64,000 bases of DNA from Pristiophorus japonicus (lineage: Eukaryota). The notes below the pieces were generated by a model. The model was not told the origin of the DNA, searched no databases, and worked only from the letters and a program-made list of their open reading frames with translations. The position numbers and the translations under genes are program-made. Of the stretch, positions 1-64,000 are shown piece by piece (the first letter of the stretch is position 1; the number at the start of each line of letters is the position of its first letter). The stretch lies in contig NC_091990.1 in the NCBI RefSeq assembly GCF_044704955.1, positions 14,446,001 to 14,510,000 of the forward strand. The letters run 5' to 3'.

Positions 1-1660
1 AATGCATTTCCTTACACTTCTCCAGATTGAATTTCATTTTATCGCTGTTTTGCCCACTTGACCAGTCCATTGATATCTTCCTGCAGTCCACAGCTTTCTT
101 CTTCATTATCAACCACAGGGCGAATTTTTGTAACATCTGCGAACTTCTTAATCATACCCGCTATATTCAAGTTTAAATCATTGATTATACACCACAAAAA
201 GCAAGGGACCTAATACTGAGCCCTGTGGAATCACACTGGAAACAGCCTTCTAGTCATAAAACACCCATTGACCAATATCCTTTGCTTCCTGCCTCTAAGC
301 CAATTTTGGATCCAACTTGCAACTTTGCCTTGGATCCTTCCTATGTGCTTTTACTTTCATGACAGTCTGCATGTGGGACCTCACCAAAAGTCTTGATAAA
401 ATCCATATACACCATGTCAAATGCACTACTACACTCATCGACCCTCCTGGTTACCTCCTCAAAAAATGCAATCAAGTTAGTCAGACACGCCCTTCCTTTA
501 ACAAATCCATGCTGACTGTCCTTGATTAATCCATGTCTTTCTAAATGAAGATTTATCCTGTCCCTCAGAATTTTTTCCAATACTTTTCCCACCACCAACT
601 TTAGGCTGACTGGTCTGTAATAACTCGGTCTATCCCTTTCTCCCTTTTTAAACAACGGTATAACATTAGCAGTCCTCTGGCATCACACCTGTTGCCAGAG
701 AGAATTGGAAAATGATGGTTAGAGCCCCTGCTATTTCCTCTCTTGCTTCTCAACAGCCTGGGATACATTTCATCTGGGCCTGGGGACTTATCCACTTTCA
801 AAGATGCTAAACCCCTTAATACTTCCTCTCTCACTATGTTATTTCATTCTCCTCCTCCCTGATTGCAATGTCTGCACGTTCCTCTCTTTTCTGAAAATAG
901 ACGCAAAGTATTCATTAAGAACCTTACCCACGTCTTCTGCCTCCACACAGGTTACTTTTATGGTCTCTATTAGGCCCTGCTCTTTCTTTAGTTATCCTCT
1001 TGCTCTTGATGTATTTATAAAACATCTTTGGGTTTTCCTTGATTTTGCTTGCCAATATTTTATCATGCCCTCTCTTTGCTTTCCTAATTCCATCCCCGCA
1101 CTTTCTATATTCCTCTAGGGGTTCTGCAGTATTGAACCCTCAGTATCTATCATAAGCTTCCTTTTTTTTCTTTATCTGATCCTGTATGCGCCTTGACAGT
1201 CAAGGGGCTCTAGATTTGTTAGTCCCACCCTTTTTCTTTAAGGGAACATACTTGCTCTGAACCCTCCCGATCCCCTCCTTGAATGCCTCCCACTGATCTG
1301 ACACTGATTTACCGTCAAGTAGCTGTTTCTACTCCACTTTGGCTAAATCACATCTCAGCTTAGTAAAATTGGCTTTTCACCAATTGAGAACTTTTATTCC
1401 AAGTCTATTTTTTGTCTTTTTCGATCATAAATGTAACTGAATTATGATCACTATCACCAAAATGCTCTCCCACTGATACTCCTTCCACCTGTCCATCTTC
1501 ATTCCCTAAAACAAAGTACAGAACCGTGCCCGCTCTTGTTGGGCTTGCTACATACTGGCTAAAAAGGTTTTCCTGAATGCATTTTAAGAATTCTGCTCCC
1601 TCTATATCTTTCACACTATTCTATCCCAGTTAATATTAGGGTAGTTGAAATCCCCTTCTC
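1..1660 (-). mobile_element. CR1 LINE fragment (degenerate ORF2, APE end to RT), running off the window start
   Basis: Minus-strand ORF pieces read GDSDHNSV (APE end), KSPGPDEMYPRLL, YRPVSL..VGKVLEKI and SQHGFVKGRACLTNL, typical of CR1 ORF2; multiple frameshifts. Confidence 0.92.
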
Positions 1661-1999
1661 GTTCTTCACTGCATCTCGGGCATGCCAATTCCCTCGGCAG
1701 AGGTGAAGAGGAAATCGTACCCCAGTATCTCTTGCTGGAGTGCAGTTCCACAGATGCCCACAGTCACTCTGGCCCAATTTCCAAGTAGCAATTCCTCACC
1801 CATGATATTAGATAGCAAGCATCACCCAGCTATTTAAATGTGGTGGGGTATTATACCCAAGCCTGATTGTGATCTCACCCGATGTACATGCACATATGTT
1901 TTCCAGCAAGGGTCACTGGATAGAAAGTAGAAATACAACACGGGATGATTTTTCCTCTACATAGCCCAGGACAGATTGTGGCATCATCACCATCACCAC

Positions 2000-2260
2000 T
2001 GGGGGTCGCTAATTCTGGTTAGACGTATTCCTGGAGGTTTCATCACATGACCTCCCACCTCCATCAACTTCACCCAATCAACAGCCGTTTCTTGACCCAT
2101 CTCCAATATTTTTGTAATTAATTAATGAACGTGTTCAAATATCAAAATAAAATTTTTTAATCCCCCGTGTGATTTTTCTCCTGGGTTATTCACGGGAGTG
2201 TCCAGGAGATTAATCTTTAACTCAAAGACTCCAGGACAATCCTGGAGGGTTGGTAATCAT
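2000..2260 (-). mobile_element. hAT (Blackjack-like) MITE, degenerate copy
   Basis: Reverse copy of the TAGGGTTGCCA...TGGCAACCCTA family seen elsewhere in the window; flanks ATCACCAC/ACCACCAC (7/8 match, 8-bp TSD). Confidence 0.75.
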
Positions 2261-2394
2261 ACCACCACAGTCGAGATCACCTAACTCCACATAAACCAGA
2301 AACCTTCCTACCATAATGTGCAGTAAGCCATCACAGAGTCTAGTATTTTTTGTTGTGCTGGAAAATCTCTACTAACACTTGCAAAGGGTGAGCG

Positions 2395-2975
2395 TAACAA
2401 CAACAACTTGCTTCACAGGAGCGTTATCAAACAAAATTTGACACCAAGCTGCACAAGAGGTATTAGGGCAGATGACAACGCAGTAGGTTTTAAGGAGCAT
2501 AGTAAAGGAGGAAAGTGAGGTAGAGGCGAGAGGTTAAGGGAGGGAATTCCAGAGTTTCAGGCCCGAGACAGCTGAAAGCACGGCCGCCATGGTGTAGCGA
2601 CTAAAATTGAGGAGCGCAAGAGGCCAGAATTGGAGGAGTGCAGAAATCTCAGAGGGTTGTAGGCAATGTTTGCTGATTTATTTTTTGGGTGTGTGGCCCC
2701 TTTAAGGGGCTCTACGGCCCAACTTTACAGTGTAAAGGCTGGTCTTATAGAGAACATTGGTTGTAGGGCTGAAGGAGATTGTAGAGATTGTGAGGGGCGA
2801 GGCCAAAGAGGGATTTGAAAACCAGAATGAATATTTTAAAACTGAGGCGTTGTTGGACCACGAGTCAATGTAGGTCAGCGAGCACTGGGGTGTATGAGTG
2901 ATGATGATGTGTGAACGGGACTTGGTTCGAGTTAGGATACAGGGAGCAGAGTTTTGGATAAGCTCAAGTTTAGAG
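2395..2975 (-). mobile_element. L2 LINE 3' fragment interrupted by a small hAT MITE
   Basis: Reverse complement of the L2 3' end at 15480-16258, with a (CAA)n tail at about 2396. Confidence 0.8.
2664..2759. mobile_element. 96-bp hAT-type MITE
   Basis: Termini CAATGTT...GAACATTG; perfect 8-bp TSD GTTGTAGG (2656-2663, 2760-2767). Confidence 0.85.
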
Positions 2976-3869
2976 AATGCAACTGCTATTCCCCCTGATT
3001 AAAGTTCTGTAATTCAAAGGCTTTCATTATAAACACCAACAAGATTTTTTTCAAGGGAAATAGAAAACATTCAGAGTTGAAGCAGGTGCTGGCCAAAAAA
3101 AAAGCAAGCCTCAACTGTATTGCTGCGCACTGGTGTTCATTAAACACTCTTAATTGTTACTGCTCAGTGTTGTGCCAGCGGGAAGCTGTGTGCAGAAATG
3201 ACTATAACGTGCCAAATCCTTTTTGTTAAAGACAGTATTGAAATTGGGAAACAAAACCGAATTTTTGATTCCAGCACTTAGCCCGCTGTGTAATCTGTAG
3301 TTATTTCAATCCGGCTTGTGTCATGCCATGTCCCATTGGCACACAGGCAGATATATGGAGAGGAGTCTGGCACACAAACATGCTGACCTTTTCGCAGCAT
3401 TATTGCATTTTATACAGAAAGTTCTTTGAGGTTTTTTTGCAAGCTCATACAATGAAGTGGATGGTGGTATTCCATAAAATTGCTTTTACTTCTTTTTTTC
3501 CCTTTTGGCTGAACGACTGGGGAGTTTTCTAGATAAACTTAGGAGTCAGAATCAAAAGGACGATATCTGCTAAACACACCACTGCCAACATTTCACATTC
3601 CAAAAGGCGCATTCTTATCAGTCTGTCAGATGTTCCAATGATGTATGTTTTGTTTGTAATGATTCCAGCTTTTTAAAAAAGACACTGGCTGTGGCTGGGG
3701 TGCACTTAATGTGGACTCTGGGAGCTGAATTGATACCTTAGCAAAATGGAGATTCTTCATGAGTGAGCCTAAATTATTAACGTCAGCAAGTTAGCTATTG
3801 GACTGTGGAGGGTATCATGGTTAAGTCTAATTCTGATCATACCTGATCTCACACGTTCTCTCGCACATG

Positions 3870-4100
3870 CACTCCATAGGTGGAGAGAGCCCCCCAGTAT
3901 CTGACTCAAGTGGCCCATTTTTTTGTGTTATATACGAACTGAGCCAGTGAGAATCATCACACTGAAGCCTGATCTTACCCTCACCCAACATCCACAGATA
4001 AGCATTGTCCAAGAGGGAACACCAGCAGCAGTTAGGAGCAGGAACCACAGCAGATATTCTTTTCCCCCTACCTAGCCCAGGGGGCACTGCTAGACTCAGA
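3870..4100 (-). mobile_element. tRNA-derived SINE (AmnSINE2-like) fragment; related degenerate copies at about 1690-1990, 7370-7720, 16660-16900, 21800-21960, 23865-24025, 39240-39425, 50680-50800, 58490-58950 and 59920-60150
   Basis: Recurring motifs GAGTTAGCTGATCTCAG, GGGCTAGG-AGGGGAAAA, CCTGCTCCT-A, GGGTGAGG-AAGATCAGGCT and GAAGAATGGCCACTTG; family name from recognition only. Confidence 0.6.
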
Positions 4101-4334
4101 AATTCATTGGGAATTTGTACTGCTTTAGTTCTTTGCCACAAATAATTTGGAGAGCAGGCTGCAGGCTCAGCAAATTCAGGCACACATTTTAATATAAATT
4201 TCTATCAAATTATGATGAGTAAATGAATACAATCTTGTGTCATGCATGTTCTTCACTTAACAAGGTTCCACGTCATTAGAAAATCAAGCCACTTTGAAGC
4301 AAACAACAACAGAAAATGACTGATTAATGTAATT

Positions 4335-4870
4335 TCAACACCAACAGCTTGTATTTATATAGCGCCTTTAACATAGTAAAATGTCCCATGGCTCTTCACA
4401 GGAGTATTGTAAGACAAAATATTTGAGACAGAGCCACATAAGGAGAAATTCGGACAGGTGACCAAAAGCTTGGTCAAAGACTTAGGTTATAAGGAGCATC
4501 TTAAAAGGAGGAAGGCGAGGTCGAGAGGCAGAGAATTTTAGGCAGGAAATTCCAGAGCTTAGGGCCTAGGCAACAGAAGGCACAGCCACCAATGGTTGAG
4601 CGATTATAATCAGTGAGGGCAGAATTAGAGGAGTGCAGATGTCTCGGGGGGTTGTGGGGCTGGAGGAGATTACAGAGATAGGGAGGGACGAGGCCATGGA
4701 AGGATTTGAAAACAAGGACGAGAATTTTGAAATTGAGGCATTGCTTAACCAGGAGGCAATGTAGGTCAGCAAGTATAGGGGTGATGGGTGAATGGGACTT
4801 GGTGCGAATTAGGACACAGCAGCCGAGTTTAGAGGTAACAAAGGTATGGATGAGGGTTTCAGCAGCGGAT
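4335..4870 (-). mobile_element. L2 LINE 3' fragment
   Basis: ORF 4501-4890 SAAETLIHTFVTSKL...SPITPILADLH..GGCAFCCLGPKLWN is the L2 ORF2 C-terminus; L2 tail GCGCTATATAAATACAAG on the minus strand. Confidence 0.88.
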
Positions 4871-5154
4871 TTCTGCCCCAGTTCCAGCAATGTCGACCGT
4901 TCACCATGTTGTTCACCTCATCTCCTTAGTAACACGGTCTCATCAATAGTAAGAGCCCCTCTACAGCCAGTGTCTCTCTTTCTCTCAACCCCAGTCTCTC
5001 TCTTCCCTCCCCGCCTCCCCCCAGTGTGTCTCTCTCTCTCTCTCTCCCCCACAATGCGGTTCGGTCATATTTCCGGCTTCCTCATATATCGTACTGCGCC
5101 TGGGCAGAGTCCACGGCGCATGCGCAGAAGGACACAAAAATATTCGTGCACATA

Positions 5155-5530
5155 ATTACTCTGAAAAGATTTACAAGAATGATTCCAGGAATGAGGGACT
5201 TCAGTTACATTGATAGACTGGAGAAGCTGAGGTTGTTCTCCTTGGAGCAGAGAAGATTGGGAGGATATGGTAGATAGAGATAAACTGTTCCCATTGGCAG
5301 AAGGGTCGAGAACCAGAGGACACAGATTTAAGGTGATTGGCAAAAGAACCAAAGGCGACATAAGAAAAAACATTTTTACACAGCGAGTGGTTAAGATCTG
5401 AAATGCACTACCTGAAAGAGTGGTCGAGGCAGACTCAAGTTTATCTTTCAAAAGGGAGTTGGATAAGTATTTGAAGGAAAAACAAATTGCAGGGCTACAG
5501 GCAAAGGGCAGGAGAGTGGACTAGCTGAGA
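5155..5530 (+). mobile_element. CR1 LINE 3' fragment
   Basis: KRFTRMIPGMRDFSYIDRLEKLRLFSLEQRRL..TRGH is the CR1 ORF2 C-terminus. Confidence 0.88.
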
Positions 5531-6223
5531 GTCAGCACGGCTCGACACCAGAGTTCCTTCCAACCCATCCAATCACCTGCCCTCTCCCCACTTGGATTTC
5601 CTGACCTTCACACGGAGGAAATGTGGATTAGCTTGCAGGCCACAGCCATGCGGGTGGACACATGCAGTTGGAACATTGGGTGCGTATGCACAGCTCCGGT
5701 GGGGGTGGGATGGTGCTTAGGCTCTCCCCCCCACCCCCCGCCATAGAGGTCTGAATGCGCATAACTTGTTTGTGCAAATAATCACTCAAATAATCCTGAC
5801 ATAGGAGAATTATCAACAGCAGCAGAAAGTTGAACACCATAAAATGAATAGCATTGTCCTATAACCAGTACTGAAATACCCCAATACTCACTTTTGAGTT
5901 CTACCAGTATCGTTAGGGTTGGCACAGGCATGATGGGTAGAATGGCCTTCTTCTGTGCTGTATCATTTCATAATAGCAAGGATTGGAAACAGCTGCTTCA
6001 CTCAAGATGATTTTGTGGGTAAGCACACGAGCGGTGTGGTACCGAGCCATACAAATCAGCAAGGTGCAGATTTGATTGCCTGCACAGTGCTGGGCTCGCT
6101 GATCGCTATCCACTCACCCCTGTTAGTGTCTACACTCGTGCACTTTCTAAGTGAGGGATTAGACGATTATGAAGGGCCCCCAAGGCCCCAGGATCACGCA
6201 ACATGAATGGTCATTAGGTGAGG

Positions 6224-6522
6224 TCAGTACCTATGGACATACCTCAGTGTTCGGTACCAGGGGCTGGACAGTACCTATGGAACTGTACCCCAGGGTGAGG
6301 TATAAGGGAGTGGGCAGTACCTGTGGAGCTGTACCCCAGTGTGAGGTACCAGGGGCTGGACAGTACCTATGGAACTGTACCTCAGGGTGAGGTATAAGGG
6401 AGTGGGCAGTACCTGTGGAGCTGTACCCCAGTGTGAGGTACCAGGGGGTTCCCAGAGCCTGTGGACTTGTACCTCAGTGTTAGGTACTGGGGATTGTCAG
6501 GACCTGTGGAGCTGTACCTCAG
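6224..6522 (+). repeat. 46-bp minisatellite (about 6.5 units, partly alternating A/B) inside an AmnSINE2-like SINE (about 6010-6560)
   Basis: Units CAGTACCT(A/G)TGGA(A/G)CTGTACC(C/T)CAG(G/T)GTGAGGTA... start at 6224, 6269, 6315, 6361, 6407, 6453 and 6498. Confidence 0.92.
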
Positions 6523-8879
6523 CAGGAATTAATGCCTGCAAGAGAGAAAAAGCAAGCAGGAATTGGGGGAAAAAAAGGTCAAAGTTTCACTAGTTCTTCT
6601 GTAACTGTGTTTCATGAGGTTTTAAACAACTGACTTCAAAAGACATTTGATTAAAAAAAATTAAAGATTCTTTCCCTGCCTCATTGTTATTCATGAGCAA
6701 TGTTCAAATCCTCTAACCACAAGTCAAAAAAAAAACAAAAAGTACATTATAGAATTTCAGAATATAGTCAAAGTAAAAATGGTCATTAATAATAAGTGGA
6801 AAGAGTAATTCTGATGAAAGGAATATTCACAAATGTGCTTCTGAATGTAGCCTTGGGACAGAACAGTCTGGATCACTATAACAAAAAAAAATTGAAGCAA
6901 ATTACAGAATATAGTCCTGCCAAAATGATCATTCATAACGACTGGAAATAGTAATTATGATGAAGTCAAAGGTTTGCATAAACATCTTGCCCTGGGGCAG
7001 GAAAGCCTCTGGTGACCATTATTTAATGGCAAAGAATTAAATTCTGTACTAACACTGCGAGAAGGGGGGGAAAGTCATAATATGTTCAAAGGAAATAAAA
7101 TGGACATACTGGAATTGAATTGTGTTTCCCATGAAAGGAGCAAGTTGCATTTTAATAGAACAAAAAAAACCAAGCAATCCTGAAAGACCCATGAAACTGA
7201 AATGGTGCTGAGTCTTGTGTTACTAGAGCACCTCGAGTGGCAGAAGCTCAATCCTGCAATATTCGACAAGCCTTTATACAATACCTGAAGACATGAATCT
7301 TAATTTTTTTTTACAACTTCAATCTTTTTTTCTCCACATTTCTTCTCATGTTCTCCCTGCTAAAGCCTCCAACTCATGCTAGTATACATTTCATAGACAC
7401 CATCAGTCCTCAGATGCCATTCTATATAGGAGCCTAGACAATGAGTATCAGCAGGTATTTGACTGAGGAGAGCATCACGACTGAGCCTAATTCTAGCATT
7501 AGGACATCCACATGTGCCTTCTTCAGCAGTGCATAGCTATCAACAGCAGAAAGCCTGGTTTGATTTGTTCTTCCCCCTTAATCCAGGTCAATGGCAACAC
7601 CAATAACCTTGCCCCAGCTGAGATCAGCCAGCTCAACATAGGTCAGGGATCGAACCTGGAACCTTCCTTATTCGTGTGACTCAGTCCAAGCTGGGCAGTG
7701 CATTCATCCATTAAATCACTGAAAGTCCTAAAGTAGTATTAACATCTGCAGCTTACCTAGTCTAATCCCATTCTATCGCTCACACCCCGACCCTTTAATA
7801 TCCCACCCAGTCTAATCCCACTCTCCCCCTCACTCCCCATACCCTTTGTAACTAAATCTACTTTTAGTTATTTAACAAAGTACAAGATTGGACAAATGAA
7901 TCAGTGAATAATTTAGAGCCCCCAGCACAACATACCCCTTTCAGTCATTAGAAACTTGCAGAATCCACAAAATAAAATCTAATTTGTCTAAATAAAATAG
8001 GAACTTAAGATTCAGGAGGGCTGAATCAGCAGATTCATGCAGCCTGTGGACATGGTTTGACCTTCAGATGCCTTATACCATGAAGAGTAAATGCCTTGTA
8101 GCTCACTGTCTAATCTCTCTGGACCTGTTTAGTTAAGAGGTTTTCGAAGTTACTGCCAGCACATTCTTTGTGTCTGCATTTGCAATGAGCTATTAACTTT
8201 ACTGCATTGCTGGTATAGTATGGGATAGGACAGGATGGGTCAACCCAAGATGGAGGAGTGTATTGGTTCAGTCTGACAGTATGGGATTGCAAGAGATGAC
8301 AATCCAATGCACTATATGATGGTACAGTGCCACACAGAATGGTACAGCACAGTCTGATTGTATGTGATGATTGTATTAGGTACTATATGAAATTATATAG
8401 TCTGTCTTGGATGGTTCACTCATATTGAACAAGATGGTAGTCTAATATTGTAGGATGATACAATTTGATTATTTTAAATAAATTGTTATATTTTATTACC
8501 ATTTTGTCTCAAATGAGATTCTGAGATGCATGTTATTACTTGTTCATATTTATGATAGCAGTTGTTTAACAAAAAGACCCATTTTGTTGCTGCCTTATTG
8601 TGCCTAACTGTGTGTTATATTATTCCAATCTGCAGTAACTCCCCTGTTTTGGTGACTATTACAGATTATCCTTTCTACATCAGTCTAGGTTTGCACAGAG
8701 TACAGCAAGGTCCTTCTATAGTCTGTTCAGTGTCCTCACATCTTGAACCAAGTTCTAACAGTTCATACTATATTTCACACTCAATATTTTGAGAGTATTT
8801 ACCTTAGTATTTTTTTTCCCAGAGACATAAGTCACCTCGATAAGAGTTCTGTCCTATTTCATCTTACCATTTAAAACAG

Positions 8880-8970
8880 CTATACTGAATTGACCGATAT
8901 CAGCCAGGGTACCAATGGGCTGCTACATAGAAGAGAGCAGAATGAGTCTCGAATATCACAAAGTGAAGAG
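8880..8970 (+). CDS. Candidate internal exon (YTELTDISQGTNGLLHRREQNESRISQSEE), gene unknown
   Basis: Acceptor ttaccatttaaaacag, consensus donor GAG|gtaagt, open frame, non-repetitive sequence; no homology recognised. Confidence 0.25.
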
Positions 8971-9194
8971 GTAAGTAGTAGGGTGAAGAGAGTCTGTGGG
9001 ACAGTATTTGCAGCAAAGGAGGAACAAGATGGTGAAAGTTCACAGGAGCACTGATCGACATAAAACACAGTAAGACAGAAAAGGACGTGACAGAGAGAAG
9101 GGTTGGAGGCTACGGACGAGAGAAAAATAACACATTAAGTGACAAATATTTTCTAGTATTTTGTCCAAGATTACAAAAGAGGCGCTAAAGAAAG

Positions 9195-9345
9195 GACTTT
9201 CATTTACATGGCATCTTTCATGATCTCAGGATGTCCCAAAGCACTTTACAGCCAATGAAGTACTTTTGAAGTGTAGTCACTGTTGTAATGTAGAAAACAG
9301 CACAGCCAATTTGCACACAGCAAGATCCCACAAGTAATGAAATTG
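9195..9345 (-). mobile_element. Deu-SINE 3' fragment
   Basis: Reverse of GTGGGATCTTGCTGTGTGCAAATTGGCTG...ACTACACTTCAAAAGTACTTCATTGGCTGTAAAG. Confidence 0.8.
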
Positions 9346-10440
9346 TAGGAAAAGAGCATCTCCATATAGGAAAGCTGTATTCCAAAGATTGGGCCTTGTA
9401 TAGAGTTAGGGACTGAAGAATACTCAAATATTGGAGTTGTTGAATGGAAGTGTGTCTGGCAAGAAGCAACAGCTTGGCGTTCTCAGAGACATTTTATCAA
9501 TGGAGGGACGGCAGTTCCATTTGAGGCTAGAGAAAATTAGTGGGGCCAGAAATGCTGGCGGACAAAGCTATTGCAATGAGACTTCACCTAACTACATCCC
9601 ATAATTTTAATAAATCTGCTTGAAATGTTATACCATAGCTATGATGGTTCTGTTTATGTATCTGACAGTTTTTAAATTTACCTTCTGTGGAGCTCAACTG
9701 TGACAGCCAGTTGTCAGCAAATGGTAGTCAATTAACTCAAATTGCTTCCTCAAAAACATTCTTTAGATAGCACATTTGACTGGCTGGAGTCAGATAATCT
9801 CTGATTTTTTCCCATGTTTTTATGCAAGAATTGGAGGAGGGATCAGAAGATTTCAAATTAAAGATCACTCCAAGAGCCCCTGTTGTTGTTGCCTCGCAAA
9901 TAGATGTTAATCTTTACCCCCTTCTCTCTCCTGGAGGTGGAGTGCGCTTCCCAGATCATGAGGGAGTCTGAACAGTTCGCGTCGAGCAGATTATTTGACC
10001 CCAGTCAAACCTAATCATGTCCTCATCCAACATTAGTACACTTCCCATCGTGCCATGACCTGTGGAATGGCTTCTATTTTTTACATCAAACATGACCCAC
10101 CTCTCTCGCCAGCACTGCCCATGGTATTAAAAAGTCTCATCTATTACCACACCTCCAGTTTTGTCCATTTTGCTGGCAAAAAAAGGCTGTTTGACTGACA
10201 GTCAAGAATCCTCCAACCCGATAATGAAAAGTCGATTTGCTTTCCAATTGCCATGGGGAGATGGCCCACTGTGAATATGGAAATGTTAGGCGACCAATGG
10301 CAGGAGTGTGGGGGCGAGGCTGTCGGAGGTAGGTCATGGCTAATGTAAATGTTGGTCCTTTAGAGGACGAGATCAGGGAATTAGTAATGGGGAACATGGA
10401 GATGTCAGAAACTCTGAACAAATATTTTGTATCAGTCTTT

Positions 10441-10803
10441 CATCTTCATCATATGCGGTCCTCTAACGAGGATGACTTGCTTCCACGAGAGTTCACAGAT
10501 GTTTCAATGAAGGACCCGATGTTCCAGTCCTGAACTCCAATTGAGGGGGTGGAAGATGCCTGTGCGTGAATTTTTTTAACGTGTGGTGACCATTGCACAT
10601 CAACCACCACACGGGCTTGACAGAGCTAGGCCTTTATCCAGTTGCAAGGATTAACCAGGACGACTGGAGACCTGCTCTGCTGCACGGACCTAGTGCGCAC
10701 ACATATCGCAGTGTGGGCAGGTCCATGCTGCCCCTGGGCCCTCGGCTCTTCTGGGCCCCGTACCCTCATTCGCCACACCTCCGCCACGATGTTCCAGGGC
10801 CCT
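10441..10803 (-). mobile_element. Non-autonomous bipartite RTE-derived retroposon
   Basis: Reverse complement of 18300-18724; ends in the RTE tail GGAAGCAAGTCATCCTCG...(GAT)n shared with the RTE at 29438. Confidence 0.8.
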
Positions 10804-11047
10804 AGATCAGGGTTAGGAGTTCTTTGTACGTTTTGGTCATTGTCTTCGCTGGTGTCAGCAAGTCCCTGACGAGGCCATAGACGGTGGACCCACAATTGGT
10901 TAGCAAAATAGTTCTGCGCTTATCAGCCAGTGTGGCCGGGTCATCTCCTGTCAGGTCGTTTGCTGTGAAGAAATGGTCGAGCCTCTCCACAAAGGCGTCC
11001 CAATCATCACCATCAGCGAACTGCTGCAACGTACCAAGGGTAGCCAT
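10802..11047 (-). pseudogene. gag: Ty3/Gypsy gag N-terminal fragment
   Basis: MATLGTLQQFADGDDWDAFVERLDHFFTANDL...ADKRRTILLTNCG..YGLVRDLLTP..TYKELL lies directly downstream of an LTR and PBS. Confidence 0.85.
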
Positions 11048-11068
11048 TTTCATGTGAAAGTTCGTAAT

Positions 11069-11290
11069 CTCATCGCCAATTGTTGTGTCCTTAGATGCTC
11101 TAATAATGACTCCACGAGGCAATGTGTTGTACTTGAACTGTAGTGACCTTAGTCCTTTATTTGCTAACTCCAGAGTGAGGATCACATCTGGTGGCCTGTT
11201 TTTTATACTAGGCCAGGCACACCTGTACAGGTAACCTACAAGTCTCCCACTGCTGTGTCCTCTGGTGGCACACCTTGTGATGTATCCTAC
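11069..11290 (-). mobile_element. Gypsy 5' LTR (11081-11290) and primer-binding site
   Basis: Minus strand reads TGTAGG...CAACA with TATAAAA and AATAAA inside, then AT and TGGCGATGAG (PBS, probably tRNA-Ser). Confidence 0.8.
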
Positions 11291-13049
11291 ATGGCTACTG
11301 TTGGTACTTTGACAGAAGTCATTATTGACAAATTTGCTGAAATTCTTTGAGGATGTAACGAACAGGGTGGATAAAGAGGAACCAGTGGATGTGGTGTATT
11401 TGGACTTCCAGAAGGCATTTGACAAGGTGCCACATCAAAGGTTACTGCGCAAGATAAAATCGGGATAAATGGTTCCTTCTCGAGTTGGCAATCAGTAACT
11501 AATGGGGTGCCGCAGGGATCAGTGCTGGGACCCCAACTATTTACAATCTATATTAATGACTTAGAGAAAGGGACCAAGTGTAATGTAGCCAAGTTTGCTG
11601 ACGATACAAAGATGGGAGGAAAAGCAATGTGTGAGGAGGGCACAAAAAATCTGCAAAAGTACAGACAGGCTAAGTGAGTGGGCAAAAATTTGGTAGATGG
11701 AGTATACTGTTGGAAAGTGTGAGGTTATGCACTTTGGCAGAAAAAAAAAATCAAAAAGCAAGTTATTATTTAAATGGCGAAAAATTTAAAAGTGCTGCAG
11801 TACACTGGGACCTGGGAGTACTTGTGCATGAAACACAAAAGGTTAGTATGCAGGTACGCAAGTGATCAGGAAGGCCAATGGAATCTTGGCCTTTATTGTA
11901 AAGTATAAAAGCAGGGAAGTCTTGCTACAGCTATACAAGGTATTGGTGAGGCCACACCTGGAATACTGCATGCATATTTAAGAAAGGATATACTTGCTTT
12001 AGAGGCAGTTCAGAGAAGGTTCCGGAAATAAGGGGGTTGACTTGTGAGGAAAGGTTGAATAGGTTGGGCCTCGACTCATTGGAATTCAGAAGAATGAGAG
12101 ATGATCTTATTGAAATGTATAAGATTATGAGGGGGCTTGACAAGGTGGATCCAGAGAGGATGTTTCCACTGATAGGGGAGACCAGAACTCGGGGGGATAA
12201 TCTTAGAATAAGGGGCCGCCCATTTAAAAATGAGATGAGGAGAAATTTCTTCTGAGGGTTGTAAATCTGTGGAATTTGCTGCCTCAGAGTGCTGTGGAAG
12301 CTGGGACAGTGAATGGATTTAAGATAGAGATAGACAGTTTCTTAACTGATAAGGGAATAAGAGGTTATGGGGAGCGGGCAGGGAAATGGACCCGAGTCCA
12401 TGATCAGATCAGCCCAGCCATTATTGTATTAAATGGCGGAGCAGGCTCGAGGGGCCGTATAGCCTACTCCTGCTCCTATTTCTTATGTTCTTATGTGATG
12501 ACACCACCAGGAATATGCCCAGAGTTGACAACTCTATCCCTAAGCTACTGAAGGCATTAGCAATCAGCTGCCAGCTATAATGTTGGGTATGGGTGAGCTG
12601 AGCCAGCAATACAATTTTTGATTTGCTGTCCCATACAGATGTGCCTCCGTAATATAAACCTGCCACAGTGCAGAGGGCAGGACATAACTTTAATTTAACA
12701 AAAGCTAAAGGGAATCTAAAGAATCAAATCCCCAACCGTACTGCGTTCCAACAATGGGACGCCAGGGTCCATCATCGAGCTTCTTAAAAACAATGCACAC
12801 TGACGGAAATTACTTTCAACAAATAAATCCTTATGTTTCCTGGTGCTCAGGGCTGTGTAAAGTAAACAAAGTCCTTCAGAAAACAGAAAGCGGAGAATGA
12901 AACCCCTTAAACGATCAGACTGCACAGAAGTCTTTAGAGGTATGGAGTTGAAACTCAGTTATGTGCAACCTACACGCATAGGTAAACAATTCAGAAATTA
13001 TGTGGCGATATTTCATTCATAATGTGGTAAGGAATGAGGAATTTAACAC

Positions 13050-13435
13050 TTGAATCTTGAGAAGTCTTCAAGGTTATGAAAGGGTTTGATAGGCTAGATT
13101 CGCGTTGATAGGCGTTGAAGATATTTCCACTTGCGGGGGAGACCAGAATTACTAGGCATAAATATATAAGACCAGTCACTGATAAATCCAATTGGTAATT
13201 CATGAGAAACTTCTTTACCCAGAGAGTAGTGAGAACGTGGAACTTGCTACCACAAGGAGTAATTGAGGCTAATAGTTTCCCCTTAACTGCATCTATGCTA
13301 TGAGGAAGCAAGGAATAGAAGGATATCCTGATAGGGTGAGATGAAATAAGGTGGGAGGTGGTTCGTGTGGCGCATAAACACTGGCATAGACCTGCTGGGC
13401 CAAATGGTCAGTTTCTGTGGTGTACATTCTATATA
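13050..13435 (+). mobile_element. Old CR1 3' fragment
   Basis: AGTCTTCAAGGTTATGAAAGGGTTTGATAGG...AACTTCTTTACCCAGAGAGTAGTGAGAACGTGGAAC, then a hairpin/TTCTAT tail. Confidence 0.75.
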
Positions 13436-13475
13436 ACAAGGTGTCCCTGGATTCCAGCTTGTTTGCACTCTAGAA

Positions 13476-14235
13476 GGGCTCAATTTTTTCCAGTGATTTG
13501 CGCCGTTTTTTTGGAGCAGACTGCCTAAGTTTGGCCTAAGTTGAAAAACCAGAGTTTCCCCAATCAATTTGCACTCGTGCAACTCAGTTAGTTACGATTT
13601 TTTTAGGTCAGTTTCTTTTTCTGCCAAACAGAGTGTAACCAGCCACTCGCGCCAATTCTGATTATTTATGGAGGTTTGGCCAGCTGATAGTTACTCCAGT
13701 TTTGCTTATGTGGTCTCTCCAGAAAATCCTTGGAGAGTTAAATAAACTGGCGCAAGTAAGGAAATCGGCACAGCAGGTGTCCGGACACACTAAAAGAATT
13801 GAAAAAGATACAGCAGCAACTTACCTCCAACCCCGCCCGAAGGCTGTCCGGTCCCATTCTCAGTCCCCATTCTCCCAGTCAGATCCCATTCTCGATCCGG
13901 GAGACTGGGGACCGAGAATGGGACTGGACCGTCAAGCCCCTCGGGCGGGGTTAGAGGCAAGTTGCTGTTATGCGTATTTCAATTCGTTTAATGTATTGAG
14001 AGCTGGCTGTATGCTTCATTTGCAGCCTCAGTTCACACTGTGTCCCTGGTTGCCATGGCAGCCCGATCTTTTTGGCGCAGATCAAGGTACCACCCCCAAA
14101 ACTCAAGGACAGGTTAGGCCATGCCAAAATGAAGAAATCCAACAGGGAAACTTAGAACATTTTTTTTTGGGGCGTACTTGAAGAGTTACTCCCGATTTTT
14201 TGGGGCCCCAAGTACGCCAAAAAAAATGTTTCAAG
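13476..14235. mobile_element. Degenerate non-autonomous DNA transposon, probably Harbinger-like
   Basis: Starts GGGCTCAATTTT; interior (TTTTTGGAGCA, CCAGCCACT..CGCC..TT.TG..ATTTA, AAAACCTT) resembles 61206-61500; right TIR unclear. Confidence 0.55.
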
Positions 14236-15042
14236 TTTCCCCACATAGCCTTTTTAAGCTTCCGTGTGCACAGGTCTTGTTTTATTTTGAAACCAGATCT
14301 TCCTGGCAGCCAACCCTAGTGAGGGGGTTACTGCCAACATGTGTATTAAGCACCAGTGCTGCAGATTCCCCACTAAACCCAATATAAAATCAACTTCAAT
14401 TCCAAGGAGAAGCTGAAGACTACAGAGAGCCCTTAACCTAACAATACCTCAAAGAATCCGTACAACCATTTGACTCAGCGTCTCATCCTGGGCCTTCATT
14501 TCCACAGCTAAAAAAAACCATTGGTCTAGAAATTGCTCTTCGGGTTGGTATTGTGACCCATTAATCCCAGCCTGCTCAAAGTCACAAAGCACCATACCAA
14601 AGGTATTTGGCAAACGCGGCAGCACTGTCTGTGATTACTCACCACACCTTCATTTTTGCCCATGCTGTTGTTTTAAGCAACATAGAATTCCAACTTTCTA
14701 GGCAACACACAGTGACCCTATATAATGGACCATTGACACAGTGCTATGGAAAAGGGGCACCTCTTTTGTGTTCCCACTCCAGTGAGTAGCAATTGGCACC
14801 ATATTTTATTGTTGGGTACCAGTATGAGATGGTAGTAGTAATGAGGGTGGCATGGGATTAAAGCAAGCAGAAAACAGAAGAGGTATCAAGGAGGAGGAGA
14901 TAGCAAGGATACAGACGATGGGCATCAGCAGGACAACTGGTTCAGTTCTAGGGTCAGTCCGACTCCAAAAGAGGCTCGTTAATCCCAGTGCTAATTCAGC
15001 ACAGGAGTCCAGTAGGTTCACAGCAGCAAATTTACATTGCAA

Positions 15043-15290
15043 ACAACAACTTGCATTTATATATTGCCTTTAATGTGGTAAAACTTCCAAAGGCACTTCA
15101 CAGGAGTGTAATCAGCCAAAGAAGATGACATTAGGACAGGTGACCAAATGCTTGGTTAAAGAGTAGGTTTTAAGCAGCGTCTGAAAAGGAGAGAGAGATA
15201 GAGAGGCGGAGAGGTTTCGGGAGGGAATTCCAGAGCTTAGGGCAAGGTGGCTGAAAGTATGGCTACCAATGATGGGACGAAGGAAGTTCA
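15043..15290 (-). mobile_element. L2 3' tail fragment
   Basis: (CAA)n CTTGCATTTATAT...TGACCAAATGCTTGG...GAATTCCAGAGCTTAGGG. Confidence 0.8.
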
Positions 15291-15479
15291 GAGACCAATC
15301 TGACCATCTGCCTTTATGAATTACTTACCAAATTCAATAGATCTCTAGATGCAATCTGAAAATCAGATGGCACCATTGAACACATGGATTGCTGCTATCA
15401 TGGAGGTTCCAATTTCTGTCATATTGACAGTGACTTCCTTTGCGGATTGTGGAAATTGAAGGAAAGTTTGATTGTCTCA

Positions 15480-16258
15480 TTTGGTCACTGACTCCATCCC
15501 TCTCCCCAACTCCTGTCTGAGGCTGAAACAGATTGTTCGCAACCTTGGTGTCATATTTGACCCTGAAATGAGATTTCAACCACATATCCACAGCATAACT
15601 AAGACTGTGTATTTCCACCTCCGTATCACCAGTCTCCGCCCTTGCCTCACCTCATCTGCTGCTGAAGCATTCATCCATGCCTTTGTTACCTCAAGACTTG
15701 ACTATTCCAACACATTCCTGGTTGGCCTCCAACATTCTACCCGACGTAAACTAGAGGTGATCCAAAACTCTGCTGCCCGTGTCCTAACTCACACCAAGTC
15801 CCGCTCACCCATCACCCCTGTGCTCGCTGATCTACATTGGCTTCTGGTTAAGCAATGCCTCGATTTCAAAATTCTCATCCTGATTTTCAAATCCCTCCAT
15901 GGCCTCGCCCTCCCTATCTCTAATCTCCTCCATCCCCACAAATCCCCGAGATGTCTGCGCTCCTCTAATTCTGCCATCATCCCGGATTGTAATCGCTCAA
16001 CCATTGGTGGCCGTGCCTTCTGTTGCCTCGGCTCTAAGCTGTGGAACTCCATGCCTAAACTTCTCCACCTCTCTCCCTCTCTTTCCTCCTTCAAAACGTT
16101 CCTTAAAACATACCTCTTTGACCAAGCTTTTGGTCACCTGCGCTAATTTCTACTTATGCGGCTCGGTGTCAAATTTTTAATCACATAATGCTTCTGCGAA
16201 GTGCCTTGGGACGTTCCACTACATTGAAGGCACTATATAAATACAAGTTGTTGTTGTC
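15480..16258 (+). mobile_element. L2 LINE 3' fragment with an open RT C-terminal region (ORF 15472-16146)
   Basis: VRNLGVIFD..HIHSITKTVYFHLR..AFVTSRLDYSN..IQNSAARVLT..PVLADLHWL..FKTFLKTYLF; tail CTATATAAATACAAG(TTG)n. Confidence 0.93.
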
Positions 16259-16275
16259 TTGCGCGCATGATACAG

Positions 16276-16333
16276 CAACATCCTCTGAATGGGAATAAGG
16301 ACAGTACAAATAACAAAGGAAACTGCTCAATAG
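16276..16333 (+). CDS. Candidate short exon (QHPLNGNKDSTNNKGNCSI; alternative donor after 16351)
   Basis: Acceptor gatacag; two AG|gtaagg donors 18 nt apart; phase-compatible with 8880-8970 and 19324-19477. Confidence 0.2.
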
Positions 16334-16974
16334 GTAAGGAAAAGGTCTCAGGTAAGGAATTATCTTGAAAAAATGTCTGCCAGATAATAAATGAAACTGA
16401 ATTTTTCTTCCCTGCTATGGTGAACTTGCTCAGACTGAGAATCGATTGAATGACTTCACAATCACTTGTTTAAAAAAAACAATTCAGAAAACTAGGGCAA
16501 AGTGGCTTGTGTGAGAACTGTGATTTTCTGCTTCCCTCTTATCAAAAGGAAATTGAAAGAACGCTGAGAACAACATTCATGGGATTGGATGTGGCTGGAT
16601 TATGTTTCAATAAATATTGCAATTTTTTTTGGGGAGTGGGAAATAACTTGAGACTCTGTACTCAATCTTTAGTACATCCCCATAATGTATATGCCAAGTT
16701 AGCTGATCTCAGTCAGGGTGGCAGAAGGGACATTACAAATAGCCTCAGCACCCTGGAGCTAGAAAGGGGTGGGGGGAGGGGGAGGAAGGTTCCCACTTCT
16801 GCCAGGGCTCCTATTCCTGATTACGTCTTAGTGACCGTACCCACTACCCCCAGGGAAATGTGTGCATTGAAAGTCAGATAAAGACAAGTTTAAACTTGGT
16901 TGTGATGCATATGATTGTAGAATAGCCTGATGACTGTCATAGAGCTCATATGTTTTTTTTTAAAGTTCCTTTGG

Positions 16975-17085
16975 AGGTGGGGAAGAGAAGGAGGGAGATG
17001 GGAAAGAGAAGGAGGGGAATGGGAGAGGCAGAATGGAGAGGGAAATAGGAGAGGATGGAATGAGAGAATGATGGAAGGGAAGGCA
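16975..17085 (+). repeat. Purine-rich low-complexity tract
   Basis: Degenerate GGA/GAGA/GGAAT repeats. Confidence 0.8.
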
Positions 17086-17849
17086 AAACAGACATTTATA
17101 GATCTCTTATTTAAGATACAGGCTGATATGCCAGTGTTAACAGAATGAGAGTACAGAATGAGACGGAGGTGCTTCCAGAATCTCTGCTCATCTAATTTAA
17201 TTGGTAAGTATTGGACACAAGGAGTTGTGCTGTTAATCAAATGTTCAAATATCCAATGTCCCCTCAGCAAGTGACCTTGACTGCACTCTCCATTACTTAA
17301 TTTATAAACATGGAAAATGACACCGGCACCTGATTAACTGTACACATTTCTTCTGTAATGGATTACAGCCCCAATTAAAATTTAATTGGAACTGAAGCAC
17401 GTTGATGCTATATGATTTGGCCCTTATCCAAATGCAAACGTCTACCTTTCTGCCAAGTGTAGACAAAGTTAGACTTGAAGCACAGTCAATGCCAGTGAAT
17501 TAATCTGAATTGAACCCGAGCTCTTTTAGTGGAATTTCAACTGAATCCTAATGAAAGGCGAGCCCCAACAGTTGGATTAAATCTGTATCTGTTTAGCAGA
17601 GCTCCCTGATGGCGCAATGTAAATGGACTGTCATGTTACTGTTCTCTTGATACACAACGGGGAACATTACAGGGTTTGGTTAGTAGTTTATGCTGAGCTA
17701 AGTGATGTCACCTTTTATTTATTATTAAAAACGACAGCTTATTTATTTTTCAGGAACCAGTCGCAAAATACATGGCCCCAATATTTATGGGAAGATTGGG
17801 AGGATAGTGGGGAGGCCATAATAAAATTATTCTACCACCCCACCAAGGG

Positions 17850-19045
17850 TTCCCTCGCCACTAACTCTATCCCTCTCCCTGACAATAGTCTGAGGCTTAA
17901 CCAGACAGTTTGCAACCTTGGTGTCATATTTGACACCGATATGAGCTTCAAACCACATATACGCATCATCACTAAGATCGCCTATTTCCACCTCCATAAC
18001 ATCACCCGACTGCTCAACCTAGGCTCATCTGCTGCTGAAACCCTCATCTATGCCTTTGTTACCTCTAGATTTGACTATTCTAATGCATTCCTGGCCAGCC
18101 TCCCATTTCCTACCCTCCGTAAACTTGAGGTTATCCAAAGTTCTGCTGCCCATGTCCTAACTCGCACCAAGTCCCATTCACCCCAAACCCCTCTGTTCAT
18201 TTACCTACATTGGCTCCCGTTTAAGCAACACCTCGATTTAAAAACTCTCAATCTTTGTTTTCAAATCCCTCCTTGGCCTTGCTCCTCCCCATCTCTGAAA
18301 AGGCCAGGTCGCCGGTTAGAGCATGGGCTGGAACATCGGCGGGGCCCAGGCACAGCAGAACAGTGGGAAGGTCATAGCGGAGGTGCAGAAAATGAGGGTA
18401 CGGGGCCCAGAAGATTCGAGGGCCCAGGGCAGCACGGGCTAGCCCACAGTGCAATATGTATGCGCACTAGGTCCGTGCAGCAGAACAGGTCTCCAGTCGT
18501 CCTAGTTTACTCTTGCCACTGGATAAAGGGCTAGCTCTGTCAAGCCCTTGTGGTGGCTGATGTGCAACGGTCACCACACGTTAAAAACATCCACGCACAG
18601 ACATCTTCCACCCCTGGAGTTCAGGACTGGAATATTGGGTCCTTCAGTGAAACATCTATGAATTCACTCCTTTTGGTGTGGAAGCAAGTCATTCTCATTC
18701 GAGGGACCGCCTATGACATGACATGAATCTCTTTCAGCTCTACAACCCTCAGATATCTGCGCTCCCCAATTCTGGCCACTCGAGTATCCCCAATTTTAAT
18801 CACTCCACCATTGGTGGCCATGCCTTCAGCTGCCAAGGCCCCAAGCTCGAGGATTTCCTCCCTAAACCTCTCTGGCTCTTTTTCCTCCTTGAAGGCACTC
18901 CTTAAAATCTTTGACCAAGCTTTTGGTCATCTGCCCTAATATCTCATGTGGCTCGGTGTCAAATTTTGTTTAATGATGTTCCTGTGAAGCGCCTTGAGAT
19001 ATTTTACTGCATTAAAATCGCTATATAAATACAAGTTGTTGTTGC
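17850..19045 (+). mobile_element. L2 LINE 3' fragment interrupted by a bipartite RTE element
   Basis: NSIPLPDNSLRLNQTVCNLGVIFD..AFVTSRFDYSN..LHWLP; resumes at about 18725 and ends in the L2 tail (TTG)n. Confidence 0.9.
18300..18724 (+). mobile_element. Non-autonomous bipartite RTE-derived retroposon (longest copy)
   Basis: GC-rich 5' part, TTCAGGACTGGAATATTGGGTCC (degenerate TWNIRS), then the RTE 3' tail GGAAGCAAGTCATTCTCATTCGAGGGACCGCCTATGA. Confidence 0.8.
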
Positions 19046-19323
19046 TGCAGAATTAGCAGCCTAGTCCATTGTCACACTTAAAATACCACGGTACTACATT
19101 GTTAGTGAAATCCAACAAGTCTGTGACCTCTGTATTACCAAACGTTTGTTCTTGAAGATTGCTGCTAAATGGATTTGGTAATTGTGTGTCACCACCGTTA
19201 AAGCAGTGATATGTAGATTAATCAGGAACATTTGCATGTTGATCTAACGATCTACTAACATTACATTCACAATTAAGCAGCAAGTCACCTTTTGGGGGTT
19301 TTCTTCCTTTGCTTTTCTTCCAG

Positions 19324-19477
19324 AGAAAACAACAGAGACAAAGGGGGTAGAAGTCAGACTCGTATCTGAAACGGGCGGCACAGCGATCTCAAGGTCTGCG
19401 CAAAATTGGGCACCAGGCTTCATCTGGTCCAGAAGCAGATCATGGAGACCAATTTGGGCCGAAAGCGGCCTCCCAAG
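19324..19477 (+). CDS. Candidate exon of an unidentified gene (154 nt)
   Basis: Long polypyrimidine acceptor ttttcttcctttgcttttcttccag, donor AAG|gtaggt, CpG-rich unique sequence; one frame fully open (KTTETKGVEVRLVSETGG...AESGLP). Confidence 0.35.
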
Positions 19478-19729
19478 GTAGGTCCTGCTAGGGGATTTGG
19501 GGGGGTGCCTTGCTTGGGTGGGCGGTGCCAAAAGGGGGCGAGCCTGTGCTGACAGTGGCCTTTGGGTAGGTCCTGCCTGAAGCGGGGGGAGGGGGGTTGC
19601 TGTCAGCAGGTGAGCTCCGGTCAACAGCAGCTCACAATTGTTTTCTAATGCCAGAAGCACCATTCTTGCTCCTTTTGACTCTCGAAAATGCGAACATTTC
19701 TAACATTTGGGACCTTTTTTGTAACATAG

Positions 19730-19865
19730 GACCCCGATTCAGGCGGGCGCCCTGAGCAACTACAAGTCACCTGATTCAGTGCAACATGAAGCGCACTTCC
19801 AAGGTCAATCAAGTGTAGAAGACCGCAACGGAATTCGGACCTCGTTTCACCCAGTTCACGCATAA
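19730..19865 (+). CDS. Candidate terminal coding exon (TPIQAGALSNYKSPDSVQHEAHFQGQSSVEDRNGIRTSFHPVHA*)
   Basis: Branch-like ctaac and acceptor cttttttgtaacatag; phase 2 matches the upstream exon; TAA at 19863-19865. Confidence 0.3.
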
Positions 19866-20373
19866 ATACTGTGTATATTGCTGCACAATTTCTCCAAAGA
19901 ACGGAAGAGAAATATTGGTCATGATGAGTATCAAGTTGGAGAGAGAAAGCAGAAGGACACTTAAAAGGAAGAGAGTGAGCATTGTTTTACAATTTAAAAT
20001 TTTTGCCCATGAGCAGATCTGATTTGATTTCTGAAGAACATTTCCTTTCTCCAAATGGAACAGTTTTTCATTGAGATTTCTCAGATCATTGGAAATACAG
20101 TCATTCTGCTTTGACGGGGTTGAGTGATCAGTCAATCCAAGATCTGCAAATTCACGGAGCGTGGCAACACACAGATATAGAGACAGACAATGGGTGACCG
20201 ACTTGTCAGTTTTGGGTCAGCTTCAGAAATCTAGCCATCCAGGCAGCGACTCATGTGTACTCTGAAGGATTTAAACAGCATTTAGTAAACAGTGCAATTT
20301 ATTCCACTGCGATTGGCTGGGTTTTAAATCTAAAAGGAGAAACTATTATCATGAGATAATTGTACATGTTGAA

Positions 20374-20798
20374 TAGGGTTGCCAGCCCTCCAGGATTGTC
20401 CTGGAGTCTCCAGGGATTGAAGACAAATCTCCAGGATACTGCTGTGAGCAACCTTGGAGAAAACATTTTCTTCAAACACTTTTGTTTACTAGTTATAAAA
20501 GTATTGAATATGGGGGAAAAAGGGCTGTATGATTGAATGATTCTTGACTGTCAATCGGGTAATGAAGAGTCTATTCATTTTCCAATTGGTGTGGGAAGGC
20601 GGTGCATCGTGTGCATGGAGATCAGCCATGATCTTATTGAATGGCGGAGCAGGCTCGAGGGGCCGCATGGCCTACTCCAGTTCTTTGTTCTTAGATGCTG
20701 GGAGACCAATGGCACGAATGTGGGGACGAGGTGGCTGAAGGCAGGAAGTTGTGTAATGACACCTCCAGGAATATGTTCAACCAGAGTTGGCAACTCCA
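20374..20798 (+). mobile_element. hAT Blackjack-like MITE with a short CR1 tail inserted (about 20618-20692)
   Basis: TIRs TAGGGTTGCCA / TGGCAACTCCA; inner GATCAGCCATGATCTTATTGAATGGCGGAGCAGGCTCGAGGGGCCG is the CR1 3' UTR. Confidence 0.85.
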
Positions 20799-21983
20799 AC
20801 ACTGAAGCAACCAAATGAGATCAAGACCCTTAAAATGTTGTGTTGTGACAAATACAGCCCACTGTGAAACTGACCAAATATCATTCCACCAAATCATCAG
20901 CAGACTACAGTTGCTGCAATACATCCCAGCCGTAACAAGGAGGAAGGTTTTAAGGGGCCTATTTCAAAATGGCTTCCTAAGCCACCATTGTACATGTAAC
21001 CGAGAGATTCTGAACTGAAGGTGGTAATTCCACTGAGGAGTGTGGCTATTGGACATAAAAGCACTCAAGTTTCACTCTGGCAGATGTTGCCACCATCTGA
21101 TCCCTTCAACTGGATTAGTATTTCATAGTTTGCCAAGAGTTAACGGTTATTCCCCCATGTAAGGCAAGTGCTCTTCTTGAAAGTGAGCATTTAGGAACCT
21201 GTATTAATACATCGATACCCACTGTTTTGTACTGTGAGAGAGCAGCCAGGAAAAAGGGAAAAGCTTAAATTATCACAACTCTACGGCAAGCCTAATGCAT
21301 TGTGGTGCTGAGAAAACAAGCTGTTTGAGAGTCTACTTACTGTAGGATGTGAACTTATGGAGAGTGCAAAAGATTGCGCTCAAAGTATAAATTTGAATAT
21401 ATTTAATGTTTATTTTCTGTCTCAAGAAATTTTGTGCTGCAATTTTAAGTTTGAGTTTTAAAAAAAATGAAATTTGCTTTTTGGGATTACATCCATCGGA
21501 ATAATGATTCAATAACAACAACTTGCATTTATACAGGGCCTTTACCATAAACATCCCAAAGCGCTTCATAGAAAGATAGCAGGAGTACACAGGAATGTGA
21601 TGACAAAAATTGATACTGAGCCAAAGAAGGAAACATTAGGACAAGTAACTGAAAGCTCTCAAGAGTAGGTTTGTAAAGATGGTTTTAAAGGAGAATGGCG
21701 AGGTGGAGAGGCTAAAAGGTTTAGGGAGGAAGACATGGCCACCAATATTCATTGATAATAGGGCATAAATCTGAAGGCTCCGTGGGTTAAAGAACTACAT
21801 CTAAGATTCAACTCAGAGAGCAGGAAATCTCAGGTTCAATCTCTGATCTGAGGTGAATTAGCTGACCTCAGCCTCGAAAGTGCTGGAGTGCTGACAATCA
21901 GCTCAGTCTCCCATTCCTAATCATTCTGCAATGAATCCTGCTTGAAAGTATGTGCGAGTACAAGCACCCACCTAACAAATAAT

Positions 21984-23862
21984 ATAAGAATTAGGAACAG
22001 AAGTAGGCCATCTAGCCCCTCGAGCCTGCTCCGCCATTCAATAAGATCATGGCTGATCTGGCCGTGGACTCAACTCCACTTCCTGCCCTCTCCCAGTAAC
22101 CCTTAATTCCCTTATTGGTTAAAAATCTATCTATCTGTGACTTGAATACATTCAATGAGCTCGCCTCAACTGCTTCCTTGGGCAGAGAATTCCACAGATT
22201 CACAACCCTCTGGGAGAAGAAATTCCTTCTCAACTCGGTTTTAAATTGGCTCCCCCGTATTTTGAGGCTGTGCCCCCTAGTTCTAGTCTCCCCGACCAGT
22301 GGAAACAACCTCTCTGCCTCTATCTTGTCTATCCCTTTCATTATTTTAAATGTTTCTATAAGATCACCCCTCATCCTTCTGAACTCCAACGAGTAAAGAC
22401 CCAGTCTGCTCAATCTATCATCATAAGGTAACCCCCTCATCTCCGGAATCAGCCTAGTGAATCGTCTCTGTACCCCTTCCAAAGCCAATATATCCTTCCT
22501 TAAGTAAGGTGACCAAAACTGCACGCAGTACTCCAGGTGCGGCCATACCAATACCCTACACAGTTGCAGCAGGATCTCCCTGCTTTTGGACTCCATCCCT
22601 CTCGCAATGAAGGCCAACATTCCATTCGCCTTCCTGATTACCTGCTGCACCTGCAAACTAACTTTTTGGGATTCATGCACAAGGATCCCCAGGTCCCTCT
22701 GCATCTCAGCATGTTGTAATTTCTCCCCATTCAAATAATATTCCCTTTTACTGTTTTTTTTTCCCCCAAGGTGGATGACCTCACACTTTCTGACATTGTA
22801 TTCCATCTGCCAAACCTTCACCCATTCGCTTAACCTATCCAAATCTCTTTGCAGCCTCTGTGTGTCCTCTACACAACCCGCATTCCCACTAATCTTTGTG
22901 TCATCTGCAAATTTTGTTACACTACACTCTGTCCCCTCTTCCAGGTCATCTATGTATATTGTAAACAGTTGTGGTCCCAGCACCGATCCCTGTGGCACAC
23001 CACTAACCATCGCTTTCCAACCCAAAAAGGACCCATTTATCCCGACTCTCTGCTTTCTGTTCGTCAGCCAATTCTCTATCCATGCGAATACATTTCCCCT
23101 GACTCCGCGTACCTCTACCTTCTACAGTAACCTTTTGTGTGGCACCTTATCGAATGCCTTTTGGAAATCTAAATACACCACATCCATCGGTACACCTCTA
23201 TCCACCATGCTCGTTATATCCTCAAAGAATTCTAGTAAATTAGTTAAACATGATTTCCTCTTCATGAACCCATGCTGCGACTGCTTGATTGCACTATTCC
23301 TATCTAGATGTCCCGCTATTTCTTCCTTAATGATAGCTTCAAGCATTTTCCCCACTACAGATGTTAAACTAACCTGCTTTTTGTCTGCCCCCTTTTTTAA
23401 ACAGAGGCGTTACATTAGCTGTGTTCCAATCCGCTGGTACCTCCCCAGAGTCCAGAGAATTTTGGTAGATTATAACAAATGCATCTGCTATAACTTCCGC
23501 CATCTCTTTTAATACCCTGGGATGCATTTCATCAGGACCAGGGGACTTGTCTACCTTGAGTCCCCATTAGCCTGTCCAGCACTACCCCCCTAGTAATAGT
23601 GATTGTCTCAAGGTCCTCCCTTCCCACATTCCTGTGACCAGCAATTTTTGGCATGGTTTTTGTGTCTTCCACTGTGAAGACTGAAGCAAAATAATTGTTT
23701 AAGGTCTCAGCCATTTCCACATTTCCCATTATTAAATCTCCCTTCTCATCTTCTAAGGGACCAACATTTACTTTAGTCACTCTTTTCCATTTTATATATC
23801 TGTAAAAGCTTTTACTATCTGTTTTTATGTTTTGCGCAAGTTTACCTTCGAAATCTATCTTT
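21984..23862 (-). mobile_element. 5'-truncated CR1 LINE with a 337-aa RT C-terminal ORF (22012-23025)
   Basis: SGVPQGSVLGPQLFTIYIDDL, TKFADDTK, HLEYCVQFWSP, TRGH; CR1 3' UTR at about 21990-22080. Confidence 0.96.
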
Positions 23863-24029
23863 CAAAAGAATCAGACTCATTTGTGACCAGATTCTTCCAT
23901 CATCCAGTCATGTAGCCTGTTGACACTCACCTTCTGGTTTCATGCTTAAAGAATCTAAGGCGGCTGCCAGCACCTGTGGAACTGTACACCATCACCAATC
24001 AATTCCTTCAGGAGAAGAGGAATTGGACA

Positions 24030-25933
24030 AACAAAAATATAGCGCAAAATATAAAAACATATCGCAAGAGTTTCTATAGGTATATAAAAAGGAAAAGGGT
24101 GGCTAAAGTAAATGTTGGTCCCTTAGAGGACGAGACCACAGAATTAGTAATAGGGAACACGGAGATGGCAGAAACGCTGAACAAATATTTTGTATCAATC
24201 TTTATGGTAGAGGACACTAACAATATCCCAACCGTGGATAGTCGAGGGGCTATGGGCCCGGGGGCGGGGGGAGGGGGAGGTGGATGGAACTTAACACGAT
24301 CACAATCACTAAGGAGATGGTACTCAGTAAGATAATGGGACTAAAGGCAGATAAATCCCCTGGACCTGATGGCTTGCATCCTAAGATCTTAAGAGAAGTA
24401 GTGACAGGGATTGTGGATGCATTGGTTGTAATTTATCAAAATTCCCTGGACTCTGGGGAGGTCCCAGCAGATTGGAAAACTGCAAATGTAACATCCCTAT
24501 TTAAAAAAGGAGGCAGACAAAAAGCAGGAAACTATAGACCAGTTAGCCGAACATCTGTGGTTGGGAAAATGTTGGAGTCCATTAATGAAGAAGCAGTAGC
24601 AGGACATTTGGAAAAGCAAAATTCAGTCAGGGAGAGTCAGCATGGATTTATAAAGGGGAAGTCATGTTTGACAAATTTGCTGGAGTTCTTTGAAAATGTA
24701 ACGAGCAGGGTGGATAAACGGGAACCAGTGGATGTGGTGTATTTGGACTTCCAGGAGGCATTTGACAAGGTGCCACATAAAAGGTTACTGCACAAGATAA
24801 AAGTTCACGGGGTTGGGGGTAATATATTAGCATGGATAGAGGATTGGCTAACTAACAGAAAACAGAGAGTAGGGATAAATGGTTCATTCTCTGGTTGGCA
24901 ACCAGTAACTAGTGGGGTGCCGCAGGGATCAATGCTGGGACCCCAACTATTTACAATCTATATTAACGACTTGGAAGAAGGGACTGAGTGTAACATCGTC
25001 AAATTTGTTGACAATACAAAGATGGGAGGAAAAGCAACGTGTGAGGAAGACACAAAAAATCTGCCAAAGGACAGCCAGGCTAAGCGAGTGGGCAAAGATT
25101 TGGCAGATGGAGTATAATGTCAGAAAGTGAGGTCATGCACTTTGGCAGAAAAAAAAATCAAAAAGCAAGTTATTATTTAAATGGAGAAAGATTGCAAAGT
25201 GCCGCAGTGCAGCGGGACCTGGAAGTACTTGTGCATGAAAAGCAAAAGGATAGTATGCAGGTACAGCAAGTGATCAGGAAGGCCAATGGTATCTTGGCCT
25301 TTATTGCAAAGGGGATGGAGTATAAAAGCAGGGAAGTCTTGTTGCAGCTGTACAGGGTATTGGTGAGGCCACACCAGGAATACTGCGTGCAGTTTTGGTT
25401 TCCATATTTACAAAAGGATATACTTGCTTTGGAGGCAGTTCAGAGAAGGTTCACTAGGTTGATTCCGGGGATGAGGGGGTTGACTTATGAGGGAAGGTTA
25501 AGTAGGTAGGGCCTCTACTCATTGGAATTCAGCAGAATGAGAGGTGATCGTATCGAAACATATAAGATTATGAGGGGGCTTGACAAGGTGAATGCAGAGA
25601 GGATGTTTCCACTGATAGGGGAGACTAGAACTAGAGGGCATGATCTTAGAATAAGGGGCCGCCCATTTAAAACAGAGATGAGAAGAAATTTCTTTGAGGG
25701 TTGTAAATCTGTGGAATTCACTGCCTCAGAGAGCTGTGGAATCTGGGACATGGAATAAATTTAAGATAGAAAGAGACAGTTTCTTAAACGATAAGGGGAT
25801 AAGGGGTTATGGGGAGCAGGTGGGGAAATGGAGCTGAGTCCATGATCAAATCAGCCATGATCTTATTGAATGGTGGAGCAGGCTCGAGAGGCCTTATGGC
25901 CTACTCCTGTTCCTATTTCTTAAGTTCTTATGT
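24030..25933 (+). mobile_element. 5'-truncated CR1 LINE (frameshifted ORF2)
   Basis: KSPGPDGLHPKIL, NYRPVS, QHGFIKGKSCLTNL, GVPQGSMLGP; tail TTTCTTAAGTTCTTATG. Confidence 0.96.
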
Positions 25934-26097
25934 AAAAGCAGAAGATTGGTTGATTCAGACAGCAGGGAGTGAAGCATCAGTGAGTTATCATCAACTGACA
26001 GATTGTAAAGAGAAACTCATCTGCTTACAAAATGAAATTTTAACAGCATTTGGATTTTGTGCAAGAAGGTCCTGCAAAAAATACTTCATTCAGTTCA

Positions 26098-26423
26098 TGT
26101 TTGTATATATTCCATCGGCTATTCACTCTAACTTCATGTGCAGGGAGTTGGAATCTCATCATCTGTCCTCTTTTGGACTGGATACTCGAAATCTCTAAAA
26201 TGTCATTGTCTTTTTTTTTTAAAAAGAGTATAAGTCCATCCCTGTCTACTTTGATTCTGTCTCCTATGATTTGCAGATCTTTGTAAACCTTAATTAAAAA
26301 ATAGTTACCATAAGTTTATCAGCATCATAGTTTACAAGTGAGTTTTCATCAGAAGCAACAGATTTCAAGCTATGATCCTACCCCCCTGCTCAGAGTGAAA
26401 AGCCAATGGAATATATACAAACA
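26098..26423. repeat. 32-bp inverted repeat pair with a 262-bp spacer
   Basis: TGTTTGTATATATTCCATCGGCTATTCACTCT (26098-26129) vs AGAGTGAAAAGCCAATGGAATATATACAAACA (26392-26423), 2 mismatches. Confidence 0.85.
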
Positions 26424-26619
26424 CAAAAGGTATTAAATGCATTTTAGGATCTGAGGATACCCCAAAACTCTTCACACCCTATTACTTTTGAAGCGTGGGT
26501 ATTCTGTGCCGCATATTTCAGGCGCGAGTCCAATTTCTACGCCTTTGTCACCCTACTGTTTTCTCTAAGAAAAGCAAAGGTGGAAAAAATATCAAAAAGT
26601 GACTTGCTGATTGTCAATA

Positions 26620-27335
26620 AAACACGACAGCCAATTTGTGCACAGCATCGTCCCAGAAACAGCAATGTGATAAATGAGATGATCCGTTTCTTGTGATGTT
26701 GGCTGAGGGATAAATATTGGCCAGGATACCACAACTTCCCTGCTGTTCTTTGACTAGTGCCGTGGGATCTTTTATCTCCATCAGAGAGGGCAGGCAGAAC
26801 CTCTGTTTAATGATTCATCTGAAAATCAGCACCTGTGATAGTTAGAATTGCCAACCATCCAGGATTGTCCTGAAGTCTCCAGGAATTAATCTCCTGGACA
26901 GTGCTGCAAGCAACCTGGGAGAAAAATCATAGGGGTACTGTATTAAAAGTGTGGCTTTTTTTCATTTTCTATGAACACTTTTGTTAGTTGTAAAAATATT
27001 GGAGATGGAAAAAATGCTGTTTGAGTGTCAAGAATCATCTAGTTGGGTAAAGAAGAGTCTGTTTGGTTTCTAATTGGCTTAGGAAGACAGTGCATTGCAA
27101 GGATTGGACAAGTCAGATGACCAATGGTGGGAGCATGGGGTGGTTATAGATGAGAGGTCACATGATGAAATCTAGGTATATATCCAACCAGAGGTGGCAA
27201 CTCGACTGACAGTGTAGCTCTTCAGCAGTCTAATGGACTGTCACCTTAGATTACCTACTCCAGTCATGGAGTTCAGCCTGAACCAACAACCTTCTGACTC
27301 GGGCAAGAGTGCTACCACTGAGCCAAGGCTGACGC
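26620..27335 (-). mobile_element. Deu-domain SINE (SacSINE1-like) split by a hAT MITE
   Basis: Reverse of CCTGGCCAATATTTATCCCTCA..TTGCTGTTT..GTGCACAAATTGGCTG; tRNA-like head at 27270-27335. Confidence 0.8.
26843..27205 (+). mobile_element. hAT Blackjack-like MITE
   Basis: TAGAATTGCCAAC...GGTGGCAACTCGA; 8-bp TSD GTGATAGT/CTGACAGT (6/8). Confidence 0.85.
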
Positions 27336-28749
27336 CAATAATTTCTTGAACAGAAACTACCTGACTTGCAGAAAACAAGTTTCAAAATGCAGAGTTTTCC
27401 TTTCTAATCAGACAAGTCTTTGTTTTTAAAATCTTTCAGTTGACCAGTGTTGGCAGCATCCCGTCATTGGGTTTGCGAAAGAACAACTTTCTCGCCAATC
27501 TCAGTTTAGATCAGAATTGCTCGAGAGCAGAACAAAGGAAACCAGCACAATGCAGTAGCTTTGTTCTGTTTTTGAAGGATTGAGACGATTAGGCAGTTTG
27601 GTACCCAAATGGCACAGCCCACAATGCATCACAATGTATACAGATGATATAGGAGCATTTGTAGCCAAGTTATCCCAGTAATGAGACTACCACACCATAA
27701 CTGGAACCAAAAGAGCAATTGATAATAAGGATCCTACAGGAGTTCCAATTCAGTCCACATCTGGGATTTTTTCATGAAAGGGGACAGATAGGAGATGAAC
27801 AGCACTATGTGTTCATATTTCATTATGTTCCTGGGAGGAAAATTGCACAGAATGTTTCTCTGGCAACGTGAAGACAGACAATTCTCATCTCAGTGCTACA
27901 ACATGCACACCCAACAAGAACTGGACCAACAGGATTTCTCTCAGGCTGTTGCTATATAATTACCATTTTGCTCGGAGTATCTTAGCAACTCCACTAGAAT
28001 TGCAAACACTGTCTGATTTATTCACTTATTATTCAAATTCCATATTTCTGACATGCGCATCAAGCCCAAAAGCTCTTCAATCCCATAGAGGGTCTCTCCC
28101 TCCCTGGAGTCCCCCTGTGTGATAAGGTGCAGAGTCCTCTCTGTACATTTTTCTACATCAGCGTGTAGCTTTTCCGATAATGTCACGTTCAGATGACAAC
28201 TAACTCTTGGCTGGTATTCATTTGGTAAGATTTGTCCAGCGATTTGTCTACAGTTGTCAGAGCTAGCTCTTAAATGGAATTTCACTTGTCTTGACGCATC
28301 AAGATGAGTATGTTCCAGGAGCAGAGCAAGTCGGTGCAACAATACGTTTGAGTCAGAGGGTGGTAGGACTTGTAATGCATCAATCATGTTCATCAATGGG
28401 AGGAGCAGAGCACAGATCAGTCAATTTTCTATTGGGAGGGGTGAGATCAAGTTCTCCTAATGTCCCTTTTAAAATGGAGAAAGTGCCTCAAAAAGTATAT
28501 CTCTCTACCTGCTTCAATTCTCCAAATTCACCATCTACTGGATACAGTGTGGCAGCTGATTGCTTGTTCATGACTAATAAAAGCTAATTGTGTAATTTGC
28601 AAATCTGATCATATGCAAAATAGTCTTTGTCCAGGCCTGACAGGTTTAGCAAGATTTCACTGCATTTCAATTGAATTGTTTAATCAACTCTCGCTGATGA
28701 AATGTCAAATGTCACAGGCCCAATCACCATTCCATTAGAAAGAATTTTC

Positions 28750-29390
28750 ATTTATTCGACATCCGGTCAGATTTCAATACACTTCATATGCAATTAATTG
28801 CCTTGAAGTGGAATCACTGTGATGTGGGCAATCATGGCAGCCATTTTTTACATCACGAAGTTCCAAATGAGATGCATAACCAGTTAATCTGTTTTTGATG
28901 GTGTTGTTTGAGGGAAGAATGTTGTCCAGGGTACCACAAGAATCCCCTGCTCTTCTTCAAAGACTGACATTAACATTTGCCAGAACTCGGGTTGCCAACA
29001 CTCCAGGATTGTCCTAGAGTCTCCAGATTAATCTCCTAGACACCACAGCGAGCAACCCAGGAGAAAAATCTTAGTGGCATTAAAACAAGGTGTGTTTTTT
29101 TTTAAAACTTTCTTTGAACACTCTTGTTTATTAATTTCAGAAATATTGGTGTTGGGGGTGGGGAGACTGTTTGACTGGGCAGGACAGTTCAGAAGCAAGA
29201 GTCATGAAACCTCCAGGAATACATCCATCTAAAGGTGGCAACCCCAACCAGAACAGGTAGACATCTCAGGTTAACATCTCAACTGAAAGACAGCACTTGT
29301 GACAGTGCAGCACTCCCTCAGTACTATACTGCACCCCAACATCATGTGCAAGTTCTGGATTGATACTGCCAACTGAGCCTAGCTGACAGT
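28750..29390 (-). mobile_element. Old Deu-SINE split by a hAT MITE
   Basis: Degenerate Deu core at 28800-28960; GACAGTGCAGCACTCCCTCAGTACT at about 29300. Confidence 0.7.
28987..29246 (+). mobile_element. hAT Blackjack-like MITE
   Basis: TCGGGTTGCCAAC...GGTGGCAACCCCA; TSD GCCAGAAC/ACCAGAAC (7/8). Confidence 0.85.
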
Positions 29391-29437
29391 CAAGTTAGTT
29401 AGCACGGCAAATTTCAAAACATCAAATTGTTCTCCAA

Positions 29438-30382
29438 ATCATCATCACAGGCAGTCCCTCGGAATCGAGGAAGTCTTGCTTCCACTCTTAGCACGAGTTC
29501 TTAGGTGGCTGTACAGTCCAATACGAGAACCACAGTCTCTGTCACAAGTCGGACAGATAGTCATTGAGGAAAGGGTGGGCAGGGAGCCTGGTTTGCTGCA
29601 CGCTCCTTCCGCTGCCTGTGCTGGATTTCTGCATGCTCTCGGCGACGATACTCGAGGAGCTCAGCGCCCTCCCGAATGCACTTCCTTCACTTAGGGCGGT
29701 CTATGGCAAGGACTCCCAGGTGTCAGGGGGGATGTCGCACTTTATCAGGGAAGCTTTGAGGGTGCCCTTGTAATGATTCCTCTGCCCGCCTTTGGCTCGT
29801 TTGCCGTGGATGAGTTCCGAGTAGAGCGCTTGCTTTGCGAGTCTTGTGTCTGGCAATGCGGACTATGTGGCCTGCCCAGCGGAGCTGATCAAGTGTGGTC
29901 AGTGTTTCAATGCTGGGGATGTTGGCCTGGACGAGGACGCTAATGTTTGTGAGTCTGTCCCCCCAGGGGATTTGCAGGATCTTGCGGAGTCGTCGCTGGT
30001 GGTATTTCTCCAGCGACTTGAGGTGTCTACTGTACATGGTCCACATCTCTGAGCCATACAGGAGGGCGGATATTATTACGGCCTTGTCGACCATGAGCTT
30101 GGTGACAGTTTTGAGGGACTGATCTTCAAACACTCTTTTCCTCAGGCGGCCGAAGGCTGCACTGGCACGCTGGAGGCGGTGTTGGATCTCATCATCAATG
30201 CCTGCTCTTGTTGATAGGAGGCTCCCGAGATAGGGGAAGTGGTCCACGTTGTCCAGGGCCACGACGTGGATCTTGATGTTTTGGAGGGGGTAGTGCTGTG
30301 CGGCGAGGACAGGTTGGTGGAGGACCTTTGTCTTACTAATGTTTAGCTTAAGGCCCATGCTTTCATACGCCTCGGTAAATAC
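29438..30382 (-). mobile_element. RTE-clade (BovB-like) LINE 3' fragment
   Basis: GLKLNISKTKVL..VDHFPYLGS..DDEIQHRLQRASAAFGRL..ALLYGSEMWT..LRKILQIPW..QLRWAGHIVR; (GAT)n tail. Confidence 0.93.
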
Positions 30383-30392
30383 AGCAACACCA

Positions 30393-30905
30393 AAGGTGCA
30401 GCGTCGAGAATCCGGAAGCCTCGGGACCAAGGTCACTCCAGATTCTGTGTATTTCCGGACTTTGGAACGTCTTTCCGACATCCTGAATCCAGAAATGCCT
30501 GGGCCAAGCAGCGGATCGGCCCAGATGCCTCCAGCGTCAATGTTGAAGGCAGCAAAGCAGAACGCTCCAATACTTTAAAAGACACATCGAAACACAAAGT
30601 AAAGCAGACGGAGAACGGGAGCGTACTCACAATACCTAGGTAGGGAAGGGGTCGGGCAGCGGGGGGGTCAACCCAAGGCGGGGGCAAGGTTGGTGGTGAC
30701 GGCCCGAGGCGGGGGAGAGGTCGGCGGCAGCCCGAGGCGAGTAAGGGGTTGGCGGCGGGGGAAAGAGGTCAGCGGTGGCCCGAGGTGGGGGTCCAAATTC
30801 TGGAATATTTTCCAGATTCAGGACAACCCCTCCACGGATTATCCTGGTGTCCGGATTTCGGAACAGTACGGATTCCGGAACTCCGGATTCTTGACGCTGT
30901 ACCTG
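30393..30905. mobile_element. Tc1/mariner (Tigger/pogo-like) MITE
   Basis: About 23-bp TIRs AGGTGCAGCGTCGAGAATCCGGA / TCCGGATTCTTGACGCTGTACCT; TA on the right flank, CA on the left. Confidence 0.8.
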
Positions 30906-31267
30906 TATAGTCCAAGGTTATAACAAAGCTCACTTTAGGTTTTACTTCAACTGGATTTCAGCAATAAGTTCCCCCATGAAATCTGGCCTGAATTATCACC
31001 TTGCTGAGCCCGCGTGAGATAGCTGGCCTGTGAATTTCTGATCTGTTCATTCATGACCTGCTGTGCGTAAATGCCACTTCACTCATATTCTCTCCCAGCT
31101 GCTGTCTCCTCACAGCAGAAGTGCTGAAATGCTCAACGCCTGTGCCTTTTCCAATCTTTGTTGCTTTATGTTTTATTTTTGATTTCTTCGCTGCCTCATC
31201 TTTTGCCTGTCAGAAACATGACCACACAAACCTTTGAGTCTTGTGCCAGGGAGCTTTTCTGCCTAAA

Positions 31268-31613
31268 CAGTAGTACTGAGGGAGTGCTGAACAGTGGGAA
31301 ATGCCATCTTTCAGATCAGTAGTTAAACCAAGGCACCGTCTGCCCTCTCAAGTGGATGCAAAAGGTCCCATGGCACTATTCGAAGAAGAACGAGGGAATT
31401 CTACCTGGTGTTCTGACCAATATTTATCCCTCAACCAACATTATTAGAACAAATTATCTGGTCATTATCAGATTGCCGTTTGTGGGATCTTGCTGTGCAC
31501 CAATTGGCTGCTGCGTTTCCTACATTACAACAGTGACTACATTTCAAAAGGTACTTAGTTGGCTGTAAAGCATTTTGCAATGTCCTGAAGTTGTAAAAGA
31601 TGCTATATAAATC
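31268..31613 (+). mobile_element. Deu-domain SINE whose tail resumes at 33114 after the LTR insertion
   Basis: AGTACTGAGGGAGTGCTG...GACCAATATTTATCCCTCAACCAACA...GTGGGATCTTGCTGTGC...GCTATATAAAT. Confidence 0.88.
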
Positions 31614-31852
31614 GGCAATGTATTTGCTTCATGGGTTCTTTGCTCAAGAATTCAGAGCAACTCATTGCTATTAAGAACTAATTGGTTTATTTGCAAAGGT
31701 TAAACAATCACACTACACATTACCAGTTCATCCACCAGGCTCTCAACCACCTGCCTTATCGTGGATCCCCTGAACCCAACTGGCTGAGGTTTTATTGAGT
31801 CTTGTGAACATCACGTGACTGGTTAAGCCACTCACAACTCAACAGTTCTACA

Positions 31853-32180
31853 ACTATTTTAGTTGCACCTGTAAAACAATAAATTAAATCAAGTGCCCCC
31901 TGATTAAAAGGTGGGGGCACTAAGAACCGACAAACTTAAACAAATTAAACTTTAGACATTACGTGGTTCAAATTAAATTTGGTTACCGGGGGTGATGAGG
32001 CACTCCAGTCCCTCCGGCGCCCACCTCTCACGGAAGGCCACGAGTGTACCGGTGGACACCGCGTGCTCCATCTCCAGGGACACCCTGGCTCGGACGTAAC
32101 CATGGAAGAGAGTCAGGCAATCGGGCTGAACGACCCCCCCACCCCCTGACCGCCCGCTGCCTGGACCGGTTGATGGCCAC
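31853..32180 (-). mobile_element. Tx1-clade LINE 3' fragment, copy 1 (short 3' UTR)
   Basis: VAINRSRQRA..VQPDCLTLFHGYVRARVSLEMEHAVSTGTLVAFRERWAPEG resembles the Tx1 ORF2 C-terminus; flanked by 15-bp direct repeats. Confidence 0.8.
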
Positions 32181-32195
32181 CTCAACAGCTCTACA

Positions 32196-32628
32196 ACTCT
32201 TTCGGTTGGAAGCAAAGTTAGAGAGTTAAATCAAGTGCCCCCTAACTGGGGGACACGCCAAACACTTTTTAAGGCCCTTTTTTTTTGTTTGTTTTTTTTG
32301 TGGGGTTGTGTGTGTTTTTTTGGGCACTAAAACACAAATATATACAAGTGCCCTCTATAAAAGGGAAGGGGGACACTAAAACCAGACAATAAAACAAATT
32401 AAACTTTAAAACAAGTAAAATCAAATTAAAATTTGGTTGCCGCGGGTGATGATGCACTCCAGTCCCTCCGGCACCCACCTCTCACGGAAGGCTGCGAGCG
32501 TACCGGTGGACACCACGTGCTCCATCTCCAGGGACACCCTGGCTCGGATGTAAGCACGGAAGAGAGTCAGGCAATCGGCTGAATGATCCCCCCTCGACCG
32601 CCCGCTGCCTGGACCGGTTGATGGCCAC
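32196..32628 (-). mobile_element. Tx1-clade LINE 3' fragment, copy 2 (long 3' UTR)
   Basis: DCLTLFRAYIRARVSLEMEHVVSTGTLAAFRERWVPEGLECIITRGNQILI*; flanked by CTCAACAGCTCTACA. Confidence 0.8.
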
Positions 32629-32643
32629 CTCAACAGCTCTACA

Positions 32644-33058
32644 CTCTTTTGTAGAAAACATAAACAATTAAATCAAGTGCCCCCCCAATCTGGGGGACAC
32701 TCCAACACTTATCAAGGCCCTTTTTTTTGTTGTTTTGTTTGTTTTTTTTGTTGGGCACGAAAACATACATTATACAAGTGCCCCCTATAAAAGGGGAGGG
32801 GGACACTAAAACCGGCAATAAAACAAATTAAACTTTAAAACATATAAAATCAAATTAAAATTTGGTTGCCGGGGGTGATGATGCACTCCAGTCCCTCCGG
32901 CGGTCAGCTCTCGCAGAAGGCCGTGAGCGTACCGGTGGACACCGCATGCTCCATCTCCAAGGACACCCTGGCTCGGATGTAAGCGCGGAAGAGAGTCAGA
33001 CAATCGGGCTGAACGATCCCCCCTCAACTGCCCGCTGCCTGGACCGGTTGAAGGCCGC
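32644..33058 (-). mobile_element. Tx1-clade LINE 3' fragment, copy 3 (long 3' UTR)
   Basis: Homologous to copies 1 and 2, same 5' breakpoint; flanked by CTCAACAGCTCTACA. Confidence 0.8.
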
Positions 33059-34852
33059 CTCAACAGCTCTACAAACCTGTGCGCATACTCACAGGTGCAT
33101 ACATTACAAAATCCAAGTGTTTCTTTTAGTTATTTCGAGGGTGGGCAAGTTAGCTGCTCCAAGCAATCGATGTCCCTCTAACTGATCAGTGCAGGATCAG
33201 CTGACATTGTCAAACCCGCTTGAATTTTCCTCTATACCTGACGGAAATCGATTTGGACTCCACTAATCGCCGTCAACGATCCAACTGGGGTGTCAAACTC
33301 ACTGCTGGAAAACCATGCATGCAAAGCCAATCTATCCATTGCACTGGGCATCAGTAAAGCAACATGCACCAGAATGGCAGGATGTTACACAGTATCGTAG
33401 GGTTACCTGGGAGTGATAACTAGACAATGACCTATCCAAGTAGGCGGAGATGGTATATGCAATCATGCATATCTGGGAGTGGCTGATTTTTATAAAACTG
33501 TATACATGTGAAAACATTTTCAGACATTGTGAAGTAAATTTGAATAAGGACAGTGTATGAGCAATGTTTCTTACATTCAGCAAATAAGGTGATTCAGAAA
33601 TATTCCTTCAAAATGCACATCATTTTCATAATTGCTTGTGTACAGAATACAAATCACTAAGATTACACTACCTTTAATCAAACTACACATAACTGGAATC
33701 AGATTCTTTTCAAATGGAGCAGAGTTGACTTGCACAATTTGGCATTTGACAAACATCATTCTGTACTTTGGTAGGTACAAGAGCTTGGAAGACGATAAAG
33801 CACTACACCATGAATATTTTATGTTTATTCTCTTCCCTTGTCCTCTTAACTTTTTTTAAACCTACCTTCTTAAGCCTACAGGATGGGTTTCTAAAAACAC
33901 AAAAATTTCCATTCCCAAATCACTACTTCATAATTTACCTCAACTTCTCTCATGTTCTTCTCAATATTTGTGCTATTCTGCACTGTGATCTTTAATATTT
34001 TTTTGAAGAAATTTCTGTCCTAATCCACAACATGTCAAAATCACCAATAGTGAAAGCACCAGTGGGCAATCTTGCTGTCTTCTACAAAGGTCCTGGAGAT
34101 CTCACCAGCCTGGGTAGAAGAGACCCCATGTCCTACTGTTTCACAGTACACTACGTCGTTACTCTAAACAATCTGGGCAGGTGGTCATTTTTGTTGCTGT
34201 TGAAAGCTGGATTCTGTGGTGTGAGTGCTTGTCAATTGAAATAAAAACTCAGCAAAATAATCCAGTGAAATGTTTCAAATGTACCAGTCAAGTAATAAAG
34301 AACAGCAAGACTCCGGCAGCTTTCCAACAGCTGCATTACATGAGCAGTGGGGTTCGTGCACCTGCTGTTAGTTTGGTTAGAAGTTAAACAATTTGAAAAA
34401 GAAGGAACTGTGTTAATCTGACCAATAATAATCAAGAAACAACTCAACGCAACTTCACACATCATTTGGTGTATTTTGAGTGTATAGAATTGTTGCAGTT
34501 TCAGTTGCAGCAAGTCCACTTCCTTTACTGACCAGTACCTAGCAAATTGCAGTGACACAATAAAAGATCAAATGGTTTATAACCATAAGGTTATTGCAAG
34601 GACAAAAAATATTTTTTTTTCAAACCATTGGCAGCCATGCCTTCAACCATCTAGGCGCCGTGCTCTGGAATTCACTTCCTGAACCTCTCCACCGCTAAGT
34701 CCCTCCTTAAAATCCACTTCTTTGAAAGTTACATTTATATAGCACTTTTAACATGGTAAAATGTCCCAAGGCACTTCACCAGAGCATAAATCAGACAAAA
34801 ATGGATACCAAGCCACAGAAGGAGACATTAGGACAAGTGACCAAAAGTCTTA

Positions 34853-34896
34853 AAGGAAGGAAGGAAGGAAGGAAGGGGGGGGGGGGGAGGGAGGGG

Positions 34897-34942
<46 letters not shown>
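34853..34942 (+). repeat. Compound microsatellite (GGAA)n, G-run, (GA)n next to an L2 tail
   Basis: Read directly. Confidence 0.95.
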
Positions 34943-34946
<4 letters not shown>

Positions 34947-35029
34947 TTATAGAGTCTTCTTAAGGACAAATCAGGATGGGCAATAAATGCTGGCCTTGCC
35001 AGCGACGCCCACATCACGGGAAAAAAAAG

Positions 35030-35325
35030 CGATTTTCACGACCACCGGATGTCTCAAAGTGCTTTATAGCCAATGAAGTATTCTTGAAATGCAGTCACTG
35101 TTGTAATGTGGGAAATGCCAAAGCCAATTTGCACACAGCAAGCTCCCACAAATAGCAATGTGATAATGACCAGATAATCTGTTTTTGTTATGTTGATTGA
35201 GGGATAAATAGTGGCCAGGACACCAGGGATAACTCCCCTGCTCCTCTTCAAAAGAGTGCCTCGGGATCTTTTACACCCACCTGAGAGAGTAGCCTCAGTT
35301 TAACGTCTCATCGGAAAAACGGCAC
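35030..35325 (-). mobile_element. Deu-domain SINE fragment
   Basis: Reverse complement of 31300-31600. Confidence 0.85.
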
Positions 35326-35514
35326 TGGTGTGCAACGGCCAACACACGTTAAAAAAATCCACACACAGGCATCTTCTATCCTTGAGGATGTCGTTCAGGA
35401 CTTGGAATATTAGGTCCTTCATTGAAACATCTGTGAACTCATCCTTTTTTGGTGTGGGAGCAAGTCATTCTCGTTTTGAGGGACTGCCTACAACGATGAT
35501 GATGATGATGACGA
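35326..35514 (+). mobile_element. Bipartite RTE-derived retroposon, 5'-truncated
   Basis: ATGTCGTTCAGGACTTGGAATATTAGGTCC (MSFRTWNIRS), then the RTE tail and (GAT)n. Confidence 0.8.
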
Positions 35515-35873
35515 CTGGTGGAGAGGTTTAGGAAGAGAGTTGCAGAGCCTATGGCCTACACAGTTGAAGAAACAGCTGCCAATGGTGGGTGAAGGATGTT
35601 GCGGATGCACAAGAGGCCAGAATTGGAGGGACGCTGAGCGTTCGGAGGGTTGCAAAGCTCGAGGAGGAGATGGGGAGGAGGGATCTAAACAGAAGAATGA
35701 GAATTTTAAAATTAAAGTGCTGCTGGACTGGAAGCACAGGGATGGGTGAATGCTCCTGACTTCTGTGAAGCGCCTTGGGATGTTTTCATATGTTAAAAGG
35801 TGCTATATAAATTTAAAGTTATTGTTGCTATTCAGTTAAATTTACCTTGCACAATAAACAATCAGCTCCTGAA

Positions 35874-36008
35874 CAACGATCCCCAAGCAGTGATCGGGAG
35901 ATCCCGCGCAGGCTGCTCACCAGCTGTTCCACTGGAAAAGATATTGTGCATGCGCGACGGTGCAGCAAATTTTAAGGGCAGCTAAAATATAAATTTGAGG
36001 GAACATTG
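35874..36008. mobile_element. 135-bp hAT-type MITE
   Basis: CAACGATCCC...GGGAACATTG; perfect 8-bp TSD CTCCTGAA. Confidence 0.85.
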
Positions 36009-36159
36009 CTCCTGAAGTGTAGGCTCCTGGGTACTCTCTCCGTGGCTTAGTGGATAATGGAGCACCCTGAATGGAACTAAGCTGTGCAAACACAAAAGCC
36101 GATTCCCAAATCGTTCCAGGCAACAGCAGAAGGGATATCATCAGAACATAAGAACAGAA

Positions 36160-37937
36160 GTGAGTGGGCAAAAATTTGGCAGATGGAGGATAATGTTGGA
36201 AAGTGAGAGGTCATGCACTTGGGCAGAAAAAAAAAATCAAAGAGCAAGTTATTATTTAAATGGAGAAAGACTGCAAAGTGTTGCAGTACAGCGGGACCTA
36301 GGGTACTTGTGCATGAAACACGAAAGGATAGTATGCAGGTACAGCAAGTGATCAGGAAGGCCAATGGAATCTTGGCCTTTATTGCAAAGGGGATGGAATA
36401 TGAAAGCAGGGAAGTCTTGCTACAGCTGTACGGGGTATTGGTGAGGCCACACCTGGAATACTGCGTGCAGTTTTGGTTTACATATTTGCGAAAGGATATA
36501 CTTGCTTTGGAGGCAGTTCAGAGAAGATTCACGAAGTTGATTCCGGAGATGAGGGGGGTTGACTTATGAGGAAAGGTTGAGTAGGTTGGGCCTCTACTCA
36601 TTGGAATTCAGAAGAATGAGAGGTGATCTTATCGAAACGTATAAGATCATGACGGGGCTTGACAAGGTGGATAGAGAGAGGATGGTTCCACTGATAGGGG
36701 AGACTAGAACGAGAGGGCATAATCTTAGAATAAGGGGCCGCCCATTTACATAGAAACATAGAAAATAGGTGCAGGATCAGGCCATTCAGCCCTTCTAGCT
36801 TGCACCGCCATTCAATAAGTTCATGGCTGAACATGAAACTTCAGTACCCCCTTCCTGCTTTCTCGCCATAACCCTTGATCCCCCGAGTAGTAAGGACTTC
36901 ATCTAACTCCCTTTTGAATATATTTAGTGAATTGGCCTCAACTACTTTCTGTGGTAGAGAATTCCACAGGTTCACCACTCTCTGGGTGAAGAAGTTTCTC
37001 CTCATCTCGGTCCTAAATGGCTTACCCCTTATCCTCAGACTGTGACCCCTGGTTCTGGACTTCCCCAACATTGGGAACATTCTTCCTGCATCTAACCTGT
37101 CTAAACCCGTCAGGATTTTAAACGTTTCTATGAGGTCCCCTCTCATTCTTCTGAACTCCAGTGAATACAAGCCCAGTTGATCCAGTCTTTCTTGATAGGT
37201 CAGTCCCGCCATCCCGGGAATCAGTCTGGTGAATCTTCGCTGCACTCCCTCAATAGCAAGAATGTCCTTCCTCAAGTTAGGAGACCAAAACTGTACACAA
37301 TACTCCAGGTGTGGCCTCACCAAGGCCCTGTACAACTGTAGCAACACCTCCCTGCCCCTGTATTCAAATCCCCTCGCTATGAAGGCCAACATGCCATTTG
37401 CTTTCTTAACCGCCTGCTGTACCTGCATGCTAACCTTCAATGACTGATGTACCATGACACCCAGGTCTCGTTGCACCTTCCCTTTTCCTAATCTGTCACC
37501 ATTCAGATAATAGTCTGTCTCTCTGTGTTTACCACCAAAGTGGATAACCTCACATTTATCCACATTATACTTCATCTGCCATGCATTTGCCCACTCACCT
37601 AACCTATCCAAGTCACTCTGCAGCCTAATAGCATCCTCCTCGCAGCTCACACTGCCACCCAACTTAGTGTCATCCGCAAATACTAAGATGAGGAGAAACT
37701 TCATCTCTGAGGGTTGTGAATCTGTGGAATTCGCTGCCTCAGAGAGCTGTGGAAGCTGGGACATTGAATAAATTTAAGACAGAAACAGAGTTTCTTAAAC
37801 GATAAGGGAATAAGGGGTTATGGGGAGCGGGCAGAGAAGTGGACCCGAGTCCATGATCGGATCAGCCATGATCGTATTAAATGGCGGAGCAGGCACGAGG
37901 GGCCGTATGGCGTACTGCTGCTCCTATTTCTTATGTT
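36160..37937 (+). mobile_element. CR1 3' fragment interrupted at about 36748 by an antisense CR1 of another subfamily
   Basis: [22 protein letters not shown]; resumes AAGATGAGGAGAAAC at 37685; tail TTTCTTATG. Confidence 0.9.
36749..37680 (-). mobile_element. Young 5'-truncated CR1 with uninterrupted RT C-terminus
   Basis: Open from FADDTKLGG to the stop at 36841; tail (TTTCTATG)n. Confidence 0.96.
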
Positions 37938-37939
37938 AA

Positions 37940-39220
37940 GATGAGCAGGAGTAGGTCATTTGGCCCTTTGAGCCTGCTCTGCCATTCAAGATTATGGCTG
38001 ATCTTCTACCTCATTCCACTTTCCTGCACTAACCCCATATCCCTTAATATTCAAAAATCTATCGAGCTCGATCTTGAATATACTCAACGACTGAGCATCC
38101 ATAGCCCTCTGGGGTAGGGAACTCCAAAGATTCACAAACCTCTAAAGAAATATCTCATCTCAGTCCTAAATAGCCGACCTCTTAATCTGAGACTGTGACC
38201 CCTGGTTCGAGACTCCCCAACCAGGGAAAGCATCCGCCCTGCATCTACCCTGTCAAGCCCTGTAAGAATGTTGTATGTTTCAATGAGATCACCTCTCATT
38301 TTTCTTAACTCTAGAGAATCTAGGCCCAGTCTACTCAATCTCTCCTCATAGGACAATCACCCCATCCGAGGAATCAGTCTGGTGAACCTTTGTTGCACTC
38401 CTTCTATGTATATCCTTCCTTAGGTAAAGATGCCAAAACTGCACATAATACTCCAGGTGTGGTCTCAAGGGCCCTATATAATTGCAGCAAGACATCTTTA
38501 CTCTTATACTCAAATTCCCTTGTAATAAGGGCCAACATACCATTTGCTTTCTTAATTGCATGATAATTTTCAGTGATGTGTGCACAAAGACACCCAGGTC
38601 CCTCTGAACACCAACATTTCCCAATCTCTCACCGTTTGAAAAATACTCTGCTTTTCTATTTTTCCTATCAAAGTGGATAACTTCACATTTCTCCACATTA
38701 TATTCCATTTGCCATGTTCTTGCCCACTCACTTAGCCTGTCTATATCCCCTTGAAGTCTCTTTGCATCCTCCTCACAACTTACATTCCCACCTAGCTTTG
38801 TATCATCAGCAAATGGATACATTACATTTGGTTCCCGCATTCAAATCATTGATATAGACTGTGAATAGCTGAGGCCCAAGTACTGATCCTTGCGGTACCC
38901 CACTAATTACAGTCTGCCAACCCGAAAATCACCCGTTTATTCCGACTCTGTTTTCTGTCTAAGCAATTCTCAATCCATTCGAGAATATTACCCTCAATCC
39001 CATGAGACCTAGTTTTGTTTAATAACTTCTTGTGTGGCACCTTATCAAATGCCTTCTATTTTTCCTTTCTTTATCAATTTCTTGGTCCTCCTTTGCTGAA
39101 TTCTAAAATTCTCCCAATCCCCAGGCTTACTGCTCTTTTTGGCAACATTATAAGCCTCTTCCTTTGATCTAATACTATCTTTAACTTCTCTTGTTCGCCA
39201 TGGTTGGACCACTTTTGTTG
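37940..39220 (-). mobile_element. Older CR1 fragment with internal deletions
   Basis: FADDTKLGGNVSCEEDAKRLQGDIDRL..WQMEYNVEKC. Confidence 0.9.
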
Positions 39221-39579
39221 GTCTATAGTTGGCTTCAGTTGTCAGAACAGGCTAAGGATCCCACTGCTGATTACTATCAAGTGTTCCCTTGGAAACAAAT
39301 ATGCATTGGATGAGAACGGGATTGGGTGACATTCTGATGCTCCCTCCCGCAGTTTGCTGATGAAGAATGGCCACTTGATACACCAGATGGAGTCAGCACT
39401 ATGCAGTGAGGAGAGGAGATAATTGGGAGTAAATCCATTAACCATTTATTGGGCATACAAAGCACACATCACAGAGCACTCACTCACATTGGCACCATTC
39501 ACCAGTTCTGCACCCTGCCATTTATCAAGAAAGCTCTCGTTAGCTTTTCACATTTCCCCTCCCCTCCCCAATGTGCAAT

Positions 39580-40320
39580 TGTGGAAATATCAGAAAGGAT
39601 TAAGAAGTTAGTTCAGACCTGGGGTCTAAAACTAATAAACTCTCTTGCACAAAAAAACAAGCAGGCAATAGCCTCAGGGTGAAGGAGATAAGGAATGAAG
39701 TAAGGTTGAAAAACTGCAGGAAAAGCTACAGGATATTAAAGCCAAACTCAAACGAGTCACCCTGGGTAAGAGATCGTATGTAAATACTGAAAGACAATTA
39801 ACAAAGTTCCGGTAATTGCGAATGACCCAACAAAAGGTCAGGTGTACGAATAACAGACTGAAGGCCAATGGACAGGAGGGAGTTACCTTAACAGGACGAG
39901 CTGTGGTAACAGCAGGGGATGGTAACAAAAGGATGAAAAGATTTAATTGATCAAGATAAGGTTCACACACGGTAATGAAGACTCCGACTTGGTAATAATT
40001 CTTGGAGGCAAGAGAGAGGGTGCGATAACTGCAGAATGTCTCTGTACTTCTTGTAAAAACAGGCAGGCAATTAATAGCAACACACATGGTTAACTGAGAG
40101 GAAAAAGGGTATAAAAGATACACAAGTTCGGACTGCCCAGAGCAAGAACCTAGGAACAACATTCGACAGAAGCAGGGACCAGGGAAGAGACCCTTGAAGG
40201 AACAGTGTCAGGACTGGATTGATCACCCGGGGACGTATTGGGTAACAATGAGAATATTTTGAGCGGAAAGAAACACCTTTCTGCAGAGTTAAATAAAGTA
40301 CAAGTCGTGAGTCTTGGACT
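39580..40320 (+). mobile_element. Possible ERV-type LTR remnant truncated by a CR1
   Basis: TG start, CCAAT at 39865, TATAAAA at 40110, AATAAA at 40292 in U3-R order; no TSD or right end found. Confidence 0.35.
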
Positions 40321-43300
40321 TTGAGCCTGCACCAACATTCAATAAGATCATGGCTGATCATTCACCTCAGTACCCCTTTCTTGCTTTCTCTCCATATCCC
40401 TTGATCCCTTTAGCCTTAAGGGCCACATCTAACTCTCTCTTGAATATATCCAACGAACTATCAACAACTTTCTGCGGTAGGCAATTCCACAGGTTAACAA
40501 CTCTGAGTGAAGAAGTTTCTCCTTATCTCAGCCCTAAATGGCTTACCCCTTATCTGTGTCCCCTGATTCTGGACTTCCCCAACATCAGAAATATTCTTCC
40601 TGCGTCTAACCTGTCCCGTCCCGTCAGAATTTTAAATGTTTCTATGAGATCCCTTCTCATCCTTCTAAACTCCAGTGAATACAGGCCCAGTCGATCCAGT
40701 CTCTCCTCATATGTCAGTCCAGCTATCCCGGGAATCAGTCTGGTGAACCTTCGGTGCACTCCCTCAATAGCAAGAACGTCCTTCCTCAGATTAGGAGACC
40801 AAAACTGAACACAATATTCCAGGTGAGGCTTCACCAAGGCCCTGTACAAATGCAGTAAGACCTCCCTGCTCCGACTCTCAAAACCGCTCGCTATGAAGGC
40901 CAACATACCATTTTCCTTCAACGCCTGCTGTACCTGCATGCCAACTTTCAATGACTGATGTACCATGACACTCAGGTCTCGTTGCACCTCCCCTTTTCCT
41001 AATCTGCCGCCATTCAGATAATATTCTGCCTTCGTGTTTTTGCCCCCAAAGTGGATAACCTCACATTTATCCACATTATACTGCATCTGCCATGCATTTG
41101 CCCACTCACCTAACCTGTCCAAGTCAGCCATGCAGCCTCTTAGCGTCCTCCTCACAGCTCACGTTGCCACTTAGTTTAGTGTCATCTGCAAACTTGGAGA
41201 TATTACACTCAATTCCTTCATCCTTGAGCTTTAATTTTGCACACCAATCTCTTGTGTGGGACCTGGTCAAAAATCTTTTGAAAGTCCAAATATACCACAT
41301 CCACTGGTTCTCCCTTGTCCACTCTACTAATTACCTCCTCAAAAAATTCTAAAAGATTTGTCAAGCAGGTTTCCTTTTCATAAATCCATGTTGACTTGGA
41401 CCGATCCTGTCACTGCTTTCCAAATGCGCTGTTATTTCATCTTTAATAATTGATTCCAACATTTTCCCCACTACTGATGTCAGGCTAACCGGTCTATAAT
41501 TACCCGTTTTCTCTCTCCCTCCTTTTTTAAAAAGTGGTGTTACATTAGCTAGCCCATAGGAACTGATCCAGAGTCGATAAACTGCTGGAAAATGATCACC
41601 AATGCATTCACTATTTCGAGGGCCACTTCCTTAAGTATGGGATGCAGACTATCAGGCCCCAGGGATTTATCGGCCTTCAATCCCATCAATTTCACTAACA
41701 CAATTTCCCGCCTAATAAGGATATCCTTCAGTTCCTCCTTCACACTAGACCCTCGCTCCCCTAGTACTTCCGGAAGGTTATTTGTGTCTTCCTTCGTGGA
41801 CACAACCAAAGTATTTGTTCAACTGGTCTGTCATTTCTTTGTTCCCATTATAAATTCACCTGAATCGGACTGCAAGGGACCGATGTTTGTCTTCACTAAT
41901 CTTTTTCTCTTCACATATCTATAGAAGCTTTTGCAGTCAGTTTTTATGTTCCCAGCAAGTTTCCTCTCATACTCTATTTCCCCCTCCGAATTAAACCCTC
42001 TGTCTTCCTCTGCTGAATTCTAAATTTCTCCCAGTTCTCAGGTTTGCTGCTTTTTCTGGCCAATTTATATGACTCTTGCTTGGATTTAACACTATCCTTA
42101 ATTTCCCTTGTTAATCATGGTTGAGCCACCTTCCCCGTTTTATTTTTACTCCAGACAGGGATGTACAATTGTTGAAGTTCATCCATGTGATCTTTAAATG
42201 TTTGCCATTGCCTAGCCGCCGTTAACCCTCTAAGTATCATTTGCCAGTCTATCCTAGCCAATTCACGTCTCATACCACCTTTCCTTAAGTTCAGGACCCT
42301 AGTCTCTGAATTAACTGTGTCACTCTCCATCTTAATAAGGAATTCTACTATATTATGGTCACTCTTCCCCAAGGGGCCTCGCACAACAAGATTGCTAATT
42401 AGTCCTTTCTCATTACACATCACCCAGTCTCGGATGGCCAGCCCTCTACTTGGTTCCTCGACATATTGGTCCAGAAAACCATTCCTAATACACTCCAGGA
42501 AGTCCTCCTCCATCATATTGCTACCAGTTTGGTTAGCCCAATCTATATGTAGATTAAAGACGCCCATGATAACTACTGTACCTTTATTGCACGCATCCCT
42601 AATTTCTTGTTTGATGCTGTCCCCAACCTCACGACGACTGTTTGGTGGTCTGTACACAACTCCCACTAGCGTTTTCTGCCCTTTGCTATTCCGCAGCTCC
42701 ACCCGTACAGATTCCACATCATCCAAGCTAATGTCCTTCCTTACCATTGTGTTAATTTCCTCTTTGACCAGCAACGCTACCCCACCTCCTTTTCCTTTCT
42801 GTCTATACTTCCTGAATGTTGAATACCCCTGGATGTTGAGTTCCCAGCCTTGCTCACCCTGGAGCCATGTCTCCGTGATGCCAATTATATCATATTCATT
42901 AATTGCCACCTGTGCAATTAATTCGTCCACCTTATTACAAATACTCCTCGCATTGAGGCACAGAGCCTTCAAGTTTGTCTTTTTAACACACTTTGCACTT
43001 AGAATTTTTCTGCAATGTGGCCCTTTTTGATTTTTGCCTTGGGTTTCTCTGCCCTCCATTTTTACTTTTCTTCTTTCTATCTTTTGCTTCTGCCCCTATT
43101 TTACTTCCCTCCGTCTCCCTGCATAGGTTCCCATCCTCCATGCCATATAACTCCTCCCCAGCCGCACGAGCAAACACTCCCTCTAGGACATTGGTTCCGG
43201 TCCTGCCCAGGTGCAGACCGTCTGGTTTGTATTGGTCCCACCTCTCCCGGAACCGGTTCCAATGACCCAGGAATTTGAATCCCTCCCTTCTGCACCACTC

Positions 43301-43680
43301 CTCAAGCCACATTTTCATCCGAGTTGTCCTGCGATTCCTACTCAGGCTAGCACGTGGCACTGGTAGCAATCCTGAGATTACTACCTTTGAGGTCCAACTT
43401 TTTAAATTTAACTGCTAGCTCCCTAAATTCAGCTTTTAGGAACTCATCCCATTTTTTTACCTATATCGTTGGTACCGAAATGCACAATGATAACTGGCTG
43501 TTCACCCTTCCCTTTCAAAATGTCCTGAACCCGCTCCGAGACATCCTTGACCCTTACACCAGGGAGGCAACATACCATCCTGGAGTCTTGATTGCGACCG
43601 CAGAAACGTCCATTTATTCCCCTTACAATAGAATCCCTCCATTGCTCTCCCATTCTTTTTCCTCCCCTCCTGTGCAGCAG
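40321..43680 (-). mobile_element. Long CR1 LINE (ORF1 esterase part, APE, RT), degenerate
   Basis: ORF1 SGNH-like VCCLPGVRVKDV..HFGTNDIG..PDGLHL; APE CLNARSI..GITETW..VYRPP..SDHN (42115-43059); RT pieces at 40550-41800. Confidence 0.95.
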
Positions 43681-44121
43681 AAAAAGAGTGGGAGAGCTAT
43701 AGTCGCAGGCAACTACTAGTCACACGACTAGCGAAATTCCCATTTGTGCAACAGCAATCAAGTTTTCTTCGTAAATTAGTTTCTTAATGTTTATTGAATG
43801 CTCTCGGTGTTATGAGTATTAAATTTTAGTGAGTTCCACAGATGGAGAATCTCATTGATCCTCGAACACGATCGCCTCTCAAGCTGAAACCCAGGAGCGC
43901 GGTAACACTGTGCAAGCACCTTTATGAGTTCATTGATGGCTAGGGGAGGGGGAAACGTGGCGGGTAGTGCACATATTAGATGTATCTCTCCACACCAAAA
44001 CACTAAAAGAATGCTCGAGGGGGAATTAATTGGAGCCCAAACTCCCAAGAATTGCTTTGAACAGGACAGTGCAAAATACACCCTGTTCTGCTCGGGACTG
44101 AGAATTGATTCAACCAGACAC

Positions 44122-45350
44122 ATTAAGAACATAAGAAATAGGAGCAGCAGTAGGCCATACGGCCCCTCGAGCCTGCTCCGTCATTTAATATCATGGTTGA
44201 TCTGATCATGGACTCAGCTCCAATTCCCTGCCCGCTCCCCATAACCCCTTATCGTTTAAGAAACTGTCTATTTCTGTCTTAAATTTATTCAATGTCCCAG
44301 CTTCCACAGCTCTCTGAGGCAGCGAATTGCAGATTTACAACCCTCAGAGAAGAAATTTCTCCTCATCTCAGTTTTAAATGGGTGGCCCCTTATTCCAAGA
44401 TCATGCCCTCTAGTTCTAGTCTCCCCCATCAGTGGAAACATCCTCTCTGCATCCACCTTGTCAAGCCCCCTCATAATCTTATACGTTTCAATAAGATCAC
44501 CTCTCATTCTTCTGAATTCCAATGAGTAGAGGCCCGACCTACTCAACCTTTCCTCATAAGTCAACACCCTCATCCCCGGAATCAACCTTGTGAATCTTCT
44601 CTGAACTGCCTCCAAAGCAAGTATATCCTTTCATAAATATGGAAATCAAAACTGCACGCAGTATTCCAGATGTGGCCTCACCAATACCTTTCATACCTGT
44701 AGCAAGATTTCCCTGCTTTTATACTCCATCCTCTTTGCAATAAAGGCCAAGATACCATTGGCCTTCCTGATCACTTGCTGTACCTGCATACTATCCTTTT
44801 GTGTTTCATGCACAAGTACCCCCAGGACCCGCTGTATTGTGGCATTTTGGCAGAAAAAATCAAAGAGCAAGTTATTATTTAAATGGAGAAAGGTTGCAAA
44901 GTGCACGAACTCTCACTTTCCAACATTATACTCCATCTGCCAAATTTTTGTCCACTCACTCAGCCTGTCTGTGTCCTTTTGCAGATTTTGTGCCCTCCTC
45001 ACACATTGCTTTTTCTCCCACCTTTGTATCATCAGCAAACTTGGCTACGTTACACTCAGTCCCCTCTTCCAAGTTGTTAATATTGTAAATAGTTGGGGTC
45101 CCAGCACTGATCCCTGCAGCACCCCACTAGTTACTGGTTGCCAACCAGAGAATGAACCATTTATCCTGATTCTCTGTTTTCTATTAGTTAGCCAATCCTC
45201 TATCCATGCTAATATATTACCCCCAACATCGTGAACTTTTATTTTGTGCAGTAACCTTTTGTGTGGCACCTTGTCAAATGCCTTCTGGAAGTCCAATTAC
45301 ACCACATCCACTGGTTCCCCTTTATCCATCTTGTTCGTTACCTCAAAGAA
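44122..45350 (-). mobile_element. CR1 3' fragment containing a microinversion
   Basis: DFQKAFDKVPHKRLL..GVLQGSVLGP; tail AAGAACATAAGAAATAGG on the plus strand. Confidence 0.93.
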
Positions 45351-45839
45351 TTAAGCAAGGGATAAGTTTATTTGTAAACCTAAAGTTCTGATTTGGTCCC
45401 CTTGATCACGTGACCAGTGTTGATTGGTCCCCTTGGAGGATGACACCCAGCAGTTTCTTCAGAATGTGTAATTCGAACCGCCTTGCCGACATAATCAGTG
45501 ACTTTGCAGAATGTAATTCGAACAGAGCTCATTCTCACGAGTTAAGACATTCTCCCACCCCCCTAATAAATTCCCGCCCTCTGCCCAAGCTCCTGACCGA
45601 CTCACCACTGCCCGCCCGCCCCCCCCCCGCCCACCCGCCATACCCAAGTTTCTGACCGACTCAACCACAGCCCAAGTTGCTGACCTAAACACACCCAAAC
45701 CCAGTTCCTGACCAACTCCCCTGCGCCTCACATCCCCATCACCATACATGGGGCAGTGTGGGGGGTCACGGACTGTTAACAGGTTTATTGGGTTATGAAG
45801 AATATACTGAGCGTTATGACTTCTAGATTTTGCCATTAG

Positions 45840-48800
45840 CATAGAAACATAGAAAATAGGTGCAGGAGTAGGCCATTCGGCCCTTCTAGCCTGCACCGCC
45901 ATTCAATGAGTTCATGGCTGAACATGAAACTTCAGTACCCCATTCCTGCTTTCTCACCATAACCCTTGATCCCCTTAGTAGTAAGGACTACATCTAACTC
46001 TTTTTTGAATATATTTAGTGAATTGGCCTCAATAACTTTCTGTGGTAGAGAATTCCACAGGTTCACCACTCTCTGGGTGAAGAAGTTTCTCCTCATCTCG
46101 GTCCTAAATGGCTTACCCCTTATCCTTAGACTGTGACCCCTGGTTCTGGACTTCCCCAACATTGGGAACATTCTTCCTGCATCTAACCTGTCTAAACCCA
46201 TCAGAATTTTAAACATTTCTATGAGGTCCCCTCTCATTCTTCTGAACTCCAGTGAATACAAGCCCAGTTGATCCAGTTTTTCTTGATAGGTCAGTCCCGC
46301 CATCCTGGGAATCAGTCTGGTGAACCTTCGCTGCATTCCCTCAATAGCAAGAATGTCCTTCCTCAGGTTAGGAGACCAAAACTGTACACAATACTCCAGG
46401 TGTGGCCTCACCAATGCCCTGTACAACTGTAGAAACACTTCCCTGCCCCTGTACTCAAATCCCCTCGCTATGAAGGCCAACATGCCATTTGCTTTGTTAA
46501 CCGCCTGTTGTACCTGCATGCCAACCTTCAATGACTGATGTACCATGACACCCAGGTCTCGTTGCACCTCCCCTTTTCCTAATCTGTGACCATTCAGATA
46601 ATAGTCTGTTTCTCTGTTTTTACCACCAAAGTGGATAACCTCACATTTATCCACATTATACTTCATCTGCCATGCATTTGCCCACTCACCTAACCTATCT
46701 AAGTTGCTCTGCAGCCACATAGCATCCTCCTCGCAGCTCACACTGCCACCCAACTTAGTGTCATCCGCAAATTTGGAGATACTACATTTAATCCCCTCGT
46801 CTAAATCATTAATGTATAGTGTAAACAGCTGGGGCCCCAGCACAGAACCTTGCGGTATCCCACTAATCACCGCCTGCCATTCTGAAAAGTACCCATTTAC
46901 TCCTACTCTTTGCTTCCTGTCTGACAACCAGTTCTCAATCCATGTCAGCACACTACCCTCAATCCCATCTGCTTTAACTTTGCACATTAATCTTTTGTGT
47001 GGGACCTTGTCAAAAGCCTTCTGAAAGTCCAAATATACCACATCAACTGGTTCTCCCTTGTCCACTCTACTGGAAACATCCTCAAAAAATTCTAGAAGAT
47101 TTGTCAAGCATGATTTCCCTTTCACAAATCCATGTTGACTTGGACCTATCATGTCACCTCTTTCCAAATGCGCTGCTATGACATCCTTAATAATTGATTC
47201 CATTATCTTATCCACTCCCGATGTCAGGCTTACCGGTCTATAATTCCCTGTTTTCTCTCTCCCTCCTTTTTTTAAAAAGTGAGGTTACATTGGCTACCCT
47301 CCACGCGATAGGAACTGATCCAGAGTCAATGGAATGTTGGAAAATGACTGTCAATGCATCCGCTATTTCCAAGGCCACCTCCTTAAGTACTCTGGGATGC
47401 AGTCCATCAGGCCCTGGGGATTTATCGGCCTTCAATCCCATTAATTTCCCCAACACAATTTCCTGACTAATAAGGATTTCCCTCAGTTCCTCCTCCTTAC
47501 GAGACCCTCTGACCCCTCTTATATCCGGAAGGTTGTTAGTGTCCTCCTTAGTGAATACCGAACCAAAGTACTTGTTCAAATAGTCCGCCATATCTTTGTT
47601 CCCCGTTATGACTTCCCCTGATTCTGACTGCAGGGGACCTACGTTTGTCTTTACTAACCTTTTTCTCTTTACATATCTATCGAAACTTTTGCATTCCGTC
47701 TTAATGTTCCCTGCAAGCTTCTTCTCGTACTCTATTTTCCCTGCCCTAATCAAACCCTTTGTCCTCCTCTGCTGAGTTCTAAATTTCTCCCGGTCTCCGG
47801 GTTCACTGCTATTTCTGGCCAATTTGTATGCCACTTCCTTGGCTTTAACACTATCCCTGATTTCCCTTGATAGCCACGGTTGATCCACCTTCCCTTTTTT
47901 ATTTTTACGACAGACAGGAATGTACAATTGTTGTAGTTCATCCATGCAGTCTCTAAATGTCTGCCATTGCCCATCCACAGTCAACCCCTTAAGTATCATT
48001 CGCCAATCAATCCTAGCTAATTCACGCCTCATACCTTCAAAGTTACCCTTCTTTAAGTTCTGGACCATGGTCTCTGAATTAACTTTTTCATTCTCCATCC
48101 TATTGCAGAATTCCACCATATTATGGTCACTCTTCCCCAAGGGGCCTCGCACAACGGTATTGCTAATTAATCCTCTCTCATTACACAACACCCAGTCTAA
48201 GATGGCCTCCCTCCTAGTTGGTTCCTCGACATATTGGTCTAGAAAACCATCCCTTATGCGCTCCAGGAAATCCTCCTCCACCGTATTGCTTCCAGTTTGG
48301 TTAGCCCAATCTGTGTGCATATTAAAGTCACCCATTATAACTGCTGCACCCTTATTGCATGCACCCCTAATTTTCTGTTTGATGCCCTCCTCAACATTAC
48401 TACTACTGTTTGGAGGTCTGTACACAATTCCCACTAACATTTTTTGCCCTTTGGTGTTCTGTAGTTCTACCCATATAGATTCCACATCATTCAAGCTAAT
48501 GTCATTCCTGATTATTGTATTAATCTCCTCTTTAACCAGCAATGCTACCCCACCTCCTTTTCCTTTTATTCTATCCTTCCTGAATGTTGAATACCCCTGG
48601 ATGTTGAGTTCCTAGCCCTGATCATCCTGGAGCCACGTCTCCGTAATCCCAATCACATCATATTTGTTAACATCTATTTGCAGTTAATTCATCCACCTTA
48701 TTACGGATACTCCTTGCATTAAGACACAAAGCCTTCAGGCTTGTTTTTTTTAAACACCCTTTTTCCTTTTAGAATTTTGCTGTACAGTGGCCCTTTTTGT

Positions 48801-49860
48801 TTTTTGTCTTGGGTTTCTCTGCCCTCCACTTTTCCTCATCTCCTTTCTGTCTTTTGCTTTTGTCTCCTTTTTGTTTCCCTCTGTCTCCCTGCATTGATTC
48901 CCATCCCCCTGCCATATTAGTTTAACTCCTCCCCAACAGCACTAACAAACACTCCCCCAGGACATTGGTTCCGGTCCTGCCCAGGTGCAGACCGTCCGCT
49001 TTGTACTGGTCCCACCTCCCCCAGAACCGGTTCCAATGCCCCAGGAATTTGAATCCCTCCCTGCTGCATCACTGCTCAAGCCATGTATTCAACTGCGCTA
49101 TCCTGCGATTCCTACTCTGACTAGTATGTGGCACTGGTAGCAATCCCGAGATTACTACTTTTGAGGTCCTACATTTTAAATTTAGCTCCTTAAATTCGTT
49201 TCGTAGGACCTCATCCCTTTTTTTTACCTTTGTCGTTGGTACCAATGTGCACCACGACAACTGGCTGTTCTCCCTCCTTTTTTAGAATGTCCTGCACCCG
49301 CTCAGAGACATCCTTGACCCTTGCACCAGGGAGGCAACATACCATCCTGGAGTCTCGGTTGCGGCCGCAGAAACGCCTATCGCTCTCCCACTCTTTTTCC
49401 TGCCCTCCTGTTCAACAGAGCCAGCTACGGTGCCATGAACTTGGCTGCTGCTGCCCTCCCCTGATGAGTCATCCCCCTCAACAGTACTCAAAGCAGTGCG
49501 TCTGTTTTGCAGGGGGATGACCACAGGGGACCCTTGCACTACCTTCCTTGCACTGTTCTTCCTGCTAGTCTTCCATTCCCTATCTGGCTATGGACCCTTC
49601 ACCTGCGGTAAGACCAACTCGCTACACGTGCTACTCACGTCATTCTCAGCATCGTGGATGCTCCAGAGTGAATCCACCCTCAGCTCCAACTCCGCAACGC
49701 GGTCCGTCAGGAGCTGGAAGCGGATACACTTCCCGCACACGTAGTCGTCAGGAACACTGGAGTCATTCCTGAGTTCCCACATGGTACAGGAGGAGCATAA
49801 CACACGACCGAGCTGTCCTGTCATGACTTAACCCTTCGATAAGCAACAACAACAACAGCA
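45840..49860 (-). mobile_element. Near full-length CR1 LINE: ORF1 (zinc finger, coiled coil, SGNH esterase) and ORF2 (APE, RT) with few frameshifts
   Basis: ORF1 ATG at 49824, CSSC..W..YVCGKC..LTDRVAELELRV; APE GDFN/SDHN (47238-48542); RT SKFADDTKL (45932-47215); (TTTCTATG)n tail. Confidence 0.97.
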
Positions 49861-50921
49861 TCATCTGGATCACGTTCTTGCTCGCAAACCCCACTCCACC
49901 TTTAGTCCTGGATCATGTTCTTCCGCCATCCCCACTGTGCATACTCTTTTACCCACCCAACCACCTTCTTCTTGACTTCTCTTCCTCCCTCCCATTCTCC
50001 CTCTGATCCCCCCCTCTCTCTGCCCCTTCGATCTCCCTCCTCTACCTCCCTCTGATCTCTCCTTTCTCCCCCCCACCATCTTCCTCCCTTGATCTCCCGA
50101 CTCTCTCTCCCTCAGATATCTATCTCCCGCCTCTCGATCCAATTTTCTTCGGGGCCTTCTCCCACAGAGCTGAAGAAAGCGTAGCCCACACAGTGCGGCA
50201 CCTGCAACTGTGGGGTACTGCGCATGAGCAGCCAGACCTTGGTGGCTGCGTGCATGTGCAGAAGGGTATGAGGTGTGCATGCACAAAAAGGGGCGGGGCC
50301 GGAAAGGTGCCTGCAGATAATCACTCCGTTCAGGGAGGTGCAGGCTCATATCAACACGCTTTGATGTAATGGCAGCAGGTCCAAGCTCTGCCTACAGATT
50401 TACACAACTGAAGAAACACTTGAAAAGTCAGGAGGCGTGATTTTGGGAGGAAATCTCTCTGTAAATGTAAACAGTAGATCATGGTGCTGCGTGAACATCT
50501 GGAACTTACTGAAGTGGAAAATAACTATTTATTGCACAAATTTAAAGCATCCTTAACTGACGGTAATTAAAACAACAGGGTGTTTTGGTTATACGTTTAC
50601 ATTAGATTCAAACGAATTATTTTTTCTGCACTATATATATCACTACATAAAACCAACAATCTTTCTCCCTCCCCCACTCCCCAAATCAGTTGACCCTTGC
50701 TGGGGTCCAGATCCACAGGCACCACCAGCCTCCACTTTCGCCGAAGTGACCATTCTTCTAATGAAAGTCCAGATGAAAGTTTTGGGAAGCTGTCTGACCA
50801 TGGGTCATGGGAATTAATGGTCATTGGCGCCATTTGTGCGGGCACTGAACCATCTGAAGTCACGGCGTGAGATGATTGGGAGAACCCTTGGGGAAATTCT
50901 CCCCCAATACCTGTACCAGAA

Positions 50922-51645
50922 CTAGAAACATAGAAAATAGGTGCAGGAGTAGGCCATTCGGCCCTTTGAGCCTGCACCACCATTCAATAAGATCATGGCT
51001 GATCATTCCTTCAGTACCCCTTTCCTGCTTTCTCTCCATTCCCCTTGATCCCCTTAACCGTAAGGGCCATATCTAACACCCTCTTGAATATATCCAATGA
51101 ACTGGCATCAACAACTCTCTGCAGCAGGGAATTCCACAGGTCAACAACTCTCTGTGAAGAAGTTTCTCCTCATCTTAGTCCTAAATGGCCTACCCCTTAT
51201 CCGAAGACTATGTCCCTGGTTCTGGACTTCCCCAACGACGAGAATATTCTTCCCGCATCTAACCTGTCCAGTCCCGTCAGAATCCTCTATGTTTCCATGA
51301 GATCCCCTCTCATCCTTCTAAACGCCAGTGAATAAAGGCCCAGTTTATCCAGTCTCTCCTCATATGACAGACCAGCCATCCCTGGAATCAGTCTGGTGAA
51401 CCTTCGCTGCACTCCCTCAATAGCAAGAACGTCCTTCCTCAGATTAGGAGACCAAAACTGAACACAATATTCCAGGTGAGGCCTCACCAAGGCCCTGTAC
51501 AACTGCAGTAAGACCTCCCTGCTCCTATATTCAAATCCCCAGGCTATGAAAGCCAACATACCATTTGCCTTCTTTACCACCTGCTGTAGCAGCATGCCCA
51601 CTTTCAGTGACTGATGAACCATGAAACATAGAAACATAGAAAATA
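50922..51645 (-). mobile_element. CR1 3' fragment adjoined by a second CR1 tail repeat; a plus-strand CR1 tail follows at about 51690-51840
   Basis: QVVKKANGMLAFI..HLEYCVQFWSP; AGAAACATAGAAAATA at 50924 and about 51630. Confidence 0.9.
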
Positions 51646-51881
51646 CGAACATAAAATACCACCATGAATAGGAACAAGTATACTGAAGATAGACATCAAT
51701 AGATTTTTGAATATTAAGGGAATCAAGGGATATGGGGACAGTGCAGGAAAGTGGAATTGAGGTAGAAGATCAGCCATGATCTTATTGATTGGCGGAGCAG
51801 GCTCGAGGGGTCGAATGGCCTATTCCTGCTCCTAATTCTTCAGGTGAAAAACCAGCACCCACTTGTTTATACTCTTTAGAA

Positions 51882-52500
51882 CAGGGTTTCTCAACCCTTT
51901 TGAGGTCTACTCCAGTGTTGTAAAAATTCCACGGACCCCTATAACACAACACAAGTATTTTTTCCGTATAAAAATTAGTTATGCAATTGAACGTATTTAT
52001 TATTATTTTTGTTTGATTTACTGAATGTGAAACTTGTTGCTCGTGCTGAGCAACAATTCTGTCAAGATGTGGAGGTATCTGACAAGCATACGGGCAGGTC
52101 ATGGTCACTGTTCATCCCAGCTCAGTACTTTGTTTTGTGCTGTCCCCAATACCCGGAACCCTTGCTGTCCCGGACACCCAGAGCCCCCAAGCCATCCCCG
52201 ATGCCCTCGCCATCCACAACACTCGGAACCCTCTCTATGTCTCCGATACTCGGAGTCCCCCCTCTCTCTGTCCCCAATATCCAGACCCCCTCTCTCTCAC
52301 TGTCTGCAATATCTGGAGCCTTCTCTCTCTGTCCCCAATACCCGGGGGCCCCTCTTTGTCTCTTCTGGAGCCTCCTTTCCTCCTCTGTCCCCAATATCCG
52401 GAGCCTCTCTCTCTCTCTCTCTTTCTCTGTCCCGAATATCCAGAGCCCCCCCCGCCTCTCTCTGTCCCCAATACCCAGAGTCCTCTCTGGAAACTATTAT
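51882..52500 (+). mobile_element. hAT-Charlie-like left end with an internal minisatellite of about 30 bp (52140-52490)
   Basis: CAGGGTTTCTCAACC terminus; repeated CTCTCTGTCCCCAATA(T/C)CC(G/A)GAGCC; right TIR not found. Confidence 0.55.
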
Positions 52501-53208
52501 CCCCCTGCGTGCCGATAATTCAAACACAAAGGGTAGGTTCAGGGCATTGAGAAGGATGAGGGAGGGTTGGCGGGGGCGGGGGCGGGGAGAATGATGATAA
52601 ATCAACCATCACGCAGTCATAAAATAACATATTATTGGATCTAAACAGTGAAAATGTATCCATATTGTCGGCAGTTTACTTTTAATGTTGAACTTTGTAA
52701 ATTAATTGCCGGCTCAGGAGAGGCGCCAGGCACCACCCACAGCATTTCACTCCCTCTGTATTCTTGCACCCCTACCACGCAACAGTGTGTAATCACTCCC
52801 TTCCCATTTTAGCAAGGTATCTGATTAAACACGTAATCACATCTAAAGAGTTAGAGGAACCATCAGGAGTAATTCTGGTATTGAAGGGGCAGAGAAGACA
52901 GGAACATAACTCACCCCCGAGAAAGAAACTATGGGAGAGAGGAAACATTCCTCCTCAGCCCCTCCAATTGTTGTTCCTATTTCCCTCTCTTACCACTGTG
53001 CAAAGAATGTCTTTCTCTGCTTCTGCCCCCAAAATAAAGTGTCCGTCTCCCTCTCCTTGTTCCTCCATTCCACAGAAAAAGGTCTCTTCTCCCTCTCTAG
53101 CAACAGTATTGGTCTCTTGGGAGGCACTTGGCAGCAGTAGTAAAGGACGCTCAGCAGAGGGATTGGACTATGGATCTCAAGATCAGAATAAGTAATGGTA
53201 CTATAATG

Positions 53209-53800
53209 AGTCGTCGTCGTCGTCGTCATAATAGGCAGTCCCTCGGAATCGAGGAAGACTTGCTTCCACTCTTAAATTGAGTCCTTAGGTGGCTGAACAG
53301 TCCAATACGAGAGCCACAATTCCTGTCACAGGTGGGACAGATAGTCATTGAGGGTAAGGGAGGGTGGGACAGGTTTGCCGCACGCTCTTTCCACTGCCTG
53401 CGCTTGATTTCTGCATACTGTCGCCGATGAGACTCAAGGTGCTCAGCGCTCTCCCGGATGCACTTCCTCCACTTAGGGCAGTCTTTGGCCAGGGACTCCC
53501 GGGTGTCAGTGGGGATGTTGCACTTTATCAGGGAGGCTTTGAGGGTGTCCTTGTAACGTTTCCTCTTCCCACCTTTGGCTCGTTTGCCGTGAAAGAGTTC
53601 CGAGTAGAGCGCTTGCTTTGGGAGTCTCGTGTCTGGCATGCAAACAACGTGGCCTGCCCAGCAGAGCTGATCAAGTGTGGTCAGTGCTTCAATGCTGGGG
53701 ATGTTGGTCTGGTCAAGGATGCTAATGTTGGTGCGTCTGTCCCCCAGAGGATTTGTCGGATCTTGCAGAGACATCGTTGGTGCTTTTTCTCCAGTGATTG
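53209..53800 (-). mobile_element. RTE-clade LINE 3' fragment
   Basis: TNISILDQTNIPSIE..WAGHVVCMPDTRLPKQALYSEL..CPTCDRNC..IGLFSHLRT; (GAC)n tail. Confidence 0.92.
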
Positions 53801-54376
53801 AGGGGTCGGTTTATTGGCCTCGTCAGAACACTGATATTACTACTTGAAACACACCATGCAGACTTGGACATTCCTCCATTTTCACTGATTATCTTGGAAT
53901 TCCCTACCCAACATAATTTTAGGAGTGCTGCCACCTCTTTGACTGTAGCATTTCAACCACCTTCTCAATAAATGTAGCCTTGTCAATGTTGCCCACATCC
54001 CAAGAACAATTAAATAAAACACTGCAGTGAGGGTTATTTATTATAACCTATCACTTACTACTCTTGTCATTTTATGCTTTTTTTAAACTGTTAAGAGAAT
54101 AATCAGGATGATACAACCACATATCCAACAGTGGTTCTATTGGAGTTGATTTCACTGCATGGTAGAGAGTGAAGATCAGAGCTCGTACACATTGTACTCA
54201 ACAAATGAGGTGGGAATATGTGACAATGCAGTACAATTCTCCCAAGTTTGTTTGAATTCAAACATGAAAATGAGGCTGGAGCTGAGGCAGAAAAAAGGTC
54301 TTCCCAGCTTTTTATGGAGGTATAACCTTCCTCTGCATGTATATACACACTTTACAATCTCAGGAGTTATGGACAC

Positions 54377-54505
54377 TAATGTTCCCTGTATTTTCTTTCG
54401 GCCCTGCGTGGCCCCTTTAAGGGACTGCACGGTTTTTACATTGAACAGCCGGCTGTGCGGGTTCCCTGGAGCGCTGCATGGCTGCGCAGCTTAAAGAGAA
54501 CATTG
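54377..54505. mobile_element. 129-bp hAT-type MITE
   Basis: TAATGTTCCCT...AGAGAACATTG; perfect 8-bp TSD ATGGACAC. Confidence 0.88.
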
Positions 54506-54808
54506 ATGGACACTTCACTGTAATGGCTCTCTTTTTATCGTCAGAAGGAAGATGCTTTAACTCCAAATTTTTACAGTAATATATAGAACAGTAGTTTGAT
54601 GTGTGCATAACTGAGGTCCGACTGTGTGTGTTCAAAGAAAAATAATTGTATTTATACAAGTGCCTGGTTAGGACTCTCACAGCACTCAACATAGAATTAC
54701 AAAGAATGTACAGCACAGAAATAGACCTTCTGACACAACTGGTCTCTGCTGGTGTTTATGCTCCACATGAACCTCTTCCCACCCACCAGCGCAACTTTCC
54801 ATTCCTAT

Positions 54809-55626
54809 GGGCCCAAGTTTCGGGTCGCGCCTAAAACGGCGCAGCCCCGACCTGAACGCCCGTTTCTCGCGCCACAAAGTGCGCCTAAAAAAAAAATCTT
54901 ACAGATTCTCCAGCTCCCTGCTGGTCCTCTGGAGCCGGGCGCGGCACAGCACGAGCTGTGGGGGGCGGAGCTCGGTCCCTGCGCTGAAAACAGTGCCGGG
55001 ACGTCTGCACATGCGCTACAGTGGGCGCGCATGTGCAGTAGCTCCAGGCGCCCAAAACTGTGTGGGAGGGGCCCGAAGCACACAGCCCCTAGCCCTGGCC
55101 GAATGGCCTCACTGGGGCTGCGTGCATAAGGCTGCCTCCCACGCACAGCTCCTGCTTCCTCCCGACCAGACTCGACTCCCGCGCGCCGCCCCCCGCCCCC
55201 CCCGCACCCGACCCGACACCCGCTTCCCCCCCCCCCCACCACACGACCGGACCCGACCCGACCCGCACCCGACCTCCCTCTCTTCCCCCCCCCCCACGGA
55301 CCCGAACCGAACCGACCTCCCTCCCCTCCCACCCCCGACCCCCCCACCCGCGACCAGACCCAACCTCCTTCCTCCCCGCCCCCGACCCGTGCTCCCGACC
55401 GCCCGCGCCCCCCACCCCCCCCCGGACCCGACCCGACCCCGACCCGCGCTCCCGACCCCAATGCCACCTACCTGTAAATGGTGCTGGGGGGCCCTGCCCG
55501 AAGTCTTGGGCCCGGCCCGTTCAGCCTCCCCCCCACTTCTCCTTTCTCTCCTCCCCGGCCCGTTCAGCCTCCCCCCCCCACTTCTCCTTTCTCTCCTCCT
55601 CCCTTCCCCTTCTCCTTCTCCTTCTC

Positions 55627-55657
<31 letters not shown>

Positions 55658-56414
55658 ATCCCCTTCTTCTCCTCCCCCCCTTCCCTTCCCATTCTCCTCT
55701 TCCCCCCCCTTCCCTTCTTCTCCTCCCCCGCCTTCCCCCCCCCTCCCCTCCCCTTCTTCTCCTCCCCCGCCTTCCCCTTCTCCTACCCCCCTCCTCTCTC
55801 CCTCCCCTCGCTGTCAGAAACACAGACAGAGAGTGAGAGACACACACAGACAGAGACACACTGGGTGAGGGGGGCATCCCAGCACGCAGTTGGAGGGTTC
55901 CCGGTGCTGCAGTCGGTAAGTAGAAAATGTTTTATTTATTGATTTAAAAAAAAATTATTTCTTATTAATTTTTTTTGATTGATTTATTGGTTGATTTATT
56001 GATGTTTTTATCATTTATTATTGATGATGGCTCTTTATTTGTAAACTGAAGTGTTTAATGTTTGTAAACTTCCCTTTAAACCCCCCCCCCCACACCCCAC
56101 ATTCCCTACGCCTGATTTGTAACCTACGCCTGATTTTTTAAAGTGTAGACAAGGTTTTTTCGAGCGTACAAAAATCTTCACTTATTCCATTCTAAGTTAG
56201 TTTGGAGTACGTTTTCACTGCCGAAACTTTGAAAACAGGCGTAAGTGGCCGGACACGCCCCCTTTTGAAAAAAAAATTATGTTCCAAAGTGAAACTGTTC
56301 TAACTGACTAGAACTGGAGCAAACTAAATGCCGAGAATTTGAATTTCTAAGATACTCCGTTCTACACCAGTTGCTCCAAAAAATCAGGAGCAACTGAGGC
56401 CGAAACTTGGGCCC
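54809..56414. mobile_element. 1.6-kb non-autonomous DNA transposon, probably PIF/Harbinger, with a C-rich simple-repeat core
   Basis: Perfect 15-bp TIRs GGGCCCAAGTTTCGG / CCGAAACTTGGGCCC; flanks TAT/TTT; no transposase ORF. Confidence 0.85.
55150..55810 (+). repeat. (CCCGA)n, (CCT)n and C-run low-complexity tract
   Basis: Read directly; source of the spurious Pro/Gly/Arg-rich ORFs. Confidence 0.95.
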
Positions 56415-59384
56415 TTTATCCCTCATCTTGCTTCCCCTTAAATGCTTCTTAATAATGATTTTTATTTTTAAGTGTAGTGACTATTGCTATGCAGGCAACT
56501 ACATTTTCCATTTTACCGACCAAGGACGATACAATGAATTACCAGTTAATCTGTTTCAGGTGGTGCTGAGGGAGAAATGTTGACCAACGCACAGGGACAA
56601 CTCAGTGGCATTCTTTGAAAATCACTTTTATATTGCATGAGACCTTTGCCAGTGCCGCTGCATACCCCAAAACATGAGCCTCACACAACCAGCTGCAAGC
56701 TTGAATGTGATGCGCTGCAACTTATCAATCGTCTTCTGGGCCACCAATCTGACCAAGGCTCCGGCAATTTTGTATTTGGCTTGCTGCTGATACACAAGAC
56801 TTGCACTTCAGGAACCCAGCGGCACTAGTGTAATTAAAAAAAGACGTGAAAAGTGCCACCTCCACCTCCTTATCTCATACACCTGTATAGTTATTGGTGG
56901 AACAATGGGCCTGTGAAACAGGCTGCCATCTCGTGCGTTGAATGTCAATTTGCTGAATTTCAGAAATGAAAGCTGGACCTTTCTAGCTGGGGCGAAGATC
57001 ACCTTGTACAAAAGCTAGGTAACTGCATGACATTAATCAGGACTAGAGTGATCTCCTGGACTAGTTTTGATAGGTGGTCGGAGAATAATTTTCCAGATTT
57101 TTTTCCCAAATTGCCATGGGTTTTTAAAATCTGGTTTTCCACCTCTCGCAGGAGATCACATGGCTTTTGGATGGGGTGGAGTGTTTATATTGTGATGTAG
57201 CAGACATCGCAGATGTGTGGGACATATTGGATGGACCAGTGGATCTTTTGCTGTCAGTCAGTAATCATATGTTCATTTACACACAGACATGTAAATCATA
57301 TATACACAATGTCCATATTATTTACTGTTAAGCAGTCATATTTCTCAATAGACAGACCTGCAGTGATTGAACCACAAATACTAATCATTGAATGTGTCCA
57401 CTTTGATTTGGTAATTGGGATTGTTTTGGCCACTTGTGCTCGTCATATATCAAATTTTAAAAAGGAAAGAAAGTTTTTAAACTTCTGTTTATTCTCTCCA
57501 CACGCAGTTTCATCTACTTTTTTCTTCCAATACTTTCAAACAAAATAAAATAAAGGTTCTTCTCATGATCCTTCATCTTAAGGTGGTAATAAATCTTTTA
57601 TATTCTGTAATATATTGCCTTTTACAAATTTTATGATTCTCATTATAACATTATTAATGCAGATCAAGTTAAGTTGAAGGGCCATTAGATAGTCTCTATT
57701 TAATGAAGCTTTACACACAGGAAAAGTAAAGAGCTTGCACTGGGATCTTATATATTGCAAGCTAGAAGCCATTCAACAGCATAGATTAGAACACTTAAGT
57801 ATACCCTCTGTAACACTGGCCAATGAGCCAGGAAAAGCTATCTACAATTTGGCTGCTCTGATGGGAGTCGGTTAATCTGATTAATTATATGAACAATTCG
57901 GCATTCACTGCACCTCAATTCAGTCTACTATGATTTTTTTTTTAAATGGATGTGAGAAAAGGAGCTTTGAAGCCTAGTTTCCCCTCAGTAATCCACAATT
58001 GAAGTTCTGAGCACACATATCAATAACATAGGAAAATAGTGGTAATTTATTTTTTCTCTGGTCTCTCCTTTTATGAAGGTTTTAATTCTTGCTGCCAATG
58101 TCAGCAGGCTATTTGACCACAAGCATCACCACAGCCAAGTCCAATCCCATCTGCACTCAATGTCGACTAACCCATACTTTCCAAGAGCTGTTACTGTACA
58201 ACGATCAGGACTGAGAACCCCAACTCATTTTGTTTCTTCCCCCGCTTTCCCTGACTAAAGCAGCACATCTACCACCCATCCTGGTTAAGGCCAGCTTGCA
58301 ATCAAACCCTCCTGATCTTACGGCTTAGTTCCACACTAGATAGTACACTTACCCAAGTGGACCTGTGATCAGAGGAGCCCAGTGATGCAATATTAAGATA
58401 TCAGCTAGGCCACTCACTTAAGCACAACTTCAGAATAAGAACACCTAGATTTGCAATAACATTACTAATGCACGTCAAGTTAATGGTTATACATTGGCTC
58501 AGTGCAGCTTACCCAGCGAGAAATAGGGCTGCATAAACAAGAAAGATCCTAGGCTAGTGTCAGTTTCTGTTGAGTTAGCTGATCATAGCCACTGCAGTGG
58601 TAGGATTCCAACAATTAGCCTCAGTGCCCCAGGTCAAATTTTGTTTGGCAACGCTCCTGTGAAGTGCCTTGGGATGTTTCACTATGTTTAAGGCACTATA
58701 TAAATGCAAAGTGTTGTTGGGTTAGTAAAGAGGAAATTGGCCCGGGTTCCCATTCCTGATCACTGACCTACAGCCCCTGATTTAACTGCGTGCATGTCAA
58801 CACCAAACAAGAACTGAATCTGGATTGATTCTGATGGCCCTGCAGTTGAGCAGCCTGCGAAGACCCATTGGTAAACTCACAATTGAATAATGACCATTTG
58901 GGTAAGGCATTGGAAGTTGATTGATTTCTTTAGAACTTGGCTGCAAACAAATGAGTTAATTACCATCAGGGAGAGGAGAAAATTGGAGGGAGAGAGACAG
59001 AGACAGGTGAAGGGACAATCAAGACTCCCAATAAATGATGTGGCTCTACCTGCCAGTGATTCTGAGATTTCATTCCCATCTGTTATAACAGTACAAGATC
59101 CAAACAGGTCAATGTGAATCTTTTTTTTCTTTTTAAGGTTAGCTGACGTGACAGATTAAGTTGATCTAATTTGACAACAAACTATCCATCTGAAATGATT
59201 TTGTATACAGTACGATGCATGCAAATTGGATTTTTTTTTGCAAGATACTACATAAAAGGATTTATTCTGCAAAGAGTGACGTGCTAGGTGACTTTCACAA
59301 ATGGAGTCCAATAGGAGGTCTACATTTATTTTCTTTACTTTGAGAGAGAAACTGCTTTGTAAAATATATCCCCCTCTGCACTTG

Positions 59385-59815
59385 GCAAAGTGGGTAGTAT
59401 TCTCGCCTCAGTCAGAAGGTTGTGGGTTTAAGTACCAATCTAAAGGTTCGAGTATATAATCTAGGCTGACACTCCAAGTGCAGTACTGAGGGAGCACTGC
59501 ACTGTCAGAGGTGACATCTTTCGGATGAGACGTTAAAGCGAGGCCCCATCGATGGACATAAAAGATCCAAAGGCACGATTTGAAGAAGAGCAGAGGAGTT
59601 CTCAGAGTCTTGGTCAATATGCATCCCTCAACCAACACCTAAAACAGATGATCTGGTCATTTATTTTGTTGTTGTTTGTGGGAGCTTGCTCATGTAATTG
59701 GCTGCTTCGGTTTTTTTTTTAACAACAGTTACTGCACTTCAGAAGTATGCAATTGGGACATCCTGCAGTCATGAAAAGCAGTCATGAGAAGCACTATATA
59801 AATGCAAGACTTACT
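59385..59815 (+). mobile_element. Near full-length Deu-domain SINE with tRNA-like head
   Basis: AGTCAGAAGGTTGTGGGTTTAAG head, CAGTACTGAGGGAGCACTGCACTGTC, Deu core, CTATATAAATGCAAG tail. Confidence 0.85.
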
Positions 59816-60149
59816 TTCTTTTAACTTTTGGCACCATATGGTAACATTGACCGGAAGGGTTGAGGACAACTTATTCCGAGGCATCTGTCAAAGCCACTCC
59901 TGTCTTCCCTCTTCAAATTTGCTCCTCTGCTGAAGGTGTTGTCTTATTCCGGGGGCAGAGCTTTAAGGGCTTGGACGACCTTCTGGTTAATCTTGGTGTG
60001 AGCTGAGGTAGCGAATGGCAGCAGGTAGTCAGAAGCAGGGAGACTGGTTGATTTCTCTTCTTTCTGTCTCAGAGGCACTGAGGGTAATTAGAGCATCCCC
60101 ATCATCTGACCTGGGATAAGTTAACTCAGCACAGTCCGGACACTAGACC

Positions 60150-60326
60150 CATAGAAACATAGAAAATAGATGCAGGAGTAGGCTATTCGGCCCTTCGAGC
60201 CTGCACCGCCATTCAATAAGATCATGGTTGATCATTCCCTCAGTACCCCTTTCCTGCTTTCTCTCCATACAACGAACGAGGATGACTTGATTCCACACCA
60301 AAAGGGATGAGTTGACAGATGTTTCA
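60150..60326 (-). mobile_element. Short CR1 tail (60150-60270) abutting a short bipartite-RTE tail (60272-60326)
   Basis: CATAGAAACATAGAAAATAG...; CGAGGATGACTTGATTCCACACCAAAAGG. Confidence 0.75.
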
Positions 60327-61205
60327 GCAACCAGACCGTAACCAGCCCCAGAGTCTCTCGGGATCTAATGTTGGCATTTGCCCTTGTGTTTGGGGTCCAC
60401 TGCTTCCCCCGGCGACACGGGCCGATGGGGAAGCCCACCCGACAGAGATGGGAGCACGAGGCTCCACACATGGTCGGTCCCACCCACCCTGTGGGAACTG
60501 CGGTGCAATATTCACACAGCAACGGATCGGAGTCTCGTTTTCTCACAACCCATTGTCACGCATTTTCATCTACCAGAGTTTCATCTGTGGCTCACTTCCA
60601 GTCGCTATTGTATTTACCACTGGGAAAACTGCCCAAAAGGTGTTTGTGAAGTGAAAACATAAGGCAGGAGGTGAAGCATGGGTTTGAACGGCCCTTCGAT
60701 TTGTCCTCTCCCAGCTCCGGCCGTTCCTCACCTCAACTACCAACCAACACCACCAATCTTCTTTTTTTTTAAAAATCAGTGGCCAAGCAAACATCCTAGC
60801 AATTAGTGGGGCAGTGCTCAAGTAGACTTGATGCATTGACTGCCAGCACACCAAATGTCGACTTAACATGCATCAATTCAACAGCTTCATCAACTTCGAC
60901 TGAATCTTCTGTGTTTCCGATAAGCTACACAGAATTGCAAACCACCAGGTTGCACCCAAGTTGACTGAAGACATAAAATCTAATTAAGCGCACATCAGTT
61001 TGAAGAGAATTATAAAAATAATAGATGACCATTTTAAAGGCCACATCTGAAAATTGAATCGCAGAGATTTATTTTACACTCTAGTGTATTCGTCCCGGAT
61101 CAATGTAATTGTTTGCATTAAAAGCTCGAAGCAAAACTCCAATCATTTCAATCAACATGCTGTCGGATTGGCAGCCAATTGCTGTCTAACCTAACGCCTC
61201 CCATT

Positions 61206-62411
61206 GGGCCCAAGCTTCCCCAGGAGTTGCTCCGTTTTTTTTGGAGCAACTAGATTTTTTTGGAGTAACTTAAAAATCGCAATTCTCCCCATTTAATTTG
61301 CTCCAGTATAGGTGAGTTAGTTGGTTATTTTTTTAAGTTTAGTTTTTTTTCAAAAGGGGGCATTACCAGCCACTTACGCCTGTTTTGGCCATTTAAGCGA
61401 GTTTAGCCAGCTAAAAGTTACTCCAAACTAACAGGTCAGCGTATGTGTCCACTCAGAAAAACCTTGAGGTGAATTAAGAAATCAGCGTAGATAGCCAGAG
61501 ATAGGGGAGGGAAGGAAAGTGTGGTGTAGTAGCAATCTTAGCCAAAACGGATCCTAGAAACTGCTATTTTTGCATGTGATTGAACAAGTGTTCCTTTTAC
61601 CAAAGAGTTACATTAACTAGTTTGTATATTAAACTGAGACACGGGGCTGGGGGGTGGGGGGAGGCGGGGAAAAGAGACATGGGACGGGAAGGCAGCGGCC
61701 AGCCACTTGGCCTGGGATAGGGGCGGCAAGCAACTTTTACAAGGGTAAACAACAAATTAATAGCGTATAGATGGTGACCTTTTATTTTTTTCCTTTGAAG
61801 AAGAGGTTAACATATCAACAGTAGATTATATTACTGTTACATGTTCACATATTATTCAATCAATTCACTTGTTAATTCTGAAATGAAGTGTGATGTGATG
61901 CTCTGTTGCTTTTGAAAGATAGAAGAAAGTTCCTGTAGAGGCATAGAATAAATCCAGGAGCAATTTACAGAAAGCTTTCTGTTCATTATCCTGAGCTCGC
62001 TATCAGAAACGTATCTAGAAATCAGAGCCACTGGGTGTGATCTAAATTAAAAAGGCCAAAGTAGAAAAGACCTAAAAACGTCAAACACGAAACTCATATC
62101 TCCATAGTGGGGCAGCTCATATACTCATGAAATCTGTTTAACAGTGGCAGACCATTTGGCCCGGGATAGGGACTGTGAGCATCGGGATGTGCTGGGAGGG
62201 CGAGGAGCTACTGCGCATTGCGCAGACTCCACTGCTCATGTGCACAGCTGCTGGCACTGTTTTCGGCGCAGGGCTGTAGCTCTGCCCCCCACTCAAACAA
62301 ACGCCGCACCAGGACCAAGGAGACACAGAAGAGCTGCCAGAATACGCAGTAAGTTTTTTGGCGCATCTCATGTTAGTGCGCCGGAAAAAGGGGTTGGGAA
62401 AATTTGGGCCC
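61206..62411. mobile_element. Older Harbinger-like element related to 54809-56414, opposite orientation
   Basis: TIRs GGGCCCAAGCTT / AAATTTGGGCCC; AGTTGCTCC..TTTTTGGAGCAACT matches the reverse of 56370-56395; CACTGTTTTCGGCGCAGGG matches the reverse of 54978-54996. Confidence 0.75.
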
Positions 62412-62835
62412 ACTGTACTGTTCCTGCAGTGAAAAACACTTAACTATGGGGGCAGTTTTTTTTTTTTTTTAAATGCCTTTGTTTTCCACCCAACATGCTC
62501 TGCAGGTCGATGTCGTGAATTTGCTCAGCCAGCTATTTTCTGTGCAGACAAGAAGAGTAGGCCAAAGAGACAAAAAAAAGAAACAGGCTGGTGTTTGACC
62601 TTGGTGACTGATGTCAACACTAAAAAAAATCCCAAGCAAATTCCTAGTAAAACATTTGCTTCCTGTAAAGTAATGTGGCATTCTCTGCCAGTGACTGGAA
62701 ATGCATCCATTTTGTTTGGAAGATATGATGAGTGGACTAGTTTTTGTTTTTACACACTGGGTTGTTTTCTGGAGTTTCCCTGCAGCCTGAGTGTTGGCCC
62801 TAAGCCCAAATCTCAGCCTCAATTTGTATTCAAAC

Positions 62836-63082
62836 TAGGGTTGCCAAACACTCCAGGATTGCCCTGGAGTTTCCAGGACAAGATTAATCTCCCAGGCACT
62901 GCTGCAAGCAAACCCGGGAGAAAAATCTTAGACACTTATTTTTTTTTCCAGTTCTTTCCTATTAGTTATCAAAATGTTGGAGATGGGGGAAAAAAGGCTA
63001 TTTGACTAGGCAGGGCAATTGGAAGCGGGAGGTCATGTGATGAAACCTCCAGGAATATGCCCAACCAGAGTTGGCGACCCAA
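62836..63082 (+). mobile_element. hAT Blackjack-like MITE
   Basis: TAGGGTTGCCA...TTGGCGACCCAA; TSD ATTCAAAC/AATCAAAC (7/8). Confidence 0.88.
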
Positions 63083-64000
63083 AATCAAACTCAACTGGTC
63101 AAGTCTCATCAGCTACTGGACGGATGACTTAGAGTTAGTGGAATACACAACAAGTGTGGGAAGGGGGCAGGGGAAAGAGGGGAAAAGGTGTATTCAACTT
63201 TTATAATTCATGCACCACCCTGACATGCTGGCAATGAAGAAACTCATTTACCTTGACCTCTCCCTTAGTGAAGGCAGAGCAGCGATAACATGGCTCAAGA
63301 ATTTCTATTTACATTCCCAAAAAGAATATAAATGATCTGTAGACAGTATTATAATAAAATGTACCCTTCTCAAACGCATGGGTTGAATGGCAGGTTGGGG
63401 TGGGGGGTTGATACTAGAAGGGAGTTACTAAAACTGCTGTAGATCAAAGGAAAAGGGAAGCTTTAAGGCTGAGCAAAAAGTATCCAGCGTGGCACATCAA
63501 ACATTGATTCAAAGCAAAGCGTCACACTGCAAAGATACAACAAACATGTTTGCACTGAAACACACCAAAGAGGCAAATGACTTTGATTGCAATATATTTG
63601 AGGGGACAGGCATGAAATATCACCACTGTGAAAGATATTGCTTTAATAGAAAATCCACCAGCCACACAAAGATGAAATAGTTTCAAATGCCACACTCTGC
63701 TTTTCACACCTTCGCCATGTCCCGAATCTGGATCTTGGCTTCTCAATTTTAAGAGAGGCTGACATTGTGAGTATAATCATTATTATTGAGCAGAATTTTT
63801 TTTTCTTCTTAAAAACCATCTCAAATTTTCCAACTGATTTTCTCCTCTTACTCCTTTAATGATGCTGAGGTTCCATGTTTCCATTCCAAACCTCAGGCAC
63901 CTCAGCCAAAGTCGTTGTTCGTTTTCTCGTGCATTTGTGCTCGTGTGAGCAGAGTCATAGGGAATCAGGGGCTATTTTAGCAGAGATCACTGGGTTAGGA

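Follow-up and report, generated by a model that had tools for sequence, protein, structure and literature searches.

Tx1-clade LINEs occupy one short site in the LTRs of a Gypsy retrotransposon, where successive copies stack in a single direction, and the copies within a stack commonly share a 5' junction that is private to their locus. Newer units are chimeras, with a 3' part drawn from the genome-wide pool and a 5' tract from the neighbour. We propose, with a probability of about 0.65, that newer copies acquire their 5' junction and the variants near it as their cDNA pairs with, and copies, the 5' end of the resident copy.

In the window, as we call the whole 64,000-nucleotide stretch analysed, a solo Gypsy LTR lies between 5-bp TSDs (AAATC, 31609..31613 on the left and 33109..33113 on the right). 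Its sense is that of the minus strand, an orientation based on the PBS and polypurine tract of two-LTR copies and on their RT-RNaseH-integrase order. The downstream part of the LTR, including the target, occupies 31614..31852, and its first 35 bp, upstream of the target in LTR sense, occupy 33074..33108; uninterrupted copies are found elsewhere. Given this orientation, the target lies ~35-50 bases into the LTR and the Tx1 insertions are co-oriented with their host.

The 15-mer CTCAACAG(C/T)TCTACA occurs exactly four times in the window, all on the minus strand and at the positions reported in a preliminary description of this DNA, versus an expectation of 0.28 with up to two mismatches allowed. 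Copy 1 (31838..31852) is the original LTR site, with bottom-strand priming presumed at its right edge on the plus strand. Copies 2 (32181..32195) and 3 (32629..32643) are duplications, and copy 4 (33059..33073) is the regenerated upstream site, after which LTR sequence continues. Between them, also on the minus strand, stand three Tx1 tails of 328, 433 and 415 bp. Tail 1 (31853..32180) belongs to an older subfamily, has a short 3' UTR, ends in ..AAAATAGT and was probably the first insertion. Tail 2 (32196..32628), from a younger subfamily, has a long 3' UTR and ends in ..AAAGAGT, while tail 3 (32644..33058), likewise of a younger subfamily and probably the last insertion, ends in CTACAAAAGAG. 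The insert lengths, the single ORF2 base at which all three inserts start, their differing 3' UTR layouts and the 274-bp LTR recovered on removing them (31614-31852 plus 33074-33108, between the AAATC repeats) agree with the preliminary description. Its claim that the 3' termini differ also holds, although the third carries four A rather than five. The three inserts have 81% column identity, and at the junction Tx1 has the same two bases as the start of the 15-mer, a 2-nt microhomology.

Short-read contigs from one sample, which may be the source of the assembly, cover 30 of 30 bins. A 113-nt piece from this sample spans the second target copy with one difference, and no contig from it spans the whole array. 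The solo LTR was inserted into the end of a very high-copy short repeat (31270-31613, read depth 2-3 x 10^5), which we take to be SINE-like.

The host repeat yielded at least 4,238 first-look candidates in the 5.9-Gb assembly. It has TG..CA LTRs with a 5-bp TSD, and its two-LTR copies carry a PBS, a polypurine tract and fragments of RT, RNase H and integrase in Gypsy order, which in L207 appear as the Pfam domains RVT_1, RT_RNaseH, Integrase_H2C2 and rve. Every Gypsy copy examined is degraded. At two loci (L029 and L027) the LTR itself is in tandem, with three copies at ~437-bp spacing in L029. Five more loci (L099, L106, L108, L116 and L128) have Tx1 units into which other Gypsy-like elements and CR1 copies are nested.

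Occupancy of the target is high. Among 29 LTR copies at other loci, 14 are plainly empty, 13 plainly filled and two rearranged. An exact pattern joining LTR context, target and the start of the Tx1 3' end found 1,559 filled sites versus 638 of the empty form, that is, 71% filled. A Tx1 tail lies within 1.5 kb in 26 of the first 30 filled matches; the other four are two arrays behind nested elements and two short stubs. A pattern that ignores the flank returned 4,539 Tx1 3' ends genome-wide, and 25 of the first 30 (~27 loci) adjoin the target, scored as at most two mismatches to its 12-bp core. Site-specific targeting of the LTR, as first suggested for the window, is thus borne out, with far more than 20% of flanks of one sequence type, the definition of a target-specific LINE in PMC4494074. 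The five off-target 3' ends (L248, L253, L264, L267 and L270) belong without exception to the younger type and have in common with the target no more than its last 3-4 bases (..ACA), hinting at relaxed specificity before a target switch. The TSD does regenerate the target, at a length of 13-15 bp with a mode of 14 (84 first units) rather than the 15 bp first proposed.

We compared the two LTRs of single Gypsy copies. Of 21 copies examined (L146 and 20 others), seven were readable at both targets: one LTR is filled in four, both are filled with different inserts in one, and both are empty in two. This discordance indicates that Tx1 inserted after Gypsy integration and was not carried by the LTR element. 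Spread of whole arrays with the host, raised in the preliminary description as a contrary outcome, is rejected, as the same insert is seen twice in none of the seven.

We mapped 5' junctions in 153 of ~207 parsed units, from 92 arrays; units below 100 nt and those whose 5' end could not be mapped were excluded. Some arrays are cut where the fetched stretch ends, and a decayed target copy may go unnoticed, so that units are merged. The window junction together with the target has two matches in 5.9 Gb, both in the window. Across the arrays, the junction is common, to within one base, to 39 of 61 adjacent units and to 32 of 41 arrays, versus 33 of 6,193 pairs between arrays; permutation gives a mean of 0.6 and a maximum of 4 of 61. 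Arrays found through the LTR only behave similarly, with 25 of 43 adjacent pairs sharing a junction. The 22 of 61 pairs that do not share are evenly split, the newer unit being longer in 11 and shorter in 11. Overall, 5' junctions are spread from ~100 to 2,100 nt from the 3' end, in addition to full-length copies.

At some loci the junction was re-copied together with adjoining sequence. A short stub and its target are repeated exactly in L060 (51 nt) and L093 (26 nt), and the same probably occurred in L099. Four loci (L105, L197, L134 and L126) hold non-colinear units, which fit template jumps as well as later deletions and are therefore not counted as evidence. Micro-arrays in L114, L072 and L139, with up to nine units of 25-35 nt, each made of the target and ~10-20 nt of Tx1 3' end, may reflect abortive insertions or slippage.

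The order of units within arrays is fixed. Two 3'-end types exist, diverging from a young reference copy by 11.6% (older) and 7.0% (younger). Among 67 typed pairs the older precedes the younger 26 times and the reverse occurs 0 times, indicating that arrays grow in one direction, at the upstream target. Neighbours are not close kin: outside the junction region, the closest relative is the neighbour in one of 25 pairs, with a median percentile of 0.46. The three window inserts rank each other 16th to 72nd of 121, with best matches at other loci of 91-93% versus 53-88% for neighbours. We used nearest-neighbour ranks in place of a tree because the ORF2 stretch common to the window inserts is ~200 nt. 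These data substantiate the earlier suggestion of independent serial insertions by different subfamilies, and local duplication of the window inserts, the check proposed with it, finds no support in their ranks.

Near the junction, the picture is different. Of the rare variants of the older unit, 32% are also present in the newer one within 0-25 nt of the junction, 20% at 25-50 nt and 28% at 50-100 nt, falling to 10-14% at 100-400 nt and 2% beyond 400 nt, versus 1-5% in the control. Window tails 2 and 3 both share with tail 1 its 5' junction and two rare variants, which lie 50 and 57 nt from that junction. We relied on rare variants because raw identity by distance in old arrays (7-11% versus 11-13%) is weakly informative, post-insertion decay being dominant. 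Likeness confined to the junction, between units otherwise unrelated, indicates that new copies likely take their 5' end from the resident.

A younger sister family provides intact copies of the element. The full-length sister copy is 7.2 kb long and encodes a 703-aa ORF1, for which we found no Pfam match, and a 1,306-aa frame with an APE endonuclease (PF03372), an RT (PF00078) and a zinc motif (PF13966). Its ORF2 has as best named full-length match the Xenopus TX1 149 kDa protein (49% over 99%), which together with the domains upholds the original assignment to the Tx1 clade, and partial protein matches of 69-70% in a ray and a shark, which point to a cartilaginous fish as the probable source. 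The best intact ORF2 matches lie away from the LTR site, antisense in a LINE ORF2 at TCCTTGTGCATGAA. The flanks of one such array (C18) translate as ..QRDLGVLVHE / SQKISLQV..PHLEYCVQFW, which may be one uninterrupted C-terminal region of a LINE ORF2; judging by its motifs, this host is probably CR1. A genome search for intact ORF2 found only this sister, and none from the LTR-targeting subfamilies.

The CR1 site shows 6,534 exact filled matches versus 25,749 of one empty variant. Full-length 7.2-kb copies stand head to tail in arrays that reach nine units or more, and many of these copies have an open 1,306-aa frame (G000:C9:181254001-181314000; C1:9709814-9777814; C1:112939001-112979000; and many more). 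The window holds five empty CR1-type sites (11818, 22686, 25225, 36303 and 44819), of which none is filled; the exact sister-family motif is that at 22686, on the minus strand. Four CR1 sites near the start of C1 (L209, L210, L212 and L215) carry an identical 47-nt stub, with repeated 167-aa frames also present, and are probably copies of one larger duplicated segment.

Truncated arrays at the CR1 site also have private junctions, namely C18 with six units, L178 and L238 with three each, L223 with two, and two more pairs. In the very young arrays the junction is shared throughout (6/6 units in C18, 3/3 in both L178 and L238). Across 33 same-junction pairs, from arrays picked non-randomly from match lists, mismatch over the first 100 nt is 0.6-1.3% versus 5.4-6.0% in controls, and the tract of identity is 132 nt long in the median, versus 9 nt. 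The first mismatch falls within 1,100 nt in 28 of 31 non-identical pairs, in a set where many units are 2-7 kb long. A random sample of 40 CR1 sites contained four mappable adjacent pairs, three of which share a junction. Beyond 400 nt, young neighbours are still 1.5-1.9 times more alike than controls, two of the 33 pairs are fully identical, and C18 has alternating unit types; these observations indicate that ordinary duplication or local re-insertion also contributes.

The proposed course of events is as follows. The APE endonuclease would nick the bottom strand at the target edge, and the RT would start on RNA from a master copy elsewhere. The resulting duplication would place a rebuilt target on the upstream side of the first insert, to be used by later insertions. 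Just past this upstream copy would lie the 5' end of the resident, homologous to the cDNA. Instead of joining through a random microhomology, the cDNA would anneal or switch to the resident's sense strand, at a point tens to hundreds of bases from the resident's end. The outcome would in effect be a long target duplication, made up of the target and the resident's 5' tract, which would sometimes take in a short stub and the extra target in between. About one third of events would escape resident pairing and form a junction of their own. The sequence products are alike whether the template is resident DNA or a local transcript, and whether strand invasion or a far-shifted second nick is involved.

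The strongest of the other explanations, although unlikely, is that insertions were independent and their junctions later homogenised by allelic gene conversion or unequal crossover. A chromosome that lacks the new copy would start pairing at the upstream flank, which brings its resident into line with the new copy; such pairing is in register and the end product is the same, re-copied stubs included. Identical and alternating units also show that recombination does act on arrays. Crossovers and conversion tracts would, however, be expected anywhere along the homology, whereas the shared tracts hug the junction. Conversion would also have to bridge large indels in roughly two of every three events, involving copies that differ by 8-13%, and to have acted in the very young arrays (C18, L178 and L238) too.

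Slightly less probable again is that the RT jumps from the incoming RNA not to the resident's DNA but to a read-through transcript made locally from the resident locus. LINE RTs do jump between templates, according to the available text of PMC6895275, and the same chimeras would result. The transcript would, however, have to cross the site in Tx1 sense. The LTR site is within the first 50 bp of the LTR and at the CR1 site Tx1 is antisense to its host, yet the effect is present at both sites.

Local tandem duplication of one insert followed by divergence explains shared junctions simply, and two of 33 young pairs are identical, yet as a general cause it is refuted, leaving it very improbable: the neighbour is closest in one of 25 pairs, and different subfamilies follow a fixed order (26 versus 0). 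Least probable of all, and negligible in our view, are a fixed-length non-autonomous derivative and a microhomology hot spot, the two causes of the fixed 5' junction offered in the preliminary description, and array capture and spread by the LTR element: despite the 2-nt microhomology in the window and the few positions that recur between loci (33/6,193 pairs), junction positions vary widely, other arrays have their own junctions, the window junction is at no other locus (2/2 matches in the window), and the LTRs of one Gypsy copy are discordant.

Copying from the resident by the cDNA may also bear on the history of the element. Degraded full-length copies stand at the LTR target in L095 and L106, and partly in L094; the endonucleases of the L095 and L106 copies are 75% and 88% identical to that of the intact sister. 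Two of two long older-type copies have 90-135 nt of LTR sequence at their head (L095:7345-7491; L094 ~6079-6192, oriented), namely the stretch just past the target. This could be either a target-mimicking head or a long duplication; an LTR-bearing head would allow the same cDNA pairing at an empty site. A pattern search for young-type heads at the LTR target gave 0 matches. Over its final 20 nt, the young head aligns in register with the LTR target next to the L106 full-length copy, and a 15-mer at the young 5' tips matches the LTR target at 10-12 of 15 positions in nine heads (L179, L181-L187 and the C9 arrays); against the LTR alone, the match of the young head is marginal (16 of 500 shuffles). 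The one in-register copy suggests that the young family descends from an LTR-seated copy and switched its target from LTR to CR1, and the 15-mer is possibly a relic of the old target.

A bolder, joint reading can be put forward at rather less than even odds. Here the cDNA would invade the duplex downstream of the nick, with homology setting the length of the TSD, and the stacks would form a one-directional record of subfamilies at thousands of loci. The oldest subfamily would have used an LTR-copied head at empty sites, and the target would have switched from a nearly saturated Gypsy LTR to the CR1 ORF2, with a relic of the old target kept at the 5' tip. If this reading is true, the joining step and the change of specificity can both be put to the test, as there are hundreds of intact copies.

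The joining of the 5' end and the priming of the second strand in APE-type LINEs are described as unresolved in the available text of PMC6895275, a question that includes human L1. Each stack is a natural experiment in which a long homology is placed just downstream of the nick and most newcomers use it, with results to be read at thousands of loci; with the intact sister family it can be repeated in cells that carry a marked resident. With one lineage, two unrelated 14-bp targets and endonucleases 75-88% identical, the system is compact enough to map specificity residues, which are useful for site-specific gene insertion tools. The stacks resemble tandem duplications and are in fact ordered records of subfamily succession. 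This LINE has filled ~70% of an LTR family's intact sites, together with roughly one fifth of those of one CR1 site variant, and offers a large example of transposons parasitised by another.

The preliminary description knew of no Tx1 family targeting this LTR. That statement stands for the present LTR in the literature searched, which holds no report of this Tx1 family or of inherited truncation points and in which Repbase and most subscription papers are not covered; the family may already be named somewhere. It is less new than it seemed, as LTR-targeting Tx1 elements have been described in crocodilians. According to the main text of Kojima 2015 (PMC4494074), Tx1-8_Crp, Tx1-4_AMi and Tx1-Mar are Tx1-clade LINEs that prefer another transposon, in two cases an LTR retrotransposon, and tandem copies of SINEU-3 around a TSD are read as sequential insertions. 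Our elements resemble these in the preference for LTR retrotransposons and in tandem copies around a TSD. That main text, whose target alignments are in supplements, does not mention a single-base LTR site, ~70% occupancy, a shared private 5' truncation or a CR1 target. Neither the targeting of LTRs by Tx1 nor stacking at a regenerated site is thus new; what is new is the proposed inheritance of the junction, which the preliminary description did not contain.

Tx1L of Xenopus laevis targets Tx1D, as stated in the main text of PMC4494074. Its ORF2 (YTX2_XENLA) shares 49% identity with that of the sister across 1,297 residues; the EN-RT-zinc layout is the same, and it too is specific for a site in another mobile element. 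The target of Tx1L is, however, a piggyBac-type DNA transposon, in contrast to the Gypsy LTR and CR1 ORF2 found here. In Drosophila 28S rDNA, R1 arrays are extended by new copies that enter the TSD at the resident's 5' end, according to the available text of Stage and Eickbush 2009 (PMC2718515). R1 is likewise an APE LINE with a 14-bp TSD and the same direction of array growth. That text does not describe an inherited truncation point, which concerted evolution of rDNA would blur; R1 resides in rDNA, whereas the Tx1 arrays here are at thousands of dispersed loci.

For R2, the available texts describe pairing of cDNA with target DNA before second-strand cleavage (PMC6895275) and 5' 'anneal' junctions (PMC11371274), and the former does not decide whether APE LINEs also go through such an intermediate. 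R2 is similar in that the 5' junction is made by pairing of cDNA with DNA at the target site. As an RLE element, however, R2 pairs upstream of the nick, as far as these texts describe, whereas here the homology lies downstream, in the previous copy, and the product is a duplication. For L1, Gilbert and colleagues are said to have reported, in 2005, chimeric elements made by SDSA-like pairing. Templated duplications, in which a stretch of the genome is duplicated after the growing L1 cDNA has paired with homologous DNA nearby, much as proposed here, are rare, with 22 cases in the available text of bioRxiv 10.1101/2024.08.27.596794. What is rare in L1 is the majority outcome in this Tx1, because targeting sets each new copy beside a homologue.
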